Positions 1 through 64,000 of a DNA stretch of 64,000 nt are shown here, piece after piece; position 1 is the first letter of the stretch, and each line of letters starts with the position of its first letter. The stretch comes from Dehalococcoidia bacterium (GTDB lineage: Bacteria > Chloroflexota > Dehalococcoidia > UBA2979): positions 1,472,001 to 1,536,000 of the forward strand of contig OZ219871.1 of the NCBI GenBank assembly GCA_964291495.2, read 5' to 3'. The notes beneath the pieces were generated by a model that did not search any database, was not told where the DNA came from, and worked only from the letters and a program-made list of their open reading frames with translations. The position numbers and the translations under genes were made by a program.

Positions 1-60
1 ACCGAGCGTGAGGTTCTCGCCGACCCGGTGGAAGGGGGCGAGAAAGATGCCGAACTTCAT
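1..60 (-). CDS. LLM class flavin-dependent oxidoreductase, N-terminal fragment running off the window
   Basis: Reverse strand from ATG at 60 reads MKFGIFLAPFHRVGENLTLG, a typical luciferase-like monooxygenase N-terminus; only 20 codons visible. Confidence 0.6.
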   Translation of the reverse strand, partial: MKFGIFLAPFHRVGENLTLG

Positions 61-200
61 GTGTTCCGGCCGGTACGCCATAGCCGCCCGCCTTCCGGTT
101 CGTGCTCCGGCGCGCATCATAGCCTGCGCCGCCGCTACCATCGGCCCCGACGCAGGCCCGCCGCCCGGCGCGAGGGCGGGCGAGGGATGGAGGCGAGACG

Positions 201-1109
201 ATGCTGCAGCTTGGCGCGCACCTTCCGCAGAACGAGTTCGGCGACGACGTACCCGCCCTGCGCGACTACGTCGTCGGCGCCGAGGCGATCGGCTACGACT
301 ACATGATCATGGGCGAGCACATCCTCAGTCACGACGCCTCCACGCAGGCGCCGCAGACGCGCGAGGAGCCCCGGCCCTACACCCCGGACTGGGTCTGGCA
401 CGAGCCAATGGTGCTGTTCGGCTACCTCGCGGCCGTCACCGAGCGCATCAAGTTCATGCCGAGCGTGCTGGTGCTGCCGCTGCGCCAGGCCACGCTGCTC
501 GCGAAGCAGGCCGCCGAGGTCGACGTGCTCTCCGGCGGCCGCCTGATCCTCGGCATCGGCGTCGGCTGGAGCGGGCTGGAGTTCGAGGCGATGAACGAGG
601 ACTTCCGCACGCGCGGGCGCCGCGCCGAGGAGCAGATCGCGCTGATGCGGCGGCTCTGGACCGAGCCGCTCGTCGAGTTCGAGGGCCGCTTCCACCGCGT
701 GGCGGGCGGCGGCCTCAACCCGCGCCCCGCCGCGTCGATCCCGATCTGGGCCGGCGGCATGAGCGAGCCCGTGCTCGACCGCATCGGCCGCGTCTGCGAC
801 GGCTGGAGCATCCAGCGCACCTTCTACACCGAACTCTCGCCCGAGGACGCCGACGCGCACTTCGCGGAGCGGCTGGAGCAGGTGCACGCGGCCGCGCGAT
901 CGGTCGATCGCGACCCCTCGGAGATCGATCTCGGCGCGGCGATCGACGTGGTCGGGAACACCGTCGAGCAGCAGGTCACGCTGGCGCGCCAGTGGGAGGC
1001 GCGCGGGGCGACGCACCTGGCGCTGCGCACCACGCGCGCGGGCCTGGCGGAGCTCGACCAGCACCTCGAGGCGTTGCGCGCCTTCCACGAGGCGTACCAC
1101 GCCGGATAG
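201..1109 (+). CDS. LLM class, probably F420-dependent, oxidoreductase
   Basis: 302 aa; AEAIGYD..GEH, HEP..L.YLAAVT.RI, LAKQAAEVDVLSGGRLILGIGVGW, IPIWAGG motifs. Confidence 0.9.
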   Translation: MLQLGAHLPQNEFGDDVPALRDYVVGAEAIGYDYMIMGEHILSHDASTQAPQTREEPRPYTPDWVWHEPMVLFGYLAAVTERIKFMPSVLVLPLRQATLLAKQAAEVDVLSGGRLILGIGVGWSGLEFEAMNEDFRTRGRRAEEQIALMRRLWTEPLVEFEGRFHRVAGGGLNPRPAASIPIWAGGMSEPVLDRIGRVCDGWSIQRTFYTELSPEDADAHFAERLEQVHAAARSVDRDPSEIDLGAAIDVVGNTVEQQVTLARQWEARGATHLALRTTRAGLAELDQHLEALRAFHEAYHAG

Positions 1110-1154
1110 CCCCGGGTGAGACCGTTGCGAAACTCCCACAAGCCCGATCCGGCT

Positions 1155-1281
1155 CCCTCTCCCTGGGGAGAGGGCGGGGGTGAGGGGGGGCTCTCGCGCG
1201 CCTCCGAAAGCCGCGATGGCGCAACGCCATTCCTGAGGGCGGACCCTCCCTCACCCTAACCCTCTCCCTCGGAGGAGAGGG
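1155..1281. repeat. Inverted pair of family-A repeats (CCCTCACCC-nnn-CCCTCTCCC-loop-GGGAGAGGG)
   Basis: Copy at 1155-1186 in minus orientation and copy at 1248-1281 in plus orientation. Confidence 0.85.
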
Positions 1282-1353
1282 AACCGGAAGGGATGCGCTC
1301 GTGAGGGGCATCAGGCTGGACTGAACCCGACGGGGCTGTGTGTACTGTGTTGC

Positions 1354-1581
1354 ATGCGACGCATAAGCGTATACGTGGATGAAGACGTCGACGAGGCACT
1401 GACTGCCGAGGCCTCGCGTCTGGGCACGTCTCGGTCGGCCCTGGTGCGCGACGCCGTGCGGAGCGCGCTCGCAGCGTACTTCGCGGACGCCGCCGACCCG
1501 CTCGAGGAGATCGTCGGCTCCGTTGTCGATGTCGACCCAGTGGACGACATCGATGCGATCGTCTACGGCCTCGGCGCGTGA
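1354..1581 (+). CDS. CopG/ribbon-helix-helix protein, antitoxin-like
   Basis: 75 aa; MRRISVYVDE..DEAL..EA.RLG.SRSALVRDAV RHH pattern with acidic C-terminal tail. Confidence 0.8.
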   Translation: MRRISVYVDEDVDEALTAEASRLGTSRSALVRDAVRSALAAYFADAADPLEEIVGSVVDVDPVDDIDAIVYGLGA

Positions 1582-1666
1582 GGTTCGCGGCGGCCAGGCT
1601 GCGCCGAGCCGTCGCGCGTGTATCATCCGCGACCGGACGCGCGAAGCCCGAGGGACGGATAACGGC

Positions 1667-2440
1667 ATGCCCGTCGCCGAAGTCAACGGCATCGAGCTGT
1701 ACTACGAGGAGCAGGGCGAGGGCCCCGCGCTCGTCTTCCTGCACGGCGCGGCGGGCAACCACATCATCTGGTGGCAGCAACTGCCCGCCTTCCGCGACCG
1801 CTTCCGCTGCATCTCCATCGACCACCGCGGCTTCGGCCGCTCGACGGACCCCGCGGGCGAGAGCGCCGCGCGCTTCGTCGACGACCTCGAGGCGCTGCTC
1901 GACGTGCTCGGCATCGAGCGCACGGCGCTCGTCTCGCAGTCGATGGGCGGACGTACGGCGCTCGGCTTCGCCGTGCGTCACCCGCAGCGCGTGAGCGCGC
2001 TGGTGCTGGCCGACACCTCGGCCTCGGTCGACTGGCCCGAGTTCAACGAGGAGCTCGAACGGCAGCGCGCCGCGATCGGGCTCGCGAGCGGACCGCTCGT
2101 GGTGGCGGCGCTGGGCGAGAAGTTCCAGCAGCGCGACGTGGAGCGCGCCTTTCTCTACCGCCAGATCTCCGGCCTCAACCCGCCCGACGCCGCGGCGACC
2201 GCGCGGAGCGTGCCGCGCGGCCCGGCCACCCGCGCCGACCTCGACAGCTTCGGCGTGCCGACGCTGCTGATCGTCGGCACGGACGACCCGCTGACGCCGC
2301 CCGCCTCGATGCGCCGGCTGCACGAGGCGATCCCCGGCTCCGAGTACCGCGAGTTCGCGGACTGCGGCCACTCCGTCTACTTCGAGGAGCCCGGGGGCTT
2401 CAACGCCGCCGTCGCGGACTTCCTCGCACGGCATCCGTAG
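1667..2440 (+). CDS. alpha/beta fold hydrolase
   Basis: ATG 1667; LVFLHG, DHRGFGRS, SQSMGG nucleophile elbow, GTDD, GHSVYFE. Confidence 0.9.
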   Translation: MPVAEVNGIELYYEEQGEGPALVFLHGAAGNHIIWWQQLPAFRDRFRCISIDHRGFGRSTDPAGESAARFVDDLEALLDVLGIERTALVSQSMGGRTALGFAVRHPQRVSALVLADTSASVDWPEFNEELERQRAAIGLASGPLVVAALGEKFQQRDVERAFLYRQISGLNPPDAAATARSVPRGPATRADLDSFGVPTLLIVGTDDPLTPPASMRRLHEAIPGSEYREFADCGHSVYFEEPGGFNAAVADFLARHP

Positions 2441-2461
2441 GGGACGAGAGGGAGGACGCCC

Positions 2462-3304
2462 GTGGGCCTGCTCGACGGCAAGACCGTGCTCGTGACCGGC
2501 GCCAGCCGCGGCATCGGCCAGACGATCGCCGAGCACCTCGGCGCGGCGGGCGGCCGCATCGCCTGCGCCGCGCGCACGCTCAGCGAGGGCGATCACATGC
2601 TCGAGGGCTCCCTCCAGCGCACCGTCGGCAACATCCGGGAGGCGGGCGGCGAGGCGACGGCGCTGACGGCCAACCTCTCCGAGCCGGAGGAGTGCGCCGG
2701 CCTCGTCGAGCGCGCCGTCGAGGCGTACGGGCCGATCGACGTGCTGGTCAACAACGCCGTGCTGACCTACTTCACGCAGCTCGTGGACTACCCGCCGCAC
2801 CGCTGGATGCGCGCCTTCCAGGTCAACGTCCACGCGCCGTTCATGCTCTGCCAGGCCGTGCTGCCGTCGATGATCGAGCGAGGCGGCGGGGCGATCGTGA
2901 ACATCTCCTCCGGCTCGGCGATCGGGCCCGGGCGCGGGCCCTACCCCGGCCCGCCGCCGAAGGGCCGCGTCGAGTACGGCTCGACGAAGGCGGCGCTGGA
3001 GCGCTTCACGCAGGGCCTGGCCGAGGAGGTGACGCGCTTCGGCGTCGCCGTCTCCGCCGTCGCGCCCTCGCTGCCCGTCGCGACGCCCGGGACCGTGCTG
3101 CACAACGTGATCGCCGAGGGCGATCCGGACTCGGAGCCGGGCAGCCTGATGGCGGAGTGCGTCCTGCTGCTCGCGACCGAGCCCGTCGAGCGCGTCGCCG
3201 GGCGGGTCTGCTACAGCCAGCAGTTGCTCGCCGAGTACGGGCGGCTCGACAACCCTCGAGGACACATGATCGACGAGCCCGGCTCGGGCTACGCACAGAT
3301 CTAG
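2462..3304 (+). CDS. SDR family oxidoreductase
   Basis: TGASRGIG, DVLVNNA, NISS, YGSTK motifs; RBS GGAGG. Confidence 0.92.
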   Translation: MGLLDGKTVLVTGASRGIGQTIAEHLGAAGGRIACAARTLSEGDHMLEGSLQRTVGNIREAGGEATALTANLSEPEECAGLVERAVEAYGPIDVLVNNAVLTYFTQLVDYPPHRWMRAFQVNVHAPFMLCQAVLPSMIERGGGAIVNISSGSAIGPGRGPYPGPPPKGRVEYGSTKAALERFTQGLAEEVTRFGVAVSAVAPSLPVATPGTVLHNVIAEGDPDSEPGSLMAECVLLLATEPVERVAGRVCYSQQLLAEYGRLDNPRGHMIDEPGSGYAQI

Positions 3305-3331
3305 CGGGTACGCCAGCGAAGGAGGCAGGCA

Positions 3332-4222
3332 ATGGACATCCAGCAGGACAACGGGCTCTCGGCGCTCTTCGTCTCGGCCGAGGAGGAGCGAGTCTGCACG
3401 GGCTTCGTCTTCACCGAGGGCCCGGTCTGGATCGCGAGCGACAACTGCCTCGTGTTCAGCGACATCCACTCCAACCGCACCCACCGCTGGCGGCCGGGCA
3501 ACGACACCGCCGAGGTCTTCCGCGAGCCGAGCAACCACGGCAACGGCAACACGCTCGACCTCGACGGCAACGTGCTCACCTGCGAGCACTTCGGCCGCCG
3601 CGTCGCGAAGACCGCCTACGGGGGCGGCACGGAGACGCTGGTCGACTCCTTCGAGGGCAAGGCGCTGCACAGCCCGAACGACGTCGTCGTGCACAGCTCC
3701 GGGGCGGTGTACTTCACGGACCCGGACTACGGCTACGCCCGCAACCCGGAGCCGGTCGTGCGCGAGCTGGACTTCCAGGGCGTCTACCGCGTTGCGCCGG
3801 ACGGCTCGGTCAGCCTCGTCGAGGACCAGATTGAGAAGCCGAACGGGCTCACCTTCTCGCCCGACGAGTCGCTGCTCTACATCGCCGACTCGAGCGCGCA
3901 GCGCAAGATCTGGCGCTACGAGGTCAACGCCGACGGCAGCCTCGGCGACCGCACGCTCTTCGCCGACATGGAGCGCGACGAGCGCACAGGCGTCCCGGAC
4001 GGGATGAAGGTGGACAAGGACGGGCGGCTCTGGAGCACGGGCGCCGGCGGTGTTTGGGTCCTCACCCCCGAGGGCGAGCTCCTCGGCGTCGTCGAAACCG
4101 CCGAGCACGCCGCCAACCTCGCCTTCGGCGGCCCGGACTGGTCGACGCTTTACCTGACGGCGAACACCTCGGTCTACCGCGTGGAGACTGCCGTCACGGG
4201 CATCGCCCCGCACTCGAGGTAG
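3332..4222 (+). CDS. SMP-30/gluconolactonase family protein
   Basis: FTEGPVW, SPNDVV, PNGLTFSPDE, PDGMKVD motifs. Confidence 0.92.
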   Translation: MDIQQDNGLSALFVSAEEERVCTGFVFTEGPVWIASDNCLVFSDIHSNRTHRWRPGNDTAEVFREPSNHGNGNTLDLDGNVLTCEHFGRRVAKTAYGGGTETLVDSFEGKALHSPNDVVVHSSGAVYFTDPDYGYARNPEPVVRELDFQGVYRVAPDGSVSLVEDQIEKPNGLTFSPDESLLYIADSSAQRKIWRYEVNADGSLGDRTLFADMERDERTGVPDGMKVDKDGRLWSTGAGGVWVLTPEGELLGVVETAEHAANLAFGGPDWSTLYLTANTSVYRVETAVTGIAPHSR

Positions 4223-4275
4223 CGGCCCTGGGGGCGCGCACTCTTTCGAGGCTGCGCGCGCCGCCGCTGGTCTCG

Positions 4276-4780
4276 CACTCCGGCGCCGCCGGAGTGGCGG
4301 GCTGCGCCCCCTCCCCCTCACCCCCGCCCTCTCCCTCCAGGGGAGAGGGGGCCGGATCGGTGCTGCGCGCCGGGTGGATTCCGGTCCCTTCCCGTCATTC
4401 CGGCGAAAGCCGGAATCCAGGCACGCCGGCGGTGCTGCCGCCTCGATAGGTTGTTGCGCCCTCGGAGCTTCGGCGTGCGCCTCCCTCACCCTCCGCCCTC
4501 TCCCGCGGGGAGAGGGGACCGGATCAGCCCTCGGGGGCCGGTGCACCCTCGGAAGTTCCGGGTGGGGGCGTGGGGGCGCAGCCCCCACATGAAGAAAAAC
4601 TCCGGGGTGGGTGGGCGGGTTCGAGCGGCGCGCAGCGCCCGCTCGTCCGGGATGGGGGTGTGGGGGGCGCAGCCCCCCACGGCAGACTCGGGCCTGGCGT
4701 CGGGGCGCTCGTCGGCTCTTGGAGCTTCGGCGCGCGCCTCCCCTCACCCTCCGCCCTCTCCCTCGGGGAGAGGGGACCGG
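4276..4780. repeat. Intergenic mosaic of palindromic repeats
   Basis: Family A at ~4315, ~4483, ~4741; family B (CGTCATTCCGGCGAAAGCCGGAATCCA) at 4393-4419; family C module at ~4564-4680; hairpin at 4276-4296; lies between convergent genes. Confidence 0.85.
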
Positions 4781-6321
4781 AAGTCGAGCCAGACGCGGGC
4801 GATCTGGAGGCCGAGGTCGCCGGTGGCGTCGTAGAGGCGGAGGTTGCGCAACCACGGCTGGTAGACCTCGAAACGCAGCGCGCCCACCTTCTCGACCCGG
4901 TAGGCCCGCTCCAGCACGCGGTCCCAGATGCGCCGCAGCAGCTCGCGGCGCGCCTCCGGGTCCAGCTCGCCCGACTGGCGCTCCGCCCAGCCGTCGATCT
5001 GCGGGTCGCTGATGCCCCAGCGGTTGAGCGCGCCCCCCGTCACCAGCGAGTCGTGGAAGTAGGCGTCGGTGGTGAAGCCGGCGGGCGCGTAGCCGTCGGC
5101 GGCTGCGCCGTAGTCGTTGCCGCTCCAGGCGCGGTTGAACTCTGCCATGTCCAGCTCGCGCAGCGTCATCGACACGCCGAGGGCGGCGAACTGCTCCGCG
5201 ATCCGCTCGTTGGCGCGGCGGTTCGTGACGTCGTGGTAGTTGCGATAGCGCAGCTCGAAGGCGAGCGGCAGCGCGTCGGCGGCCTCGAGCATGCGTTGCG
5301 CCTCCGCCGGGTCGTGGCGCAGCCACGGCCCAAGGGCATCGCCCTGCGGCTCCTCGTCGAAGGCGAAGATCCAGGGCGTGCTCGGCAGCACCTTCGCGAG
5401 GCCCTCGTGCAGCTCCTCGGCCAGCGCCTCGCGGTCGATCGCCAGCATCAGCGCCTGGCGCACGCGCTCGTCGGCGAAGCGCGCGTTCGCGAGGTCGAGC
5501 GCGATGCCCCACTGCGAGGCGAACGCCGGCACGAGGTGCAGCCGCGTCTCCGGCAGCTCCTCGAGCAGCGCCTGTGCCTCGCTCAGCCGCTCCAGCGGGT
5601 TGCTGACGTACCCGAACTCGCCGCTGCGGAAGCCCTCGAGGCGGCGCGCCGGGTCCGGCTCGATCACCACCTCGAGGCCGTCGAGGTGGGCGGGGCCCTC
5701 CCAGTAGTCCGGGTTGCGGCGCAGCCGCAGGAGCTCGCCGGGCGTCGCCTCCTCGAGGATCAGCGGGCCGCTGCCGGCGAGGCCGCGCATTGCCTCGAGC
5801 GCGCCGCTCTCGTGCAGCTCGCGCGGGTAGATGCAGAACGAGCGGCTGCCCAGTGGCAGGTCGAAGTCGGCCTGCGGGCGGCGCAGCGTGATCTGCAGCG
5901 TGTGCGCGTCGAACGCCTCGCAGCGCGCCATCGCCGCGAGGTAGCCGCGGTGCGCGCCCTCGCGCGCGTAGCGCTCGATCGCCCAGCGCGCGTCCTCGGC
6001 GAGCAGCGGGCGACCGTCCAGCGGCGGGACGTCCTGCCAGCGCGCCTCGTCCGTGAGGTGGAAGGTGTAGGTGAGCCCGTCCGGCGAGCGCTCCCAGGAG
6101 CGCGCCAACTCCGGCTCCAGCCGCCGCTCGAAGGGATCGAAGGCGGCCCCGCCCGCGAAGCGCAGCAGCCGGTTCGCGACGAGGTTGGGCAGCATCAGCG
6201 TGCCCGCGCTGGTCGAGAACGTCGGGTCGAACGAGACGAGGTCCTGGTGCCAGCCGATGCGCAGCACGCCGCCCTCGCGCGGCTCGCCCGGCGGCTCGTC
6301 GAGCACGTAGGGCAGCGGCAA
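4744..6321 (-). CDS. ABC transporter substrate-binding protein, family 5 (DppA/OppA-like)
   Basis: GGVLRIG, PELARSWE.S.DGLTYTFHL, GSGP, RNPDYW, DERVRQAL..AIDR; start uncertain (TTG) and no signal peptide seen. Confidence 0.85.
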   Translation of the reverse strand: MPLPYVLDEPPGEPREGGVLRIGWHQDLVSFDPTFSTSAGTLMLPNLVANRLLRFAGGAAFDPFERRLEPELARSWERSPDGLTYTFHLTDEARWQDVPPLDGRPLLAEDARWAIERYAREGAHRGYLAAMARCEAFDAHTLQITLRRPQADFDLPLGSRSFCIYPRELHESGALEAMRGLAGSGPLILEEATPGELLRLRRNPDYWEGPAHLDGLEVVIEPDPARRLEGFRSGEFGYVSNPLERLSEAQALLEELPETRLHLVPAFASQWGIALDLANARFADERVRQALMLAIDREALAEELHEGLAKVLPSTPWIFAFDEEPQGDALGPWLRHDPAEAQRMLEAADALPLAFELRYRNYHDVTNRRANERIAEQFAALGVSMTLRELDMAEFNRAWSGNDYGAAADGYAPAGFTTDAYFHDSLVTGGALNRWGISDPQIDGWAERQSGELDPEARRELLRRIWDRVLERAYRVEKVGALRFEVYQPWLRNLRLYDATGDLGLQIARVWLDFRSPLPEGEGGG

Positions 6322-6368
6322 GTCCGGGTCGTTGCGCCAGAGCGGCGCGGCCGCCGCAGGCTCGCCGG

Positions 6369-8819
6369 CTATTCGAGCACCCCCGCCTCCTCGAGCCGCC
6401 GCACCTCCGCCTCGGACATGCCGAGGTACTCGCCGAGCACCTCGACGTTGTGCGCGCCGAAGACGGGCGAGGGCAGGCGCAGGCTGGGCGGGGCCTCGGA
6501 GAGGCTCCAGGCGTTGCCGTTGAGCAGCTCACCGGCGGGGTAGTCCGCGTGGAGCACGAAGCGTTGGCGCCGCTCGGCGAGGTGGGGGTCCGTGATCGCC
6601 TCGGTGGCGTCGAGGACGGGGAACGCCGGCACGCCGTTTGCCTGCAGGGCTTCCGCCAGCTCGCGCTTGTCGTGCGAGGCCGTCCAGTCGTTGATCTCGC
6701 GGTCCAGCTCCGTGCGCGCCGCGATCCGCCCCTCTCGCGTCGCGAAGTCCTCACGCGCGAGCCAGCCCTCTCGGCGAGCGAAGCGGGCGAGTGCGCGCCA
6801 CTCGCCCTCCTCGCCGCAGGCGATGGCGATCCACTGGTCCTCGCCGGCGCAGCGGTAGATGCCGTGCGGCGCGTAGTAGCGGTGCGAGTTGCCGACGGGG
6901 CCGGTGTCGCGGCCGTTCCAGCTGTAGTCGATCACCGCCTCGGCAAGACCCGCGAAGCCCGCCTCGCCCTGCGCCAGCTCGATGAACTGGCCGCGCCCGG
7001 TGCGGGAGCGCGAGGCGAGCGCGGCGAGGATCGCGAGCGTCCCGTAGGCGGAGGCGATCGGGTCCAGCTCGGCCGCTTCTTCCATCACCTGCCCGTCCTC
7101 CGGGTAGCCGTTCAGGCTCTTCATCCCGAACAGCGCCGCCAGCGACGGCCCGTAGGTGATCAGGTCCGCCCATGGCCCGTCGAGGCCCGCCGAGGGCATC
7201 GCCAGCATGATCAGCCGCGGGTGCTCGGCCGTCAGGCGGGCGTAGTCGACGCCGAACGAGCGCATCACCCTCGGTGCGTAGTTGTCGACCACCACGTCGA
7301 CGACGCCGCAGAGCCGCTCGAACAGCTCGAGGCCGTCGGGCGTCGTGAGATCGAGGGCGATCGATCGGCGGTTGCGCAGGATCCACTCCCAGGCGAGCGG
7401 CTCTGCCGGATCGAAGCTGCCGGGCACGCCGGAGCCCCAGGGGCGCTTCGTCGTCTGCACCTTCACCACGTCCGCGCCGTAGTCGGCGAGGTAGCGGCTG
7501 ACGAGCGGCCCCGCCCAGACCTGGCCGAGGTCGAGCACGCGCAGCCCGGCGAGCGGGCCGTCGGCGGGATCGGCCGCGCCCGGGAAGTCCGAGGCGGCGG
7601 CCGGTCGCCAGGCATCTGCGCGCGCGGGTGGCCGAGGCGGCGCCGTCCAGCCCTCGGCGTTCGGCTCGTCGAGGCGTGGCGGCGAGCCGGGCGGGATCCA
7701 GGGCGTCCCGGCCATGCGGTAGGGCGCGCCGGGGACGCGCGGCGGCGGCTCGACTCCCGGCGCCTCGACGAGCAGGCCGCGCTCGGCGGCGTAGTCCGAC
7801 TCGCAGACCTCGGGGACGGTGAGCACGGGCTGGAAGGGGATGCGCTCGCGGCGGGTGATCTCCCACAGCTCGGTCTTCGTCAACCGCGCGAGGTGCGCGA
7901 CCATCTCGCCGCGCAGCACGCGCTGCACCCGTTCCGCCTGGTCCGGATCGAGGTTGCGGCGGACCTGCGCCTCGCCGAGGCCTCGGATCAGCTCGTCGCG
8001 CGCCCACTCCGGGTTGCCGAGGCCGTCGAGGAACGCGGTCCAGTGCCGCCCCATGTGCGTCATCGTCGAGAGGTGGCCGTCCTTGACGGGGTAGACGCCC
8101 CAGACGCCGCCGCTCAGGTTCTGCCCGTTGCGCTGCGGGATTGCCTGGCCGAGGTAGGCGACCTGCGGGATGCCGTGCCCCCAGACCGCAACGTTGACCG
8201 CCTCGAGCGCGCTGATGTCGACGAACTGCCCGCGCCCGATGCGGTCGCGGTGGTGCAGCGCGATCAGCGTCGCCAGCGCCGCCTGCACCCCGGCGTGCTG
8301 CACGTCGGCGGCGTCGAGCGGTGCGGTCAGCGGCTCGCGCTGCGGGTCGCCGAGGCGGTAGGCGACGCCCGCGCCGCAGTAGGCGAGCAGTGGCGCGCCC
8401 TTCCACCCGGCGTAGGGCCCGCTGTGCCCGAAGGTGGTGACGGCCGTCAGCACCAGACCCGGATGCGCCTCGCGCAGCCGCGCCTCGTCGAGGCCCAGCG
8501 CCCGCGCCTCCCGCGGGTGGAAGGAGTGCAGCAGCACGTCGGCGTCGGCGAGCAGCGCCTCGAGGGCGGCGCGGCCGTCCTCGCTCGCCAGGTCGAGGCG
8601 CGCGCCGGCCTTGCCGCCGTTGAGATAGACGAACTGGCCGCTGTGCTCGCGGTCGCGCTCAGCAGCGGGGAAGGGGCCGTGCTCGCGGATCGCGTCGCCC
8701 TCGGGCGGCTCGATCTTGATGACGGTGGCGCCGAGGTCGCGCAGCAGCTTGCCCGCGTAGGCGATGGCCTTGCCTCCGCCGGCCTCGACGATGCGCAGGC
8801 CGGCGGAGGCGCCTGTCAT
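6369..8819 (-). CDS. CaiB/BaiF family III CoA-transferase with two tandem domains
   Basis: LRDLGATVIKIEPPEGD in domain 1; GPLAGLRVLDLGQVWAGP..LADYGADVVKV in domain 2. Confidence 0.9.
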   Translation of the reverse strand: MTGASAGLRIVEAGGGKAIAYAGKLLRDLGATVIKIEPPEGDAIREHGPFPAAERDREHSGQFVYLNGGKAGARLDLASEDGRAALEALLADADVLLHSFHPREARALGLDEARLREAHPGLVLTAVTTFGHSGPYAGWKGAPLLAYCGAGVAYRLGDPQREPLTAPLDAADVQHAGVQAALATLIALHHRDRIGRGQFVDISALEAVNVAVWGHGIPQVAYLGQAIPQRNGQNLSGGVWGVYPVKDGHLSTMTHMGRHWTAFLDGLGNPEWARDELIRGLGEAQVRRNLDPDQAERVQRVLRGEMVAHLARLTKTELWEITRRERIPFQPVLTVPEVCESDYAAERGLLVEAPGVEPPPRVPGAPYRMAGTPWIPPGSPPRLDEPNAEGWTAPPRPPARADAWRPAAASDFPGAADPADGPLAGLRVLDLGQVWAGPLVSRYLADYGADVVKVQTTKRPWGSGVPGSFDPAEPLAWEWILRNRRSIALDLTTPDGLELFERLCGVVDVVVDNYAPRVMRSFGVDYARLTAEHPRLIMLAMPSAGLDGPWADLITYGPSLAALFGMKSLNGYPEDGQVMEEAAELDPIASAYGTLAILAALASRSRTGRGQFIELAQGEAGFAGLAEAVIDYSWNGRDTGPVGNSHRYYAPHGIYRCAGEDQWIAIACGEEGEWRALARFARREGWLAREDFATREGRIAARTELDREINDWTASHDKRELAEALQANGVPAFPVLDATEAITDPHLAERRQRFVLHADYPAGELLNGNAWSLSEAPPSLRLPSPVFGAHNVEVLGEYLGMSEAEVRRLEEAGVLE

Positions 8820-8880
8820 TGCGGCCGTACCCGGTCCCGCCTGGCCGTCCGAATCGGCCCCGGCTGTGCGCGCGTCGCCC

Positions 8881-10209
8881 TCAGTTCATATCCGCGAACA
8901 TCGGGTCGTCGTCGACCGAGTACTCGTAGGGCTTGAGCTCCTCGGGCGGGGTCGTGGCGAGGCTGATCGGCACGTCGACCTCGAAGGGGCCCTTGAGGTC
9001 GAGCTCCTCGGCCATCTCGCGCATGGCGGGGATGACGTGCTTCCCGATCAGCTCGATGTTGCGCATGTTGTCGCGGTGGCTGATGTGGCCGTCGGTGGCG
9101 TAGAAGCTGACGATGCCGGGCCGCGTCTGCTCGAGGACCTTGCGCAGCTGCGCGATCGCGTGGTCCGGGTCGCCCATGATCCAGGTCAGGTCGTCGAGGT
9201 GCTTCTGCAGCGTGGCCCCGGTGTCGGCGCCGCCGCCGGCGGAGCGCAGCCCCTTGGCGCCGGCGCGCTGGTTGTTGCGGGCCACGGCGCCGCGCCGCCT
9301 GGCGAGCGCGGCCGGCGAGTCCGGCGCGCCCCAGAGGTAGCCCGAGGGCGAGCTCCAGACCGGGTGGCCGAGGCCGGTGAACTCGCCCGCCATCCACATG
9401 AACTCGCGCGCGTTGCGCATCGCGTGCTCCATCGTGTCCTGCACGTGGAAGTGGATGGTCTGGCCGAAGTTCCAGGTGCCGACCTCGTAGCCCTTCTCGG
9501 CGGCGACCTCCTTGTAGGTGCCCATGATCCGCTTCTGCGCGCGCTCGTCCGTGCCGAGACCGATGTAGGGGTAGCGGTGCGCCGCCGCCCACTGCACGGT
9601 CTCGAGGCTCGACGTGCCGGGCACCCAGATGCGCGGGTGCGGCTTCTGCATCGGCAGCGCCCATGGGTTGACGACGCGGAAGTGGTACTGGTCGCCTTCC
9701 CAGCGGAACGGTCCGGGCGTGGTCCAGGTCTTGATGATCAGGTCGTGCGCCTCCTCGAGGCGGTCACGGTTGTAGGCGGGGTTGGCGTTCATCGCGAACT
9801 GCTCGGTGCCGCCGCCACGGATCAGGCCGGGCACGAGGCGACCCTGCGAGATCATGTCGATCATGCCGAGCTCCTCGGCGGTGGCGACGGGGTTGTCGCG
9901 CAGCGGCAGCGGCACGCCGAGCAGCACGATCTTCACGTTGTTGGTGACGGCCGCGAGGATCGAGGCCCAGATCTGGATTTGCGGCTGCATGCAGAACGGC
10001 GCGTTGTGGTGCTCGTTGAGCATGATGCCGTCGAAGCCGACCTCGTCGACGAGCTGGTACTCGGCGAGGCGGTCCTGGTAGATCTGGCTGCCCGCATCGG
10101 AGTCGTAGAACTCGTTGGAAAAGCGCAGCACGGTCAGGCCGTCGCGCTTGCGGGCCTCCTCCTCCGGATAGGCGGACATCGGCTGCTCGGTGAAGTACAT
10201 GATGAACAT
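8881..10209 (-). CDS. LLM class flavin-dependent oxidoreductase
   Basis: ATG 10209 (MFIMYF); GFDGIMLNEHH, AEELGMIDMISQGRL, QKPHPRIW. Confidence 0.9.
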   Translation of the reverse strand: MFIMYFTEQPMSAYPEEEARKRDGLTVLRFSNEFYDSDAGSQIYQDRLAEYQLVDEVGFDGIMLNEHHNAPFCMQPQIQIWASILAAVTNNVKIVLLGVPLPLRDNPVATAEELGMIDMISQGRLVPGLIRGGGTEQFAMNANPAYNRDRLEEAHDLIIKTWTTPGPFRWEGDQYHFRVVNPWALPMQKPHPRIWVPGTSSLETVQWAAAHRYPYIGLGTDERAQKRIMGTYKEVAAEKGYEVGTWNFGQTIHFHVQDTMEHAMRNAREFMWMAGEFTGLGHPVWSSPSGYLWGAPDSPAALARRRGAVARNNQRAGAKGLRSAGGGADTGATLQKHLDDLTWIMGDPDHAIAQLRKVLEQTRPGIVSFYATDGHISHRDNMRNIELIGKHVIPAMREMAEELDLKGPFEVDVPISLATTPPEELKPYEYSVDDDPMFADMN

Positions 10210-10365
10210 CGGCGGTTCCCCGTTCGGTGCTCGCAGCGCGCCGCTCCGGCGCATCCGGGGGAGCATACCAGCACAACGCCTTTCGATCGGCGATGCCGGA
10301 GCGGCCGAGGTGGTGAAGCGTCCCTCGCGCGGTACCCTTCCTACGGACGCGATTCGGGGTGCGGT

Positions 10366-10632
10366 GTGTCGAAGGTCTGGCAGGGGGTGCGCCGAGCCGT
10401 CGTCGACCTACTCGTGGGCTTTCGCACCACCTACCTCAACTTCCGCAACTACGATGCGCCGCTGTCGGTGAAGTGGCGGCTCGTCTGGCGTAACAACTGG
10501 ATCAAGGCGCGCACCTTCTCCCTGTGCTGCGGCAACCTCGGCGAGCCCGGCTGCTGACGGGACGTCGAGGAGCCCCGTGAGGGCTCGGAAGACCACCACC
10601 ACGATCATCCGGACCACCCGCACCACCACTAG
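10366..10632 (+). CDS. Small protein copy 1, putative selenoprotein (TGA at 10555-10557 read as Sec; 63 aa if it is a stop, 88 aa with readthrough)
   Basis: GTG 10366; ...CCGNLGEPGC-TGA-RDVEEPREGSEDHHHDHPDHPHHH-TAG; paralog starts exactly 330 nt downstream. Confidence 0.7.
10570..10586 (+). promoter_or_regulatory. Candidate SECIS hairpin, copy 1
   Basis: GAGCCC-CGTGA-GGGCTC stem-loop starting 12 nt after the TGA; identical in copy 2. Confidence 0.6.
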
Positions 10633-10695
10633 CGACGCCGAATCCGGGGGTCGAGGCGCTACCCTGTAGGGGCGAGGGCCGACCGGAGGTACCGC

Positions 10696-10953
10696 GTGCT
10701 GAACCCCTGGCGTTGGCTACGCCGCCTCGTCGCCGGCACCGTGAGGAGTTGGCGCACGACGTACGTCAACTTCCGCGACTACGACGCGCCGTTCCTCGTG
10801 AAGGTCGGCCTCTTCGCCCGCAACAAGTGGACGATGGCGCGCACGCTCTCGATGTGCTGCGGCAACCTCGGCGAGCCCGGCTGCTGAAGCGACTCCGGCG
10901 AGCCCCGTGAGGGCTCGGAGCACCACCACCACGACCATTCGCACCCGCACTAG
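10696..10953 (+). CDS. Small protein copy 2, putative selenoprotein (TGA at 10885-10887 read as Sec; 63 aa if it is a stop, 85 aa with readthrough)
   Basis: RBS GGAGGT then GTG; ...CCGNLGEPGC-TGA-SDSGEPREGSEHHHHDHSHPH-TAG. Confidence 0.75.
10900..10916 (+). promoter_or_regulatory. Candidate SECIS hairpin, copy 2
   Basis: GAGCCC-CGTGA-GGGCTC 12 nt after the TGA; stem can extend through CTCC/GGAG pairing. Confidence 0.6.
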
Positions 10954-10972
10954 CCCGCGCTGGCGCGCGGCG

Positions 10973-11158
10973 CCCCGCACCCCCACCCTCTCCCGCGAGG
11001 GGAGAGGGGGCCGGATCCCCTCCCCGTCATTCCGGCAAAGAGCCGGAATCCAGTTGGCCCGCCGGCCTGGCTGCCGCCTCGCTGGGTCGGCGCCCTCGGA
11101 AGCTCCGGCGTGCGCCTCCCTCACCCCCACCCTCTCCCTCGGGGGGAGAGGGGGCCGG
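10973..11158. repeat. Repeat cluster A-B-A
   Basis: Family A at ~10973 and ~11118; family B variant at 11025-11052. Confidence 0.85.
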
Positions 11159-11251
11159 AGGGTGCCTCGCGCCGGCACGCCGTGTGGCAGCGGCGGCTGG
11201 GGTCGTGTAGCGTCCGCTCGCGCCCGATCGCGCGCATCGAGGGGGTACGAG

Positions 11252-12337
11252 ATGAAAGCAGCAGTCTTCCACGGCGTGCACCAGCCGCTCACCATCGAGA
11301 ACATCGACGTCGACGAGCCGCGTGACTACGAGGTGCTGGTGCGCACCACCGCGGCGGGCGTCTGCCACTCCGAGCTGCACATGGTCGAGGGCCACTCGCC
11401 CGTCCCGCCGCCCGCCGTGCTCGGCCACGAGTCCGCGGGCGTCGTCGAGCGCGTCGGCAGCCGCGTGAGCTACGTCCAGCCGGGCGATCACGTGATCGCC
11501 CGCGGCACGTTCTGCGGCCACTGCGAGATGTGCCTGACCGGCCACCTCAACGTCTGCACGAACCGACCCGGCCGCGCCAGTGACGACGATCCGGTGATGT
11601 CCTGGAACGGCCAGCGCCTCAACCAGTGGGGCTCCAACATCTTCGGCTGGTCGGAGCAGATGCTGCTGCACGAGAACGGCGTGGTGAAGATCGCCCCGGA
11701 GATGCCGCTCGACGCCGCCGCGCTGCTCGGCTGCGCCGTGATCACCGGCTTCGGCGCCGTCATGCGCACCGCGCAGGTCGAGGCGGGAACCTCGATCGCC
11801 GTCTTCGGCTGCGGCGGCATCGGCCTGTCCGCCATCCAGGGCGGCCTCGTCTCCGGCTGCCAGCGCGTGATCGCCGTCGACCTGCTCGACTCCAAGCTCG
11901 AGGTCGCCCGTGAGTTCGGCGCGACCCACACCGTGAACGCCTCGAACGAGGATCCCGTCGCCGCGATCCGCGCGATCGCGGACGGCGAGGGTGTGCACTA
12001 CTCGTTCGACGCGATCGGGCTGGCGACGGTGGCGATGCAGGCCCTCGACTGCCTGCGCCCGCAGGGGACCGCGACGCTGATCGGCGTGATCCCGGAGGAG
12101 ACGCCGCTTACCTTCGGCTGGCGGCGGCTTGGCGGCGAGAAGCGCATCCAGGGCTGCATGATGGGCTCGAACCGCTTCCGCATGGACCTGCCAATGCTCG
12201 TCGACCTCTACATGCAGGGCCGGCTCAAGCTCGACGAGATGATCACCACGCGCGGCTCGCTCGAGGACGTCAACGACTTCCTGGAGATCATGAAGGGCGG
12301 CGCCGTCACCCGGCAGGTGATGATGATGGACTCGTAG
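11252..12337 (+). CDS. Zn-dependent alcohol dehydrogenase (MDR family)
   Basis: ATG 11252; GVCHS, LGHE, CGHCEMC..G..N.C, GCGGIG. Confidence 0.93.
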   Translation: MKAAVFHGVHQPLTIENIDVDEPRDYEVLVRTTAAGVCHSELHMVEGHSPVPPPAVLGHESAGVVERVGSRVSYVQPGDHVIARGTFCGHCEMCLTGHLNVCTNRPGRASDDDPVMSWNGQRLNQWGSNIFGWSEQMLLHENGVVKIAPEMPLDAAALLGCAVITGFGAVMRTAQVEAGTSIAVFGCGGIGLSAIQGGLVSGCQRVIAVDLLDSKLEVAREFGATHTVNASNEDPVAAIRAIADGEGVHYSFDAIGLATVAMQALDCLRPQGTATLIGVIPEETPLTFGWRRLGGEKRIQGCMMGSNRFRMDLPMLVDLYMQGRLKLDEMITTRGSLEDVNDFLEIMKGGAVTRQVMMMDS

Positions 12338-12344
12338 CGCCCGT

Positions 12345-12384
12345 CCGGTCCCCTCTCCCCGAGGGAGAGGGCGGAGGGTGAGGG
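12345..12384. repeat. Family-A repeat between convergent genes
   Basis: CCGGTCCCCTCTCCCCGAGGGAGAGGGCGGAGGGTGAGGG. Confidence 0.85.
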
Positions 12385-12442
12385 CCAGTCCCGTCCCCGA
12401 CGAGGAGGCTGGCGGCGGACCAGAATCGGGCGGCCCCGTGAC

Positions 12443-13732
12443 CTACCGTTCCGCCGCCCGCTCACAGGCGCGCGCGATCCGCGCCGCGGCTTCCTCGAGG
12501 TCCTCGACGCTCGCCGTCGACCAGGCGAGGCGGATGCAGTCGCCGCCGGGGTCGTCGCCGCGCTCCGCGTGGTCGGGGAAGAAGGCGCGGCCGACCGGGA
12601 ACACGACGCCCTCGGCGAGCGCCTCGCGCTGCACGGCGTCCGCGCTCAGGCCGTCGCGCAGCCGCACCCAGAGGAAGAACCCGCCTCGAGGGCTGCGGAA
12701 CTCGGCATACGGCTCGGCGAACTCACGGAACCCGCGCTGCAGCGCCTCGGCCTTGCGCGCGTAGAGCGGGCGCATGCGGGCGACATGGTCCGCGTAGCCG
12801 CCGTCCTCGATGAACGCGGCGATCATGCGATGCAGCAGCGGGCTGCCGCCCATATCGAAGCGCATGCGCGTGAAGCGCTCGATCAGCTCCGGCTCCGCCT
12901 GTACCCAGCCGACGCGCAGCCCTGTCGCGATCGTCTTGGAGAACGTGCCGACGGTGATCACGCCGCGCCCGCCGGCCAGCGCAGCCAGCGAGGGCAGTCG
13001 TGCCTCGTCGAAGTGGATCTCGCCGTAGGGGTCGTCGTCGAGCAGCAACGCACCGTGCTCCGCGGCGAGCCGCACCAGCTCGCGTCGCCGATCGAGCGCG
13101 AGCGAGGCGCCGGTCGGGTTGTGGAAGTTGGAAATGGTGTACACCAGCTTGGCGCGCTGGCCCTCCGCCTCGATCCTCGCCAGCGTCGCGGCGAGGGCGT
13201 CCGTACGCCAGCCGTCCTCGTCCACCGGCACGGTCACGATCGAGGCTCCGTGGCCGCGGAAGGTGCGCATCGTGCCGGAGAAGGTCGGCGACTCGCTGAC
13301 GACGATGTCGCCGCGGTCGAGCAGCGCGGCGCAGACGAGCGCGATGCCACCCGCCGAGCCGTTGGTGAGCATGAAGTGGTCGGCAGTAGCAAGCAGGCCC
13401 GGCTCGCTCGCCGAGCGCTCCGCGAGCTGCTCGCGCAGTCCTTCGAAGCCGAGCCCGCCGCCGTAGGTGAGCGCGCCGTCGTCGTCGCTCGTGAGCGCCC
13501 GGCCGAGCGCTTCGCGCAGCGCCGCCTTCGGGAGCGTCACGGGGTCCGGGATGCCGCCGGCGAGGCTGATCGCCTCGCCGCGGCTGGCGAGTTCCCAGGC
13601 GCTGGCCGGGAGGCCCCAGTCGGTCGCCGTGCCGGGGCTGAGTTCGCGCGCGCCGCTGCTGAGCAGCGCCTCGGGGTCGCGTCCGGCCCAGAGGCGCGCC
13701 GCCGCCGCGGCGACGTCGCCCTCGCGGCTCAC
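12443..13732 (-). CDS. PLP-dependent aminotransferase class I/II (LysN/ARO8-like)
   Basis: ISLAGGIPD, NFHNPTG, DDPYGEI, GTFSKTIATGLRVGW. Confidence 0.9.
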   Translation of the reverse strand: MSREGDVAAAAARLWAGRDPEALLSSGARELSPGTATDWGLPASAWELASRGEAISLAGGIPDPVTLPKAALREALGRALTSDDDGALTYGGGLGFEGLREQLAERSASEPGLLATADHFMLTNGSAGGIALVCAALLDRGDIVVSESPTFSGTMRTFRGHGASIVTVPVDEDGWRTDALAATLARIEAEGQRAKLVYTISNFHNPTGASLALDRRRELVRLAAEHGALLLDDDPYGEIHFDEARLPSLAALAGGRGVITVGTFSKTIATGLRVGWVQAEPELIERFTRMRFDMGGSPLLHRMIAAFIEDGGYADHVARMRPLYARKAEALQRGFREFAEPYAEFRSPRGGFFLWVRLRDGLSADAVQREALAEGVVFPVGRAFFPDHAERGDDPGGDCIRLAWSTASVEDLEEAAARIARACERAAER

Positions 13733-14265
13733 GAGGCCGCGTCCTCCTCGTCGTCGAAGACGAGCGAAGGCTCGTGCACGCCGAGCACGACGATCTCGTC
13801 GCCGGCGGAGATGCGCCCGCCCTCGAGCACGCGCGCGCGGATCCCGCCGCGCCCGACGAGCGCGCGCAGCAGCCCCGGCCGCTCGAGCAGATCCTGCAGG
13901 TAGTTGCAGGGGTCGCAGGGCAGCATCCCCGCCAGCCGCGCCTCGCCGATGCGGAACTCGAGGCCGAGCAGGCCCTGCAGTTGCACGCCGCGCGTCACCA
14001 GGTTGCGGCGCAGCAGGTGCGGCTCCAGGCCGAGGTCGTCGGCCGTCTCCGCCTCGATGATCGTCAGCTGCTGCTCGCGCCAGCGCGGGTCGCTCCAGTG
14101 ACCGCGGCGGGTCGCGTAGCGGTCGCCGAGGATGCCGACGCCGGGAATGACCTCGACCCGGTCGCGCCGTTGCATCGGCGCGCCGGCCTCGGTCGCCACG
14201 AAGATGCCGATGATGCCCGGCTGGTCGCTGTCGCTGCTCGCGGGGCCGCGTTCGGCGGTGGTCAT
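13729..14265 (-). CDS. MOSC domain protein
   Basis: GILGDRY, RRNLVTRG, CDPC, RGGIRARVLEGG.I..GD. Confidence 0.85.
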   Translation of the reverse strand: MTTAERGPASSDSDQPGIIGIFVATEAGAPMQRRDRVEVIPGVGILGDRYATRRGHWSDPRWREQQLTIIEAETADDLGLEPHLLRRNLVTRGVQLQGLLGLEFRIGEARLAGMLPCDPCNYLQDLLERPGLLRALVGRGGIRARVLEGGRISAGDEIVVLGVHEPSLVFDDEEDAAS

Positions 14266-14331
14266 CGCCGCTCCTTCGCGCCTGCGAATGCTACACCCGC
14301 GGCGCGCTGTGGAAGACGCGGCGACGCGGCC

Positions 14332-15282
14332 CTACGGCGAGCCGGAGGCCGCCTCGCTCGGCGGGTGTTCGCTGTCCTCGGAGCCGCGCAACTGGCGCAG
14401 GAACGACTCGACGTCCTCGACCAGCTCCGGCGCGGCGGGCGCCTCGCTCGTGTCGATCGAGTCGAGCGGCGGGTGCATGTCGTCGTAGTTCTGCTCGAGC
14501 GTGTCGATGAAGCGGCCGAACTGGTCCGAGCGGACCCGCGCATCCTCGGCCTCGTCGTAGAGTTCGGCGATCTGCTCGTCGTAGACCGCGCTGTCGACCT
14601 CGGCGCCGAGGCCTTCGCCGATCGCCTTGATCAGCGCGCGTGAGGCGAAGGGGTGCGGCTCGACGGCGACGTAGAAGGGGGCGGCGGCAAGCAGGCTGGA
14701 GCTGCGCCAGCCGCGCTCCTCGCAGGCCACGGCGAGCGGCGTCGTGATCCCGGCCGGGCCCTCGTAGCTCCACGGCAGCGGCACGAGCCCGAACTGCGTC
14801 GCCAGCGCCGAGTCGCGCGAGTAGAGCTGCACGGGCAGCGGGCGCGAGTGTGGCGTCGCCGCGCGGTAGGCGCCGAGCATCAGCGACTCGCTGAGACCGA
14901 ATCGCTCCATCGCTGCGATGACCGCCTCGATGAACTCGCGCCAGCGCAGCTGCGGCTCCGAGCCCACGAGCAGCACGAGGTCGCGCTTCGCGCCCTCGGG
15001 ACGCGCGAGGTAGAACTCGTTGGCCGGCCAGTCGATGGCGCGCGTGCCCGGTGCGGCGTCCTCGTCCTCGAGGACGCGCACGCGCGGGCGGCGCACGGTG
15101 AAGTCGAAGAACGGCTGCGGGTCGACTACCGCGAGGGGCTCCGCCTCCCAGTGCTCCACGAGCTCGCGCAGCGCCTCGGCGGCGCTCGTGCCCCACGAGC
15201 CGCCAAAGCCGGCAATCAGCAGCGGATCGCGCAGCCCGGCCAGGTCCGGCAGTTGCTCTTCATAGCGGATGAGGTCGCTCAT
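14332..15282 (-). CDS. PAC2 family (proteasome assembly chaperone-like) protein
   Basis: DPQPFFDFTVRRP, WP..EFY, GSEPQLRWREF, PHSRP, YEGPAGI, ELVEDVESFLR. Confidence 0.88.
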   Translation of the reverse strand: MSDLIRYEEQLPDLAGLRDPLLIAGFGGSWGTSAAEALRELVEHWEAEPLAVVDPQPFFDFTVRRPRVRVLEDEDAAPGTRAIDWPANEFYLARPEGAKRDLVLLVGSEPQLRWREFIEAVIAAMERFGLSESLMLGAYRAATPHSRPLPVQLYSRDSALATQFGLVPLPWSYEGPAGITTPLAVACEERGWRSSSLLAAAPFYVAVEPHPFASRALIKAIGEGLGAEVDSAVYDEQIAELYDEAEDARVRSDQFGRFIDTLEQNYDDMHPPLDSIDTSEAPAAPELVEDVESFLRQLRGSEDSEHPPSEAASGSP

Positions 15283-15291
15283 GCATCGAGT

Positions 15292-15318
15292 TTAGCACTC
15301 TCACCGCGAGAGTGCTAA
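15292..15318. promoter_or_regulatory. CIRCE operator (HrcA binding site)
   Basis: Exact TTAGCACTC-N9-GAGTGCTAA, 9 bp upstream of the PAC2 start codon. Confidence 0.92.
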
Positions 15319-15334
15319 ACAGCGCGTGGCGCGG

Positions 15335-16048
15335 CTACGGCTCAGCCGCGCGCCCTCCCTGCGCATGGAGGAAGAACTCCGCCGTCGTGCGCACCTCGAA
15401 CTCCCAGCCGAGCGCGGCCAGCCGCTCACGCAACGCTCGAGGCTCGTAGTAGCGCTTCACGATCTCGAAGCGGCGGCCCCCGGCGATCTCGCGCAGCTCC
15501 GTCTCCGCCGCCTCGCCGGCGGCGCTCGCGCCGCTCGAACCGGTCGCCGCGGCCGAGTCGACGAAGAAGGCGCGCCCGCCCGGCATGAGCGCCGCATCGA
15601 CCAGCGCCCAGAAGGCGTCGAACCGCTCCTCCGGGACGTGCGAGAGCCAGAACCCGAAGAACACCTCGTCGTAACGGCGCTCCGGCGTCCACTCCCAGAG
15701 GTCGGCCTGGACGTAGCGCACGCGCTCCGCGCCCAGCCCGGCGGTCTCGACGCGCGCGCGGCAGCGCTCGAGCATCTCGCTCGAGGCGTCGACGGCCGTG
15801 ACCTCCTTCGCGCCCTCGGCGAGCTGCTGCGTCCACCAGCCGGTGCCGCAGGCGATCTCGAGGATGCGGCCGTGGGCGCCGAAGGCGGCGAGGGCGGCGC
15901 GCACCTCGTTCGTCTCGGCGATCCAGCGGCTGCGGAACTCGGGGCCGCGATCGTGGCGGCCGCTGCGCAGCCACCAGTCGTCGTACTCGGGCGCGCGGGC
16001 GTGGTAGTAGGCCTTCTGCTCTTCGAGGAGCCGGGTGGCGTCGGTCAT
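15335..16048 (-). CDS. Class I SAM-dependent methyltransferase
   Basis: ILEIACGTG, TAVDAS.EML, FWLSHVP, L.PGGR. Confidence 0.9.
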   Translation of the reverse strand: MTDATRLLEEQKAYYHARAPEYDDWWLRSGRHDRGPEFRSRWIAETNEVRAALAAFGAHGRILEIACGTGWWTQQLAEGAKEVTAVDASSEMLERCRARVETAGLGAERVRYVQADLWEWTPERRYDEVFFGFWLSHVPEERFDAFWALVDAALMPGGRAFFVDSAAATGSSGASAAGEAAETELREIAGGRRFEIVKRYYEPRALRERLAALGWEFEVRTTAEFFLHAQGGRAAEP

Positions 16049-16064
16049 CGGCGGCCTGCGGGGA

Positions 16065-16862
16065 CTAGGCCGCGCGGCGCTCGCGCACGGCCGCGACGAG
16101 TTGCGGCAGCACCTCGCCGGACGGTCCGCGCAGGATCACCGTCGCCCAGTCGCTCAGCGCCGTCGGCTCCGGGTCGATCTCGATCAGCGGCACGCCGCGT
16201 TGCGCGGCGAGCTGCGGGTAGTAGGCGACGGGATAGACCACCGCCGAGGTGCCCGCGAGCATGAACACGTCCGCGCGCGCGGTCTCCAGCTCGCAGCGTT
16301 GCAGGTGCGCCCCCGGAACCGGCTCGCCGAAGCCGACGCTGTCCGTCTTCACGGGGCTGCCGCAACCGGGCTCGGGGCACCAGGGGGGCAGCGCCTCCGG
16401 GTCGACGGCGAGGTCGTCCTCGTGCCAGCGCCCGCCGCAGGCGGGGCAGCGCAGCCAGTAGATGTTGCCGTGCACCTCGGTCAGCGAGGTGGTGCCCGCC
16501 TGGCGATGCAGGTCGTCGCCGTTCTGGGTGATGACGTGGCGCAGGATGCCCATCGCCTCGAGTTCGGCCATCGCGTAGTGGCCGGCGTTGGGCTCGGCGG
16601 CGTGGAGCTTGTCCATCAGGTCCTGGATGTCGGGGTCGCGCTCGCCGAAGAGCCGCTCTTTCCACCAGCCCTCCGGGTCGCTGAGGAAGCGCTCGAAACC
16701 GTCGGCGCGCGGCTCGCCGATCTTGGTCCAGAGTCCGCTCTTGCCTCGGAAGGTGGGCACGCCCGATTCGTGCGACACACCCGCGCCGGTGAGCGCGACC
16801 GCGTAGGAGGAATCGGCGAGGAGATCGGCGGCTCGCGCCAGCGCTGCGGGATCAACTGTCAT
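16065..16862 (-). CDS. cobB: Sir2-family NAD-dependent protein deacylase
   Basis: TGAGVSHESGVPTFRG, ITQN.D.LH, EVHG, two Cys pairs, GTSAVVYP. Confidence 0.9.
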   Translation of the reverse strand: MTVDPAALARAADLLADSSYAVALTGAGVSHESGVPTFRGKSGLWTKIGEPRADGFERFLSDPEGWWKERLFGERDPDIQDLMDKLHAAEPNAGHYAMAELEAMGILRHVITQNGDDLHRQAGTTSLTEVHGNIYWLRCPACGGRWHEDDLAVDPEALPPWCPEPGCGSPVKTDSVGFGEPVPGAHLQRCELETARADVFMLAGTSAVVYPVAYYPQLAAQRGVPLIEIDPEPTALSDWATVILRGPSGEVLPQLVAAVRERRAA

Positions 16863-17039
16863 GGGCGCTATCGTAGCCGCTTTGCGCAAGTCGTGCAGTG
16901 GCTCCGAAACGCGGTATCAATCCTGCTGGATAGCGTGGTGTTCGCAGCAGAACTTGATGCATGGTCTGGATCGATCCATTGGATGCGAGTAGGATATGCA
17001 CATTCGGGAGATGAACTGTTAACGAAAGGTGTGTTGCAG

Positions 17040-17294
17040 GTGGCGATCTTTACCCCGAAAGAAGCGTCCGAGGTGCTCATTGGTCGCGAGCGTGCATCGG
17101 CTCGTGAACGCCAGATGTACGTTGAGGCGTTGCAGGGTTCCGAAGCAGGCATGATCGAGTTGTCCCGAGGCGAGAAGGCGTCGCGCGTCAAGCGCCTGCT
17201 TGCCGAGGCATCGAAGGAGACCGGGATTCGTGTCCGCTCCACGTGGGAGGACAAGAACCAGAAGGTGCTGCTCTGGAAGCGAGTCGGCAGCTAA
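17040..17294 (+). CDS. Small hypothetical protein, 84 aa
   Basis: GTG 17040 after AAAGG; MAIFTPKEASEVLIGRE...LLWKRVGS; lower GC than flanks; followed by terminator. Confidence 0.7.
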   Translation: MAIFTPKEASEVLIGRERASARERQMYVEALQGSEAGMIELSRGEKASRVKRLLAEASKETGIRVRSTWEDKNQKVLLWKRVGS

Positions 17295-17356
17295 CTCCCC
17301 GCTCTCCGTGCAGCGGGCCTTGAACGCGCCCTGACCGGCGCTTGAGGACACAAGAA

Positions 17357-17392
17357 GAACCGGCCACCAATCGGTGGCCGGTTCCTTTGTTT
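17357..17392 (+). terminator. Intrinsic terminator
   Basis: GAACCGGCCACC-AATC-GGTGGCCGGTTC 12-bp stem followed by CTTTGTTT. Confidence 0.8.
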
Positions 17393-17424
17393 CCAGTGGC
17401 CCGCGAGGGCCTGTCCGGATTCGG

Positions 17425-18204
17425 CTAGCGGCCCTTGAAGACCGGCGTCCGCTTCTCGGCGAAGGCCTTGGCGGCCTCCATCGTGTCGTCCAGCTTGCGC
17501 AGGTCGGCCATCGCCTGCGGGAAGCTGATCGCGGTCTGGTAGGTGTTCGGGCGCGGGCGCGCCATCATCAGCTGCTGCTTGGTGACGCGCACGTGCACCG
17601 GCGGCAGCCCCGCGATCTCCTCGGCGAGGTCCATCGCCGTCGACTCCAGCTGGTCGGCCGGGACGACGTGGTTGGCGAGGCCCAGCTCGTAGGCGCGCTG
17701 CGCGTCGAACTGGTGGCCGCGAATCACGATCTCCGAGCCCGGCAGCCAGGGCAGGTTGTTGAGGATCGGGAACAGCGCCGGCCCGATGATGCCCGTCGGA
17801 ATCTCCGACATCGCGAAGCGCGCGCCCTCGGCGGCCACGCAGATGTCCGAGGCGCAGACCATGTAGAAGCCGAGGCCCCAGGCCCCGCCCTGCACCGCCG
17901 TGATCAGCGGGATGTCGGTCTCCGGCACGCTGTAGAAGCCGAGGTCGGCGACCGGCTCGTCCGCACCCACGATGTCGGGGGCGCCACCGGCCTGCTCGCG
18001 AATGTCGCGGCCCGCGCAGAAGATGCGGCCCTCGCCGGAGAGCACCACCACCCGCACGTCCGGGTCGCTCATCGCCTCGTGCCAGGCGCGCCGGCGGTCC
18101 CAGCTGATCTGCGCGCCCTGCGCGTTGAGGCGCTCGGGGCGGTTGAGGATCATCCGGAAGATGTGACCGATCTTCTCGGTCTTCACGTACGTGTACTCGG
18201 TCAT
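17425..18204 (-). CDS. Enoyl-CoA hydratase/isomerase family protein
   Basis: ATG 18204; LNRPERLNA, FCAGRD, AVQGGAWGLG, FAEKRTP.FKGR. Confidence 0.9.
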   Translation of the reverse strand: MTEYTYVKTEKIGHIFRMILNRPERLNAQGAQISWDRRRAWHEAMSDPDVRVVVLSGEGRIFCAGRDIREQAGGAPDIVGADEPVADLGFYSVPETDIPLITAVQGGAWGLGFYMVCASDICVAAEGARFAMSEIPTGIIGPALFPILNNLPWLPGSEIVIRGHQFDAQRAYELGLANHVVPADQLESTAMDLAEEIAGLPPVHVRVTKQQLMMARPRPNTYQTAISFPQAMADLRKLDDTMEAAKAFAEKRTPVFKGR

Positions 18205-18379
18205 GTGGTTCCTTACGCTGTCCCGTGTCGGCTGGCGGAATCTAGCACATCCTGCGCGCTGGCACGACCACCCCCGCGAGCGGCCGGCGACGGGCTTGTC
18301 AGCACGGCGACCGTCGTACCATCCTCGCGAGGGCTCGAGGCCGCCCTGAGCGGTCCGCAGGCGGCGTTGCGGAGGCGAG

Positions 18380-19138
18380 ATGATCAACAAGGTCGTCGAC
18401 TCGTTCGACGAGGCCGTGGCGGACGTGCCGTCGGACGCGATGATCCACTTCGGCGGCTTCGCGAACCCGCACAACACGCCCAACTACCTCATGGCCGCGC
18501 TCGCCCGCCAGGGCGCGGACCAGTTGACGGGCGTGAGCACCTTCGCCGGCTACGGCGAGGAGGTCGTGCGGGCGCTGTTCGAACGCCGCGGCCTCGATCC
18601 CCTGTCCGATGGCTGGGATCTCGGCCTGATCGCCGGCCTCGGACGGCTGCGCAAGCTGATCACGAGCTTTCCCGCGGGTAACTCGCGCGAGCTGCTCTAT
18701 CCCTTCGAGCACGTGCTGCGACGCCGGGAGGCCGAGGTCGAGGTGCTGGGTCAGGGTTCGATCGCGGAGCGCATCCGCTGCGCCCGCGCCGGCATTCCCG
18801 CCTTCTACACCCCCGTCGGCGTCGGTACCTTCGTCGCCGAGGGCAAGGAGGTGCGGGAGTTCGATGGCGTCCCGCACATCCTCGAGACCGCGCTCAGGGC
18901 GGACTTCGCGCTGATCCGCGCGCACCGCGCGGATCGCTTCGGCAACCTCGTCTTCCGCGGCCCGCGCACCTTCAACCAGACGATGGCCGGGGCCGCCGGG
19001 GTCACCGTCGCCGAGGTCGACGAGGTCGTCCCCCTTGGCGAGCTCGGTCCCGACGCGATCCACACGCCCGGCATCTACGTGCAGCGGGTCGTGGTGCGGC
19101 CCGCGACGCCGCACGACGACTGGAGGACGCCCGCATGA
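18380..19138 (+). CDS. 3-oxoacid CoA-transferase subunit A
   Basis: MINKVV, QGSIAERIR...AGIPAFYTP.GVGT, ADRFGNL, IHTPGIYV. Confidence 0.9.
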   Translation: MINKVVDSFDEAVADVPSDAMIHFGGFANPHNTPNYLMAALARQGADQLTGVSTFAGYGEEVVRALFERRGLDPLSDGWDLGLIAGLGRLRKLITSFPAGNSRELLYPFEHVLRRREAEVEVLGQGSIAERIRCARAGIPAFYTPVGVGTFVAEGKEVREFDGVPHILETALRADFALIRAHRADRFGNLVFRGPRTFNQTMAGAAGVTVAEVDEVVPLGELGPDAIHTPGIYVQRVVVRPATPHDDWRTPA

Positions 19139-19812
19139 GCGATAGCCCGGAGTTCCTCGACGAGTCCGTGATGGCGATGGTGGCGGCGCGCGACCTGCCG
19201 GACGGCGCGGTCGTGAACCTCGGCCTCGGCCTGCCGCTCGCGATCGCGGACCACATCCCCCCGGACCGCGAGGTGCTGCTGCACTCGGAGCAGGGCATCC
19301 TCGGCTTCGGTCCGCGCGCCAGCGATCCGGCCGATGTCGACCCGCTGATCATGAACGCGGGCGGCGAGCCGGTCACGCGTCCGCCGGGCATCTGCTACGT
19401 GAGCCACGACGAGTCGTTCGCGATGATCCGCGGCGGCCACCTCGACGTCTCCGTGCTGGGCGCGCTGCAGGTGGACCAGGAGGGCAACCTCGCGAACGCC
19501 CAGATTCCCGGGAAGCCCGCGCCCGGCCTGGGCGGCGGCCAGGATCTCGCCACCTGCGCGAAGCAGGTGCTGGTGGTGATGAAGCACCTCGCCCCGAACG
19601 GCTCGCCGAAGATCGTCGAGCGCTGCGACATGGTGCTGACCGCTCTCGGCTGCGTCGATCGCGTCGTGACGGACGTGGGGCTGTTCGAGATCGCGGACGG
19701 GCGCGTCACGCTGCTGGAGTACGCGCCGGGCTGGAGCGTCGAGCAGATCCAGGCGATCACCGGCGTCGAGCTGGCAGTCGCCGAGGATGTACGCGAGATC
19801 GCACTGAGATAA
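19135..19812 (+). CDS. 3-oxoacid CoA-transferase subunit B
   Basis: VNLGLGLP, HSEQG, SFAMIRGGHLD, GGGQDL; ATGA overlap with subunit A. Confidence 0.92.
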   Translation: MSDSPEFLDESVMAMVAARDLPDGAVVNLGLGLPLAIADHIPPDREVLLHSEQGILGFGPRASDPADVDPLIMNAGGEPVTRPPGICYVSHDESFAMIRGGHLDVSVLGALQVDQEGNLANAQIPGKPAPGLGGGQDLATCAKQVLVVMKHLAPNGSPKIVERCDMVLTALGCVDRVVTDVGLFEIADGRVTLLEYAPGWSVEQIQAITGVELAVAEDVREIALR

Positions 19813-19837
19813 GATCGCAAGTAGCAATCAAACCGCG

Positions 19838-20755
19838 GTGAGAAGGACCGACCTCGTGATTGATCGTCTGCGCAGGATTCCGCTGTTCCGAGGTGTCGCG
19901 TTCGCGGCGGCGCTGCTGGCGCTGCTGCTTGCGACGGCCTGTGGCGACGATGCGCCCTCGAAGGACGATCCCGACGCCTACACCAAGCACGTCGTGCAGG
20001 AGGCGCTCGACCGCTACGAGGACGACGGCCGCCAGGCGGTGATCGATTACTACAACACGACCGAGAGCGTGGACGGGCAGTGGTACGTCTTCATCGCCGA
20101 CGAGGACAGCGTGATCATCTCCCACGCGCCCACCCCGGGGAACATCGGGCGGTCGCTCTACGACGACCTCGGCGTCGACATCACCGGCTATGCGTTCGGG
20201 CCGCACATGGCCGCGGCAACCGGGAGCGGGCGCTGGATCAGCTACGTCTTCCTCAACCCGCAGAGCGGCGCGGAGGAAACCAAGCACGCCTGGGTGGTCC
20301 GCCGCGACGGGCTGCTCTTCGGCTCCGGCTGGTACGAGGTCACCCCGGGCGCCGGCGAGACGCCTGCTTCCCGGGCCCAGCCCGACGTCTACACGAAGTA
20401 CTTCGTCCAGCAGGCGCTCGACCGCCTCGACGCGGAGGGGGCGCAGGCGACGATCGACTACTACAACTCCCCCGAGAGCGTGGACGGCCCCTGGTACATC
20501 TTCATCTTCGACGCGGACGGGATCATGGTGGCGCACCCGACCCGGCCGGAGCGGATCGGGACGCACATCCAGGATCGCGAATGGCGGACCGACGTGACCG
20601 GGTACTACTACGGCGATGTGCTCGCGAGCACCTCGGAGACCGGACGCTGGCTCACGTACGTCTTCAACAACCCGGCGACGGGCGAGGAGCGGACCAAGCA
20701 CAGCTGGGTGATCCGTCGCAACGGCATGCTCTTCGGCGCCGGCTGGTACGAGTAG
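19838..20755 (+). CDS. Lipoprotein with two tandem Cache-like domains
   Basis: Lipobox LATAC; two ~120-aa repeats (YYN..ESVDG.WY.FI.D ... W..YVF.NP..G.E.TKH.WV ... FG.GWYE). Confidence 0.75.
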   Translation: MRRTDLVIDRLRRIPLFRGVAFAAALLALLLATACGDDAPSKDDPDAYTKHVVQEALDRYEDDGRQAVIDYYNTTESVDGQWYVFIADEDSVIISHAPTPGNIGRSLYDDLGVDITGYAFGPHMAAATGSGRWISYVFLNPQSGAEETKHAWVVRRDGLLFGSGWYEVTPGAGETPASRAQPDVYTKYFVQQALDRLDAEGAQATIDYYNSPESVDGPWYIFIFDADGIMVAHPTRPERIGTHIQDREWRTDVTGYYYGDVLASTSETGRWLTYVFNNPATGEERTKHSWVIRRNGMLFGAGWYE

Positions 20756-20771
20756 CGAGGACGCGACCGGC

Positions 20772-21713
20772 TCAGGACTGCCGGCGGAACCACTCCACCG
20801 TGCGCGCCATCCCTTCCTCGAGGCTGGCGCGCGGCGTCCAGCCCCAGACCTCGCGGGCGCGTGAGGCGTCGAGGTAGATCGCCGCGTGGTCGCCGGGGCG
20901 CTCCGCGGCGTAGACCGGCGGCCGCCCGTAGCCCGTCAGCTCGGCCAGCGTGTCGAAGATGCGCTGCGTCGAGACACCCTCGCCGGTCCCGATGACGCAG
21001 GTGGCCGGCTCGCGCTCGGCGGCGAGCAGGGTGGCCTCGATCACGTCGTCGACGTAGACGTAGTCGCGCTGCTGGCTGCCGTCGCCGAAGATCGTCACCG
21101 GCTCGCCGGCGAGCATGCGTGAGCTGAAGATCGCGACCACGCCGGATTCGCCGGCGGCGTCCTGCCCCGGCCCGTAGATGTTCCCCGGCCGCAGCACCGA
21201 GAGCTCGAGGCCGAGATGGCGGCAGAGCGCCCCCAGCTCGTGCTCGGCGGCGATCTTCGAGGCGCCGTAGACGGCGTCCGGAGCGATCGGGGTGTCCTCG
21301 TTTGCCGGGAGCACGCGCGGCGCCCCGTGGAGCGCGCCGCCGGTGGAGAAGAAGACGATGCGTCGCGTCCCCGCTTCCGCGGCGGCCTGCGCGACGTGGA
21401 CGCTGCCCAGCACGTTGGTCAGCACGTCCGTCGCCGGGTCGCGCATCGAGACCGGCACCGAGGCCTGCGCCGCGAGGTGGAAGACCACCTCCGGCTGCGC
21501 CTCGGCGACGATCGACCGCGTCGAGGCGGGGTCGCGGATGTCACCGAGGTACTCGGCGACGCCCTCGGGAGGCGGGTCCGCGGGACCGCCGGGCGGGGCG
21601 AGCGAGAGGCCGCTCACGCTCCAGCCGTCGCTGGCGAGCCACCGTACGAGGTGGCGACCGACGAAACCCGACGATCCGGTGACCAGTGCACTCCCTGGAC
21701 GCTGCGTGCTCAC
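20772..21713 (-). CDS. NAD-dependent epimerase/dehydratase (GalE-like)
   Basis: GTG 21713 with GGAGG RBS; VTGSSGFVG, HLAAQASV, YGASK, GNIYGPGQ, RDYVYV.D. Confidence 0.9.
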   Translation of the reverse strand: MSTQRPGSALVTGSSGFVGRHLVRWLASDGWSVSGLSLAPPGGPADPPPEGVAEYLGDIRDPASTRSIVAEAQPEVVFHLAAQASVPVSMRDPATDVLTNVLGSVHVAQAAAEAGTRRIVFFSTGGALHGAPRVLPANEDTPIAPDAVYGASKIAAEHELGALCRHLGLELSVLRPGNIYGPGQDAAGESGVVAIFSSRMLAGEPVTIFGDGSQQRDYVYVDDVIEATLLAAEREPATCVIGTGEGVSTQRIFDTLAELTGYGRPPVYAAERPGDHAAIYLDASRAREVWGWTPRASLEEGMARTVEWFRRQS

Positions 21714-21892
21714 GGCTCCTCCCCGGTCCTCAACTCGCGGCATTCGTGTTCGCGCCGGGCGGTCGCTACCCTGTGGCCGCCGCGGCGTCGAGGCGCCTCA
21801 TCGCGCCTTATAGCGTCGTGGACGGGACGCGAACAGGGTACGGTGTCGCGCGCGGCGCCGCGCGGCGCCGCGCGGCAGGAACGAGGGCGGAC

Positions 21893-22954
21893 ATGCTCGA
21901 TGACCCGGTCCTCCGTGATCGCGTCGATCCGAGCGGCTTCTGGCGGCTGATCGCCGATCTGCCTCGGCAGGCGCGGGCGGCCCGCGAGCTGGGCCGCGAC
22001 TGCCCGCTACCCGGGCACTTCACCCGTCCCAAACGCGTCGTGATCCTCGGGATGGGCGGTTCCGCCATCGGCGGCGACGTCGTCGCGACCATCACCGAGC
22101 ATCTCGGCTCGATCCCGGCCGAGGTCGTGCGCGACTACGCCGCGCCGCCGGTCGGCGAGGGCGCGCTGCTGGTGGCCTGCTCTTTCTCCGGGGATACCGA
22201 GGAAGTCATCTCGGCCTTCTCGGCGCAGCTCGGCGGCCCCGGGATGCGGCTCGCACTGACCACCGGCGGATCGCTGGCGGCCATCGCCGAGGCGCACGAG
22301 GTCCCACTGATCGCCTACGACTTCGACGGCCCGCCACGCACCGCGCTCGGCTACAGCGTGCTCCCCTTGCTGGAGGTGCTGCGCCGGCTGGGCGCCGTGA
22401 CCCTCGACGACGACGCAATCGAGCACGCGTTGAGCGGCCTCGAGCGCTGCGCCGAGGCGTGGGGCCCGCAGCAGCCGACAGACTCCAACGCCGCGAAGCA
22501 GATCGCGCTGCGCCTGCGCGACCGGCTGCCCTACATCGTGGGCGGCGACGTGCTGGCGGTGGCGGCGCGGCGCTGGGCGGGGCAGCTCGCCGAGAACGCG
22601 AAGCAGTGGGCGTTCGCCGGCGCTCTCCCCGAGGCCGACCACAGCACGATTGTCGCCCTCGAGCGGCAGCAGGAGGCCTCGCGCGCGCTCCACGTCGTGC
22701 TGCTCGACGGCCCGGCGATGGACGCGAGGAACCGCCGCCGCGCGCAGTTGACCGCGCGGGAGCTCGGCGCCGCGGGCGTGGAGCACGAGATCGCGGCCAT
22801 CGAGGCGCCGGACCCGCTGGTCGCAGTCCTCGAGGCCTGCCAGCTCGGCGACTGGGTCTCGTACTACGTCGCGCTGCTGCACGGCGTGGACCCGCTGCCG
22901 ACGCCGATCCTCGATCGCGTCAAGGCCGCGATGGCCGACGGGGTTGGGGAGTAG
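21893..22954 (+). CDS. Bifunctional phosphoglucose/phosphomannose isomerase (double SIS)
   Basis: GMGGSAIGG, SFSGDTEE, TTGG, ENAK, PEADH. Confidence 0.88.
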   Translation: MLDDPVLRDRVDPSGFWRLIADLPRQARAARELGRDCPLPGHFTRPKRVVILGMGGSAIGGDVVATITEHLGSIPAEVVRDYAAPPVGEGALLVACSFSGDTEEVISAFSAQLGGPGMRLALTTGGSLAAIAEAHEVPLIAYDFDGPPRTALGYSVLPLLEVLRRLGAVTLDDDAIEHALSGLERCAEAWGPQQPTDSNAAKQIALRLRDRLPYIVGGDVLAVAARRWAGQLAENAKQWAFAGALPEADHSTIVALERQQEASRALHVVLLDGPAMDARNRRRAQLTARELGAAGVEHEIAAIEAPDPLVAVLEACQLGDWVSYYVALLHGVDPLPTPILDRVKAAMADGVGE

Positions 22955-23148
22955 GCCCTTCGGGATCCTCCCGAGTGCCGCCCTCTTGCGGCTGCTCACC
23001 ATGTGAACGGCGCCTGACACGGCCGAGGGCTGGACACGTATGGCACTATGCCCCGGAAGGAACCGGAGGCCCTCGCGGCATGGGCGTCCGGCGTCCGAGT
23101 CCATGGGTCTGCCTATGGCGGGCTGATGCATCGTGCGAGGGGGCGCGG

Positions 23149-23337
23149 ATGACATCAGAGGCGAGGAATGGGACCGGCACGGCTCACGTCCATCACTGGA
23201 TGCTATCCGAGCCGTCCGGAGGCGAGGTGCCCGGCCGGTGTAAGGGCTGCGGCGAGGAACGCGGATTCCCCGCGAACCCGTCCAACCCGTACCTGCGCGG
23301 TCTGGCCAAGAAACGCCCGACGGGCCGCCAGAGCTAG
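23149..23337 (+). CDS. Small putative zinc-binding protein, 62 aa
   Basis: ATG after GAGGGG; HVHHWML..P.G....G.CKGCGEER.F. Confidence 0.6.
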   Translation: MTSEARNGTGTAHVHHWMLSEPSGGEVPGRCKGCGEERGFPANPSNPYLRGLAKKRPTGRQS

Positions 23338-23477
23338 CGAGCCCGCGAACGCCCGGACCCGCGAGGCGTCCCCAGCGCCGATCGCGGAGTCCGTCCCCAA
23401 ATCGAGGCGCCTCGCGCGCCTCTTCCTGCTGCCCTGAAGAGGGGACAGGACGGACGCCGCTCCATATCCGCCTCCCT

Positions 23478-24007
23478 CCGTCATTCCGGCGAAAGCCGGA
23501 ATCCAGGCGGGTCGGCGGCGGTCACTGTTGGCGGAGCGAGGTCATAGCGCTAGAGGATCTCCCGATACAGATCCCGCCAGGTCGGGTTCTCTTTCTCAAT
23601 CAACTCCAGCTTCCAGGCGCGCTCCACTCCTTCAGCCGCTTCTCCCGGACAATGGCGCTCTCCATCGTCTCGTGGCGCTCGAACCAGACCAGCAAGTGCG
23701 TCCGATAACGCTCCGAGAAGCCGGCCACGAGGTCGTTCCTGTGCTCCCATACACGACGAACGAGGTCGGACGTGACTCCTGTGTAGAGCGTGCCGTTGCG
23801 CTTGCTGGCGAGGATGTAGACGCACGGGGTCCTCGAGGCTTGGCGCTTCCTGGTCACTCCCACCCCGCCCCATGTGTCATCCGCCCGCACCGTGGTCGTT
23901 GCTCGCAGGATAGGGCAGCTCCGGTGTTGACCGCCTCGTGTCATGCCCGGCTTGGCGCAAGGCGATGGGCTGGCGTGCCTGGATTCCGGCTTTCGCCGGA
24001 ATGACGG
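23478..24007. mobile_element. Putative repeat-bounded cassette carrying a GIY-YIG nuclease
   Basis: Perfect 31-bp inverted repeats at 23478-23508 and 23977-24007 (CCGTCATTCCGGCGAAAGCCGGAATCCAGGC) enclosing one gene; mobility is inferred. Confidence 0.55.
23550..23857 (-). pseudogene. GIY-YIG nuclease family protein with a 1-nt frameshift
   Basis: VYILASKRNGTLYTGVTSDLVRRVWEH...AIVREKRLKEW in one frame continues as RAWKLELIEKENPTWRDLYREIL in another; break at ~23622. Confidence 0.85.
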
Positions 24008-24083
24008 GGAAGAGTCCGGACTGGCGGAGGGCGGGGACGCAGTTCCGCCGACAGCGCTGGCCGATGGTCGGGCTGGAATCCGG

Positions 24084-26414
24084 CTAGTCGAAGCGCAACG
24101 CGCGCGCCCGGATCTCGTCGATCGAGAGCACCGGCGCGTCCGGCGCCAGCTCGCCCGGCGTGTAGGTGACAGAGGCGAGCCGCCCGCTGTAAGGGAACGG
24201 GCCGTGCCGCTCGTACAGCTCCCACGAGACCGGCGAGCGGCGGTCGATGCCGATGTCGATCCCCTCGAAGGGCGCGAGCGGGTGGAGTTGCACGAGGTCA
24301 TCGAGGACGCCGCGTGACTCGCCGTTGACGCGCAACTCGACGGCGCCGCGGTTCCTCGGCAGCGCCGTGAACTCGAACACCACTTCAAGGTCGCCCTCGG
24401 GCAGCGCGCCGCCGGCGAGCTCCGATATGTCGCTGTAGGCGTTGTACACGAAGCGGATCGCCCCGCCCTCGACGTACAGCACGTAGCCGCCGCCCTGCGC
24501 GCCGTGAGCCACGATCACGCCCTCGTCGCCCGCCTCGTAGTGGAGGCGCGAGCTGACCGTGAACGAGCGCCGGAAGATCAGCTGCAGCGAGCGATCGCGC
24601 TCGAGGGTCGGCGTGCCGGGGTAGATGGTGATCGGCTCCGCCAGCAACTCGTCCTCAGGAGGGCGCAGCAGCTGCTTCAGGCCGCTGTGGTCGTCGAGCG
24701 GGTAGACCTGGTTGTCGAGGGCGGCCTGCTCCCAGGCGTCGGCCAGCTCGCGCAGCTTCTCGGGGTGCTCGCCGGCGAGGTCGCGCAGCTCCGTGGGGTC
24801 GTCGCGCAGATCGTAGAGCTCCCACTCCTCGTCGCTGTAGGGCGCGCCGCGCTGGTGCAGCGTGACGGCGCTCCAGCCGTCGCGGTAGTAGCCGCGGTTG
24901 CCGACCATCTCGTAGAGCTGTTCCGGGTGCGCCGAGGCGGCCGACTCGTCCGCCAGGCTCGCCGCGAAGCTGGCGCCGGCGCGTTCGGGCAGGGATTCGT
25001 CGCCGGGCTCGGGCGGCGCCCCGGCGCCCGCGAGCTCGAGGATTGTCGGCAGGACGTCGGTGACGTGGGCGTACTGCCGCCGCTGCTCGCCGCCGCCGGC
25101 GATGCCCTTCGGCCACGAGATGATGAACGGCACCTGGTGGCCGCCCGCGTGCGTGGTGCTCTTGTAGAGCCGGAACGGCGTGTTCCCGGCCATCCCCCAG
25201 CCGCGCGGGTAGTGCGGCCATGACTGCGGCCCGCCCAGCAGGTCCAGCTTCGCGTAGTCGCGGTCGATGTCGGCGGCGGCCCGCGCGAAGGCGGCCAGGT
25301 ACTCGGTCGTGCCGGCGGTCTCACCCTCGCGCGAGGCGCCGTTGTCCGAGGTAAAGATCACGACAGTATTGTCGCGCTCGCCCAGCTCCTCGAGGGCGGC
25401 CATCAGCCGGCCGAAGTTCTGGTCGATGTTGTCGACCATTGCTGCGTACAGCTCCTCGTAACGTGCGAACAGCGTCTGCTCGCGAGGGTCGAGCTCGTCC
25501 CAGGCGGACACGTCGTAGCCGCGCTCGTGGTTCCTCGGCGCCAGCGCCGTGCCCTCGGGAATCACACCCAGCTCGAGCTGCCGCCGGTAGCGCGCCTCGC
25601 GCACAGCGTCCCAGCCGCCGTCGAAGACCCCCCGGTACTTCGCGATGTCCTCGGGCTTGGCGTGCAGTGGGGCGTGGGGCGCGCCGTGGGCGAAGTAGAG
25701 GAAGAACGGCTGGCGTGGGTTCGCGGCCTTCTGCTCGCGGATCATGCGGACCGCGCGGTCCGTCGCGTCGTCCGTGAAGTAGTAGCCGTCCGGGTAGCGA
25801 TCGATCTCGACGCGGGCGTTGTCCTCCATCAGCTCGTTGGGCATGTGCAGGTTGGTGAACGGCCCGAGGAACCCGAAGTAGCGGTCGAAGCCGCGCTGCA
25901 CCGGCCAGGAGTGCATCCGCTGGAAGGGCGAGAGCGCGGTGTCCTTCGAGAGGTGCCACTTCCCGACCATCATCGTCGCGTAGCCGGCGTCCCGCAGGAT
26001 CTCGGCCATCGTCGGCACGTTCGAGGCGAGCTCCATCGCGTAGCCGGGGAAGCCCGGATCCGCGTGCGCCACCCAGCCGACGCCGACGGCGTGCGAGTTG
26101 CGGCCCGTCAGGAGCGCCGCGCGCGTCGGCGAGCACATTGGCGTGACGTGGAAGTTCGTGTAGCGCAGGCCCTCGGCGGCGAGGCCGTCGAGGTGTGGCG
26201 TCTCGATCTCGGAGCCGTAGCACCCGAGGTCGGAGAAGCCGAGGTCGTCGGCGAGCACGATCACGACGTTCGGCGCGCCCTCGGGCGGCGTGGGGCGCGG
26301 CGGCCACCACGACTGGGAGGCGGCGATCGTGCGGCCGATCGTGCCCTCGAACCCCGCGTAGGCGCTCGCCCGCGGACCGGCGCCCGGTTCTGTCCGGAGA
26401 TCCTCGGTCGCCAC
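24084..26414 (-). CDS. Arylsulfatase (formylglycine-dependent)
   Basis: GTG 26414 with GGAGG; [33 protein letters not shown]. Confidence 0.93.
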
Positions 26415-26428
26415 GGTCGCCTCCTCCG

Positions 26429-26953
26429 CTACGCCCGCCGGCGCGCTGCGCCCGCACCCGCCTCGCAGAGGCGGCGCAGGCTCCACATCGCCTCCAGGTC
26501 GCGCTCGTTGATCTCGTGGACGAACTGGTCGAGGGGCATCTCGCCGCGGTGGCGATGGACGCCGCGGTGCTCCCAGGCCGATCCCGCCCACTGCAGCGTC
26601 CACAGCAGCTCCTCGCGCAGCGAGGCGAACCCGTACAGCAGATCCCGGAACTCCTCGAGGCGGTAGCGGCGCTCGCCCGGGCCCAGGTGCGCACGGCGCT
26701 CGGGGAGCGGCGCGCCGGAGCGATCGCAGATCGCCTGCACGGCGCGCAGGTCTTCCGCCTCCGAGTCCCGCAGGAAACCGACGATCTCGAGGATCGACCA
26801 GTCCTCGCGCAGCCCCGCCTCGGGCGGCGGGCGGCGCGTCAGGATCGCGTCGTCGAGTCCCCAGGTGAGTTGCTGGACCTCGTGAGCGACCTCGCGCAAG
26901 GCCTTGAGCAGCCAGCGCTGGTTCGAACCGTAGCGCCTCGACGAGGTCGGCAC
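26429..26953 (-). CDS. DinB-like protein
   Basis: [14 protein letters not shown] helix and terminal HEINERDLE helix resemble DinB_2; start uncertain. Confidence 0.55.
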
Positions 26954-27071
26954 CGCGCGATCGTTGGCCGCGCCGATCGGCTTGTCAACCGCGGGAGCCG
27001 CCGGGCGGGGTGGCCCGCGCGTTGACCGCGGAGGAGATTCGGGCGAGGCTCGCGCACGGGGCCCCAACGAC

Positions 27072-27905
27072 GTGAGCGCGGACTCGCTGCCCTACACGGT
27101 CCTGATCCTGATCGCCGAGTTGGCCATCGGCTCGCTCGTCTTCGTCACCTGGTTCGACGGGCGCGGGATGGTCACGCGCGGCTACGTGCAGACCGGCGCG
27201 GCGATCGTCGTGCCCTCGGCGGTGCTCGCGTTGCTGATCGCCTTCAACCTCGATCCGGAGGCGGGGATCGATGGCTACACGCTGCGGGGCGGCGCGCTCG
27301 ACGGGCTGCGCGTCGTGCTGGTGCTGTTCTCCGTCGTTGCGGGTCTGCACCTGGTGATGGCGTTCACGGAGCGCGCCGGAGCGGCGCGCCTGCTCGGCTG
27401 GGCCGGCGGCGCGGTGGGGCTGGCCGCGCTGGTGCTGCTCGCGGCGCTGGTCTCGGCGCCGGCCTGGTCCTACGCCGGGGTGCTGGCGAGCATGCTCGTC
27501 TCTGCGCTCGTGCTGGGCGGCTCGCTAATGGCGATGAGCTGGGGGCACTGGTACCTCACCAACTCCGGGCTGCCCAAGGAGCCGCTGGAGCAGATGTCGC
27601 TGCTGGTCCTCGGGGCGCTGATCGCGCAGGTGCTGCTCGTCGTCGCCGGCGCCGCCGCGCCCGTGCGCGAGACGCCGCTGACGCAGGGCGCCTTCGGCGT
27701 CTCACTGGGCGAGAATCCGGCCTTCTGGTTCCGCGTCGGCGTCGGGTTGCTGTTCCCGCTCGTGCTCGCCTGGCTCGCCTGGAAGGCGGCGGCGATCCGG
27801 GGAATGATGTCCGCCACCGGCCTGCTCTACATCGCCGTCGGCGCGGTTCTCGCGGGGGAGGTGCTCGCGCGCGGCCTGCTCTTCGCGACCGGCGCCGCCG
27901 TCTAG
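27072..27905 (+). CDS. Polytopic membrane protein (DmsC/NrfD-like anchor?)
   Basis: About 8 hydrophobic segments; GHWYL and SATGLLY motifs. Confidence 0.65.
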   Translation: MSADSLPYTVLILIAELAIGSLVFVTWFDGRGMVTRGYVQTGAAIVVPSAVLALLIAFNLDPEAGIDGYTLRGGALDGLRVVLVLFSVVAGLHLVMAFTERAGAARLLGWAGGAVGLAALVLLAALVSAPAWSYAGVLASMLVSALVLGGSLMAMSWGHWYLTNSGLPKEPLEQMSLLVLGALIAQVLLVVAGAAAPVRETPLTQGAFGVSLGENPAFWFRVGVGLLFPLVLAWLAWKAAAIRGMMSATGLLYIAVGAVLAGEVLARGLLFATGAAV

Positions 27906-27999
27906 CACCCCGCGACTCCGGCGCTCCGAGGGGTCTCGCCGCCTGCTGGGCGGTCATACAATGATCGGGATGCCCGGCAGCCGATCGGAGGGGCTTCCC

Positions 28000-28644
28000 T
28001 TGGCCGACGCACACGCCGGCAGCGAGCCAGTTCCCCTGCGGCTTGGCCGCGCGGAGGCGACGCGCCCGCAGGACGCGTCCTACGCGGAGGCCGTCGACGA
28101 TTCGCTCATGGAGCGGATGGCGCTGGGCGACGGTCGGGCGCTCGAGCTGCTCTACGACCGCTACCACGTGCTCGTCTACTCGGTGGCGTTGCGCGTCGTG
28201 CGCGACGAGATGCTCGCGGAGGACATCGTGCAGGAGGTCTTCGTGCGGCTCTGGCGCCGCCCGCAGTCCTACGACCCGGGGCGCGGGCGCTTCCTCAGCT
28301 GGTTGATGTCCGTCACCCGCAATCGCGCGATCGACGAGGTCCGGCGCGTCACCCGCCGCCTGCGCATCGAGGAGCGCCGCGAGGGCGCGGCCGAGCAGGT
28401 GCGGAGCACGGACCGCCTCGATGCCCCTGAGCTGGCGGCGGCGATCGGCGACGAACGGCGCGAGGTGCGCGCCGCACTGGCCACGCTTCCCGAGGCGCAG
28501 CGGCGCGTGCTGGAGCTGGCCTACTTCGACGGACTGACGCAGTCTGAGATCGCGGCGCTCACCGATACGCCGCTCGGCACCGTGAAGACGCGAACCCGGC
28601 TGGCGATGGACAGGTTGCGCCAGCGCCTTGGAGGCCGACCGTGA
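28000..28644 (+). CDS. ECF RNA polymerase sigma factor (SigK-like)
   Basis: LYDRY, AEDIVQEVF..LW, YFDGLTQSEIA, PLGTVKTR; TTG 28000 follows GGAGGGG (alternative ATG 27961). Confidence 0.9.
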   Translation: MADAHAGSEPVPLRLGRAEATRPQDASYAEAVDDSLMERMALGDGRALELLYDRYHVLVYSVALRVVRDEMLAEDIVQEVFVRLWRRPQSYDPGRGRFLSWLMSVTRNRAIDEVRRVTRRLRIEERREGAAEQVRSTDRLDAPELAAAIGDERREVRAALATLPEAQRRVLELAYFDGLTQSEIAALTDTPLGTVKTRTRLAMDRLRQRLGGRP

Positions 28645-29474
28645 CGTCCGAAGAGCGCGACGCGCAGCTCGCCGCCTACGCGCTCGGCAGCCTCAGCGGG
28701 CCCGAGGCGAATGCCGTCGAGGAGCTCGCGCGCAGCGATCCCGCGGCGGCGCGCCAGCTCGCCGAGTACCAGGAGGTCGCCGACCTGATCGCGCTCGATG
28801 CGCCGCTGCAGCGGGCCGACCCGGCGTTGCGCGCGCGCGTGCTGCGCGCGGCGCGGCAGGCGGACCGCCCCGGCCTCCGCCGCATCCCGATCGTGCAGAC
28901 GCTCGCCATCGCCGCGTTGCTCGCCGCGGTCGCCGTCGCCGCCGGCTGGGGCGTGCGGCTGCAGGGGGAGCTCGACTCGTTGCGGCAGGAATCGACGGAA
29001 CTCCAGGTTGCGGTCGCCTCGGATTCGAGACGGATCGACGTGCTGGACCGCGAGCTGGTTGCCGGCGGCGACCAGGCGCTGCGGGCGGAGTTGCAACGGG
29101 TCCGCGACACGCACGAAAAAACCGTCGCGATCCTCGCGGCCCGCGATGTCTGGACGGCCGAGCTGGCCAGCGCCGAGGGCGGCCACGGCGCGAGCGGGCG
29201 CTGTGTCTGGAGCGCCGCGCTGAACTCCGGAGTGCTGGTTGCGCAGGGGCTCCCGCCGCTCCCGCTCGGCGTCCTCTACGAGGTGTGGCTCGATGACGGC
29301 GAGCAGCTCATCTCCGCGGGCACCTTCCTGCCTTCGACGGACGGCGAGGCGCAGGTGCTGATCGAGCTGGATGCGCCGTTCGAGCCGCGCTCGGTCACCA
29401 TCGCGACCGGGCCGCCGGGCGGGGCGGGCTCGTTGCAGCCGCCGATCGTGCTTGGCGGGGACGTGATTCGCTAG
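28641..29474 (+). CDS. Anti-sigma factor (RskA-like)
   Basis: LAAYALGSL N-terminus, one TM helix, GLPPLP...YEVWL and SAGTF; coupled to the sigma factor. Confidence 0.85.
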   Translation: MTSEERDAQLAAYALGSLSGPEANAVEELARSDPAAARQLAEYQEVADLIALDAPLQRADPALRARVLRAARQADRPGLRRIPIVQTLAIAALLAAVAVAAGWGVRLQGELDSLRQESTELQVAVASDSRRIDVLDRELVAGGDQALRAELQRVRDTHEKTVAILAARDVWTAELASAEGGHGASGRCVWSAALNSGVLVAQGLPPLPLGVLYEVWLDDGEQLISAGTFLPSTDGEAQVLIELDAPFEPRSVTIATGPPGGAGSLQPPIVLGGDVIR

Positions 29475-29510
29475 CCCGTACGCCGAGCGTGAGTCCGCGG
29501 GAGGGGCGAG

Positions 29511-29831
29511 ATGGAGGCAGGCAACGTAGTGGCGATGTTCCTCGAGGAGACCCGCTTCAGCTCGCGGGAGGAGTGGGAGCAGGCCTGCGCCGGCGTGTGG
29601 GACGAGGCGCTGGCGGAGCTGCGTACGAACCCCGGCTTCCGGGGGCTCGCCGCGTTCTGGGCCGACGACGACACGGCGCGTGGCGGTGTCATGGGCCTGT
29701 GGGACTCGCTGGAAGACCGGCTTCGCTACGAGGCCCGGTCGGCGGGCGCCGTGCGTGCGCTCTTCGATCCGTTCTTCACGCGCGCCCCAAGCCGCCCCCG
29801 GCTGCACGTTACCAACGCCACGATGGAGTAG
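29511..29831 (+). CDS. Hypothetical protein, dimeric alpha/beta barrel-like
   Basis: PGFRG...WDSLED pattern like ABM domains; RBS GGAGGGG. Confidence 0.6.
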   Translation: MEAGNVVAMFLEETRFSSREEWEQACAGVWDEALAELRTNPGFRGLAAFWADDDTARGGVMGLWDSLEDRLRYEARSAGAVRALFDPFFTRAPSRPRLHVTNATME

Positions 29832-29844
29832 GCGGGCCGCGCAG

Positions 29845-31065
29845 CTACGACGCGCCCCCCTGGTCCGAAGACGCCGTCGCGGCGCCCTCGCCGTTCGCGG
29901 GCTCGGCGCCGGTTGGCGGCTCCGGCGCCTCGTCGGGTGGTTTGCGATGGAAGTGGCGGGCGGCGTGCGATTGGGCGAGGGCCTCGTCCGGTTCGAGGCC
30001 GCGCAGGCGGCTGTCGGCATACCAGAACAGCTCTCGCAGCAGCGCGGTCAGCGGCACGATCACCAGCAGCCCGATGAACCCGAAGACCGCGCCGGCGGCC
30101 ACCAGCAGCAGGATGATGATCGCGGGGTGCAGGTCCACGGCCTGGCTCTGGATGCGCGGCACCAGCAGGTTGTTCTCCAGCTGCTGGACCATGACGAAGA
30201 GCAGCGCCACCCACAGGATCTTCTCCGGATCCCCGCTGGCCGCCGCCATCAGCAGCGCGGGCAGCGCACCGATCCACGGCCCGATGATCGGGATCAGCTC
30301 GGTGACGCCGGCGAAGATCGCGAGCGCGATCGACAGCTCCACGTCGATCAGGGTCAGACCGAAGAACGTCAGCACGCCGACCACCGCCCCCAGGATGAGC
30401 TGGCCGCGCAGGTAGCGGCCGAGCAGCGCGTCGGCGATGCGAAGGCCGTTGAACATGTCGGGCCGCACGGCGGTCGGCACCGCGGCTCCGAAGTTGTCCT
30501 CGAAGCGGTGGCGGTCGCGCAGTGCATAGAACAGCCAGAAGGGGACGATCAGGAAGCCGAAAATCACGCCGAGCGTCCGCGTCAGGAAGGAGAACGAGTC
30601 CGTCGTGTGGCTCGCGATCTCCACGCCCAGCTGGTCGGCGTTTTCGGCGATGGTGTTGTCGATACGTTCGCGAACGTTTTCCGGGACGCGGTCGCGGTAC
30701 TGGTTGAGCCAGGAGTTGATCTGGTCCTGCGCGCGCTGGCGCAGGTCCGGGAAGGAGTCGATGAACTCGGTGGCCTGATCGATCGCAACGGGGGCGATCA
30801 GCAGGCCGAGCCCGACCAGCACGCCGAGGATCACGAGGTAGACGAGCAGGACCGCCAGGCCTCGGGAGATGACGTTCTTTTCGGGCGTGCCGCCCGGCAG
30901 GAACGAGGCGAGCGAGGCGATGTGGTCCACCGCCGGCGTGAGCACGTAGGCGAGGAGTCCCCCGACCGCGAACGGGAAGAGCGCCCAGCGCGCGCTCCAG
31001 GCAATCCAGAGCACGACCCCTACCATCAGCAGCCAGAGCGAAACCCGCACCCGGGATCTGGTCAT
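29845..31065 (-). CDS. AI-2E family transporter
   Basis: ATG 31065; YLRGQL, ELIPIIGPWIG, QQLENNLLVPRI, LHP. Confidence 0.9.
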   Translation of the reverse strand: MTRSRVRVSLWLLMVGVVLWIAWSARWALFPFAVGGLLAYVLTPAVDHIASLASFLPGGTPEKNVISRGLAVLLVYLVILGVLVGLGLLIAPVAIDQATEFIDSFPDLRQRAQDQINSWLNQYRDRVPENVRERIDNTIAENADQLGVEIASHTTDSFSFLTRTLGVIFGFLIVPFWLFYALRDRHRFEDNFGAAVPTAVRPDMFNGLRIADALLGRYLRGQLILGAVVGVLTFFGLTLIDVELSIALAIFAGVTELIPIIGPWIGALPALLMAAASGDPEKILWVALLFVMVQQLENNLLVPRIQSQAVDLHPAIIILLLVAAGAVFGFIGLLVIVPLTALLRELFWYADSRLRGLEPDEALAQSHAARHFHRKPPDEAPEPPTGAEPANGEGAATASSDQGGAS

Positions 31066-31258
31066 GACGTGCTCGCCCGCCCTCGTGCGTCGGTGGAGCG
31101 GCGGGGATCGCCGCTCCGGCCGCCCATTGTGCCTGATACACGCGGCGCATGGAGACGCTTCACGGATCCTCGACCATCCACTCGCCATTGACATCTCATG
31201 GTGCGGACCGGACGATGTCTCCAGCGGGGCTCCCCGCCCCCAGGCACGAGGGAACGCG

Positions 31259-31687
31259 ATGGTTTCCAAACAGACGCTTGAACGACGAATCGCCGACAGC
31301 GGCCGCCGCCTCACCGAGCCGCGGCGCCAGCTCATCGAAACGATGCGCAACCTCGGCGACCACTTCACCGCCGACCAGGTCGTGCAGGCCGCCCCCGGCG
31401 TCGGTCGCGCCACGGTGTTCCGCACGATGCGGCTGCTGCAGGAAGTCGACGTGCTCTGCCAGGTGGTGCTGGACGACGGCGCCGTCGGCTACCGCCTCAC
31501 CGACAATGCGCGCCACCACCACCACCTGATCTGCTCCCAGTGCGGCGCCACCGACGACTTCGCAAGCGGCGGCATCGAGGACCAGCTCGCCGAGCTGGGA
31601 CGCCAGAGCGGCTTCGACATCCACGGCCACCGCCTCGAGATCTACGGCCTCTGCGCCGACTGCAACCAGGAACTCGGCTGCCACTGA
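31259..31687 (+). CDS. Fur family regulator, probably Zur
   Basis: RLTEPR, HFTAD, ATVFRT, HHHHLICSQCG, YGLCADC; directly upstream of a metal ABC operon. Confidence 0.9.
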   Translation: MVSKQTLERRIADSGRRLTEPRRQLIETMRNLGDHFTADQVVQAAPGVGRATVFRTMRLLQEVDVLCQVVLDDGAVGYRLTDNARHHHHLICSQCGATDDFASGGIEDQLAELGRQSGFDIHGHRLEIYGLCADCNQELGCH

Positions 31688-31764
31688 CGTAGCCCGCCCT
31701 GCGCGCTCCCACCCTGACGCCCCCGCGTGATGCATTTGAGATCAAGTCTCTTGCATGCCCCGCT

Positions 31765-31824
31765 GATACCGGGTATCGTGCCGCCGATCTGATAGGACAA
31801 CTTAGCAGATCGATACCAGGTATC
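31765..31824. promoter_or_regulatory. Two palindromic candidate Fur-family (Zur) operators
   Basis: GATACC-G-GGTATC at 31765-31777 and GATACC-A-GGTATC at 31812-31824. Confidence 0.55.
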
Positions 31825-31868
31825 AACAAGAAGAGAGGTTGTGATGCGCGACCTGTTCCCCGCTACGA

Positions 31869-33080
31869 ATGCTCTGGAGCACGTTGCTGCTCGCGCTCGC
31901 GCTCGCCGTCGCGGTGGCGTGCACGGGCGACGACGACGATGACGAGGACGGGGACGAGCGTCTCCAGGTTGTCGCGTCCACCGGCATCATCGCCCACTTT
32001 ACCGAGCAGATCGCCGGAGACGACGCCGACGTCGTGTCCGTGATCCCGCCGGGCGCGGACGCGCACACCTTCAGCGCCTCCACCACCGACATCCGCAACA
32101 TCGCAGCCGCCGACCTCGTGATCGTCAACGGCTACAACCTCGAGGAAGGCGCCCTCGGGACCATCTTCGAGCACCTGCCGGAGGACGCCCACCTCGTGAT
32201 CGCCGCAGCGGGCATTAGCCCGCTCGAGGGTGGCCATCACGAGGAAGAAGGGCACGGCGACGAGGACGACCACGGCGACGAGGACGAGGAAGAAGGCGAC
32301 CACGGCGACGAGGACGAGGACGAAGAGGGCCACGGCGACGAGGACGAGGAAGAAGGCGACCACGGCGACGAGGACGAGGAAGAAGGCGACCACGGCGACG
32401 AGGACGAAGAAGAAGGCGACGACCACGGCGACGAGGACGAGGACGAAGAGGGCCACGGCGACGAGGACGAAGAGGGCGACGACCACGGCGACGAGGACGA
32501 AGAGGGCGACCACCACGAGGAGATCGAGGTCGACGAGGAGCACGAGCTCGCCGTCGCCGATGGCGACCCGCACATGTGGCTCACCGTCCCGAACGCGATG
32601 GTCTACGTGCGCAACATCACGGACGGACTGGTTGCGGCCGACCCGGACAACGCCGCCGCCTACCGCGAGCGAGCGGAGGACTACCTCGCCGAGCTCCAGG
32701 AGCTGGACGAGGAGGTTCGGGCCGCAATCGCCGGCATTCCGCAGGATCGCCGCGTACTGATCGTCTACCACGACGCATTCCAGTACTTCGCCGTCGAGTA
32801 CGGGCTCGAGCTGGCCGCCGCCGTGCTGCCGGCCAGCCCCTCGCAGCAGGCGAGCGCCGCCGCCGTCGCGGAGATCATCGAGATAGTCGCCGGGCGCGAG
32901 GTCGGCGCCGTCTACCGCGAGCCGCAGTTCGCCGCGGCGGCCCTCGAGGCGATCGCCGAGGAGGCGGGCGTGCGCGTGCTGACGCTCTACACCGCGGCGT
33001 TCACGGACGAGGTCGACAGCTACATCGAGCTGATGCGTGCGAACGCGGACGCGCTGGTCGAAGGGCTTGGCGGCGGGTAG
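31869..33080 (+). CDS. znuA: Zn/Mn ABC transporter substrate-binding lipoprotein with long His/Asp/Glu loop
   Basis: Lipobox AVAC, PPGADAHTF, NGYNLE, DPHMWL, HDAFQYF. Confidence 0.88.
   Translation: MLWSTLLLALALAVAVACTGDDDDDEDGDERLQVVASTGIIAHFTEQIAGDDADVVSVIPPGADAHTFSASTTDIRNIAAADLVIVNGYNLEEGALGTIFEHLPEDAHLVIAAAGISPLEGGHHEEEGHGDEDDHGDEDEEEGDHGDEDEDEEGHGDEDEEEGDHGDEDEEEGDHGDEDEEEGDDHGDEDEDEEGHGDEDEEGDDHGDEDEEGDHHEEIEVDEEHELAVADGDPHMWLTVPNAMVYVRNITDGLVAADPDNAAAYRERAEDYLAELQELDEEVRAAIAGIPQDRRVLIVYHDAFQYFAVEYGLELAAAVLPASPSQQASAAAVAEIIEIVAGREVGAVYREPQFAAAALEAIAEEAGVRVLTLYTAAFTDEVDSYIELMRANADALVEGLGGG
32253..32510 (+). repeat. Coding tandem repeat, ~30-bp unit, 9 copies of HGDED
   Basis: CACGGCGACGAGGAC repeated in frame inside znuA. 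Confidence 0.9.
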
Positions 33081-33109
33081 CGCTGACGGGGCGGAGAACG
33101 GAGCGACCG

Positions 33110-34024
33110 ATGGCGTCGCACCATGACCACGGCGCCCACGGGCCCGTCGGGCATGAGGATCCGACTCACGTCCACGACTCCGCCGAGCTCGACGGCGCGG
33201 GCCATCCGGCGGCTCGCGCCAGGCTGGCGGCGGGGCACACGCATGGCCCGCTCGCCCTCGAGGTCAGCGGACTCTGGGCCGGTTACCCCGGCAAGCCGCC
33301 CGCGCTCGAAGACGTCAGCTTCGTCGTCCCCGAGGGCGAGATGGTCGGCCTCGTCGGGCCGAACGGGGCCGGCAAGTCCACGCTCTTCAAGTCGATCCTC
33401 GGCATCGTGCGGCCGTTGCTCGGGGAGGTCCGCGTCTTCGGGCGCCCCGTCTCGGAGACGCGGGCGGACGTCGCCTACACCCCGCAGGTCGAGGAGGTCG
33501 ATTGGGAGTTCCCGGTCAGCGTTCGCGACGTGGTGCTGATGGGGCGCTGGCGCGGCTCCAGCCCCTTCCGCCGCTGGTCTCGCGATGACCGCGAGGCCGC
33601 CGAGGGCGCACTCGAGCGGGTCGGCCTCTCTGAGCTGTCCGGCCGGCAGGTTGGCGAGCTGTCGGGCGGGCAGCGCCGCCGCGTGTTGATCGCCCGCTCG
33701 ATCGCGCGAGGCGCGCGGCTGCTGCTGCTCGACGAGCCGTTCGCCGGCCTCGATGCGGCCGTCGAGCACGATCTGCTCGCGATCCTCGACGAGCTCACCC
33801 ACGAGGGCTGCAGCATCCTGATCGCCACGCACGACCTCGCGTGCGTGGCCAGCGCCTGCGACGAGGCGTGCTGCCTGAACCGCCGCGTGCAGGGCTACGG
33901 CCCGCCCGCCGACGTGCTCAACGAGGACGTGCTCTCGCGCACCTTCGAGCGCGCGCTCGTGCCCGTCGGGGCGGCCCACGAGATCATCGTCGAGGATGGC
34001 AACGGGGGCGCCCCCGCGAACTGA
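33110..34024 (+). CDS. znuC: Metal ABC transporter ATP-binding protein with His-rich N-terminus
   Basis: GPNGAGKST, LSGGQ, LLLDEP, THD. Confidence 0.9.
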   Translation: MASHHDHGAHGPVGHEDPTHVHDSAELDGAGHPAARARLAAGHTHGPLALEVSGLWAGYPGKPPALEDVSFVVPEGEMVGLVGPNGAGKSTLFKSILGIVRPLLGEVRVFGRPVSETRADVAYTPQVEEVDWEFPVSVRDVVLMGRWRGSSPFRRWSRDDREAAEGALERVGLSELSGRQVGELSGGQRRRVLIARSIARGARLLLLDEPFAGLDAAVEHDLLAILDELTHEGCSILIATHDLACVASACDEACCLNRRVQGYGPPADVLNEDVLSRTFERALVPVGAAHEIIVEDGNGGAPAN

Positions 34025-34036
34025 GAGCGGTGGATC

Positions 34037-34888
34037 GTGGAACTCCACGAGTGGCTGATCGCGCCGTACGAGTACGCCTTCATGCAACGCGCGATCGCCT
34101 CGCTGCTGATCGTCAGCGTCGTCGGCTCGGTCGTCGGCACCTTCGTCGTGCACAAGGGGCTGGCGGCCTCGGGCAGCGGGCTCGCGCACGCCACGCTCGC
34201 GGGCGTCGCGATCGCCTTCGTCAACGGCGCGAGCGTGGCCCTCGGTGCGCTCGTCGCGGCCGTCGCGACGGCGCTCGGCATCGGCTACGTGCGCCGCACC
34301 TCGCGCGTCAGCTACGACACCGCGATCGCGATCTTCTTCGTCTCCGCCTTCTCGCTCGGCATCCTCGTGATCTCGCGCCGGACGAGCTACACGCCGGATC
34401 TGGTCTCCTTTGTCTTCGGCGACATCCTCGGCGTCTCGCGGGCGGACCTGATTCTCGAGCTGGTGCTCGCCGTCGTCGTGGTCGGATTCGTGCTCGCCTT
34501 CTACCGGGAGCTGGTGATGGTCGCCTACGACCCGGCGATGGCGTCGGCGGTCGGCGTGCGGACGACGTTCTTCGAGTTCTCGTTGCTGGTGCTGATCGCG
34601 GTCGCCGTGGTGGTGGCGCTGCAGGCGATCGGCATCGTGCTGGTCACGGCGACGCTGATCATCCCGCCGGCGACCGCCAGCCTGCTGTTCCGGCGGATCC
34701 CGCGGATCATGGGGGCCAGCTTCCTGATCGGCGCGGGGTCCTCCGTGGTCGGGTTGTACGCCTCGTTCCACGCGGGCGTCGCCGCCAGCCCCGCCGTCGT
34801 GCTCTCGGCAACGGTCGCCTTTGCCGTCGCCCTCGTCGCCACCTCGCTGCGCCGCTCGCGTCTCCCGTCCGCCGCGACCACCGAGTAG
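34037..34888 (+). CDS. znuB: Metal ABC transporter permease
   Basis: FMQRA, LAHATLAG, FGDILGV, LIIPPATA. Confidence 0.9.
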   Translation: MELHEWLIAPYEYAFMQRAIASLLIVSVVGSVVGTFVVHKGLAASGSGLAHATLAGVAIAFVNGASVALGALVAAVATALGIGYVRRTSRVSYDTAIAIFFVSAFSLGILVISRRTSYTPDLVSFVFGDILGVSRADLILELVLAVVVVGFVLAFYRELVMVAYDPAMASAVGVRTTFFEFSLLVLIAVAVVVALQAIGIVLVTATLIIPPATASLLFRRIPRIMGASFLIGAGSSVVGLYASFHAGVAASPAVVLSATVAFAVALVATSLRRSRLPSAATTE

Positions 34889-35069
34889 CGCGCCCCACTC
34901 GCGAGAGCGCTCGGGGCTCCCTAACATGCTCGTAACGAGCCCATGCGACGCTGTGCGGGGCTCGCCGCCGCTGGTTGAGCGGCGGCAGGGGTAGCCGTAG
35001 GCTGAGAGTGCTCCCCGTTTCCGGCGAGCGGGCGCGCGAGGCCGCTCGATCGGGGCAGCTGGCGAGGCG

Positions 35070-36560
35070 ATGGTCGCAGAAGTTGCAGGCAGCGAGGCAG
35101 AGTCGGCGTCCCCGGCGGCGTCCGAGCCTCGCAAGCGACCGGAACGCCCGAACGTCGACCGCAAGGCGCGGCTGCAGCTGGAGCCGAAGCTGCCGGCGAA
35201 ACAGCCGCCCGAAGTGCGCACCGGCAACTGGGACGAGACCTTCCACCTCTTCGATCCGGAAACCGCCAAAGCCGAGGCGATACGCTGCATCCAGTGCCCC
35301 GCCGCCCCCTGCCAGGTCGCCTGCCCCGTGGGCAACGACATCCCCGCCTCCTTCTGGCTACTCGAGCAGGGCGACTTCGACGGCGCCGCCAACGTCTTCC
35401 GCGAGACCAGCGAGCTGCCCGAGATGTGCGGACGGCTCTGCCCCCAGGAGCGGCTCTGCGAGGGCCATTGCGTCGTTGGCAAGAAGGGCGAGCCGGTCGC
35501 CATCGGAAAGCTCGAAACCTTCGTCACGGAGTGGCAACTCGCCAACGGCAGCCCGCCGCCCGCGACGGTCGCTCCGGCGACGGGCAAGAGCCTCGCGATC
35601 ATCGGCTCCGGGCCGGCCGGCATCGGCGTCGCCGAGCGCGTCGCGCGCTCCGGGCACCGGGTCGTCGTCTACGACGCCTGGCCGGTGGCCGGGGGGCTGC
35701 TGCACTACGGCATCCCCACCTTCAAGCAGAACAAGGCCAGCGTCGCCGACCGCATCGAGCGGCTGCGCGACCTCGGCGTCGAGTTCGTGCTCGGCGTCCG
35801 TGTCGGCGAGGACGTCGCCTTCGAGGAGCTCGAGCGCGAGTTCGACGCCGTCTTCGTCGCGGCCGGCGCCATCGAGGGCGTCGATCTGGGCCTGGAGCAC
35901 GAGGACGCGCCCGGCGTCTACCAGGCGACCGAGTTCCTGGTGCGCGGCAACCTGCCTCCGGAGGACCTGCCGGAGGAGTTGCGCGAGCCGCTGCCGGAGC
36001 TGCGCAGCGTCGTGGTCATCGGAGGCGGCGACACCTCGATGGACTGCGTCCGCACGGCGGTGCGGCTCGGCGCGGAGGAGGTACGGCTCGTCTACCGCCG
36101 CACCGAGCAGGAGATGCAGGGCCGCGAGGAAGAGCGCATGCACGCCCACGAGGAGGGCGTGATCTTCGAGTTCCTCACCTCGCCCACCGCCGTCCTCGTG
36201 GATGGCGAGGGCGCCTTCCGGGCGCTGCGCTGCCAGCTCATGGAGCTCGGCGAGCCGGACGAGAGCGGTCGCGCCCGCCCCGTGCCGCTCGTCGGCAGCG
36301 GCTTCGAGATCGAGGCCGACGCGCTCGTCCTCGCCGTCGGCTACAACGTCGAGGACGGCTGGGGCGAGGTCGCCCCGGCCGTCGAGCGCGACCCGTGGGG
36401 CCGCTTCACCGTCGATCCGCGCACGATGCGTACGAACCGCCCCGGCGTCTTCGCTGGCGGCGACGACGTGAACGGCGCCGACCTTGTCGTCACCGCCCTC
36501 GCCGACGCCCACGTCGCCGCCGCCAGCATTGAGGACTGGCTGGGCGGCGGCGACTGGTAG
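35070..36560 (+). CDS. NAD(P)-dependent oxidoreductase, GltD/NfnB-like
   Basis: RCIQC..APCQVACP, CGRLCPQERLCEGHC, GSGPAG, GGGDTSMDC, FAGGD; no gltB or nfnA adjacent. Confidence 0.88.
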   Translation: MVAEVAGSEAESASPAASEPRKRPERPNVDRKARLQLEPKLPAKQPPEVRTGNWDETFHLFDPETAKAEAIRCIQCPAAPCQVACPVGNDIPASFWLLEQGDFDGAANVFRETSELPEMCGRLCPQERLCEGHCVVGKKGEPVAIGKLETFVTEWQLANGSPPPATVAPATGKSLAIIGSGPAGIGVAERVARSGHRVVVYDAWPVAGGLLHYGIPTFKQNKASVADRIERLRDLGVEFVLGVRVGEDVAFEELEREFDAVFVAAGAIEGVDLGLEHEDAPGVYQATEFLVRGNLPPEDLPEELREPLPELRSVVVIGGGDTSMDCVRTAVRLGAEEVRLVYRRTEQEMQGREEERMHAHEEGVIFEFLTSPTAVLVDGEGAFRALRCQLMELGEPDESGRARPVPLVGSGFEIEADALVLAVGYNVEDGWGEVAPAVERDPWGRFTVDPRTMRTNRPGVFAGGDDVNGADLVVTALADAHVAAASIEDWLGGGDW

Positions 36561-36688
36561 GCGACGGCCCGCCGCGGGTCGCTCCTGATCGTCCCCGGGT
36601 GTCACATTAATGGTGGCGTGCCACGCATGCACGGTTACCGGGAATCTGTGATAATCGTTCATGGGATCAGGTATACGCGAGGTCGCCA

Positions 36689-36982
36689 GTGATCGAGTCG
36701 TTCGCTGACGGCACGACCGAGGCCCTGTTCCACGGTCGCGGCGGTTCGCGGGTGCGGAGGATTCCGGAGCAGGTTCGCGAGCGAGCGGTGCGTCGGCTGG
36801 ACATGCTGAACGCCGCCGAGTCATTGGAAGACTTGCGGTCGCCGCCCGGGAATCGTCTGGAGCGGTTGCGGGGCGACTTGAGAGGGCTGTACAGCATTCG
36901 GGTCAACGATCAGTGGCGGATCGTGTTCGGGTGGGAGTCTGGTAACGCGTTCGCTGTGCGCATCGTTGACTATCACGCGTAG
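36689..36982 (+). CDS. higB: Type II toxin, HigB/RelE family
   Basis: MIESF, DLRSPPGNRLERLRGD, SIRVNDQWRIVF, VDYH. Confidence 0.93.
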   Translation: MIESFADGTTEALFHGRGGSRVRRIPEQVRERAVRRLDMLNAAESLEDLRSPPGNRLERLRGDLRGLYSIRVNDQWRIVFGWESGNAFAVRIVDYHA

Positions 36983-36992
36983 GAGCGAGGAC

Positions 36993-37280
36993 ATGTTGCC
37001 GGAGCAGCGCATTCCGACCCATCCAGGCGAGATCCTCGCGGAGGAGTTCCTCAAGCCGCTCGGTCTCACGCAGGTCGCGCTGGCGGATCACATTGGCGTG
37101 CCGGTGCAGCGGGTGAACGAAGTCGTGCGCGGGAAGCGCGGGATCACGGCGGAGACGGCCTGGCTGCTCTCCGGCGCGTTCGGAACCACGCCGGGCTTCT
37201 GGATCAACCTCCAGACGAGCTACGACCTTGCCACGAGGCGGCCCGACCGGCAGGTGGAGCCGCTGGGCCTGACCGGATAG
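36993..37280 (+). CDS. higA: HigA family antitoxin
   Basis: THPGEILAEEFL.PLG.TQ, GKRGITAETA, FWINLQ. Confidence 0.93.
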   Translation: MLPEQRIPTHPGEILAEEFLKPLGLTQVALADHIGVPVQRVNEVVRGKRGITAETAWLLSGAFGTTPGFWINLQTSYDLATRRPDRQVEPLGLTG

Positions 37281-37417
37281 CGCTACGGAGCCTCACCGAG
37301 TCCACCCCCTGGCGCCGAGCACAGAGGTGCGGCCCGGGTGGCCTCGCGCTAGAGTGCGGACACGAACCGGACGGCAACGACAGGGCGCCCTCGGGGCGCA
37401 CGATAAGGGGGATTGAG

Positions 37418-37870
37418 ATGGCGATCGCAGTCGGCCAGGAGGCGCCGGACTTCACGCTCAACAACGAGGACGGCGAGCAGGTCACGCTCTCCGAACTGCG
37501 CGGCGCGCCGGTGGTGCTGGTCTTCTACACCTTCGACTTCTCCGGCATCTGCACGGGCGAGCTGTGCGAGATCCGCGACGACTACAGCGAGTGGATGGAC
37601 CTCGGCGCGCAGGTCTACGGCGTCAGCCGCGACAGCCACTTCTCGCACGCCGCCTACAAGGAGCAGCACGGGCTGCCCTACTCGCTGCTCGCCGATACCA
37701 AGGGCGAGGCGGCGAAGGCCTACGACACCTGGAACGAGGGCCTCTGGGCGGCCGAGCGGCTGACCGTGGTGATCGACAAGGACGGCGCCATCGCGCACCT
37801 CGTCAAGAACCCGATCCTCGAGGCGCGCGACCACTCGGCGATCGCCGACGCCATCAGAGGCGCCGGCTAG
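37418..37870 (+). CDS. Peroxiredoxin (AhpE/Bcp-like)
   Basis: APDFTL, FY..DFSGICTGELC, GVSRDS. Confidence 0.88.
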   Translation: MAIAVGQEAPDFTLNNEDGEQVTLSELRGAPVVLVFYTFDFSGICTGELCEIRDDYSEWMDLGAQVYGVSRDSHFSHAAYKEQHGLPYSLLADTKGEAAKAYDTWNEGLWAAERLTVVIDKDGAIAHLVKNPILEARDHSAIADAIRGAG

Positions 37871-37890
37871 CCAGCCCGCGCGTCGCGCGC

Positions 37891-38301
37891 ATGGCCCTCG
37901 ACTTCCACTCGCTCGCGCGAGGCGACGCGCTGCCGCCGGTCGCGCTCAGCGTGAGCGCGGAGGAGGCGGCCGCCTACCTCGACGCCACCGGCGAGCCGGC
38001 CGAGCGCTGGACGGACGCCGTCCCGCCGCTCGCGCAGGGCGCGCTGCTGCTGGGCGCGCTGATGGAGCAGCTGGCGCTGCCGCCCGGCGCGCTGCATACC
38101 GGCCAGGAGTTCGCCTTCCTGCGCGCCGTCGCCCCCGGCGAGCCGCTCGAGGGGCGCATCGCGGTCGCGCAGCACAGCGAGCGCCGCGGCTCCGTGATCG
38201 CCGCCTTCGACCTCGAGCTGCGCGACACGGACGGCGCGCCGGTGCTGCGCGGCCGCAGCACCGTGATCGCGCCCGCACGCGAGCAGGGCGCGCCCTCGTG
38301 A
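37891..38301 (+). CDS. MaoC-like hotdog-fold protein
   Basis: YLDATG, LHTGQEFAF; paired with the next gene. Confidence 0.75.
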   Translation: MALDFHSLARGDALPPVALSVSAEEAAAYLDATGEPAERWTDAVPPLAQGALLLGALMEQLALPPGALHTGQEFAFLRAVAPGEPLEGRIAVAQHSERRGSVIAAFDLELRDTDGAPVLRGRSTVIAPAREQGAPS

Positions 38302-38693
38302 GCGCCGAGGCGCCCGCCGTCGCGTCCGTGACGCGGCTGATCGATCAGGACCGTGTCGATCGCTACGCCGTCGCGGCGCGCGACCCGAACCCGATCCACA
38401 CCGACGCCGAGTTCGCCGCCAGCAGCGACTTCGGAGGCCGCATCGCGCACGGGATGCTCGTACTCGCCCTCGTCTCCGAGGCGATGGCGGGCGCCTTCGG
38501 CCGCCGCTGGGCGGAGAGCGGGACCCTGCGCGTGCGCCTGCGCGCCCCCGCCGTGCAGCCTGTCGAGGTCAGCGCGCACGCCGAGCCTCGCGGCCTCGCC
38601 GACGGCGTCGCCAGCTACGACGTACGCTGCGAGACCCCGGACGGCACGGTGCTGCTCAGCGGCACGGCCACGGTCGCCCTCGGCGACGCGTAA
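38298..38693 (+). CDS. MaoC family dehydratase
   Basis: DPNPIH.D...A..S.FGGRIAHGM. Confidence 0.88.
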   Translation: MSAEAPAVASVTRLIDQDRVDRYAVAARDPNPIHTDAEFAASSDFGGRIAHGMLVLALVSEAMAGAFGRRWAESGTLRVRLRAPAVQPVEVSAHAEPRGLADGVASYDVRCETPDGTVLLSGTATVALGDA

Positions 38694-38695
38694 GC

Positions 38696-39352
38696 GTGAA
38701 CGCGCGCCTCGACCTCCCGGCGGCGCTGGTCGCACTCGCGGATGAGCGCCCGGTGTTCCACTCCGAGGCGGACTTCCAGCACGCGCTCGCCTGGGCTATC
38801 CGCGAGCGCCATCCGGACATCGACGTGCGCCTCGAGCGACCCATCACACTGGACGGCCAGCGCGGGCACGTCGACATCTGGCTGCACGATCGCGACGGTG
38901 AGAAGGCGATCGAGTTGAAGTACTGGGTGCGCGAGGGCGAATTGACCGTGGCTGGCGAGAGCTTCCAGCACAGGGGGTGGTCTGGGGACATTGAGCGCTG
39001 CGCAGTCTGGAAGGATGTGGCGCGGATCGAGCGGCTCATCGGAAGCGGACTGGCCGGAGGCGGCTTCGTTGTCGCACTCGCGAACCTCGTCGGCTGCTGG
39101 GGCGCGCCGCGGAGCGGCTGGGAACGCACGACCGACGCTGCGTTCCGCCTGCATGAGGGACATCGTGTCGGCGGCACGCTCGATTGGGCGGAGAAGACTG
39201 CCGCCAGCACGCGGAACCTGTGCAGGGCGCCGGTCACCCTTCGGGGCAGCTACCTCACTCGCTGGCGCGACTACTCGCAGCCCGCCGAGGGCCCCGGCGG
39301 TGAGCTTCGCTACCTGCTGCTCGATGTCGGGGCGGCGCTGGGGGTGCCGTGA
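38696..39352 (+). CDS. Hypothetical protein, PD-(D/E)XK nuclease-like
   Basis: HSEADFQHAL ... RLE ... HVDIW ... AIELKY ... KDVARIE. Confidence 0.6.
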   Translation: MNARLDLPAALVALADERPVFHSEADFQHALAWAIRERHPDIDVRLERPITLDGQRGHVDIWLHDRDGEKAIELKYWVREGELTVAGESFQHRGWSGDIERCAVWKDVARIERLIGSGLAGGGFVVALANLVGCWGAPRSGWERTTDAAFRLHEGHRVGGTLDWAEKTAASTRNLCRAPVTLRGSYLTRWRDYSQPAEGPGGELRYLLLDVGAALGVP

Positions 39353-39822
39353 GCAGCGAGGAGGGCATCGACCCGGCGCTGCGCGAGCAGTACTGCTTCG
39401 GCTGCGGGCGGCACAACCCGCTCGGCTTCCACCTTGAGTTCGAGCGCGAGGGCCGCGACGTGGTCGCGCGCTACACGCCGCGTCGCGAGGACAGCGGCTA
39501 CCCCGGCCTGATGCACGGCGGCCTCGCCACGCTGCTGCTCGACGAGGCGATGGGCTGGGCGATGTACGCCGACCGCGTCTTCGCCGTGACCGCGACCATG
39601 TCGACGCGCTTCCGCCGCCCGGTCACCCTTGAGAGTCCGCTGCTGGTGCGCGGCCGCATCGACCGCCAGCGCGGACGCCGCATCGAGGTCAGCGCCGAGC
39701 TCTACGACGAGGACGGCGAGCGCATCGTCGAGGCCTCCGGCCTGTTCCTGCGCATGGACGCGGAGGCCGAGGCGCGTTCCCTCGAGGTGCTCCGCCGCGA
39801 GTTCGGCACGACCCTCGACTGA
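39349..39822 (+). CDS. PaaI family thioesterase
   Basis: CFGCG..NPLG, GYPGLMHGG..TLLDE. Confidence 0.88.
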   Translation: MSSEEGIDPALREQYCFGCGRHNPLGFHLEFEREGRDVVARYTPRREDSGYPGLMHGGLATLLLDEAMGWAMYADRVFAVTATMSTRFRRPVTLESPLLVRGRIDRQRGRRIEVSAELYDEDGERIVEASGLFLRMDAEAEARSLEVLRREFGTTLD

Positions 39823-39829
39823 TCCGGCT

Positions 39830-40025
39830 CCGGCCCCCTCTCCCCGAGGGAGAGGGCGGGGGTGAGGGCGCTCACCCGCACGCTCGAGGAGCGACGTGGC
39901 TCCGAGGCCCCCCGCCCGCGTCCTTTGGGGGGCGCAGCCCCCCACGCCCCCGCTGCTGCTCGCCCTCGGAAGCGTCGTTCGCCGATCCGGCCCCCTCTCC
40001 CCGAGGGAGAGGGCGGGGGTGAGGG
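39830..40025. repeat. Two direct family-A repeats around a family-C hairpin
   Basis: Identical 39-mers at 39830-39868 and 39987-40025; GGGGGGCGCAGCCCCCC between them. Confidence 0.85.
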
Positions 40026-40181
40026 CCCGGCGCGCACGGTGGAGGAGCAATGTGGCTCCGAAGCCCGGCCCACACGTCCCGCGCAGCTCCCCAGGCACGC
40101 CAGCCAGCCGCGCCGCATCCGAGCCCCGTCCGCCTCGTGCGTCTCTTGCGGGAAGCCTTGCGCCCCGCAACAGGTCCGCGC

Positions 40182-40820
40182 TCACGCCTCCGGCGTGATC
40201 GTGTCCACGGCGCGCCACATGTACCAGGAGCCGACGGTGCGGTAGGGCGACCAGGGCGCGCCGATCTCGCGGGCGCGCGAGGGCGTCGGCGTCTCGGGCA
40301 GGCCGTAGGCGGCCTGCATGCCCTTGCGCACGCCGAGGTCGCCCGTGGGCAGCACGTCGGGGCGGCCCAGCTCGAACATCAGGAACATGTGCGCCGACCA
40401 CTCGCCGATGCCCCGCACCGCCGTCAGCCGCTCGGTCACCGAGGCGTCGTCGAGGTCCTCGAGGGCGGCGAAATCGAGCGAGCCGTCGACGCAGTGCTGC
40501 GCCAGGTCGCGCAGGTAGCTCGCCTTCTGGCGCGAGACGCCCGCGCCGCGGAACTCCTCGTCGCTGGTTGCGAGGATGGCGTCCGGCTCGGGCGTGCGCT
40601 CCTCGTCGCCGTAGAGGGCGAAGAAGCGGCGCTGGATCGCCCGCGCGGCCGCGCCGGCGAGCTGCTGGAACATGATCGAGCGCACCAGCGAGGCGTACGG
40701 GTCGCCGCCGCGGCGTGGGCTGTAGGGGCGGTGCTCTTCGATCAGCGCGCCGACGACGGGATCGGCCGCGCGCAGGTGCGCGTAGGCGGCGCGGAGCGAG
40801 AAGCGCATGCGGCGCGGCAT
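40182..40820 (-). CDS. alkA: DNA-3-methyladenine glycosylase II family (HhH-GPD)
   Basis: LVRSIMFQQL, VRGIGEWSA.MFLMF.LGRPDVLP.GDLG, WSPYRT. Confidence 0.9.
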   Translation of the reverse strand: MPRRMRFSLRAAYAHLRAADPVVGALIEEHRPYSPRRGGDPYASLVRSIMFQQLAGAAARAIQRRFFALYGDEERTPEPDAILATSDEEFRGAGVSRQKASYLRDLAQHCVDGSLDFAALEDLDDASVTERLTAVRGIGEWSAHMFLMFELGRPDVLPTGDLGVRKGMQAAYGLPETPTPSRAREIGAPWSPYRTVGSWYMWRAVDTITPEA

Positions 40821-40839
40821 CGCCGCATCCTACGCGGCC

Positions 40840-41406
40840 TCAGGCGCGCGCGCCCTCGCTGCGGTCGGGGACGCCGGCGAGCCAGCGCTCCGCCTCGCGA
40901 GGCGAGCGCAGCCGCACGAAGGCGAGGTGCGCGTTGGCGGGGTCCGCCATCGCCGCCTCGTACTGGCGGCGGCGGCGACGGAAGGTGCGCAGGAACCAGA
41001 GCAGGATCGAATCGCGGCTCGCGAAGGACTTGCGGAAGCTCTCGCGGTTGCCCTGCCACAGCTCCTCGCGCCTCGCGGCGCGCAGCACCGTGCGGCGGAG
41101 CAGCCTCCAGCCGCTGACGAGGAAGGGGTAGTCGAGCCAGACGACGGTCTGTGCGCGCTTCCACGCCGAATCCCGCATGACCGCCGAGTAGTTGCCATCG
41201 ACGATCCACGAGTCACCCTCGGTGGCCGCCGCCGTGCGCTCGGCGAAGACCGCGTCGGGCACCTCCACCCAGTTCTCGGCGAAGCGGAGCGCGTCGAGCT
41301 CGACGTGCGGCACGCCGAGCCGGGCGGCGAGCTCCCTCGCGAGCACCGTCTTGCCCGACCCACTGCTCCCGACGACGACGATGCGCTCCCCGATGGCGGT
41401 GTTCAT
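40840..41406 (-). CDS. Adenylate kinase-like P-loop protein (FlaR-like)
   Basis: GSSGSGKT, ELDAL, WIVDGNYS, WLDYP. Confidence 0.85.
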   Translation of the reverse strand: MNTAIGERIVVVGSSGSGKTVLARELAARLGVPHVELDALRFAENWVEVPDAVFAERTAAATEGDSWIVDGNYSAVMRDSAWKRAQTVVWLDYPFLVSGWRLLRRTVLRAARREELWQGNRESFRKSFASRDSILLWFLRTFRRRRRQYEAAMADPANAHLAFVRLRSPREAERWLAGVPDRSEGARA

Positions 41407-41494
41407 CCCGCGCGGACCCCTCCGCGGCGCCTCGGCGAACGATTCGCCTTCCGCGACCGACCCTGCGCCGCCGCACCCCCGTCGCGGGAGCGAC

Positions 41495-42241
41495 CTACAT
41501 GTACTGGCCGCCGTTGGGGCTGAGCTGGGCGCCGGTGAACCAGCCGCCCTCGGTGCAGAGGAAGCGCACCACGGCCGCGATCTCCTCGGGCTCGCCGAAG
41601 CGGCCGAGGGGAATCTGGGCCTTGATGTTGTCCTGGATGTTCTCCGGCAGCGAGGTCACCATTTCGGTCGAGACGAAGCCGGGGCAGACGGCGTTCACGG
41701 TGATGTTGTTGCGCGCCAACTCGCGGGCGGCCGTCTTCGTGAAGCCGATCATGCCCGCCTTCGTCGCGCCGTAGTTCGCCTGCCCGATGTTGCCCATCTG
41801 CCCGATCACCGAGGAGATGTTGATGATCCGGCCGTAGTTCGCCTCGCGCATGTGCGGCACCGCCGCGCTCGTGCAGTAGAACATCCCGGAGAGGTTCGTC
41901 GAGATCACCTCGTCCCACTCCTCGACGGAGAGGCGCGAGAGCGTGCGGTCGCGGTTGATGCCCGCGTTGTTGACGAGGATGTCGACCTTGCCGAGCTCCT
42001 CGACGGCCGTCTCGATCAGATCGGAGGCCGACTCGGCGTCGGAGACGTCGGCCTTGACGAGGACGACCGTGCCGCCGAGCTCGTGGATCGCGTCGCGCGT
42101 CTCCTCGGCCGCATCGACGTTCGATACGTAGTTGACGACGATCTGTGCGCCGTGCCGCGCCAGTTCGAGGGCGCACGCGCGCCCGATACCGCGGCTCGCG
42201 CCCGTCACCACCGCCACCTGTCCGTCGAGTGCACCCGCCAC
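41495..42241 (-). CDS. 3-oxoacyl-ACP/acetoacetyl-CoA reductase (FabG/PhbB-like)
   Basis: GTG 42241 with GGAGG; TGASRGIG, NNAGI.RD, GQANYGATK, NGGQYM. Confidence 0.92.
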   Translation of the reverse strand: MAGALDGQVAVVTGASRGIGRACALELARHGAQIVVNYVSNVDAAEETRDAIHELGGTVVLVKADVSDAESASDLIETAVEELGKVDILVNNAGINRDRTLSRLSVEEWDEVISTNLSGMFYCTSAAVPHMREANYGRIINISSVIGQMGNIGQANYGATKAGMIGFTKTAARELARNNITVNAVCPGFVSTEMVTSLPENIQDNIKAQIPLGRFGEPEEIAAVVRFLCTEGGWFTGAQLSPNGGQYM

Positions 42242-42348
42242 GTCACACCTCCCGTTGCCGAGCGCGGCGATCCGCCGCAGCGTGCGGCACGGACTCGCCA
42301 ACAGGCGTGTTGTAACGCAGGAACGGCTTGCGGACGACCGCTACGAGG

Positions 42349-44025
42349 TCAGACGACGGTCGGCGGGACGTACTCGCCCCACTCCTCGCGCAGCACGCCG
42401 CACATCTCGCCGAGGGTTGCGTAGCTGCGCACGGCGTCGAGCACGGGCTCCATCAGGCTCGCGTCGCCGCGCGCCGACTCGCGCAGCCCGGCCAGCGAGG
42501 AGCCGACGGCGGCCTCGTCGCGAGCGCCGCGGACCTGCGCGAGCCGCTTCAACTGCGCGTCGATCACCGTCGTGTTGGGGCGGAAGATCGGCGTCGCGTC
42601 CTCGTCCTCGTCGACGTACTGGTTGACGCCGACGACGATGCGATCACCGCTCTCCACCTCGCGCTGGTAGGCGACCGAGGCCTCCTGGATCTCCGACTGC
42701 ATGTAGCCGCCCTCGATCGCCGAGACCGCGCCGCCGATGTCCTCGACGCGGTCGAGGATGGACTGCGCCTGGGCTTCCAGCTCGCCGGTCAGCCACTCGA
42801 CGTAGTAGGAGCCGGCGAGCGGGTCGACGGTGTCGGCCGCGCCGGTCTCCTCGGCGATGATCTGCTGCGAGCGCAGCGCGAGCTGCTGCGCCTCCTCGGT
42901 GGGCAGCGCCAGCGCCTCGTCGTAGCAGGAGAGCGCGAGCGACTGCACGCCGCCGAGCACGGCGGCGAGCGCCTGCACGGCGGAGCGGGTGAGGTTGTTG
43001 AGCGGCTGCTGCGCGGTCAGCGTGGAGCCGCCGGTCTGCGTGTGGGTGCGCAGCGTCATCGCGTTCGGGTTGGTCGCGCCGTAGCGCTCCTTCATCGCGC
43101 GGGCCCACATCCGGCGCAGCGCGCGGAACTTCGCGACCTCCTCGAAGAAGTAGTTGTGCGTGTTGAAGATCCAGGAGATGCGCGGCGCCACCTCGTCCAC
43201 CGTCGCGCCCTGCGCGATGCTGCGGTCGAGGTAGGCGAAGGCGTTGGCGAAGGAGAAGGCGATCTCCTGCGCGGCCGTCGAGCCGGCCTCGCGGATGTGG
43301 TAGCCGGAGACGGAGATCGAGTTGAAGCGCGGCGCCTCGCGCGCGCAGTAGTTGATCAGGTCCGCCGCGAAGCGCACCGAGGGGCCCGGCGGGAAGATGT
43401 AGGTGCCGCGCGCGACGTACTCCTTGAGCACGTCGTTCTGCGCGGTGCCGGTGATCACGCTCGGCTCGTGGCCCTGCTTCTCCGCCGCCACGATGTACAT
43501 CGCGACGATGATCGGCGCGGGCGCGTTGATCGTCATCGAGGTCGAGATGCCGTCCAGCGGGATGCCCTCGAACAGCGTCTCCATGTCCGCCAGCGAGTCG
43601 ACCGCGACGCCGACCTGGCCGACCTCGCCCGCGGCCATCGCGTGGTCCGAGTCGTAGCCGGTCTGGGTCGGCAGGTCGAAGGCGACGGAGAGGCCGGTCT
43701 GGCCGTTGGCGAGCAGCTCACGGAAGCGCTCGTTCGTCTCCTCGGGCGTGCCGAAGCCGGCGTACTGGCGCATCGTCCAGAGCCGCCCGCGGTACATCGT
43801 GGGCTGCACGCCGCGCGTGAACGGGTACTCGCCGGGGAAGCCGATGTCGCCGAGGTAGTCGACGTCGCCGACGTCGTTCGGCGTGTAGAAGCGGCGGGCG
43901 TCGGCGGAGGAGGTGCGGAACTCCTCGCGGCGCTCGGGGAAGCGCTTGAGGACCTTGGCCAGCGCGCCCTGCTCCCAGGTGTCCTGCGCCTCGGCGATGG
44001 CGGTCTGCTGCTGGGGCTTCATCAT
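42349..44025 (-). CDS. Methylmalonyl-CoA mutase, large (substrate-binding) subunit
   Basis: [41 protein letters not shown]; no B12-binding domain. Confidence 0.93.
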
Positions 44026-44062
44026 CGGCCTGCTCCGTTACTGTCTCTCGCCGCGCGGCGGG

Positions 44063-44485
44063 TCAGGCGAGCGCCTCGACCAGCACGAGGGCGTCGCCGC
44101 GGATGACCTCGACGCCGTCCTGGTTGGTCACCGTCGTGTTCAGCACGACCGAGCTGCGGTCCGTGTCCACCGAGGTCGCCTCGACGGTCGCGGTCAGCGT
44201 GTCGCCGGGCTTCACCGGGGCGCGGAAGCTCAGGTTCTGCCGCAGGTAGATCACGACGCTGTCCGGCGCGAGCCTGGTCCCGAGCGCGGCCGAGATCACG
44301 CCTGCCGCGAGGATACCGTGTGCGATCGGCTCCTTGAAGCGGGTGCGCGCCGCGTAGTCCGGGTCGCTGTGCAGCGGATTGGTGTCGCCCGACACCTCCG
44401 TGAACTTCGCGATGTCCTCCGCGGTGATCGTCTTTTCGTAGCTCGCGGTCGTACCCTCGACGATGCCCTGGACGCCGTCGGCCAT
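44063..44485 (-). CDS. MaoC family dehydratase (PhaJ-like)
   Basis: SGDTNPLH.D..YA..TRF..PIAHG, F.APVKPGD. Confidence 0.9.
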   Translation of the reverse strand: MADGVQGIVEGTTASYEKTITAEDIAKFTEVSGDTNPLHSDPDYAARTRFKEPIAHGILAAGVISAALGTRLAPDSVVIYLRQNLSFRAPVKPGDTLTATVEATSVDTDRSSVVLNTTVTNQDGVEVIRGDALVLVEALA

Positions 44486-44614
44486 CTCGCCCCCTCGCTC
44501 GCGCGCCGTCGCGCGACGCCTCGATCCTGCGCGGCGGCATCGTACGAGGGCGGCTCCGGGCGCGTCCAACGCGGCGCCGCCGGAGCGCGGCGATGGTTGG
44601 TGCATACTCGACCA

Positions 44615-45151
44615 ATGGACGAACGGCCGGAACTCCGCACGGAGCGGCTCCTGCTCCGCCCCTTCCGCTCCATCGATGTCGACGACGTGCTCGGCTACGC
44701 CACCGATGCGGAGTGGGGCCGCTACCTTCCGGTGCCGGAGCCCTACACCCGCAGCAGCGCCGAGCGGTTCGTGGCCGGCGCCATTCTCACCGATCCCGAG
44801 ACGCGCCCGATCTGGGCGATCGTCCACGAGGGTCGTGTCTCGGGCGGCATCAACCTGACCGTTCGCAGCCCGGGCCGTGCTGAGCTGGGATACAGCATCG
44901 CCCGCCCGCTCTGGGGCCGGGGCCTGACGACCGAGGCAGCCGCAGCCGTCATCAGCCACGGCTTCGAGTCGCTGGAGCTCGTGCGCGTCTTCGCGATGGC
45001 GGACGTTCGCAACACGGCCTCCTGGCGGGTCATGGAAAAGCTGGGAATGCAGCGCGAGGGAGTGCTCCGGCGCCACGCCGAGCTCCGCGGCGAGCACGTC
45101 GACCACGTGCTCTACGCCGTCCTCGCGGACGAGTGGTCGCCGCCCTCGTAG
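44615..45151 (+). CDS. GNAT N-acetyltransferase (RimJ/RimL-like)
   Basis: TERLLLRP, ELGYSI...WGRGL.TEA, N.ASWRVMEKLGM..EG. Confidence 0.9.
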   Translation: MDERPELRTERLLLRPFRSIDVDDVLGYATDAEWGRYLPVPEPYTRSSAERFVAGAILTDPETRPIWAIVHEGRVSGGINLTVRSPGRAELGYSIARPLWGRGLTTEAAAAVISHGFESLELVRVFAMADVRNTASWRVMEKLGMQREGVLRRHAELRGEHVDHVLYAVLADEWSPPS

Positions 45152-45268
45152 CCTCCCTGTGCCGGTGGCGGGCGAGCGGTCGTGCCCGAGTTGTGGCCGG
45201 TCCAACGCCAATCTCGCGCGAGACTTCGGAGAATTGCGTGAGTTATTGACCAAAAATGTGAAAGAATG

Positions 45269-45296
45269 TTGACGCTGGCCGCAGGTCGGCGATAAT
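45269..45296 (+). promoter_or_regulatory. Candidate sigma70 promoter of the suf operon
   Basis: TTGACG-N16-GATAAT preceded by an AT-rich tract. Confidence 0.5.
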
Positions 45297-45419
45297 GGAT
45301 CTACGGAGCGCACCCGCTTGCGGCGAGCAGGAACGAGTGCTCCACGCAACCGCGACGCAACTGCAGAGGGGCCGTGAGCAGCCGGCGAGGGTGCTCACGG
45401 GGGCAGGAAGGCGCAGCGA

Positions 45420-46100
45420 GTGGTCCAACGTGTCGTGCAGCGAGCGCGTGACGAACTGGCGCGCATCCTCTACGAGCGCGGCGACTGCAGTGTCGCCGAG
45501 CTGGCGCTCGAGCTGGGCGTCTCGCAGGGCTCGATCCGCCGCCACCTCGACATCATGGTCGGCGAGGGCCTGCTCGAGACCACGCTCGTGCGCCAGCCGC
45601 GCGGGCGCCCCGTCACCCGCTACTCGCTCAGCGAGGCGGGCGAGGAGCGCTCCGGCGCGGACCACTACACGAGCCTGATCGGGCGGCTGCTGCCCGCCCT
45701 CGCCAGCCTCAACGAGGACGAGGTCTCCGGACGGGACGGCGAGGCGATCCTGGAGCAGGTCTACAGCCGTGTCGCCGAGGACATCGCGCGCGAGCGCGGC
45801 GGCGCCGTGCGCAGCACGGAGCTGGGAACGCGCCTGGAGGAGGTCGTCGCCGCGCTCAGCGACGAGGGCATCCTCACCGAGGTGCGCGACGAGGGCGAGG
45901 TCTACCGGCTGAGCAACGTCGGCTGCCCCTGCCCCTCGACCGCGAGCGAGACGAACGCGGCCTGCGAGGCGGACCGCTACAGCATCGAACTGCTCGTCGG
46001 CCGGCCCGTCGAGCAGGTGGCGACGATCGCGGGCGGCGGCGCCTGCTGCGAATACCAGGTGCGCAAACCGGCCGAGCCGGCAGGCGCCGTAGTGCATTGA
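45420..46100 (+). CDS. sufR: SufR-like HTH transcriptional regulator
   Basis: ELALELGVS..SIRRHL, RGRP...Y.LS, Cys ligands CPC...ACE.D...CCEY; heads the suf operon. Confidence 0.82.
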   Translation: MVQRVVQRARDELARILYERGDCSVAELALELGVSQGSIRRHLDIMVGEGLLETTLVRQPRGRPVTRYSLSEAGEERSGADHYTSLIGRLLPALASLNEDEVSGRDGEAILEQVYSRVAEDIARERGGAVRSTELGTRLEEVVAALSDEGILTEVRDEGEVYRLSNVGCPCPSTASETNAACEADRYSIELLVGRPVEQVATIAGGGACCEYQVRKPAEPAGAVVH

Positions 46101-46111
46101 GTGGAGCCCCA

Positions 46112-46906
46112 GTGAGCGAAACTGCGAGCGAACCGATCCTCGAGGTGCGCGATCTGCACGTCAGCATCGCCGATGAGCCCGACGTGCAGATCGTCAAGGG
46201 CGTCGACCTGACCGTGCACGCCGGCGAGGTGCATGCGCTGATGGGCCCCAACGGCTCCGGCAAGAGCACGCTCGCCAACGCGATCGCCGGCAGTCCCGCC
46301 TACGTGATCGACTCCGGCGAGGTGCGCTACCGCGGCGAGGACGTCACCACGCTGACGCCGGACGCGCGCGGCCGCCTCGGCATGTTCCTCTCGTTCCAGT
46401 ACCCGACGCCGATTCCCGGGGTGACGATGGTCAACCTGCTGCGCATGGCGATTAAGTCGCGGCGCGGCGAGGAGCCCTCGGCGCGGGAATTCCTGGCCGA
46501 GTTGCGCGAGACGCTGCAGACGCTGCGCATGGACGAGGACTTCGCCCGCCGCTACGTCAACGACGGCTTCTCCGGCGGCGAGAAGAAGCGCGCCGAGATC
46601 CTGCAGCTCGGGATGCTCAAGCCGGAGCTCGCGATCCTCGACGAGACGGATTCCGGCCTCGACGTGGACGCGCTGCGCACCGTCGCCGAGGGCGTGAACG
46701 CGCTGCACCACCCGGGGATGGGCATCCTGCTGATCACGCACTACCAGCGAATCCTCAACTACATCACGCCGGACCGCGTGCACGTGCTGTTCGACGGGCG
46801 CATCGTGCGCTCCGGCGGACCGCAGCTGGCGCACGAGATCGAGTCCGGCGGCTACGACCCGATTCTTCAGGAGCTCGGCATCGCCGTCGCGGCGGCTGCC
46901 TCCTGA
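46112..46906 (+). CDS. sufC: Fe-S cluster assembly ATPase
   Basis: [40 protein letters not shown]. Confidence 0.96.
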
Positions 46907-46958
46907 GCATCGGCAGGGGCAACAACAGCGAACCAGGCTCACGCGAGGGAGCAAATCC

Positions 46959-48377
46959 ATGGCCACCGTGAATCCGGCAGCGCGCGATGCCGTCGGCGAG
47001 TACCAGTGGGGCTTCCACGACGACGAAGCGCCGCTCTTCCGCGCCGACAAGGGCCTCGACGAGGAGGTCGTGCGCCAGATCTCGGAGCTGAAGGACGAGC
47101 CCGAGTGGATGCGCGAGTTCCGCCTCGACTCGCTGCGCACCTTCTTCGAGAAGGATGACCCGAGTTGGGCCGGCAGCCCCGAGCTCCTCGAGGCGATCGA
47201 CTTCGACGACATCACCTACTACGTGCGCGCGACCGACACGGACGCCAGCAACTGGGACGACGTGCCGGAGTACATCAAGGACACCTTCGACAAGCTCGGC
47301 ATCCCCGAGGCGGAGCGCCAGTTCCTCGCCGGGGCGGGCGCGCAGTACGACTCCGAGGTCGTCTACCACAACATCCGCGAGGACCTCGCGGAGCAGGGCG
47401 TCGTCTTCCTCGGCATGGACCAGGGTCTCGAGGAGTACGAGGAGCTGGTGCGCGAGTACTTCGGGACTGTTGTGCCGCCCGGGGACAACCGCTACGCGGC
47501 GCTGAACAGCGCGGTCTGGTCCGGCGGCTCGTTCATCTACGTGCCGCCGGGCGTCAGCGTGGACATCCCGCTGCAGGCCTACTTCCGCATCAACACGGAG
47601 AACATGGGCCAGTTCGAGCGCACGCTGATCATCGCCGACGAGGGCAGCTACGTACACTACGTCGAGGGCTGCACCGCGCCGATCTACAGCTCCGACTCGC
47701 TGCACTCGGCGGTTGTCGAGATCATCGTCAAGAAGGACGCGCGGGTGCGCTACACGACCATCCAGAACTGGTCGAACAACGTCTACAACCTCGTGACGAA
47801 GCGGGCCGCCGCCTACGAGAACGCCGTCATGGAGTGGGTCGACGGCAACATCGGCTCGAAGCTGACGATGAAGTACCCGTCCGTCTACCTGATGGAGCCG
47901 GGCGCGCACGGCGAGATCCTCTCGCTCGCGTTCGCCGGCGACGGCCAGCACCAGGACGCCGGCGGCAAGGTGGTGCACGTCGCGCCGAAGACCTCCTCGG
48001 CGATCGTCTCCAAGTCCGTCTCGCGCGGCAGCGGGCGCACCTCCTACCGCGGCCTGCTCAAGGTCCACGAGGGCGCCGGAGACTCCAGCTCGACCGTGCG
48101 CTGCGACGCGCTGCTGCTCGACGAGCACTCGCGCTCCGACACCTACCCGACGATGGAGGTCGACGAGGAGCAGGTGACGATCGGCCACGAGGCCTCCGTC
48201 TCCAAGCTCGGCGACGACCAGCTCTTCTACCTGATGTCGCGAGGCATCACGGAGGAGGAGGCCTCGAAGATGGTGGTCAACGGCTTCGTCGAGCCGATCG
48301 TCAAGGAGCTCCCGATGGAGTACGCGATCGAGCTGAACCGGCTGATCGAGCTGCAGATGGAAGGCTCCGTCGGCTAG
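46959..48377 (+). CDS. sufB: Fe-S cluster assembly scaffold
   Basis: [37 protein letters not shown]. Confidence 0.97.
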
Positions 48378-48405
48378 CGGTCCCCGCGAGCGGCGAAGGA
48401 TCACG

Positions 48406-49650
48406 ATGAGCGAAACCCTGACCTCGGTCGCCCCTGTCCACGCGGAGCAGGCCGTGCTCGCCGCCGCCGTGCAGCGCGGCGAGCCGGACTGGCTGCTGGA
48501 ACGCCGCGCCGAGGCCGCGCGCGCCTTCGCCGCGCTGCCGCTGCCCACGCCGACGCTGCGCCCCTGGCGCTACACGGACGTGACGCGACTCGACCTCGCG
48601 GCCTTCGCCCCGGCGGATACGCCGGTCACGATCGAGGGCGGCGCCGACGGTGATGCCCCGGATGGCGGCGCCTACGCGGGCACGCTCGCCGGCGCCCTCG
48701 AGGACCGCCGCGCGCTGGTCGCCGATCGCCTCGGCGCGCTCGTGCCGGCGACCGAGGGCAAGTTCATCGCCGCCAACGCCGCGCTCTGGAGCGGCGGCGC
48801 CCTCGTACACGCGCCCGCCGGCCACGCGTTCGGGGAGCCCGTCGTCGTCACGGTCGACGCGAGCGACCTCGCGGATGCGGCGGTGTATCCGCGGCTGCTG
48901 ATCGAGGCCGGTGAGCAGTCCGAGGTCACGGTCGTGCTGCGCACCCGCTCCGGCGACGCTCCGCTGCTCGCCGCGGGCGTGATCGAGATCGCCGTCGCGC
49001 AGGCCGCCCACGTGCGTCTGCTGATCGACGACCGCTGGGGCGCGGCGACGCAGGACTTCACGACGATCCGCGCGCGCCTCGGGCGCGATGCCGACCTGCA
49101 GGTCGCCTCGCTGGCCATTGGCGGCGCGATCCTCAAGCAGACCGTCGAGGTCGTGCTCGAGGGCGAGGGCGCGAACTCCTCGATCCGCGCGGTCGCCCTC
49201 GGCGACGGAGACCAGCACTTCGACTTCGTGACGCTGCAGGACCACGTCGGGCCGCGCACGATCTCGGATGTCGAGGTGAAGGCCGCGCTGGCGGGAGCCT
49301 CGCGTTCGATCTACTACGGCATCACCCGCGTCGAGGAGGGCGCGGCCGGGTCCGAGGCGAACCAGCAGAACCGCAACCTGCTGCTCTCCGGCAATGCCAA
49401 GGCGGACTCCGACCCGGTGCTCGAGATCCTCACCGCCGACGTGATCCGCTGCGGCCACGCGGCGACCGTCGGGCCGGTCGACCAGGACGCGCTGTTCTAC
49501 CTGCAGAGCCGCGGCCTCGACCGCCGCACGGCGCTGCAGCTGCTGGTCAGCGGCTTCTTCCAGTCCGTGGCCCGCGACCTCGCCGTCGAGGGCATGGCCG
49601 ACGACCTCGAGCGCACGGTCTTCGCCAGGCTGGCGCGGGCGGTGCTCTGA
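48406..49650 (+). CDS. sufD: Fe-S cluster assembly protein
   Basis: WRYT, NLLLS..A.ADS.P.LEI, CGHAATVG, FYLQSRG. Confidence 0.93.
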   Translation: MSETLTSVAPVHAEQAVLAAAVQRGEPDWLLERRAEAARAFAALPLPTPTLRPWRYTDVTRLDLAAFAPADTPVTIEGGADGDAPDGGAYAGTLAGALEDRRALVADRLGALVPATEGKFIAANAALWSGGALVHAPAGHAFGEPVVVTVDASDLADAAVYPRLLIEAGEQSEVTVVLRTRSGDAPLLAAGVIEIAVAQAAHVRLLIDDRWGAATQDFTTIRARLGRDADLQVASLAIGGAILKQTVEVVLEGEGANSSIRAVALGDGDQHFDFVTLQDHVGPRTISDVEVKAALAGASRSIYYGITRVEEGAAGSEANQQNRNLLLSGNAKADSDPVLEILTADVIRCGHAATVGPVDQDALFYLQSRGLDRRTALQLLVSGFFQSVARDLAVEGMADDLERTVFARLARAVL

Positions 49651-49660
49651 TGGCGCTCGC

Positions 49661-49981
49661 GTGAGCCCCGAACGCGTCGCCGCCGTCGCCGACATCCCCG
49701 AGGGCGAGGTCCGCGTCGTCGAGTGCGGCGGGCGCTCGCTGGCCCTCAGCAACATCGACGGCGAGCTGTTCGCGATCGACAACGTCTGCACGCACGACGG
49801 CGGCCCGCTCGGGGAGGGGCGGCTGCGTCAGGGGCGCGTGATCTGCCCGCGCCACGGCGCCGCCTTCGACGCCCGCACGGGCCGCGCGCTCACGCTCCCC
49901 GCCGTCCGCGGCGTTAGCGCCTACGACGTCAGCGTCGAGGACGGCGCCGCCTGGGTCGAGTGCGAGGAGGCGTCCGCGTGA
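49661..49981 (+). CDS. Rieske-type ferredoxin
   Basis: CTH...L..G ... CPRHGAAFD. Confidence 0.92.
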   Translation: MSPERVAAVADIPEGEVRVVECGGRSLALSNIDGELFAIDNVCTHDGGPLGEGRLRQGRVICPRHGAAFDARTGRALTLPAVRGVSAYDVSVEDGAAWVECEEASA

Positions 49982-51228
49982 ATTCCGACGGCGTCTTCGA
50001 CCTCGACCGCATCCGGCGCGACTTCCCGGTGCTGAAGCGCGAGGTCAACGGCCGCCCGCTGGTCTACCTCGACAACGCCGCGACCTCGCACCGGCCGGTC
50101 CAAGTGATGGCCGAGATCACGCGCTTCTACCGCGACATCAACTCCAACATCCACCGCGGCGTGCACACGCTGTCCGTCGAGGCGACCGAGCGCTTCGAGG
50201 CCGTGCGCGAGCGGATGCGCGCCTTCATCGGCGCGCCCGACACGTCCGAGATCATCTTCACCCGCAACACCACCGAGTCCATCAACCTCGTCGCGCACTC
50301 CTGGGGTCGCACCTTCCTCGAGGCGGGCGACGAGGTGCTGATCAGCGAGATCGAGCACCACTCCAACATCGTGCCCTGGCAGATGCTGCGCGACGAGCGC
50401 GGCATCGCGCTGCGCCACATCCCGATGCTCCCCGACGGCACGCTGGACCTCGCTGAGGCGCGGCGGCTGATCGGGCCGCGCACGAGGCTGCTCGCGATCA
50501 CGCTGATGTCGAACGCCCTCGGCACGATTGTCCCCGTCGCCGAGCTGGCGGAGCTGGCGCGGGCGCAGGGCGCGCGCGTGCTCGTCGATGCGGCGCAGGC
50601 CGCGCCGCACCTGCCGATCGACGTCGGCGATCTGAGCGCGGACTTCCTCGCCTGCTCCGCGCACAAGATGCTCGGCCCCACCGGCGTCGGCGTGCTCTGG
50701 GGCCGCCGCGAGCTGCTGGAGGAGATGCCGCCCTTCCTCGGCGGCGGCGACATGATCGCCAGTGTCAGCCTCGAGCAATCGACCTGGAACGAGCTGCCCC
50801 ACAAGTTCGAGGCGGGCACCCCCAACATCGCCGGCGTGGTCGGCTTCGGTGCGGCGCTCGACTACCTCGAGGCGGTCGGCATGGACGCGATCCGCAGCCA
50901 CGAGGTCGATCTCACGGCGTACGCGCTCGACCGGCTGATCGACGTGCCCGGCGTGACGCTCTACGGGCCGCTCGATCCCGAGCTGCGTGGCGGCGTCGTC
51001 TCGTTCGGCCTCGAGGGCGTACATCCGCACGACATCGGGCAGGTGCTGGACGGTGAGGGTGTAGCGATCCGCGCCGGGCACCACTGCGCGCAGCCCGTGA
51101 TGCGGCGGCTCGACGTGGCCGCCACGGCGCGCGCCTCGTTCTACCTGTACAACACCCGCGAGGAAGTGGACGTGCTGGAGGCTGCCGTGCGCGAGACGGC
51201 CGATTTCTTCGGAGGCTTTGGTGGTTAA
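49978..51228 (+). CDS. sufS: Cysteine desulfurase
   Basis: YLDNAATS, EHHSN.VPW, SAHKMLGPTG, FEAGTP, RAGHHCAQP. Confidence 0.96.
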   Translation: MNSDGVFDLDRIRRDFPVLKREVNGRPLVYLDNAATSHRPVQVMAEITRFYRDINSNIHRGVHTLSVEATERFEAVRERMRAFIGAPDTSEIIFTRNTTESINLVAHSWGRTFLEAGDEVLISEIEHHSNIVPWQMLRDERGIALRHIPMLPDGTLDLAEARRLIGPRTRLLAITLMSNALGTIVPVAELAELARAQGARVLVDAAQAAPHLPIDVGDLSADFLACSAHKMLGPTGVGVLWGRRELLEEMPPFLGGGDMIASVSLEQSTWNELPHKFEAGTPNIAGVVGFGAALDYLEAVGMDAIRSHEVDLTAYALDRLIDVPGVTLYGPLDPELRGGVVSFGLEGVHPHDIGQVLDGEGVAIRAGHHCAQPVMRRLDVAATARASFYLYNTREEVDVLEAAVRETADFFGGFGG

Positions 51229-51709
51229 CCTCGACGATCTCTACCGCGAGATCCTGCTCGACCACTACCGCAACCCGCGGAACCGCGGCCCGCTCGACGT
51301 GGCCAACGCCGCCGCCGACGGCTCCAACCCGCTCTGCGGCGACGAGATCACGCTGGAGCTGCAGCTCGACGACGACGGCCGCATCGCCGACGCGGCGTTC
51401 AGCGGCCAGGGCTGCTCGATCTCGCAGGCCTCGAGCTCGCTGATGACCGAGCACATCAAGGGCCGGAGCAGCGACGAGGCGACATCCGCGATCGACGCGT
51501 TCCAGGCGATGATGGTCGAGGGCGAGGAGGCTCCTGAGGAGCTCGGCGACATCGGGGCGCTGGCCGGAGTGCGGAAGTTCCCGATGCGCGTGAAGTGCGC
51601 CTCGCTCGCCTGGAAGACGCTGGAGCTCGCGCTCGCGCAGCATGGCCGCGACGGCGACGCGCCCCGCGCCACCGTGACGACCGACGAGAGGAGCACGTCC
51701 AATGGCTGA
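51218..51709 (+). CDS. sufU: SUF system NifU-family protein
   Basis: LYREILLDHY, NPLCGD, GCSISQAS, RVKCA.L.W. Confidence 0.94.
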   Translation: MVVNLDDLYREILLDHYRNPRNRGPLDVANAAADGSNPLCGDEITLELQLDDDGRIADAAFSGQGCSISQASSSLMTEHIKGRSSDEATSAIDAFQAMMVEGEEAPEELGDIGALAGVRKFPMRVKCASLAWKTLELALAQHGRDGDAPRATVTTDERSTSNG

Positions 51710-52049
51710 AGCCGCGACCGACGCCCCCGAGGCCGCCTCCGAACGTCCCAGCGAGGAGCAGCTCTGGGAGGTGCTCCGCCAGATCGAGGATCCCGAGCTG
51801 CGGATGGGAATCGCCGATCTGGGTCTGATCTACTACGTCAACATCGACGACGAGGGCCTCGTCACCATCGACATGACGCTGACCAGCCCGGCCTGTCCTG
51901 TGGGGCCGATGCTGCAGGGGCAGGCCTACCATCTGCTCACACAGATGGACGGCGTCGAGGACGTCGAGGTGAACCTCGTCTGGGATCCCCCCTGGGACCC
52001 GAAGACGATGGCCTCCGAAGAGGTGCGGATGCAGCTCGGCATCTGGTAG
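51702..52049 (+). CDS. sufT: DUF59 Fe-S maturation protein
   Basis: DPEL...I.DLGLIY, MTLTSPACP, WDPPW. Confidence 0.88.
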   Translation: MAEAATDAPEAASERPSEEQLWEVLRQIEDPELRMGIADLGLIYYVNIDDEGLVTIDMTLTSPACPVGPMLQGQAYHLLTQMDGVEDVEVNLVWDPPWDPKTMASEEVRMQLGIW

Positions 52050-52139
52050 CCGCGAGCGGCGCGCATTCCGCGTACCATCCGCCCGGCCGGACGGCGTCGG
52101 TCCTCCGGCGCGACAACCGGACAGATCGAGCAGCGCCGC

Positions 52140-53900
52140 ATGAGCAGCCCGCAGCAACCGTCTTCTCGCGTACACAGTCGCCGCGCCGCCCTGCGCTCCG
52201 GCGCCTGGGCCGCCGGTGGCCTGCTGCTTGCGGCCTGCATCCTCGACGATGAAGAGAGCACGCCCGAGGTCGTCGTCGCGGAGCGCGCCGCCGAGCCCCC
52301 CGAGGCGTTCGAGGAAGGGACCACCGCGGAGGCGCCGCCCCTTCGCCCACCGACCCCGACGGCGACGCCCCCCCTGCTCGCGCAGGAGTCGCCCGCCCCG
52401 GAAGGCGAGCGCGGGATCATGCGGCAGGGCGTGGTCGGTGAAGCCGTACCGCCTCTGGCGCTGACCCAGGCACGCCTGGTCGCGGTCGATCAGCGCAACG
52501 GCGAGATCCACGGAGACCTCGCCGTGCGCATCGAGCAGGCGGGCTCGCTCGAGCTGGTCGTGCAGCTGCGCCCGGGCGTCTCGTTCCATCCCCCGCCCGG
52601 CGAGCGGGACGGGCCGCCCCTGGACGCTGCCGCCGTGGCGTCGGACTTCGCGAGCCGCGCCGAGGCGAGAGAGTTTCTCTTCGCGGCGGCGATCGGCACA
52701 GTCGAGACGCCCGAGGCGGACACGCTGCGGCTCAGCCTCAACGCGCCCTTTGCGCTCCTGTTCGAGTTGCTCGGGGATACCGCGAGCGCCGCCGTACGCA
52801 CGGACGAGGTCTCCGAGTTCGGACAGCCGATCGGCGCCGGGCCGTTCATCGCCCGGCGGCGCGCCGACGGCGGCGTCTCGCTGCTGCCGCACGCGCGCTA
52901 CCACCATCGAGGGCTGCCGATGCTCGACGAGCTGCGGATGGTCTCCGCCGAGCGAGCGGAGGCCCTCGATGCTGCCTTCGAGAGCGGGGCGCTCGACATC
53001 AACATGCTCGATGCGCCGGACAGCGTGGCCCGCGCGGAGCAGCGCGAGGGCGCCCGCACGCTGACGCGCTCGACCCGGAGCGTCCGCGGCCTCGGCCTCT
53101 CGCTCGTCGGTACGAAGGACGGCAGGCGCGTGCGCTTCCACCCGGCGTTCCAGGACGAGCGCGTCCGGCGTGCGATCTTCGTCGCCCTCGATCATCGGCG
53201 GCTCGCGCTGCGGGAGGGCGCCGGGGCGGAGTATCCGACGGGCCCGGTCGGCCCATCGTTCGCCGCCGATGCGCTCCCGCGCTACGAGCTCGCCGCGCAT
53301 CCGCTGTTCGGCCACGATCCCGGCGAGGCCCGGAGGCTGCTCGCCGCTGCGGGGGTTCCGAACCTCGCGTTCTCGCTCGAGGCGCCGGACCGGGCGCCGT
53401 TCACCATCCTGGTCCGCGCGCTGGTCCAGCAGTTGCAGGAAGGCGGCTTCAGCCCGCGCTTGAACACCGTGAGCGACGAGCAATGGCGGCGCGACCTGGC
53501 CCGCGGCGACTTCGAGGCGATCCTGTTCGAGCTGGAACCCGTGCGCACGCCCGATGTCGGGCTGCGGCTGCATACCTCCGCGGGACTCAGTGACTTCTCG
53601 CTGTGGGGCTACTCGAACCCGCTCTACGACCTCGCGGTCGAGGAGGCGATGACCGCCCTCGATCCCGCCGATCGGGGTCGCCGCGCGCGCGAGGCGCAGC
53701 GCCTCCTGCTCGACGACGTGCCGGCGTTGGTCCCGCTCACCGAGCCGATCGAGCGAGTCGCCGTCTCGGCCCGCGTCGCCGGCTACTCCTGGAACGCCCA
53801 CGAGTTCAACGAGACCTGGCAAGCCGCGCGCTGGCGCATTCGCGACACCGCAGCGCGCCGCGTGCCGGACGGGGTCGCCGCCTCGGTGGCCGCGCTGTGA
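52140..53900 (+). CDS. Family 5 ABC substrate-binding lipoprotein with Tat-like signal
   Basis: SRRAAL...LLLAAC; GAGPF; FQDERVRRAI. Confidence 0.75.
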   Translation: MSSPQQPSSRVHSRRAALRSGAWAAGGLLLAACILDDEESTPEVVVAERAAEPPEAFEEGTTAEAPPLRPPTPTATPPLLAQESPAPEGERGIMRQGVVGEAVPPLALTQARLVAVDQRNGEIHGDLAVRIEQAGSLELVVQLRPGVSFHPPPGERDGPPLDAAAVASDFASRAEAREFLFAAAIGTVETPEADTLRLSLNAPFALLFELLGDTASAAVRTDEVSEFGQPIGAGPFIARRRADGGVSLLPHARYHHRGLPMLDELRMVSAERAEALDAAFESGALDINMLDAPDSVARAEQREGARTLTRSTRSVRGLGLSLVGTKDGRRVRFHPAFQDERVRRAIFVALDHRRLALREGAGAEYPTGPVGPSFAADALPRYELAAHPLFGHDPGEARRLLAAAGVPNLAFSLEAPDRAPFTILVRALVQQLQEGGFSPRLNTVSDEQWRRDLARGDFEAILFELEPVRTPDVGLRLHTSAGLSDFSLWGYSNPLYDLAVEEAMTALDPADRGRRAREAQRLLLDDVPALVPLTEPIERVAVSARVAGYSWNAHEFNETWQAARWRIRDTAARRVPDGVAASVAAL

Positions 53901-54712
53901 GCACCCCGCCGCCGGCGGAGCTGCGCGATGCCCTCGAGGACGCGGTGCGCGCGGCGGGCGAGGCGATCAGCGCGATCATCGCCGGCGGCCGCGTGCGCGT
54001 GGGCATGAAGTGGGGCGAGGGCCCCGTCACGGAGGCCGACCACGCCGCAGACGAGGTGCTGCACGATCGCCTGATGCCGCTGATCGAGGGCGCACACTGG
54101 CTGTCCGAAGAGTCCGGGCAGTCCGCGCCGATCGTCCCCGGGGAGCCGACCTGGGTGGTCGACCCGCTGGACGGCACGCGCGAGTTCCTGCTCGGGTTGC
54201 CCGAGTACGGCGTCTCGGTCGGGCTGTTCCGGGGCGACGAGCTGGCGCTCGGCGCGGTCGCGCTGCCCCCGCACGGCGGCGGCGGCGAGTGGGTGGTGCT
54301 ATCGGGCCTCCTCGAAGGCGACGGTGGCGTCGCCCGCCGCGACGGCGATCCGCTGCCGCCGATCGAGGACGGGCCGGATGTCGGGCGTGTCGTGGTCTCG
54401 CGGCACGACTATGAGCGGCGGCGCTTGCAGTACCAGATCCCGTTCGATGTTCATCCGGCAGGGTCCTCAGTGCTGAAGCTGGCGCAGGTCGCCCTGGGCG
54501 CGGCCGGCGTCTACCTCTCGACGCGCCCTCGCTCGGTGTGGGACGTGGCCGGCGGCGCGGCCGTGGTCGAGGCTGCCGGGGGGGCGCTGCTCGATGCGCG
54601 GGGCGAGCCGCTGCGGCTCTCGCCGCAGCAAATCGGCATCCCGCCCTTCGCCGCCGCCTCGCCCACTCGAGGGCTTGGGTTGCTGCGGGCGATCGGCGCC
54701 GGCCCGCGCTAG
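53897..54712 (+). CDS. Inositol monophosphatase/CysQ family protein
   Basis: VTEAD, LSEE, WVVDPLDGTREF, WDVAGG. Confidence 0.88.
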   Translation: MSTPPPAELRDALEDAVRAAGEAISAIIAGGRVRVGMKWGEGPVTEADHAADEVLHDRLMPLIEGAHWLSEESGQSAPIVPGEPTWVVDPLDGTREFLLGLPEYGVSVGLFRGDELALGAVALPPHGGGGEWVVLSGLLEGDGGVARRDGDPLPPIEDGPDVGRVVVSRHDYERRRLQYQIPFDVHPAGSSVLKLAQVALGAAGVYLSTRPRSVWDVAGGAAVVEAAGGALLDARGEPLRLSPQQIGIPPFAAASPTRGLGLLRAIGAGPR

Positions 54713-54726
54713 GCGGACAGGACAGG

Positions 54727-56124
54727 CTAGTGTGCCGCGCGCCGCCTCGATACTGCGCTGCGCACGCCGGCCGCCGTGTGGCGGCGGCTGCCCGGCTCGG
54801 CGGTCGGCACGCTCGCGCCGATCACGGTGCGGCGGAAGCGCCGGGCGAAGATCAGGATCGCGAGCGCGCCGATGATCACGAGCGTGGCGTAGACGATCTG
54901 CGCGCGTTGCACGCCGATCGCCTCGGCAATCGCGCCGCCCGCGGCCGCGCCCATCAGCATCGTCGCGCGGTCGAAGGCGAGCAGGCCCATCAGGCGCCCT
55001 CGCATCTGGTCCGGCGCGGCGTCCAGCACCACCACCTGGACCAGCGCGAAGATGCCGGACTGGAACAGCCCGACGCCGAAGACGAGCACCAGCGGCAGCA
55101 CCAGCCAGGGACGCCCGAGGGCATCCGGGACGTAGCTGCTGAGCGAGAAGACGATCAGCAGCGCGCCCATCGCGGCCATCATCAGCGGCAGCAGCTGCCC
55201 GAGGTTGCGCGGCGAGCGCGAGGCGATGATCAGCGCCCCGGTCAGCGACCCGAGCCCGGTGATCGACATCATGATCCCGAACCCGAAGGGGCCGATGTCC
55301 AGCACCTCGAGGGCGAACAGCGCCGCGAAGAGGTGCAGGAACGACAGCCCGAACGCGAAGTGGATGAGCGCCAGCGAGATCGCCCCGCGGATCGCGGGCG
55401 TGCCGATCGCGTAGCGCATCGCGTCGCCGAGGCCGGCGAGCATCGCCGCCGCGCCGCTCTCCTCGGGGCGGACGTGCGTCGCCACGCGCAGCAGCGCTGT
55501 CGAGACGACCGCACCGACGTAGATCAGCGCGATCGCGACGAATGCCCCGTCGACGCCGATCACGGCGATGGTGAAGCCGGCGACCGCCGTGCCGAAGATG
55601 CGCATCGAGTTTTGCGTGGCGCTCAGCAGCGCGATCGCGTTCGTGACGCGGTCCGCGGGCACGACGGTCGGCACGAGCGCTTGCCGCGCCGGCTGATCGA
55701 ACGCCATCGTGGTGCCGCGCACCGCGGCGGCCGCGTAGATGTGCCACAGCTCCAGCAGGTCGAAGATCAGCAGCGAGGCGAAGACGACGTTGAGCAGCAG
55801 TGCACCGTACTGCGAGAGCTGCAGCACGAGCTTGCGGTCGAACCAGTCGATCATCACCCCGGCGAGGATGCCGAAGCCGAACTGGGGCAGCGTCCGCGCC
55901 ACGATCACGCCGCCGAGCTGCAGCGGCGACTCGGTCAGCTCGTAGATCAGGTAGGGGCGGGCGATCTGCTCCATCCAGAGCGCCAGCGCGTGGCTGACGA
56001 CCCCGAACCAGAGCAGCCGGAAGTTGCGGATCCGCAGCGAGGAGAAGATGCCCTCGTGGGCCGCATCGCGAGCGGGCGCGGCCGGGTCGGGCGTCTCCCC
56101 GTCCTCGTCGCGCACGCCAGCCAT
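54727..56124 (-). CDS. MFS transporter
   Basis: About 12 TM segments; RNFRLLW, DWFDRK, FDQPARQAL, MRGRLMG. Confidence 0.9.
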   Translation of the reverse strand: MAGVRDEDGETPDPAAPARDAAHEGIFSSLRIRNFRLLWFGVVSHALALWMEQIARPYLIYELTESPLQLGGVIVARTLPQFGFGILAGVMIDWFDRKLVLQLSQYGALLLNVVFASLLIFDLLELWHIYAAAAVRGTTMAFDQPARQALVPTVVPADRVTNAIALLSATQNSMRIFGTAVAGFTIAVIGVDGAFVAIALIYVGAVVSTALLRVATHVRPEESGAAAMLAGLGDAMRYAIGTPAIRGAISLALIHFAFGLSFLHLFAALFALEVLDIGPFGFGIMMSITGLGSLTGALIIASRSPRNLGQLLPLMMAAMGALLIVFSLSSYVPDALGRPWLVLPLVLVFGVGLFQSGIFALVQVVVLDAAPDQMRGRLMGLLAFDRATMLMGAAAGGAIAEAIGVQRAQIVYATLVIIGALAILIFARRFRRTVIGASVPTAEPGSRRHTAAGVRSAVSRRRAAH

Positions 56125-56159
56125 GCCCCGACGCTACCCCGGCCCGCCGGGCGAGTCTA

Positions 56160-57020
56160 GCGAGGCCCGCCCACCCACCCACCCGCCCTCAATGGATGCG
56201 GGGCTGCGCCCCGCGCCCCTCTCCGTGGGGGCTCTGCCCCACACCCCCTCGGAACTATCGAGGGCGCAGCCAACGCCCAAGGGCAGATCCGGCCCCCTCT
56301 CCTGGGGGAGAGGGCGGGGGTGAGGGGGCTCGCCACGGCTGACTGCCGCCTCTGAAGGTTCGTGCGCCGCAGGGCCTCTTGCCCGGCGCGCGTCGGACGA
56401 GCGGGCGCACCGTCTTGCTCTTGACGCGGGGATACCCGCAGGGCCGCTCGGCTGGATTCCGGCTTTCGCCGGAATGACGGGAAAGGGCTCCGGCCCCCTC
56501 TCCTGGGGGAGAGGGCGGGGGTGAGGGGGCTCGCCACGCTTGACTGCCGCCTCTGAAGGTTCGTGCGCCTCAGGGCTTCTTGCCCGGCGCGCGTCGGACG
56601 AGCGGGCGCACCGTCTTGCTCTTGACGCGGGGATACCCGCAGGGCCACTCGGCTGGATTCCGGCTTTCGCCGGAATGACGGGGAGGGGCTCCGGCCCCCT
56701 CTCCCCGAGGGAGAGGGCGGGTGAGGGAGCCTCCGGGCCACGTTGCGCCATCGGGGTCTGTTGCGCTTCGGGGGCTCGGCGGTGGGTTGGCGTGCCTGGA
56801 TTCCGGCTTTCGCCGGAATGACGGGAAGGGCTCCGGCCCCCTCTCCCCGAGGGAGAGGGCGGGGGTGAGGGAGCCTCCGGGCCACGTTGCGCCAACGGGG
56901 CCTGTTGCGCATCGGGCGCTCTCGGGGGCTTGGCGGTGGGTGGGCGTGCCCGGATTCCGGCTTTCGCCGGAATGACGGGAGGGGCCGGATGACGGAAGGG
57001 GCCAGGTGACGGGAAGGGGC
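56160..57020. repeat. Large intergenic mosaic array of alternating family A and B repeats
   Basis: A at 56289, 56490, 56691, 56833; B at 56453, 56654, 56797, 56951; two 201-bp and two ~145-bp related units. Confidence 0.9.
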
Positions 57021-57061
57021 GGGGGCTGCGCCGACTGAGCCGTCGACAGCGCCGGCAAGCG

Positions 57062-57640
57062 CTAGGTCTGGCGAGGCCCGCCCTCGTCGCGCAGCAGCGC
57101 CGCCAGCGCACCGAGGCCGGCGACGCGCCGCACCCGCTCGTCGAGGGGCAGGCCGCGGTTGCGGGGCCAGTCGCGCAGATAGGGCTGCGCCTCGGACCGC
57201 TGGGCGAGCAGCTGCACGGTGCGCCCGTCGTCGTCGATGTGCTCGGCGGCGCCGAGATCGGCGATCGCCTGCAGCTTGAAGTGCGGGCTGCGCAGCGGCG
57301 TCTCGTTGATCACGACGCCGTCGAGCAGCGAGGTGAAGCCGTGCCGCCGCAGCCAGCGATCGGGAGGGCTGCGCCGCCCCGTGAGCAGCAGCAGCGTGCG
57401 CAGCGCGCGCAGCTCCGCCAGCGCCTCGCGCGCGCCGGGCAGCGGCCGGCGCAGCTCGAAGCGAACGGGATCGACGATGCGCTTGAACCAGCGCGCCGGC
57501 ACGCGCGCCGCGGGCGGCGGCGCGTCGGGGTCGAGGAAGGCCCGATGGATGCCGAGGTTGCGGTTGAACGGCGGCTGGCAGATCACGCCGTCCATGTCGA
57601 TGGTCAGCAGCGGCAGTCCGTTGCGCAGTGTCGCCGCCAT
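57062..57640 (-). CDS. HAD superfamily hydrolase-like protein
   Basis: IDMDGV, LTGR, FK, HIDDD. Confidence 0.75.
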   Translation of the reverse strand: MAATLRNGLPLLTIDMDGVICQPPFNRNLGIHRAFLDPDAPPPAARVPARWFKRIVDPVRFELRRPLPGAREALAELRALRTLLLLTGRRSPPDRWLRRHGFTSLLDGVVINETPLRSPHFKLQAIADLGAAEHIDDDGRTVQLLAQRSEAQPYLRDWPRNRGLPLDERVRRVAGLGALAALLRDEGGPRQT

Positions 57641-57651
57641 CGCGCTGCCGG

Positions 57652-60180
57652 TCAGACCTCGATCGGTGGTTCGGGCGGCGTCGGCGGGATGCCCGGCGGC
57701 GGGATCGGCGCGGCGCGCTCGACCGGGATCACGGCGGGTTCGCCGCCGCCGGCCGCGCCGCCCGGCAGCGCGCGCGCGTAGCGCTCGAGGGTGGCCTGCA
57801 CCTCGCCGAAGATCGTGTCCGCAGGGTAGCGGCCGTCCTCGCCCGGTTCGCCCGCCGGCTGACCCGTCAACACCTCGATGCCCTGCTCGATCGTCTCGAC
57901 GGCCCAGACGTGGAACTCGCCCCGCTCGATCGCCTCGGCCACCTCGGGGCGGAGCACGACGTTGTGGACGTTAGCGCGAGGGATCATCACGCCCTGCGTG
58001 CCGTCCAGGCCGCGCGAGCGGCAGACCTCGTAGAAGCCCTCGATCTTCGCCGTCGCCCCGCCGATCGGCTGCACCTCGCCGCGCTGGTTGAGCGAGCCGG
58101 TGACGGCGATCGACTGGTCGATCGGCGTCCCGGAGAGCGAGGAGAGCAGCGCGTACAGCTCTGTCGAGGAGGCCGAGTCGCCGTCGATGTCGCCGTAGAG
58201 CTGCTCGAAGGTGAGGCTGGCGTGCAGCGCCATCGCCTTGTCCTGCCCGAAGCGGTCCGCGAGGAAGCCGCGCAGGATCAGGAAGCCCTTGTTGTGCGTG
58301 CGCCCCGCCATGTCCGTCTCACGCTCGATGTTGACGATCGAGCCCCGCCCCGCCGAGGTGATGCAGGTGATGCGCGAGGGCCGCCCAAAGGTGATGTCGC
58401 CCAGGTTGTAGACGGAGAGCGCGTTGATCTGCCCGACCTTGTAGCCCTCCGTGTCGATGTAGATCGCGCCGTCGTCGATCAGCTGCTGCATGCGGTCGCG
58501 CACGAGCGAAGAGCGGTACTCGTGCTCCTCGAGGGCGCGGTCGACGTGCTGGCGCAGCACCTCGTGCGCGCCGTCCTGCACGGCCCAGAAGTCCGCCTGG
58601 CGGGCGATGTCGAGCAACTCGCCCATGTTGCCGGAGAGCCGCCGCTGATCCTCGACGCGGCGCGAGGCGTGCTCGATGACTCGCGCCGCCGCCTCGTCGC
58701 GGAAGCGGCGCATCCCGGCCAGGTGGCACTGGCGGTGAATGACCGAGGCGATCCCGAGCATGGTGTGCGCGTTGCGCTCGACGTCCACCTCGAAGTCGGC
58801 CTTCACGCGGAACAGCTCCCGGAAGTCCGGGTCGAGGCGGAACAGGTAGGCGTAGAGTCCCGGGTCGCCGACGATCACGACCTTCGTCTCGATCGGGGAG
58901 GGCGCCGGACGTAGCCCGGCGGGCGGGACCACGCCGAGCGCCTGCGCGCGCGACTCCGGCATCAGCTCGCCGGAGCTGAGGGCGCGCTTGAGGCCCTCGT
59001 AGGCGGCGGGATCCTGCAGCAGGTCGCGCATGCGCAGCATCAGGTAGCCGCCGCTCGCGAGGGCGAGCGAGCCGGGGCGGATCATCGTGTGATCCGTGAC
59101 CACCGTGCCGAACTGGCCGACGTACTCGATGCGGCCCAGCAGGTTCCCGAAGTTCGGGTTGTGCTCGCTGATCACCGGCGCGCCGCCGTCCGGGTCGTTG
59201 CTGATGAAGACGTTCACCTGATAGCGGCGCAGCAGCGCCTCGCGTTGTTGCGCCGGCCCCGGCAGGCCGGGCGGCTGCGGGGCGACCGGCTGCACCGCGC
59301 CTTGCTGCTCGCGGAAGCGGTCGCGCTCGCGCTGCATGTCGGCGCAGACCGCCTCGATGAAGCGCAGCGGTTCCGGCTCGTCGCGCCAGCGCTCCTGCAG
59401 CGGCTCGAAGAGGTGCTCGATCGCGAAGCGCGCCACCTGCTCGTCGAGCGCCTCGATGTGTTCCTGCGTCTCGCGTTGCACCCCGCGCATCGCGAGCAGC
59501 GCGTCCTGCACCAGCGGCTCCAGCTGCTCGCGCGAGCGCTCCTGGATCTGCTCGCGCTGCTCCGCCGGCAGCGCCGCCATCACCTCGTCACCCGCCGGCT
59601 GGCCGTCGATGATCGGCGCGGAGACGACGCCGCCCGGCGTCAGCTGCAGCGCGAAGCCGAGCTGCCCGGCCTGCTGCTGCAAGTCCTCCAGCATCGAGGC
59701 GCGGCGCTGCTCCTGCTCCTGCAGCACGGCGGAGCGCTGGCGGATGTACGAGTCGGCGTCGAACGCCTCGCGCAGCTCGGCGCTCGCGTGCTCCACGGCG
59801 CCGCGCATCGCCTCGGCGAAGGCGCGGCCCTCGCCGGCGGGCAGCTCAATCCCGTCCGGGCGATCCGGATCCTCGAAGTTGTGGACGTAGACCCAGTCCG
59901 GTGGCGCCGGGCGCGTCTCCGCGTAGCGTCTCAGGTAGGACTCGACGATCGAGGACTTGCCGATGCCGTCCGGCCCGGAGGCGTAGAGGTTGTAGCCGCG
60001 GGCCTCCATGCCGAGCGCGAACTCGATCGCGCGGACGGCGCGCTCCTGACCGAAGACGGCGTCCATGGCGTGCAGATCCGCGGTGCTCGCGAAGGGCAAC
60101 GAGGCGGGGTCGCAGCGGGCGGTCAACGCCTCGGCGCTCACCTCCCGGGCGTCTCGCCGCTCGCTCATCGTCTCGTCCAT
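57652..60180 (-). CDS. Lon-like ATP-dependent protease (LonB/LonC type)
   Basis: GQERA..A..F, GPDGIGKS, DWVYVHNF, FEQLYG.IDGDSAS (catalytic Ser), QPIGGATAKIEGF (Lys); start 60180 or 60168. Confidence 0.9.
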   Translation of the reverse strand: MDETMSERRDAREVSAEALTARCDPASLPFASTADLHAMDAVFGQERAVRAIEFALGMEARGYNLYASGPDGIGKSSIVESYLRRYAETRPAPPDWVYVHNFEDPDRPDGIELPAGEGRAFAEAMRGAVEHASAELREAFDADSYIRQRSAVLQEQEQRRASMLEDLQQQAGQLGFALQLTPGGVVSAPIIDGQPAGDEVMAALPAEQREQIQERSREQLEPLVQDALLAMRGVQRETQEHIEALDEQVARFAIEHLFEPLQERWRDEPEPLRFIEAVCADMQRERDRFREQQGAVQPVAPQPPGLPGPAQQREALLRRYQVNVFISNDPDGGAPVISEHNPNFGNLLGRIEYVGQFGTVVTDHTMIRPGSLALASGGYLMLRMRDLLQDPAAYEGLKRALSSGELMPESRAQALGVVPPAGLRPAPSPIETKVVIVGDPGLYAYLFRLDPDFRELFRVKADFEVDVERNAHTMLGIASVIHRQCHLAGMRRFRDEAAARVIEHASRRVEDQRRLSGNMGELLDIARQADFWAVQDGAHEVLRQHVDRALEEHEYRSSLVRDRMQQLIDDGAIYIDTEGYKVGQINALSVYNLGDITFGRPSRITCITSAGRGSIVNIERETDMAGRTHNKGFLILRGFLADRFGQDKAMALHASLTFEQLYGDIDGDSASSTELYALLSSLSGTPIDQSIAVTGSLNQRGEVQPIGGATAKIEGFYEVCRSRGLDGTQGVMIPRANVHNVVLRPEVAEAIERGEFHVWAVETIEQGIEVLTGQPAGEPGEDGRYPADTIFGEVQATLERYARALPGGAAGGGEPAVIPVERAAPIPPPGIPPTPPEPPIEV

Positions 60181-60292
60181 TCCGTGAGGTCGGCGACGCC
60201 GCGCGGTCGCGAGGGATCGTAGCACGGCGGGAGGCTCCCTCCGTGCTAGCCTTCGCGCCAGCGAGGACGACGCGGGTGGAGGGAGCCAGGCG

Positions 60293-61279
60293 ATGCGCGC
60301 TGCCGTCGTGACCGAACCGGGCGGACCGGAGGTGTTGCAGGTCGCCGAGATCGAGGATCCGGTTCCGGGGCCGGAGGAGGCGCTGGTCGCGGTCCACGCG
60401 AGCGCCCTCAACCGCGCCGACTTGATGCAGCGCCGCGGCGGCTATCCCGCGCCGCCGGGCATCCGCCCGGACGTGCCCGGCCTGGAGATGGCCGGCGTCG
60501 TCGAGGCGGTAGGCGAGCGCGTCCAGGCCTGGCAGCCCGGCGACCGCGTGATGGCGCTGATGGGCGGCGGCGGCTACGCCTCGAAGGCGATCGCGCACGA
60601 GCGACAGCTGATGGCGATCCCGGAGGGCCTGAGCTTCGAGCAGGCCGCGTCGATCCCCGAGGTCTACCTCACCGCCTTCGATGCGCTGTTCGGCCACTGC
60701 GAACTGGCGTCCGGCGAGTCCGTGCTGATCCACGCCGTCGGCTCAGGCGTCGGCACCGCCGCGGTGCAACTCGCCGCCCTCGAGGGCTGCCCCAGCTACG
60801 GCACGGCGAGCAGCGACGAGAAGCTGGCGAGCGCCGCCGGGCTCGGCCTCGACGTGGGCATCAACTACCAGCACGAGGACTTCGCCGAGGTGATCGCGGA
60901 GCGTACGGGCGGGCGCGGCGTGAACGTGATCCTCGACGTGGTCGGGGCGCCCTACTGGGATCGCAACATCGCCTCGCTGGCCGTGCGCGGCCGCCTCGTG
61001 CTGGTCGGCACGATGGGCGGCGCCAGGCTGGAGACGAACATCGCGGCGCTCATGCCGAAGCGGCTGCGGGTGCACGGCACGGTGCTGCGCGCGCGACCCC
61101 TCGAGGAGAAGCTGATCCTCAGCCAGCAGTTCGCGGCCCGCTACCTGCACCACTTCGAGACGGGACGGCTGCGCGCGGTGATCGACCGCGTCTTCCCCCT
61201 CGAGGACGCGGCGGGGGCGCACGCCTACATGGAGAGCAACGCCAACTTCGGCAAGATCGTGCTCAGCGTGGAGCAGTAG
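60293..61279 (+). CDS. NAD(P)H-quinone oxidoreductase (PIG3 family)
   Basis: LNRADLMQR.G.YP.PPG, GLE, HAVGSGVG, GKIVL. Confidence 0.92.
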   Translation: MRAAVVTEPGGPEVLQVAEIEDPVPGPEEALVAVHASALNRADLMQRRGGYPAPPGIRPDVPGLEMAGVVEAVGERVQAWQPGDRVMALMGGGGYASKAIAHERQLMAIPEGLSFEQAASIPEVYLTAFDALFGHCELASGESVLIHAVGSGVGTAAVQLAALEGCPSYGTASSDEKLASAAGLGLDVGINYQHEDFAEVIAERTGGRGVNVILDVVGAPYWDRNIASLAVRGRLVLVGTMGGARLETNIAALMPKRLRVHGTVLRARPLEEKLILSQQFAARYLHHFETGRLRAVIDRVFPLEDAAGAHAYMESNANFGKIVLSVEQ

Positions 61280-61299
61280 CGAACCGGATCCCTTCCCCC

Positions 61300-61920
61300 T
61301 CCGGTCCCCTCTCCCGCGAGGGGAGAGGGTGAGGGTGAGGGCCCGGCGCGCAGCGCCGCCACACCCCCATCCCGGTCGGGACGCGCTGCGCGCGGCTCGG
61401 CCCACCCACCCGCCCTCAATGGATGCGGGGCTGCGCCCCGCGCCCCGCTTCGTGGGGGCTGTGCCCCCACACCCCCACTCGGAGCTTCCGAGGGCGCACC
61501 GTCCGGCCCCTCTCCCTCGGCGAGAGGGCGGGCCCGCGATGCCCCCCGACTGGATTCCGGCTTTCGCCGGAATGACGGAAAGGGGAGCCGGAATGACGGG
61601 AAGGGGGGCGGAGTGACGTGAGGGAGCCGGACCGACCGCGAACGCCGGGTGCGCCCTCAAGAGCTGCGCCGCAGGCAACGGCCCACGGGGGGCGTGGGGG
61701 GCGTAGCCCCCCACAGAAAGAAAATCCGAGGGTGGGTGGGCGGGCCCGAGCTGCGCAGCGTGCTCGTCCGGGATGGGGGTGTGGGGGGCGCAGCCCCCCA
61801 GAACAGAACTGGCGCGAGGCTCCAGAAGTTGTTGCCCCTCGGACGTCCGGCGTGCTGGCGCGCCGCGGGCGCGCTCCCCCTCACCCCCGCCCTCTCCCGC
61901 GAGGGGAGAGGGGGCCGGAG
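61300..61920. repeat. Intergenic mosaic of repeat families A, B and C
   Basis: A at 61301 and 61878 in opposite orientation, B at 61551-61577, C modules at ~61400-61480 and ~61687-61800. Confidence 0.85.
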
Positions 61921-61940
61921 GTCAGGAGGGGCGAGCGGGG

Positions 61941-62141
61941 CTAGGCGTACTTCTCCGGCTCCGCCATGAAGCGCACGCGCGAGTCGAGGCTGGCGAAGTA
62001 GTACCACTGGCCGTTGTAGAAGTACTTCGTGCCCTTGTCGGGGTCGGACTGCCCGGCCCCGGAGGCGGTCTCGCTGACCGCGCGGTTCACCTCGTCCGTG
62101 TCGACCTCTTCGCCCGAGACCGGATCCAGCACCTTCGCCAT
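61941..62141 (-). CDS. YHS domain-like small protein
   Basis: DPVSG.EVD ... YNGQWYYFAS....RF.AEPEKY; RBS GGAGGG. Confidence 0.75.
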   Translation of the reverse strand: MAKVLDPVSGEEVDTDEVNRAVSETASGAGQSDPDKGTKYFYNGQWYYFASLDSRVRFMAEPEKYA

Positions 62142-62169
62142 GGTTCGCCCTCCGCGTTCGTCCTGCCGA

Positions 62170-63249
62170 CTAGTTGAAGACCGACGCCGCCACCGCGCCG
62201 AGCGACTCGCGGGGGTCGCCCCAGCGCAGCGCTGCTTCCTTGCCGCGGCGCGTGTGGAACTGCAGGTCGTACTCCGCCATGAAGCCCACGCCGCCGTGCA
62301 GCACGTGCCCCCAGTTTGTCGCGTCAGCCACCGAGCGCGCGACGACAGACTTCACCTTGGCGGCGTGCAGCGCGTCCACCTCGCCCCGGTCCAGCTTGTA
62401 GAGCTGCTCGTAGGCGAGGAAGCGCGAGGCGGTGACGCCGACCGCGGCGTCCGCGACGCGTCCCTGCACCGCCTCGAACGTCCCGATCGGCCGCCCGAAG
62501 GCGACGCGCACCTGGACGTAGCTGACGGTCATGTCCAGCGCCTTCTGGGCGTGCGCGTAGCACTCCAGCGAGGCGATCGCCGATCCGAGCACGCGCAGGT
62601 AGTCGACCGCCTCGGCGCCGCCGATCCAGCCCTCGACGCTCGCGCCGTCGTACGTCGCCGCCGCCTGCGGCGTCAGGCCGATGCCGGTCAGCGCCTCGGT
62701 CGAGACGCCGGCCTGATCGCGCGCCACGACGGCGAGGCCGGGCTCCCCGTCGCGCGTCGCGGCCACCAGGTGCAGGTCGCTGGTCGCGCCGAACTCCACG
62801 TAGCGCTTCGAGCCGCTCAGTGTCGCGCCGTCGGTCGTCGTCGCGATCTCGCCGTAGGGTCCGCCGTTGCCCTCGACCAGCGCCGGGGCGCAGGTGGCGC
62901 CCGCGGCGATGCGCGGCAGCAGCGAGGTCTGCAGCGCCGCGTCGCCGTGGCGCTGCACCGTCGCCGCGGCGAGCATCGTCTGCTGGTACGGAGAGAGCAG
63001 GGCGTGGCGGCAGAGCTGCTCGATCAGCACGCCGAGGTCAACGAGCTGCGCGCCCTGCCCGCCCTGCTCCTCGGCGATCGGCAGGCCGGTCCAGCCCAGC
63101 TCGACCATCTGGCTCCACAGCTCCTCGTCGGGCTCGCCCGCCCACTCGATCTGGCGCATCCGCGAGGCGGGCGCCTCGCGCTCGAGGAAGTCGTCCGCGC
63201 TGTCGCGGATCAGCTCTTGCAGGTCGCTCAGCCGGAGGTCCATCGCCAT
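62170..63249 (-). CDS. Acyl-CoA dehydrogenase family protein, second of a tandem pair
   Basis: ATG 63249; LGWTGL.I.E..GG.G, R.AFGRPIG.F.AV, HGGVGF..EYDL. Confidence 0.9.
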   Translation of the reverse strand: MAMDLRLSDLQELIRDSADDFLEREAPASRMRQIEWAGEPDEELWSQMVELGWTGLPIAEEQGGQGAQLVDLGVLIEQLCRHALLSPYQQTMLAAATVQRHGDAALQTSLLPRIAAGATCAPALVEGNGGPYGEIATTTDGATLSGSKRYVEFGATSDLHLVAATRDGEPGLAVVARDQAGVSTEALTGIGLTPQAAATYDGASVEGWIGGAEAVDYLRVLGSAIASLECYAHAQKALDMTVSYVQVRVAFGRPIGTFEAVQGRVADAAVGVTASRFLAYEQLYKLDRGEVDALHAAKVKSVVARSVADATNWGHVLHGGVGFMAEYDLQFHTRRGKEAALRWGDPRESLGAVAASVFN

Positions 63250-63260
63250 CGTGAAGCCTC

Positions 63261-64000
63261 CTAACCTCTCGGCAGCCCGAGGCCGCGCGTGGCGACGATG
63301 CGGCGCAGCACGTCGTTGGTGCCTCCGGCGAAGCGGTGCACCGAGGAACCGCGGTAGTTCTCCTCGAGCTTCCCGCCGAGCGGCGCCTCCTCGTTCTCGC
63401 GGCGCAGCGCCCCTTCGGGGCCGAGCAGGTCGAGGGCGAGGCTGTCGACGCGGTAGCGCGCCTCGGAGCCCCAGACCTTGACCATGGCGCCCTCCATCGT
63501 GGGGGTGATGCCGTTCTGCACCATGATCGCGTTGGTCATCGCCAGTGCCCGCGAGACCTCGCTGTCGACGGTCGCTTCGGCCAGCCTGGTGCGCACGACG
63601 ATGTCGTCCTTGAGCTCCGGCCGGTGCTCCTCGATGTGGTTCACGAGCGCGTCGACGCGGCGCTGGTAGAGGCTCTGGGGCTCGATCATGACGCGTTCGA
63701 GGTCGAGCGCGTTGGACATGTAGTACCAGCCGCGGTTGAGCTCGCCGAAGAGCGCGTCGGCTGGCAGCCGCACGTTGTCGAAGAAGGTCTCGCTGGTGAT
63801 GATCCGTCCCATCGTGCCCATCGGCCGGACGGTGATGCCCGGCACGCTGGTGGGGAAGATGAAGACGGAGATGCCTTGGTGTTTCGGCGCGTCGGGGTCC
63901 GTGCGGGCGGCCAGCCAGCCGTGCGTGGCGCTGCCGAACCCGCCGTAGATCTTCTGCCCGTTGATCACCCACTCGTCGCCGTCACGGGTCGCCCTCGTCT
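63261..64000 (-). CDS. Acyl-CoA dehydrogenase, 5' end outside the window
   Basis: INGQK, RTDPDAPKHQGIS, FFDNVR.P, GELNRGW, GGTNDVLR.IVATRGLGLPR. Confidence 0.9.
   Translation of the reverse strand, partial: TRATRDGDEWVINGQKIYGGFGSATHGWLAARTDPDAPKHQGISVFIFPTSVPGITVRPMGTMGRIITSETFFDNVRLPADALFGELNRGWYYMSNALDLERVMIEPQSLYQRRVDALVNHIEEHRPELKDDIVVRTRLAEATVDSEVSRALAMTNAIMVQNGITPTMEGAMVKVWGSEARYRVDSLALDLLGPEGALRRENEEAPLGGKLEENYRGSSVHRFAGGTNDVLRRIVATRGLGLPRG

Follow-up and report, generated by a model that had tools for sequence, protein, structure and literature searches.

What does a TGA codon mean when it follows the same ten residues in two neighboring small genes and the reading frame stays open behind it in both? 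The question is raised by a pair of short open reading frames (ORFs) in the 64,000-nt stretch of a Dehalococcoidia genome analyzed here, hereafter the window. An earlier, sequence-only reading described them as paralogs whose starts lie 330 nt apart, the first being missed by the ORF track, and these positions prove exact to the base (Table 1). In both ORFs, CCGNLGEPGC closes codon 63, followed by TGA and an open frame up to a TAG; the tails given earlier match exactly the complete sequences past the UGA, RDVEEPREGSEDHHHDHPDHPHHH in copy 1 and SDSGEPREGSEHHHHDHSHPH in copy 2. Judging from sequence comparisons, the two ORFs are very probably tandem paralogs of a previously unannotated family of small bacterial selenoproteins of ~65-95 aa.

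Table 1. Features of the two tandem genes in window coordinates
Feature	Position	Strand	Basis
Copy 1 CDS: GTG start, 63 codons, proposed Sec codon, 24-codon tail, TAG at 10630-10632	10366..10632	+	Translation; 88 aa with UGA read as Sec
Copy 1 in-frame UGA, proposed Sec codon, residue 64	10555..10557	+	TGA at the aligned position in relatives
Copy 1 SECIS-like hairpin: stem GAGCCC/GGGCUC, loop CGUGA	10570..10586	+	Covariation; geometry as in the FdhA-like gene
Copy 1 His-rich tail, EDHHHDHPDHPHHH	10588..10629	+	Translation; frame-specific His codons; Cys-form homologs
Copy 2 Shine-Dalgarno-like motif GGAGGT	10685-10690	+	Sequence
Copy 2 CDS: GTG start, 63 codons, proposed Sec codon, 21-codon tail, TAG at 10951-10953	10696..10953	+	Translation; 85 aa
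Copy 2 in-frame UGA, proposed Sec codon, residue 64	10885..10887	+	Sequence
Copy 2 SECIS-like hairpin, 17 nt identical to the copy 1 hairpin	10900..10916	+	Covariation; match to covariance model R1
Copy 2 His-rich tail, EHHHHDHSHPH	10918..10950	+	Translation; frame-specific His codons

The two copies share 79% identity across the aligned DNA and contain two perfectly conserved blocks, one of 35 nt (TGTGCTGC...GGCTGCTGA) and one of 20 nt (GAGCCCCGTGAGGGCTCGGA). Copy 1 is absent from the ORF list, masked by a spurious 597-aa ORF (8764-10557) that lies antisense to a luciferase-like monooxygenase gene. Orthologs in the genus keep the start position, with 63 codons ahead of the UGA, and every one of these relatives has TGA at the aligned position, despite a stop usage dominated by TAG (27, against 12 TGA, among the 40 likely genes of the window). 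Together with the perfect blocks, this genus-wide TGA bears out the proposal that the conserved sequence behind the stop goes beyond chance. In one metatranscriptome run, contigs of relatives (likeness at least 85%) cover 10250-10485 and 10524-10558 only; this is a weak indication of transcription, and the gaps in coverage carry no weight.

The TGA after PGC had been expected to be almost invariant, and it is: 36/36 copies in a motif scan that covered 30 loci in 61 related genomes, 84 of 85 copies at 80 loci of species-representative genomes, and 44 of 46 matches among 401 sampled Chloroflexota genomes. It is kept in low-GC members of the family and also in a genome that uses TAG as its usual stop. 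A single copy, L064, carries TAA in place of TGA in a genome with selA, which we count against the selenoprotein reading. Past the proposed Sec, the tail varies in sequence and in length (2-39 residues), and 51 of 110 copies have fewer than three His; the frame is nevertheless preserved, as the earlier reading had anticipated. Across the 110 distinct copies, His codons occur 329 times in frame but only 27 and 25 times in the other two frames, and tail substitutions in 38 close pairs fall 38/22/95 on the three codon positions, favoring the third. His-rich tails are found in Sec and Cys forms from distant lineages.

These Cys forms, whose existence had also been predicted, replace the UGA by a Cys codon at the aligned position. 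Two were verified on the DNA: L132 reads ...EPGC-Cys(TGT)-Asp-TAA, and L135 reads ...QPGC-Cys(TGC)-ATGSCSIGPEHPH. The L132 genome, which is 90% complete, has neither selA nor tRNA-Sec above cut-off, and, as read from the sequences, neither gene has a hairpin at nt 16-32. Eight of the 150 best cluster representatives are Cys forms, six of them with at least two His in the tail; P0002 and P0003 are Cys forms as well. Cys forms also gain an additional tail Cys in a C-x4-5-C arrangement. Eight of 150 is few for a selenoprotein family, in which such rarity of Cys homologs is unusual, and we count this against our reading as well.

How would the ribosome distinguish this UGA from a stop? Numbered from the U of the UGA, nt 16-21 pair with nt 27-32 in a 6-bp stem behind a 12-nt spacer, and its apical loop includes G23 and U24; across the family, the loop G23 is invariant and U24 is conserved in at least 90%. 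In 36 sequences, 82.6% of the cells are paired, compared with 71.1% in shuffles, and the covariation score of 0.304 (0.110 in shuffles) is reached by 0 of 500 shuffles and by none of the slid registers, all of which score lower. The pair listed as 23-37 occurs as AU (21), CG (5), GC (5) and GU (2), that listed as 25-35 as CG (26), UA (5), UG (3) and GC (2), and RNAalifold predicts the identical six pairs. The stability of the singly folded 81-nt regions does not exceed that of shuffles (z = +0.20 and +0.84), so that the case for the hairpin is one of covariation and geometry and draws nothing from folding energy. An Rfam scan of 10200-11250 (E ≤ 10) returned chance-level matches and no SECIS family. 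R1, a covariance model built from the family hairpin, has no matches in the window beyond the pair of genes itself (60.9 and 59.3 bits) and misses the FdhA-like and selD sites of the genome, making it a family-specific model rather than a general SECIS detector.

The FdhA-like gene of the same genome (...CNRT-U-HAPS) serves as an internal control. Its stem joins nt 15/16-21 with nt 27-32/33 around the loop GGUCU (nt 22-26), with G23 and U24 again in the loop and a geometry equal to that of the family hairpin. The selD gene is arranged differently: either UCUC forms the loop (nt 20-23), or a hairpin further downstream has the loop GGUGC. The E. coli fdhF element is described in PMC8659212 as a stem-loop of nt 15-31 with an 11-nt spacer and the same G23/U24 positions. 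Genes of the fdhF type, which depend on SelB and a SECIS, resemble the present family in the in-frame UGA, the 17-nt stem-loop with G23/U24 in the apical loop, the Sec machinery of the host and the existence of Cys homologs. They differ in that fdhF has a bulged U17, while the family stem is a perfect 6 bp without it, and neither a fold nor an enzyme activity is known for the present family. The conserved peptide EPREGS largely reflects the hairpin at the RNA level, more than a constraint on the protein: the Sec lies near the C terminus, so that the SECIS fixes some residues of the tail, EP(R/G)xGS.

The machinery needed to decode such a codon is at hand. The remark that no sel genes lie in the window is correct, since the best selA, selB, selD and tRNA-Sec matches all fall outside it in the same genome, with scores above the curated cut-offs (523.6, 301.7, 368.3 and 77 bits, respectively), and selD has an in-frame TGA of its own. 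The predicted co-occurrence also extends to relatives: selA is above cut-off in 29 of the 30 related genomes with a TGA form at E ≤ 1e-5, and the thirtieth, 85% complete and with no selA above cut-off, has a tRNA-Sec of 66.4 bits. Among carriers from other lineages, selA was found in four. On this evidence from UGA conservation, Cys forms, reading frame and machinery, the proposed family of small selenoproteins, combining vicinal Cys-Cys and Cys-Sec pairs with a tail rich in His, is well supported. SelB loaded with Sec-tRNA-Sec would bind the hairpin (nt 16-32, with G23/U24 in the loop) as the ribosome arrives at the UGA; Sec would be inserted, and translation would proceed through the hairpin, read as EP(R/G)xGS, into the often His-rich tail. 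Where Sec insertion fails, translation would stop at the 63-aa product, and Sec and the tail would be absent.

But what might such a protein do? The mature form would consist of a basic N-terminal part with two helices and a flexible C terminus bearing the vicinal Cys-Cys, a Gly/Pro turn, the vicinal Cys-Sec and the His repeats. The AlphaFold2 model, of low confidence (pLDDT 61.4, pTM 0.32), has two helices and a disordered C terminus, and conservation is strongest in the long N-terminal two-helix region and the Cys cluster. We favor a role as a soft-metal-binding or redox peptide. Tentatively, it may bind a metal of the soft or borderline class (Cu, Zn, Ni, Hg-like), with S3Se and His as ligands, and act as a chaperone or buffer, a suggestion that has a good deal to recommend it while falling short of probable. 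It draws on the His-rich tails of distant lineages, on the literature on CU motifs, described by Haft et al. (bioRxiv 10.1101/2022.07.06.499078) as rare and suggestive of an interaction with heavy metals, and on one genome in which a P1B-type ATPase with two HMA domains is encoded directly downstream.

Alternatively, the selenoprotein could work as a redox peptide and not as a metal binder, with the CC and CU pairs forming a disulfide-selenenylsulfide relay, in which a selenenylsulfide in the Gly-Cys-Sec of the flexible C terminus would exchange with the Cys-Cys pair. Gly-Cys-Sec-Gly is the C-terminal redox center of high-molecular-weight thioredoxin reductase, and the peptide might be a free-standing analogue of that C-terminal arm, serviced by thioredoxin or a flavoprotein disulfide reductase. 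Both place Gly-Cys-Sec on a flexible C-terminal segment; the present protein differs in standing alone, in having a variable residue after Sec and then a tail, in its bacterial hosts and in showing no homology to the reductase. The invariance of Gly-Cys-Sec in the family alignments speaks for a redox role, as does a pyridine-nucleotide disulfide oxidoreductase (Pyr_redox_2 and Pyr_redox_dim) encoded immediately downstream on the same strand at L138 and L146, from two close genomes. Most uncharacterized selenoproteins, moreover, are likely to be redox proteins (2026 review, PMC13188914, section 7). However, a flavoprotein reductase neighbors the gene in just 2 of about 125 loci searched, these two being 94% identical, no conserved thioredoxin-fold partner lies nearby, and the recurrent His-rich tails, present in Cys forms too, are left unexplained by a purely redox function. 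We consider a purely redox peptide rather unlikely.

A more speculative extension of the metal-binding and redox readings, which we regard as a long shot, is a widespread 'seleno-metallopeptide': a free-standing two-helix adaptor that would use its CC...CU chalcogen claw and His tail to pass on a soft metal, or reducing equivalents, to other enzymes. If true, a partner could be, for example, the [4Fe-4S] isopropylmalate isomerase, encoded next to it in many Chloroflexota. Selenium supply would then tune the output because termination at the UGA gives the 63-aa form without Sec and His tail, and Cys forms would be so scarce because the chemistry of the task cannot do without selenium. A leuC-leuD-[gene]-leuB synteny is found at 22-24 of 80 loci, in some Chloroflexota only; the genus of the present locus differs. 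A comparison of neighbors across lineages revealed none that are shared and no firm partner, and no fused form turned up among proteins of 166-2000 aa, a result of little weight.

The selenoprotein reading itself has been weighed against three others, all rejected. In the first, the UGA is an ordinary stop of a 63-aa product, and the downstream region acts as RNA, be it as terminator, stability hairpin or regulatory structure, with a frame that is open by accident. Long open frames are indeed common at 71% GC, the folding energy of single sequences is unremarkable, and gene calls in databases almost always stop at the UGA (116/120 clusters; 134/150 best representatives). An accidental frame, however, would not account for His codons confined largely to one frame, for the third-position bias of the tail or for Cys forms that run straight into similar His-rich tails. 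A scan of 10200-11260 found no promoter or terminator, and no U-tract or terminator-like site; the hairpin has the geometry of the SECIS in the FdhA-like gene of the genome; the TGA is retained by low-GC members and by the TAG-preferring genome; and the gene co-occurs with the Sec machinery. Taken together, these observations make a plain stop highly improbable.

Recoding of the UGA as a standard amino acid, be it Trp, Gly or Cys by a near-cognate tRNA or through an alternative code, has next to nothing in its favor beyond the W that appears at this position in some public gene calls (4/150 best representatives, 2/120 clusters), and these look as if genes on metagenome contigs had been called under code 4 or code 25. 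The selA, selB and other long genes of the genome are open without internal TGA, and Sec in particular is indicated by the SECIS-like hairpin and by the Sec/Cys pairing. Precursors of ribosomally synthesized, post-translationally modified peptides (RiPPs), which the small size, the Cys-rich C terminus and the tandem copies in this genus might bring to mind, are extremely improbable, as no conserved maturase, radical-SAM enzyme, protease or exporter is adjacent in the lineages examined, conservation lies in the two-helix region and the Cys cluster without a leader/core pattern, and the gene is mostly single-copy and placed among housekeeping genes, for example in the leu operon.

Does the family belong to one already named? 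The earlier reading did not recognize it, and indeed no Pfam or NCBIfam model matches in hmmscan at E ≤ 10; nor did we recognize it among the 119 selenoprotein families of an inventory from 2026. Closest in outline are the KCU-star/DUF466 proteins (PF04328, NF033934), likewise ~65 aa long, whose C terminus carries a vicinal Cys-Cys or Cys-Sec pair. Two members from E. coli, YbdD and YjiX, end in Arg-Cys-Cys, and YbdD shares with the present proteins a 'DYD' motif after the first helix-like segment. In KCU-star, however, Sec is the last residue, while the present family has a tail of 2-39 residues and an extra CCG motif. Kinship with DUF466/YbdD found no support: there is no HMM match at E ≤ 10, PF04328 is missing from all 61 related genomes, among them carriers of the present family, and hhalign against YbdD gave a probability of 0.4. 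Vicinal Cys-Sec, and the 'packing' of extra Cys in non-Sec forms, is also a trait of SaoC (NF040734), SaoL, SaoB, HgcA, MbdU and the Csac_0668 family. SaoC is described in bioRxiv 10.1101/2022.07.06.499078 as a secreted protein or lipoprotein of ~158 aa encoded in a conserved nine-gene locus. The present family, in contrast, has no hydrophobic, signal-like N terminus, as read from the sequences, and no conserved locus; with no NCBIfam match, unrelated neighbors and no SAO nine-gene neighborhood, identity with SaoC was rejected. A CCG motif is known from the HdrB-type CCG domain (PF02754), for which no Pfam match was obtained at E ≤ 10, and this assignment was likewise discarded.

Selenoprotein genes are systematically mis-annotated because the UGA is taken as a stop, and the members of this family that we have seen are all labeled hypothetical, as proteins of 50-65 aa, or missed entirely. 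The family is common in Chloroflexota and Actinomycetota, and an annotation model would correct hundreds of gene calls and enlarge the known selenoproteome in phyla with few described selenoproteins. Its motif is unusual, combining Cys-Cys, Cys-Sec and a His tail on a scaffold of ~50 residues with rare Cys replacements, and could offer a compact system in which to study the preference for Sec over Cys and selenium-based metal or redox chemistry, as well as a clean case of a SECIS hairpin dictating a conserved peptide.

With a few other lineages in addition to these two phyla, the family comprises at least 428 genomic matches and 486 clusters at 50% identity. Among the carriers are symbionts of sponges and several Dehalococcoidia whose genomes are complete in a single contig of 1.7-1.9 Mb, which suggests that isolates exist; the usual copy number is one, with tandem copies in the genus of the present locus. 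An uncharacterized selenoprotein family of 78 aa, reported as the most abundant one in Actinomarina (Acidimicrobiia) in 'Actinomarina, resolved' (bioRxiv 10.64898/2026.04.03.716425), may be the same family as the one described here.

Copies 1 and 2, the tandem paralogous small genes of the window, are almost certainly a real bacterial selenoprotein gene pair that would be ordinary in mechanism, judging from their sequences and those of their relatives. Each has 63 codons ahead of an in-frame TGA, with CCGNLGEPGC as the final residues, and continues past it in an open tail (RDVEEPREGSEDHHHDHPDHPHHH in copy 1, SDSGEPREGSEHHHHDHSHPH in copy 2) that closes with TAG; the positions, ends and tails described in the sequence-only reading were thus all re-found. 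The paralogs are identical over a 35-nt block with the TGA at its end and, after a gap of 12 nt, over a 20-nt block. The ORF list misses copy 1 because no stop interrupts its frame for a long way upstream, and ORF-based annotation would be misled by the spurious 597-aa ORF that covers it.

Positions of the gene pair and neighbouring features in the window
Feature	Position	Strand	Remark
Copy 1 CDS	GTG 10366 to TAG 10630-10632	+	TGA at 10555-10557
Copy 2 CDS	GTG 10696 to TAG 10951-10953	+	TGA at 10885-10887
SECIS-like hairpin, copy 1	10570-10586	+	from family alignment
SECIS-like hairpin, copy 2	10900-10916	+	from family alignment
Spurious 597-aa ORF	8764-10557	+	antisense to luciferase-like monooxygenase gene (8881-10266, -); contains copy 1
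Palindromic repeat copies 1-6	4327-4349, 4496-4516, 4754-4774, 10986-11008, 11130-11152, 12351-12371		
Palindromic repeat copies 7-12	39836-39856, 39993-40013, 56697-56717, 56839-56859, 61307-61329, 61890-61912		

The sequence-only reading had looked to a near-invariant TGA after PGC, Cys in its place in some homologs, a conserved downstream frame and co-occurrence with the Sec machinery, all of which we found. When 61 related genomes were searched in six frames, 36 of them, from 19 of 43 genera, gave matches; TGA was present in 39 of the 43 matches, one (genome G047) was listed with TAA only, and the three lacking any stop are weak (E>1e-3, 28% identity) and uninspected. A motif scan of 30 fetched loci found CCG...GC-TGA in 36/36 copies. 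Scanning one genome per GTDB species yielded at least 599 pattern matches and at least 428 confirmed relatives, with 80 loci kept: by record title, 50 are Chloroflexota-type (including Dehalococcoidia, Anaerolineaceae, Thermoflexus and Tepidiformales), 26 Actinomycetota-type (including Acidimicrobiia and Euzebyaceae), two Firmicutes-labelled, one Dormibacterota and one unclassified. The codon after ...PGC in these 80 loci is TGA in 84 of 85 copies; the remaining copy (L064) has TAA, and Cys does not occur there. Among 401 evenly sampled Chloroflexota genomes, 44 carriers (a count that takes in one genome flagged unpublished, G327) held 46 matches, 44 with TGA, one Cys form (genome G085) and one partial. 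Genes here do not stop at TGA by default: the 40 likely genes in the window end in TAG (27), TGA (12) or TAA (1), in a 71% GC genome. In the TAA copy (L064:6138-6140; the MAG is labelled Pelotomaculum sp.), both the hairpin and the His-rich frame past the TAA are intact, and the genome is selA-positive; it is a one-base variant, either a recent loss or a mistake in the assembly. In a few members (L041, L115 and others) another TGA appears in frame, two codons past the first (U-Q-V-U), and tails in relatives often close with TGA instead of TAG or TAA.

The assembly holding the window (G000; 3.08 Mb, 8 contigs, 93.7% complete) carries selA (523.6 bits), selB (301.7 bits), selD (368.3 bits) and tRNA-Sec (77 bits), all above curated cut-offs and all located outside the window. 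Also outside it, selD is itself a selenoprotein gene with an in-frame TGA (...SCGG-U-AGKLG; G000:C5:1608812-1609747, locus L020), and an FdhA-like gene has the canonical ...CNRT-U-HAPS site (G000:C6:620132-620695, locus L154). Given this machinery and the T-U-HAPS gene, the organism uses selenocysteine. Among the 61 related genomes, selA is above cut-off in 50; of the 30 whose TGA form matched at E<=1e-5, 29 have it, and the thirtieth (85% complete) has tRNA-Sec (66.4 bits). The 11 selA-negative genomes comprise nine without a family member, one with a Cys form and this tRNA-Sec-bearing exception. selA is also present in carriers labelled Pelotomaculum, Eubacteriales, Dormibacterota and Euzebyaceae.

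Cys replaces Sec in G047 (...CCGHHGEPGC-Cys(TGT)-Asp-stop; locus L132), a 90% complete genome with neither selA nor tRNA-Sec above cut-off, and in G085 (...QPGC-Cys(TGC)-ATGSCSIGPEHPH-stop; locus L135), which has both. The best 150 of 486 cluster representatives include eight Cys forms, six of these with at least two tail His (e.g. ...GCCVGPDGSGSDPHDHDHDH); among the rest are four with W at the Sec position, most likely stemming from gene calling with another code, one with Arg at that position and three truncated. In 110 distinct Sec-form copies, His codons in the tails number 329 in frame vs 27 and 25 out of frame, and tail substitutions at codon positions 1/2/3 are 38/22/95 in 38 close, non-independent pairs. 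The in-frame His excess, the third-position substitutions and the His-rich Cys forms together argue that the tail is translated sequence. Tails run to 2-39 residues (median 17), and at least three His occur in 59 of the 110 copies; the His-rich part thus reads as a recurrent, not universal, protein feature.

Past the UGA, the family has a SECIS-like hairpin. All 36 copies fall into register in an alignment of nt -3 to +44 around the UGA, with a 6-bp stem (columns 22-27 with 33-38) around a 5-nt loop, exactly the pairs given by RNAalifold. For the 8-pair structure that we specified, 82.6% of cells are paired vs 71.1% in shuffles, and the covariation score is 0.304 vs 0.110, a value reached by 0/500 shuffles, with all six slid registers lower. 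Double changes recur at two pairs (AU 21/CG 5/GC 5/GU 2; CG 26/UA 5/UG 3/GC 2). Against the hairpin, the folding energy of its regions alone is unremarkable, and no Rfam model matches. Numbering from the U of UGA puts the stem-loop at nt 16-32, with an invariant loop G at nt 23 and U at nt 24 in at least 90% of sequences. For the E. coli element, a review gives a 17-nt stem-loop (nt 15-31) separated from the UGA by 11 nt, in which U17, G23 and U24 are conserved (PMC8659212); the family hairpin lacks the bulged U17, another point against it. The FdhA-like gene of G000 served as an internal control, and its hairpin (stem nt 15/16-21 with 27-32/33, loop GGUCU at nt 22-26) has G23 and U24 in the loop and the same geometry as the family's. 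The best hairpin past the UGA of selD, in contrast, is arranged differently, with UCUC as its loop (nt 20-23) or, further downstream, GGUGC, which also counts against the family hairpin. As read from their sequences, the Cys forms of G047 and G085 both lack the nt 16-32 hairpin. The conserved EP(R/G)xGS peptide is no more than GAGCC...GGCUC translated, the RNA constraining the protein at this point.

The family is widespread, and it appears to have been neither annotated nor described so far. In protein databases it forms 662 clusters at 90% identity and 486 at 50%, named 'hypothetical protein' throughout those seen and with no Pfam domain; 116 of the 120 best clusters and 134 of the 150 best representatives end exactly at ...GC. 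The sequence-only reading had not recognised a named family; Pfam and NCBIfam models gave no match to either copy even at E<=10, and full-text searches and the deep-Sep paper, as far as accessible, yielded no description. In its accessible sections, a 2026 review counts 119 prokaryotic selenoprotein families and subfamilies, its CU-motif entries being Csac_0668-type 2Fe-2S proteins, SaoL, HgcA, SaoC, MbdU and KCU-star/DUF466, with SaoB, the Sao ABC-transporter substrate-binding protein, entered under CUxxT (PMC13188914); none of the NCBIfam/Pfam models given there matches either copy. KCU-star/DUF466 was rejected: PF04328 was found in 0/61 related genomes, and hhalign gave a probability of 0.4 when the family profile was compared with E. 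coli YbdD. The family may coincide with one already in print, an uncharacterised selenoprotein family of 78 aa reported from Actinomarina (bioRxiv 10.64898/2026.04.03.716425), known by description from a main text that carries no sequence. Haft et al., in the part of the preprint available, ask of a new selenoprotein family that it have 10 or more examples, a TGA that is essentially universal and similarity extending through the U (bioRxiv 10.1101/2022.07.06.499078), and the Cys-Sec family presents each of these.

What might the protein do? The family consensus is ...NW(R)xYDAPFxxKLRLxxRNxWxKxRTRSxCCGNxGEPGC-U, in which CCG, two Gly and the last Cys never vary and N, Y, P, K, R, N, E and P reach at least 90%. 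A low-confidence AlphaFold2 model (pLDDT 61.4) has helices at 4-28 and 33-50 and a disordered C-terminus, and no signal-peptide-like or transmembrane-like hydrophobic stretch was seen on reading the family sequences. Gene context is not conserved across the family. Within the genus, the pair is flanked by a divergent luciferase-like monooxygenase on one side and a Zn-dependent alcohol dehydrogenase on the other; next to the monooxygenase is a protein of 816 aa that has two CoA-transferase family III domains (6369-8819, -), and this CoA-transferase/monooxygenase/ADH/aminotransferase neighbourhood is kept across the genus. Elsewhere, 22-24 of the 80 loci, all Chloroflexota-labelled, have leuC-leuD-family gene-(aat)-leuB on one strand, aat being Leu/Phe-tRNA protein transferase; many Chloroflexota leu clusters begin with a DUF2325-containing protein of about 900 aa ahead of leuC (e.g. 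L066, L075, L087, L092, L095, L104, L108, L129). The about 44 loci outside the leu context gave no common neighbour. Downstream of the family gene, one genome has a P1B-type ATPase with two HMA domains, and two closely related genomes have a pyridine-nucleotide disulfide oxidoreductase. With context not conserved, function rests on sequence chemistry, namely four chalcogen ligands in 11 residues plus the His repeats. Haft et al. describe CU motifs as rare and suggestive of heavy-metal interaction, with Cys 'packing' in non-Sec forms (bioRxiv 10.1101/2022.07.06.499078); such packing is also visible here, as several Cys forms among the best 150 representatives gain a further Cys. On this chemistry we tentatively favour a protein that would bind a soft metal over one acting as a redox relay, a role that seems rather unlikely.

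Around the pair itself, TACCCT occurs at 10333-10338 and 10660-10665, 27-30 nt ahead of each start codon, within a partly conserved stretch GGTACCCT/GCTACCCT...TA(C/G)GG that may serve as an operator or -10-like element, so that each paralog would have a promoter of its own; a sigma-70 consensus scan found nothing. A palindromic intergenic repeat, CCCTCTCCC-N3-5-GGGAGAGGG, is present 12 times in the window vs 0 expected, twice a short way downstream of copy 2. Metagenome contigs stack on 10973-11015 to a summed depth of about 3000 (run X1), and the repeat is therefore a high-copy REP-like element of the lineage.
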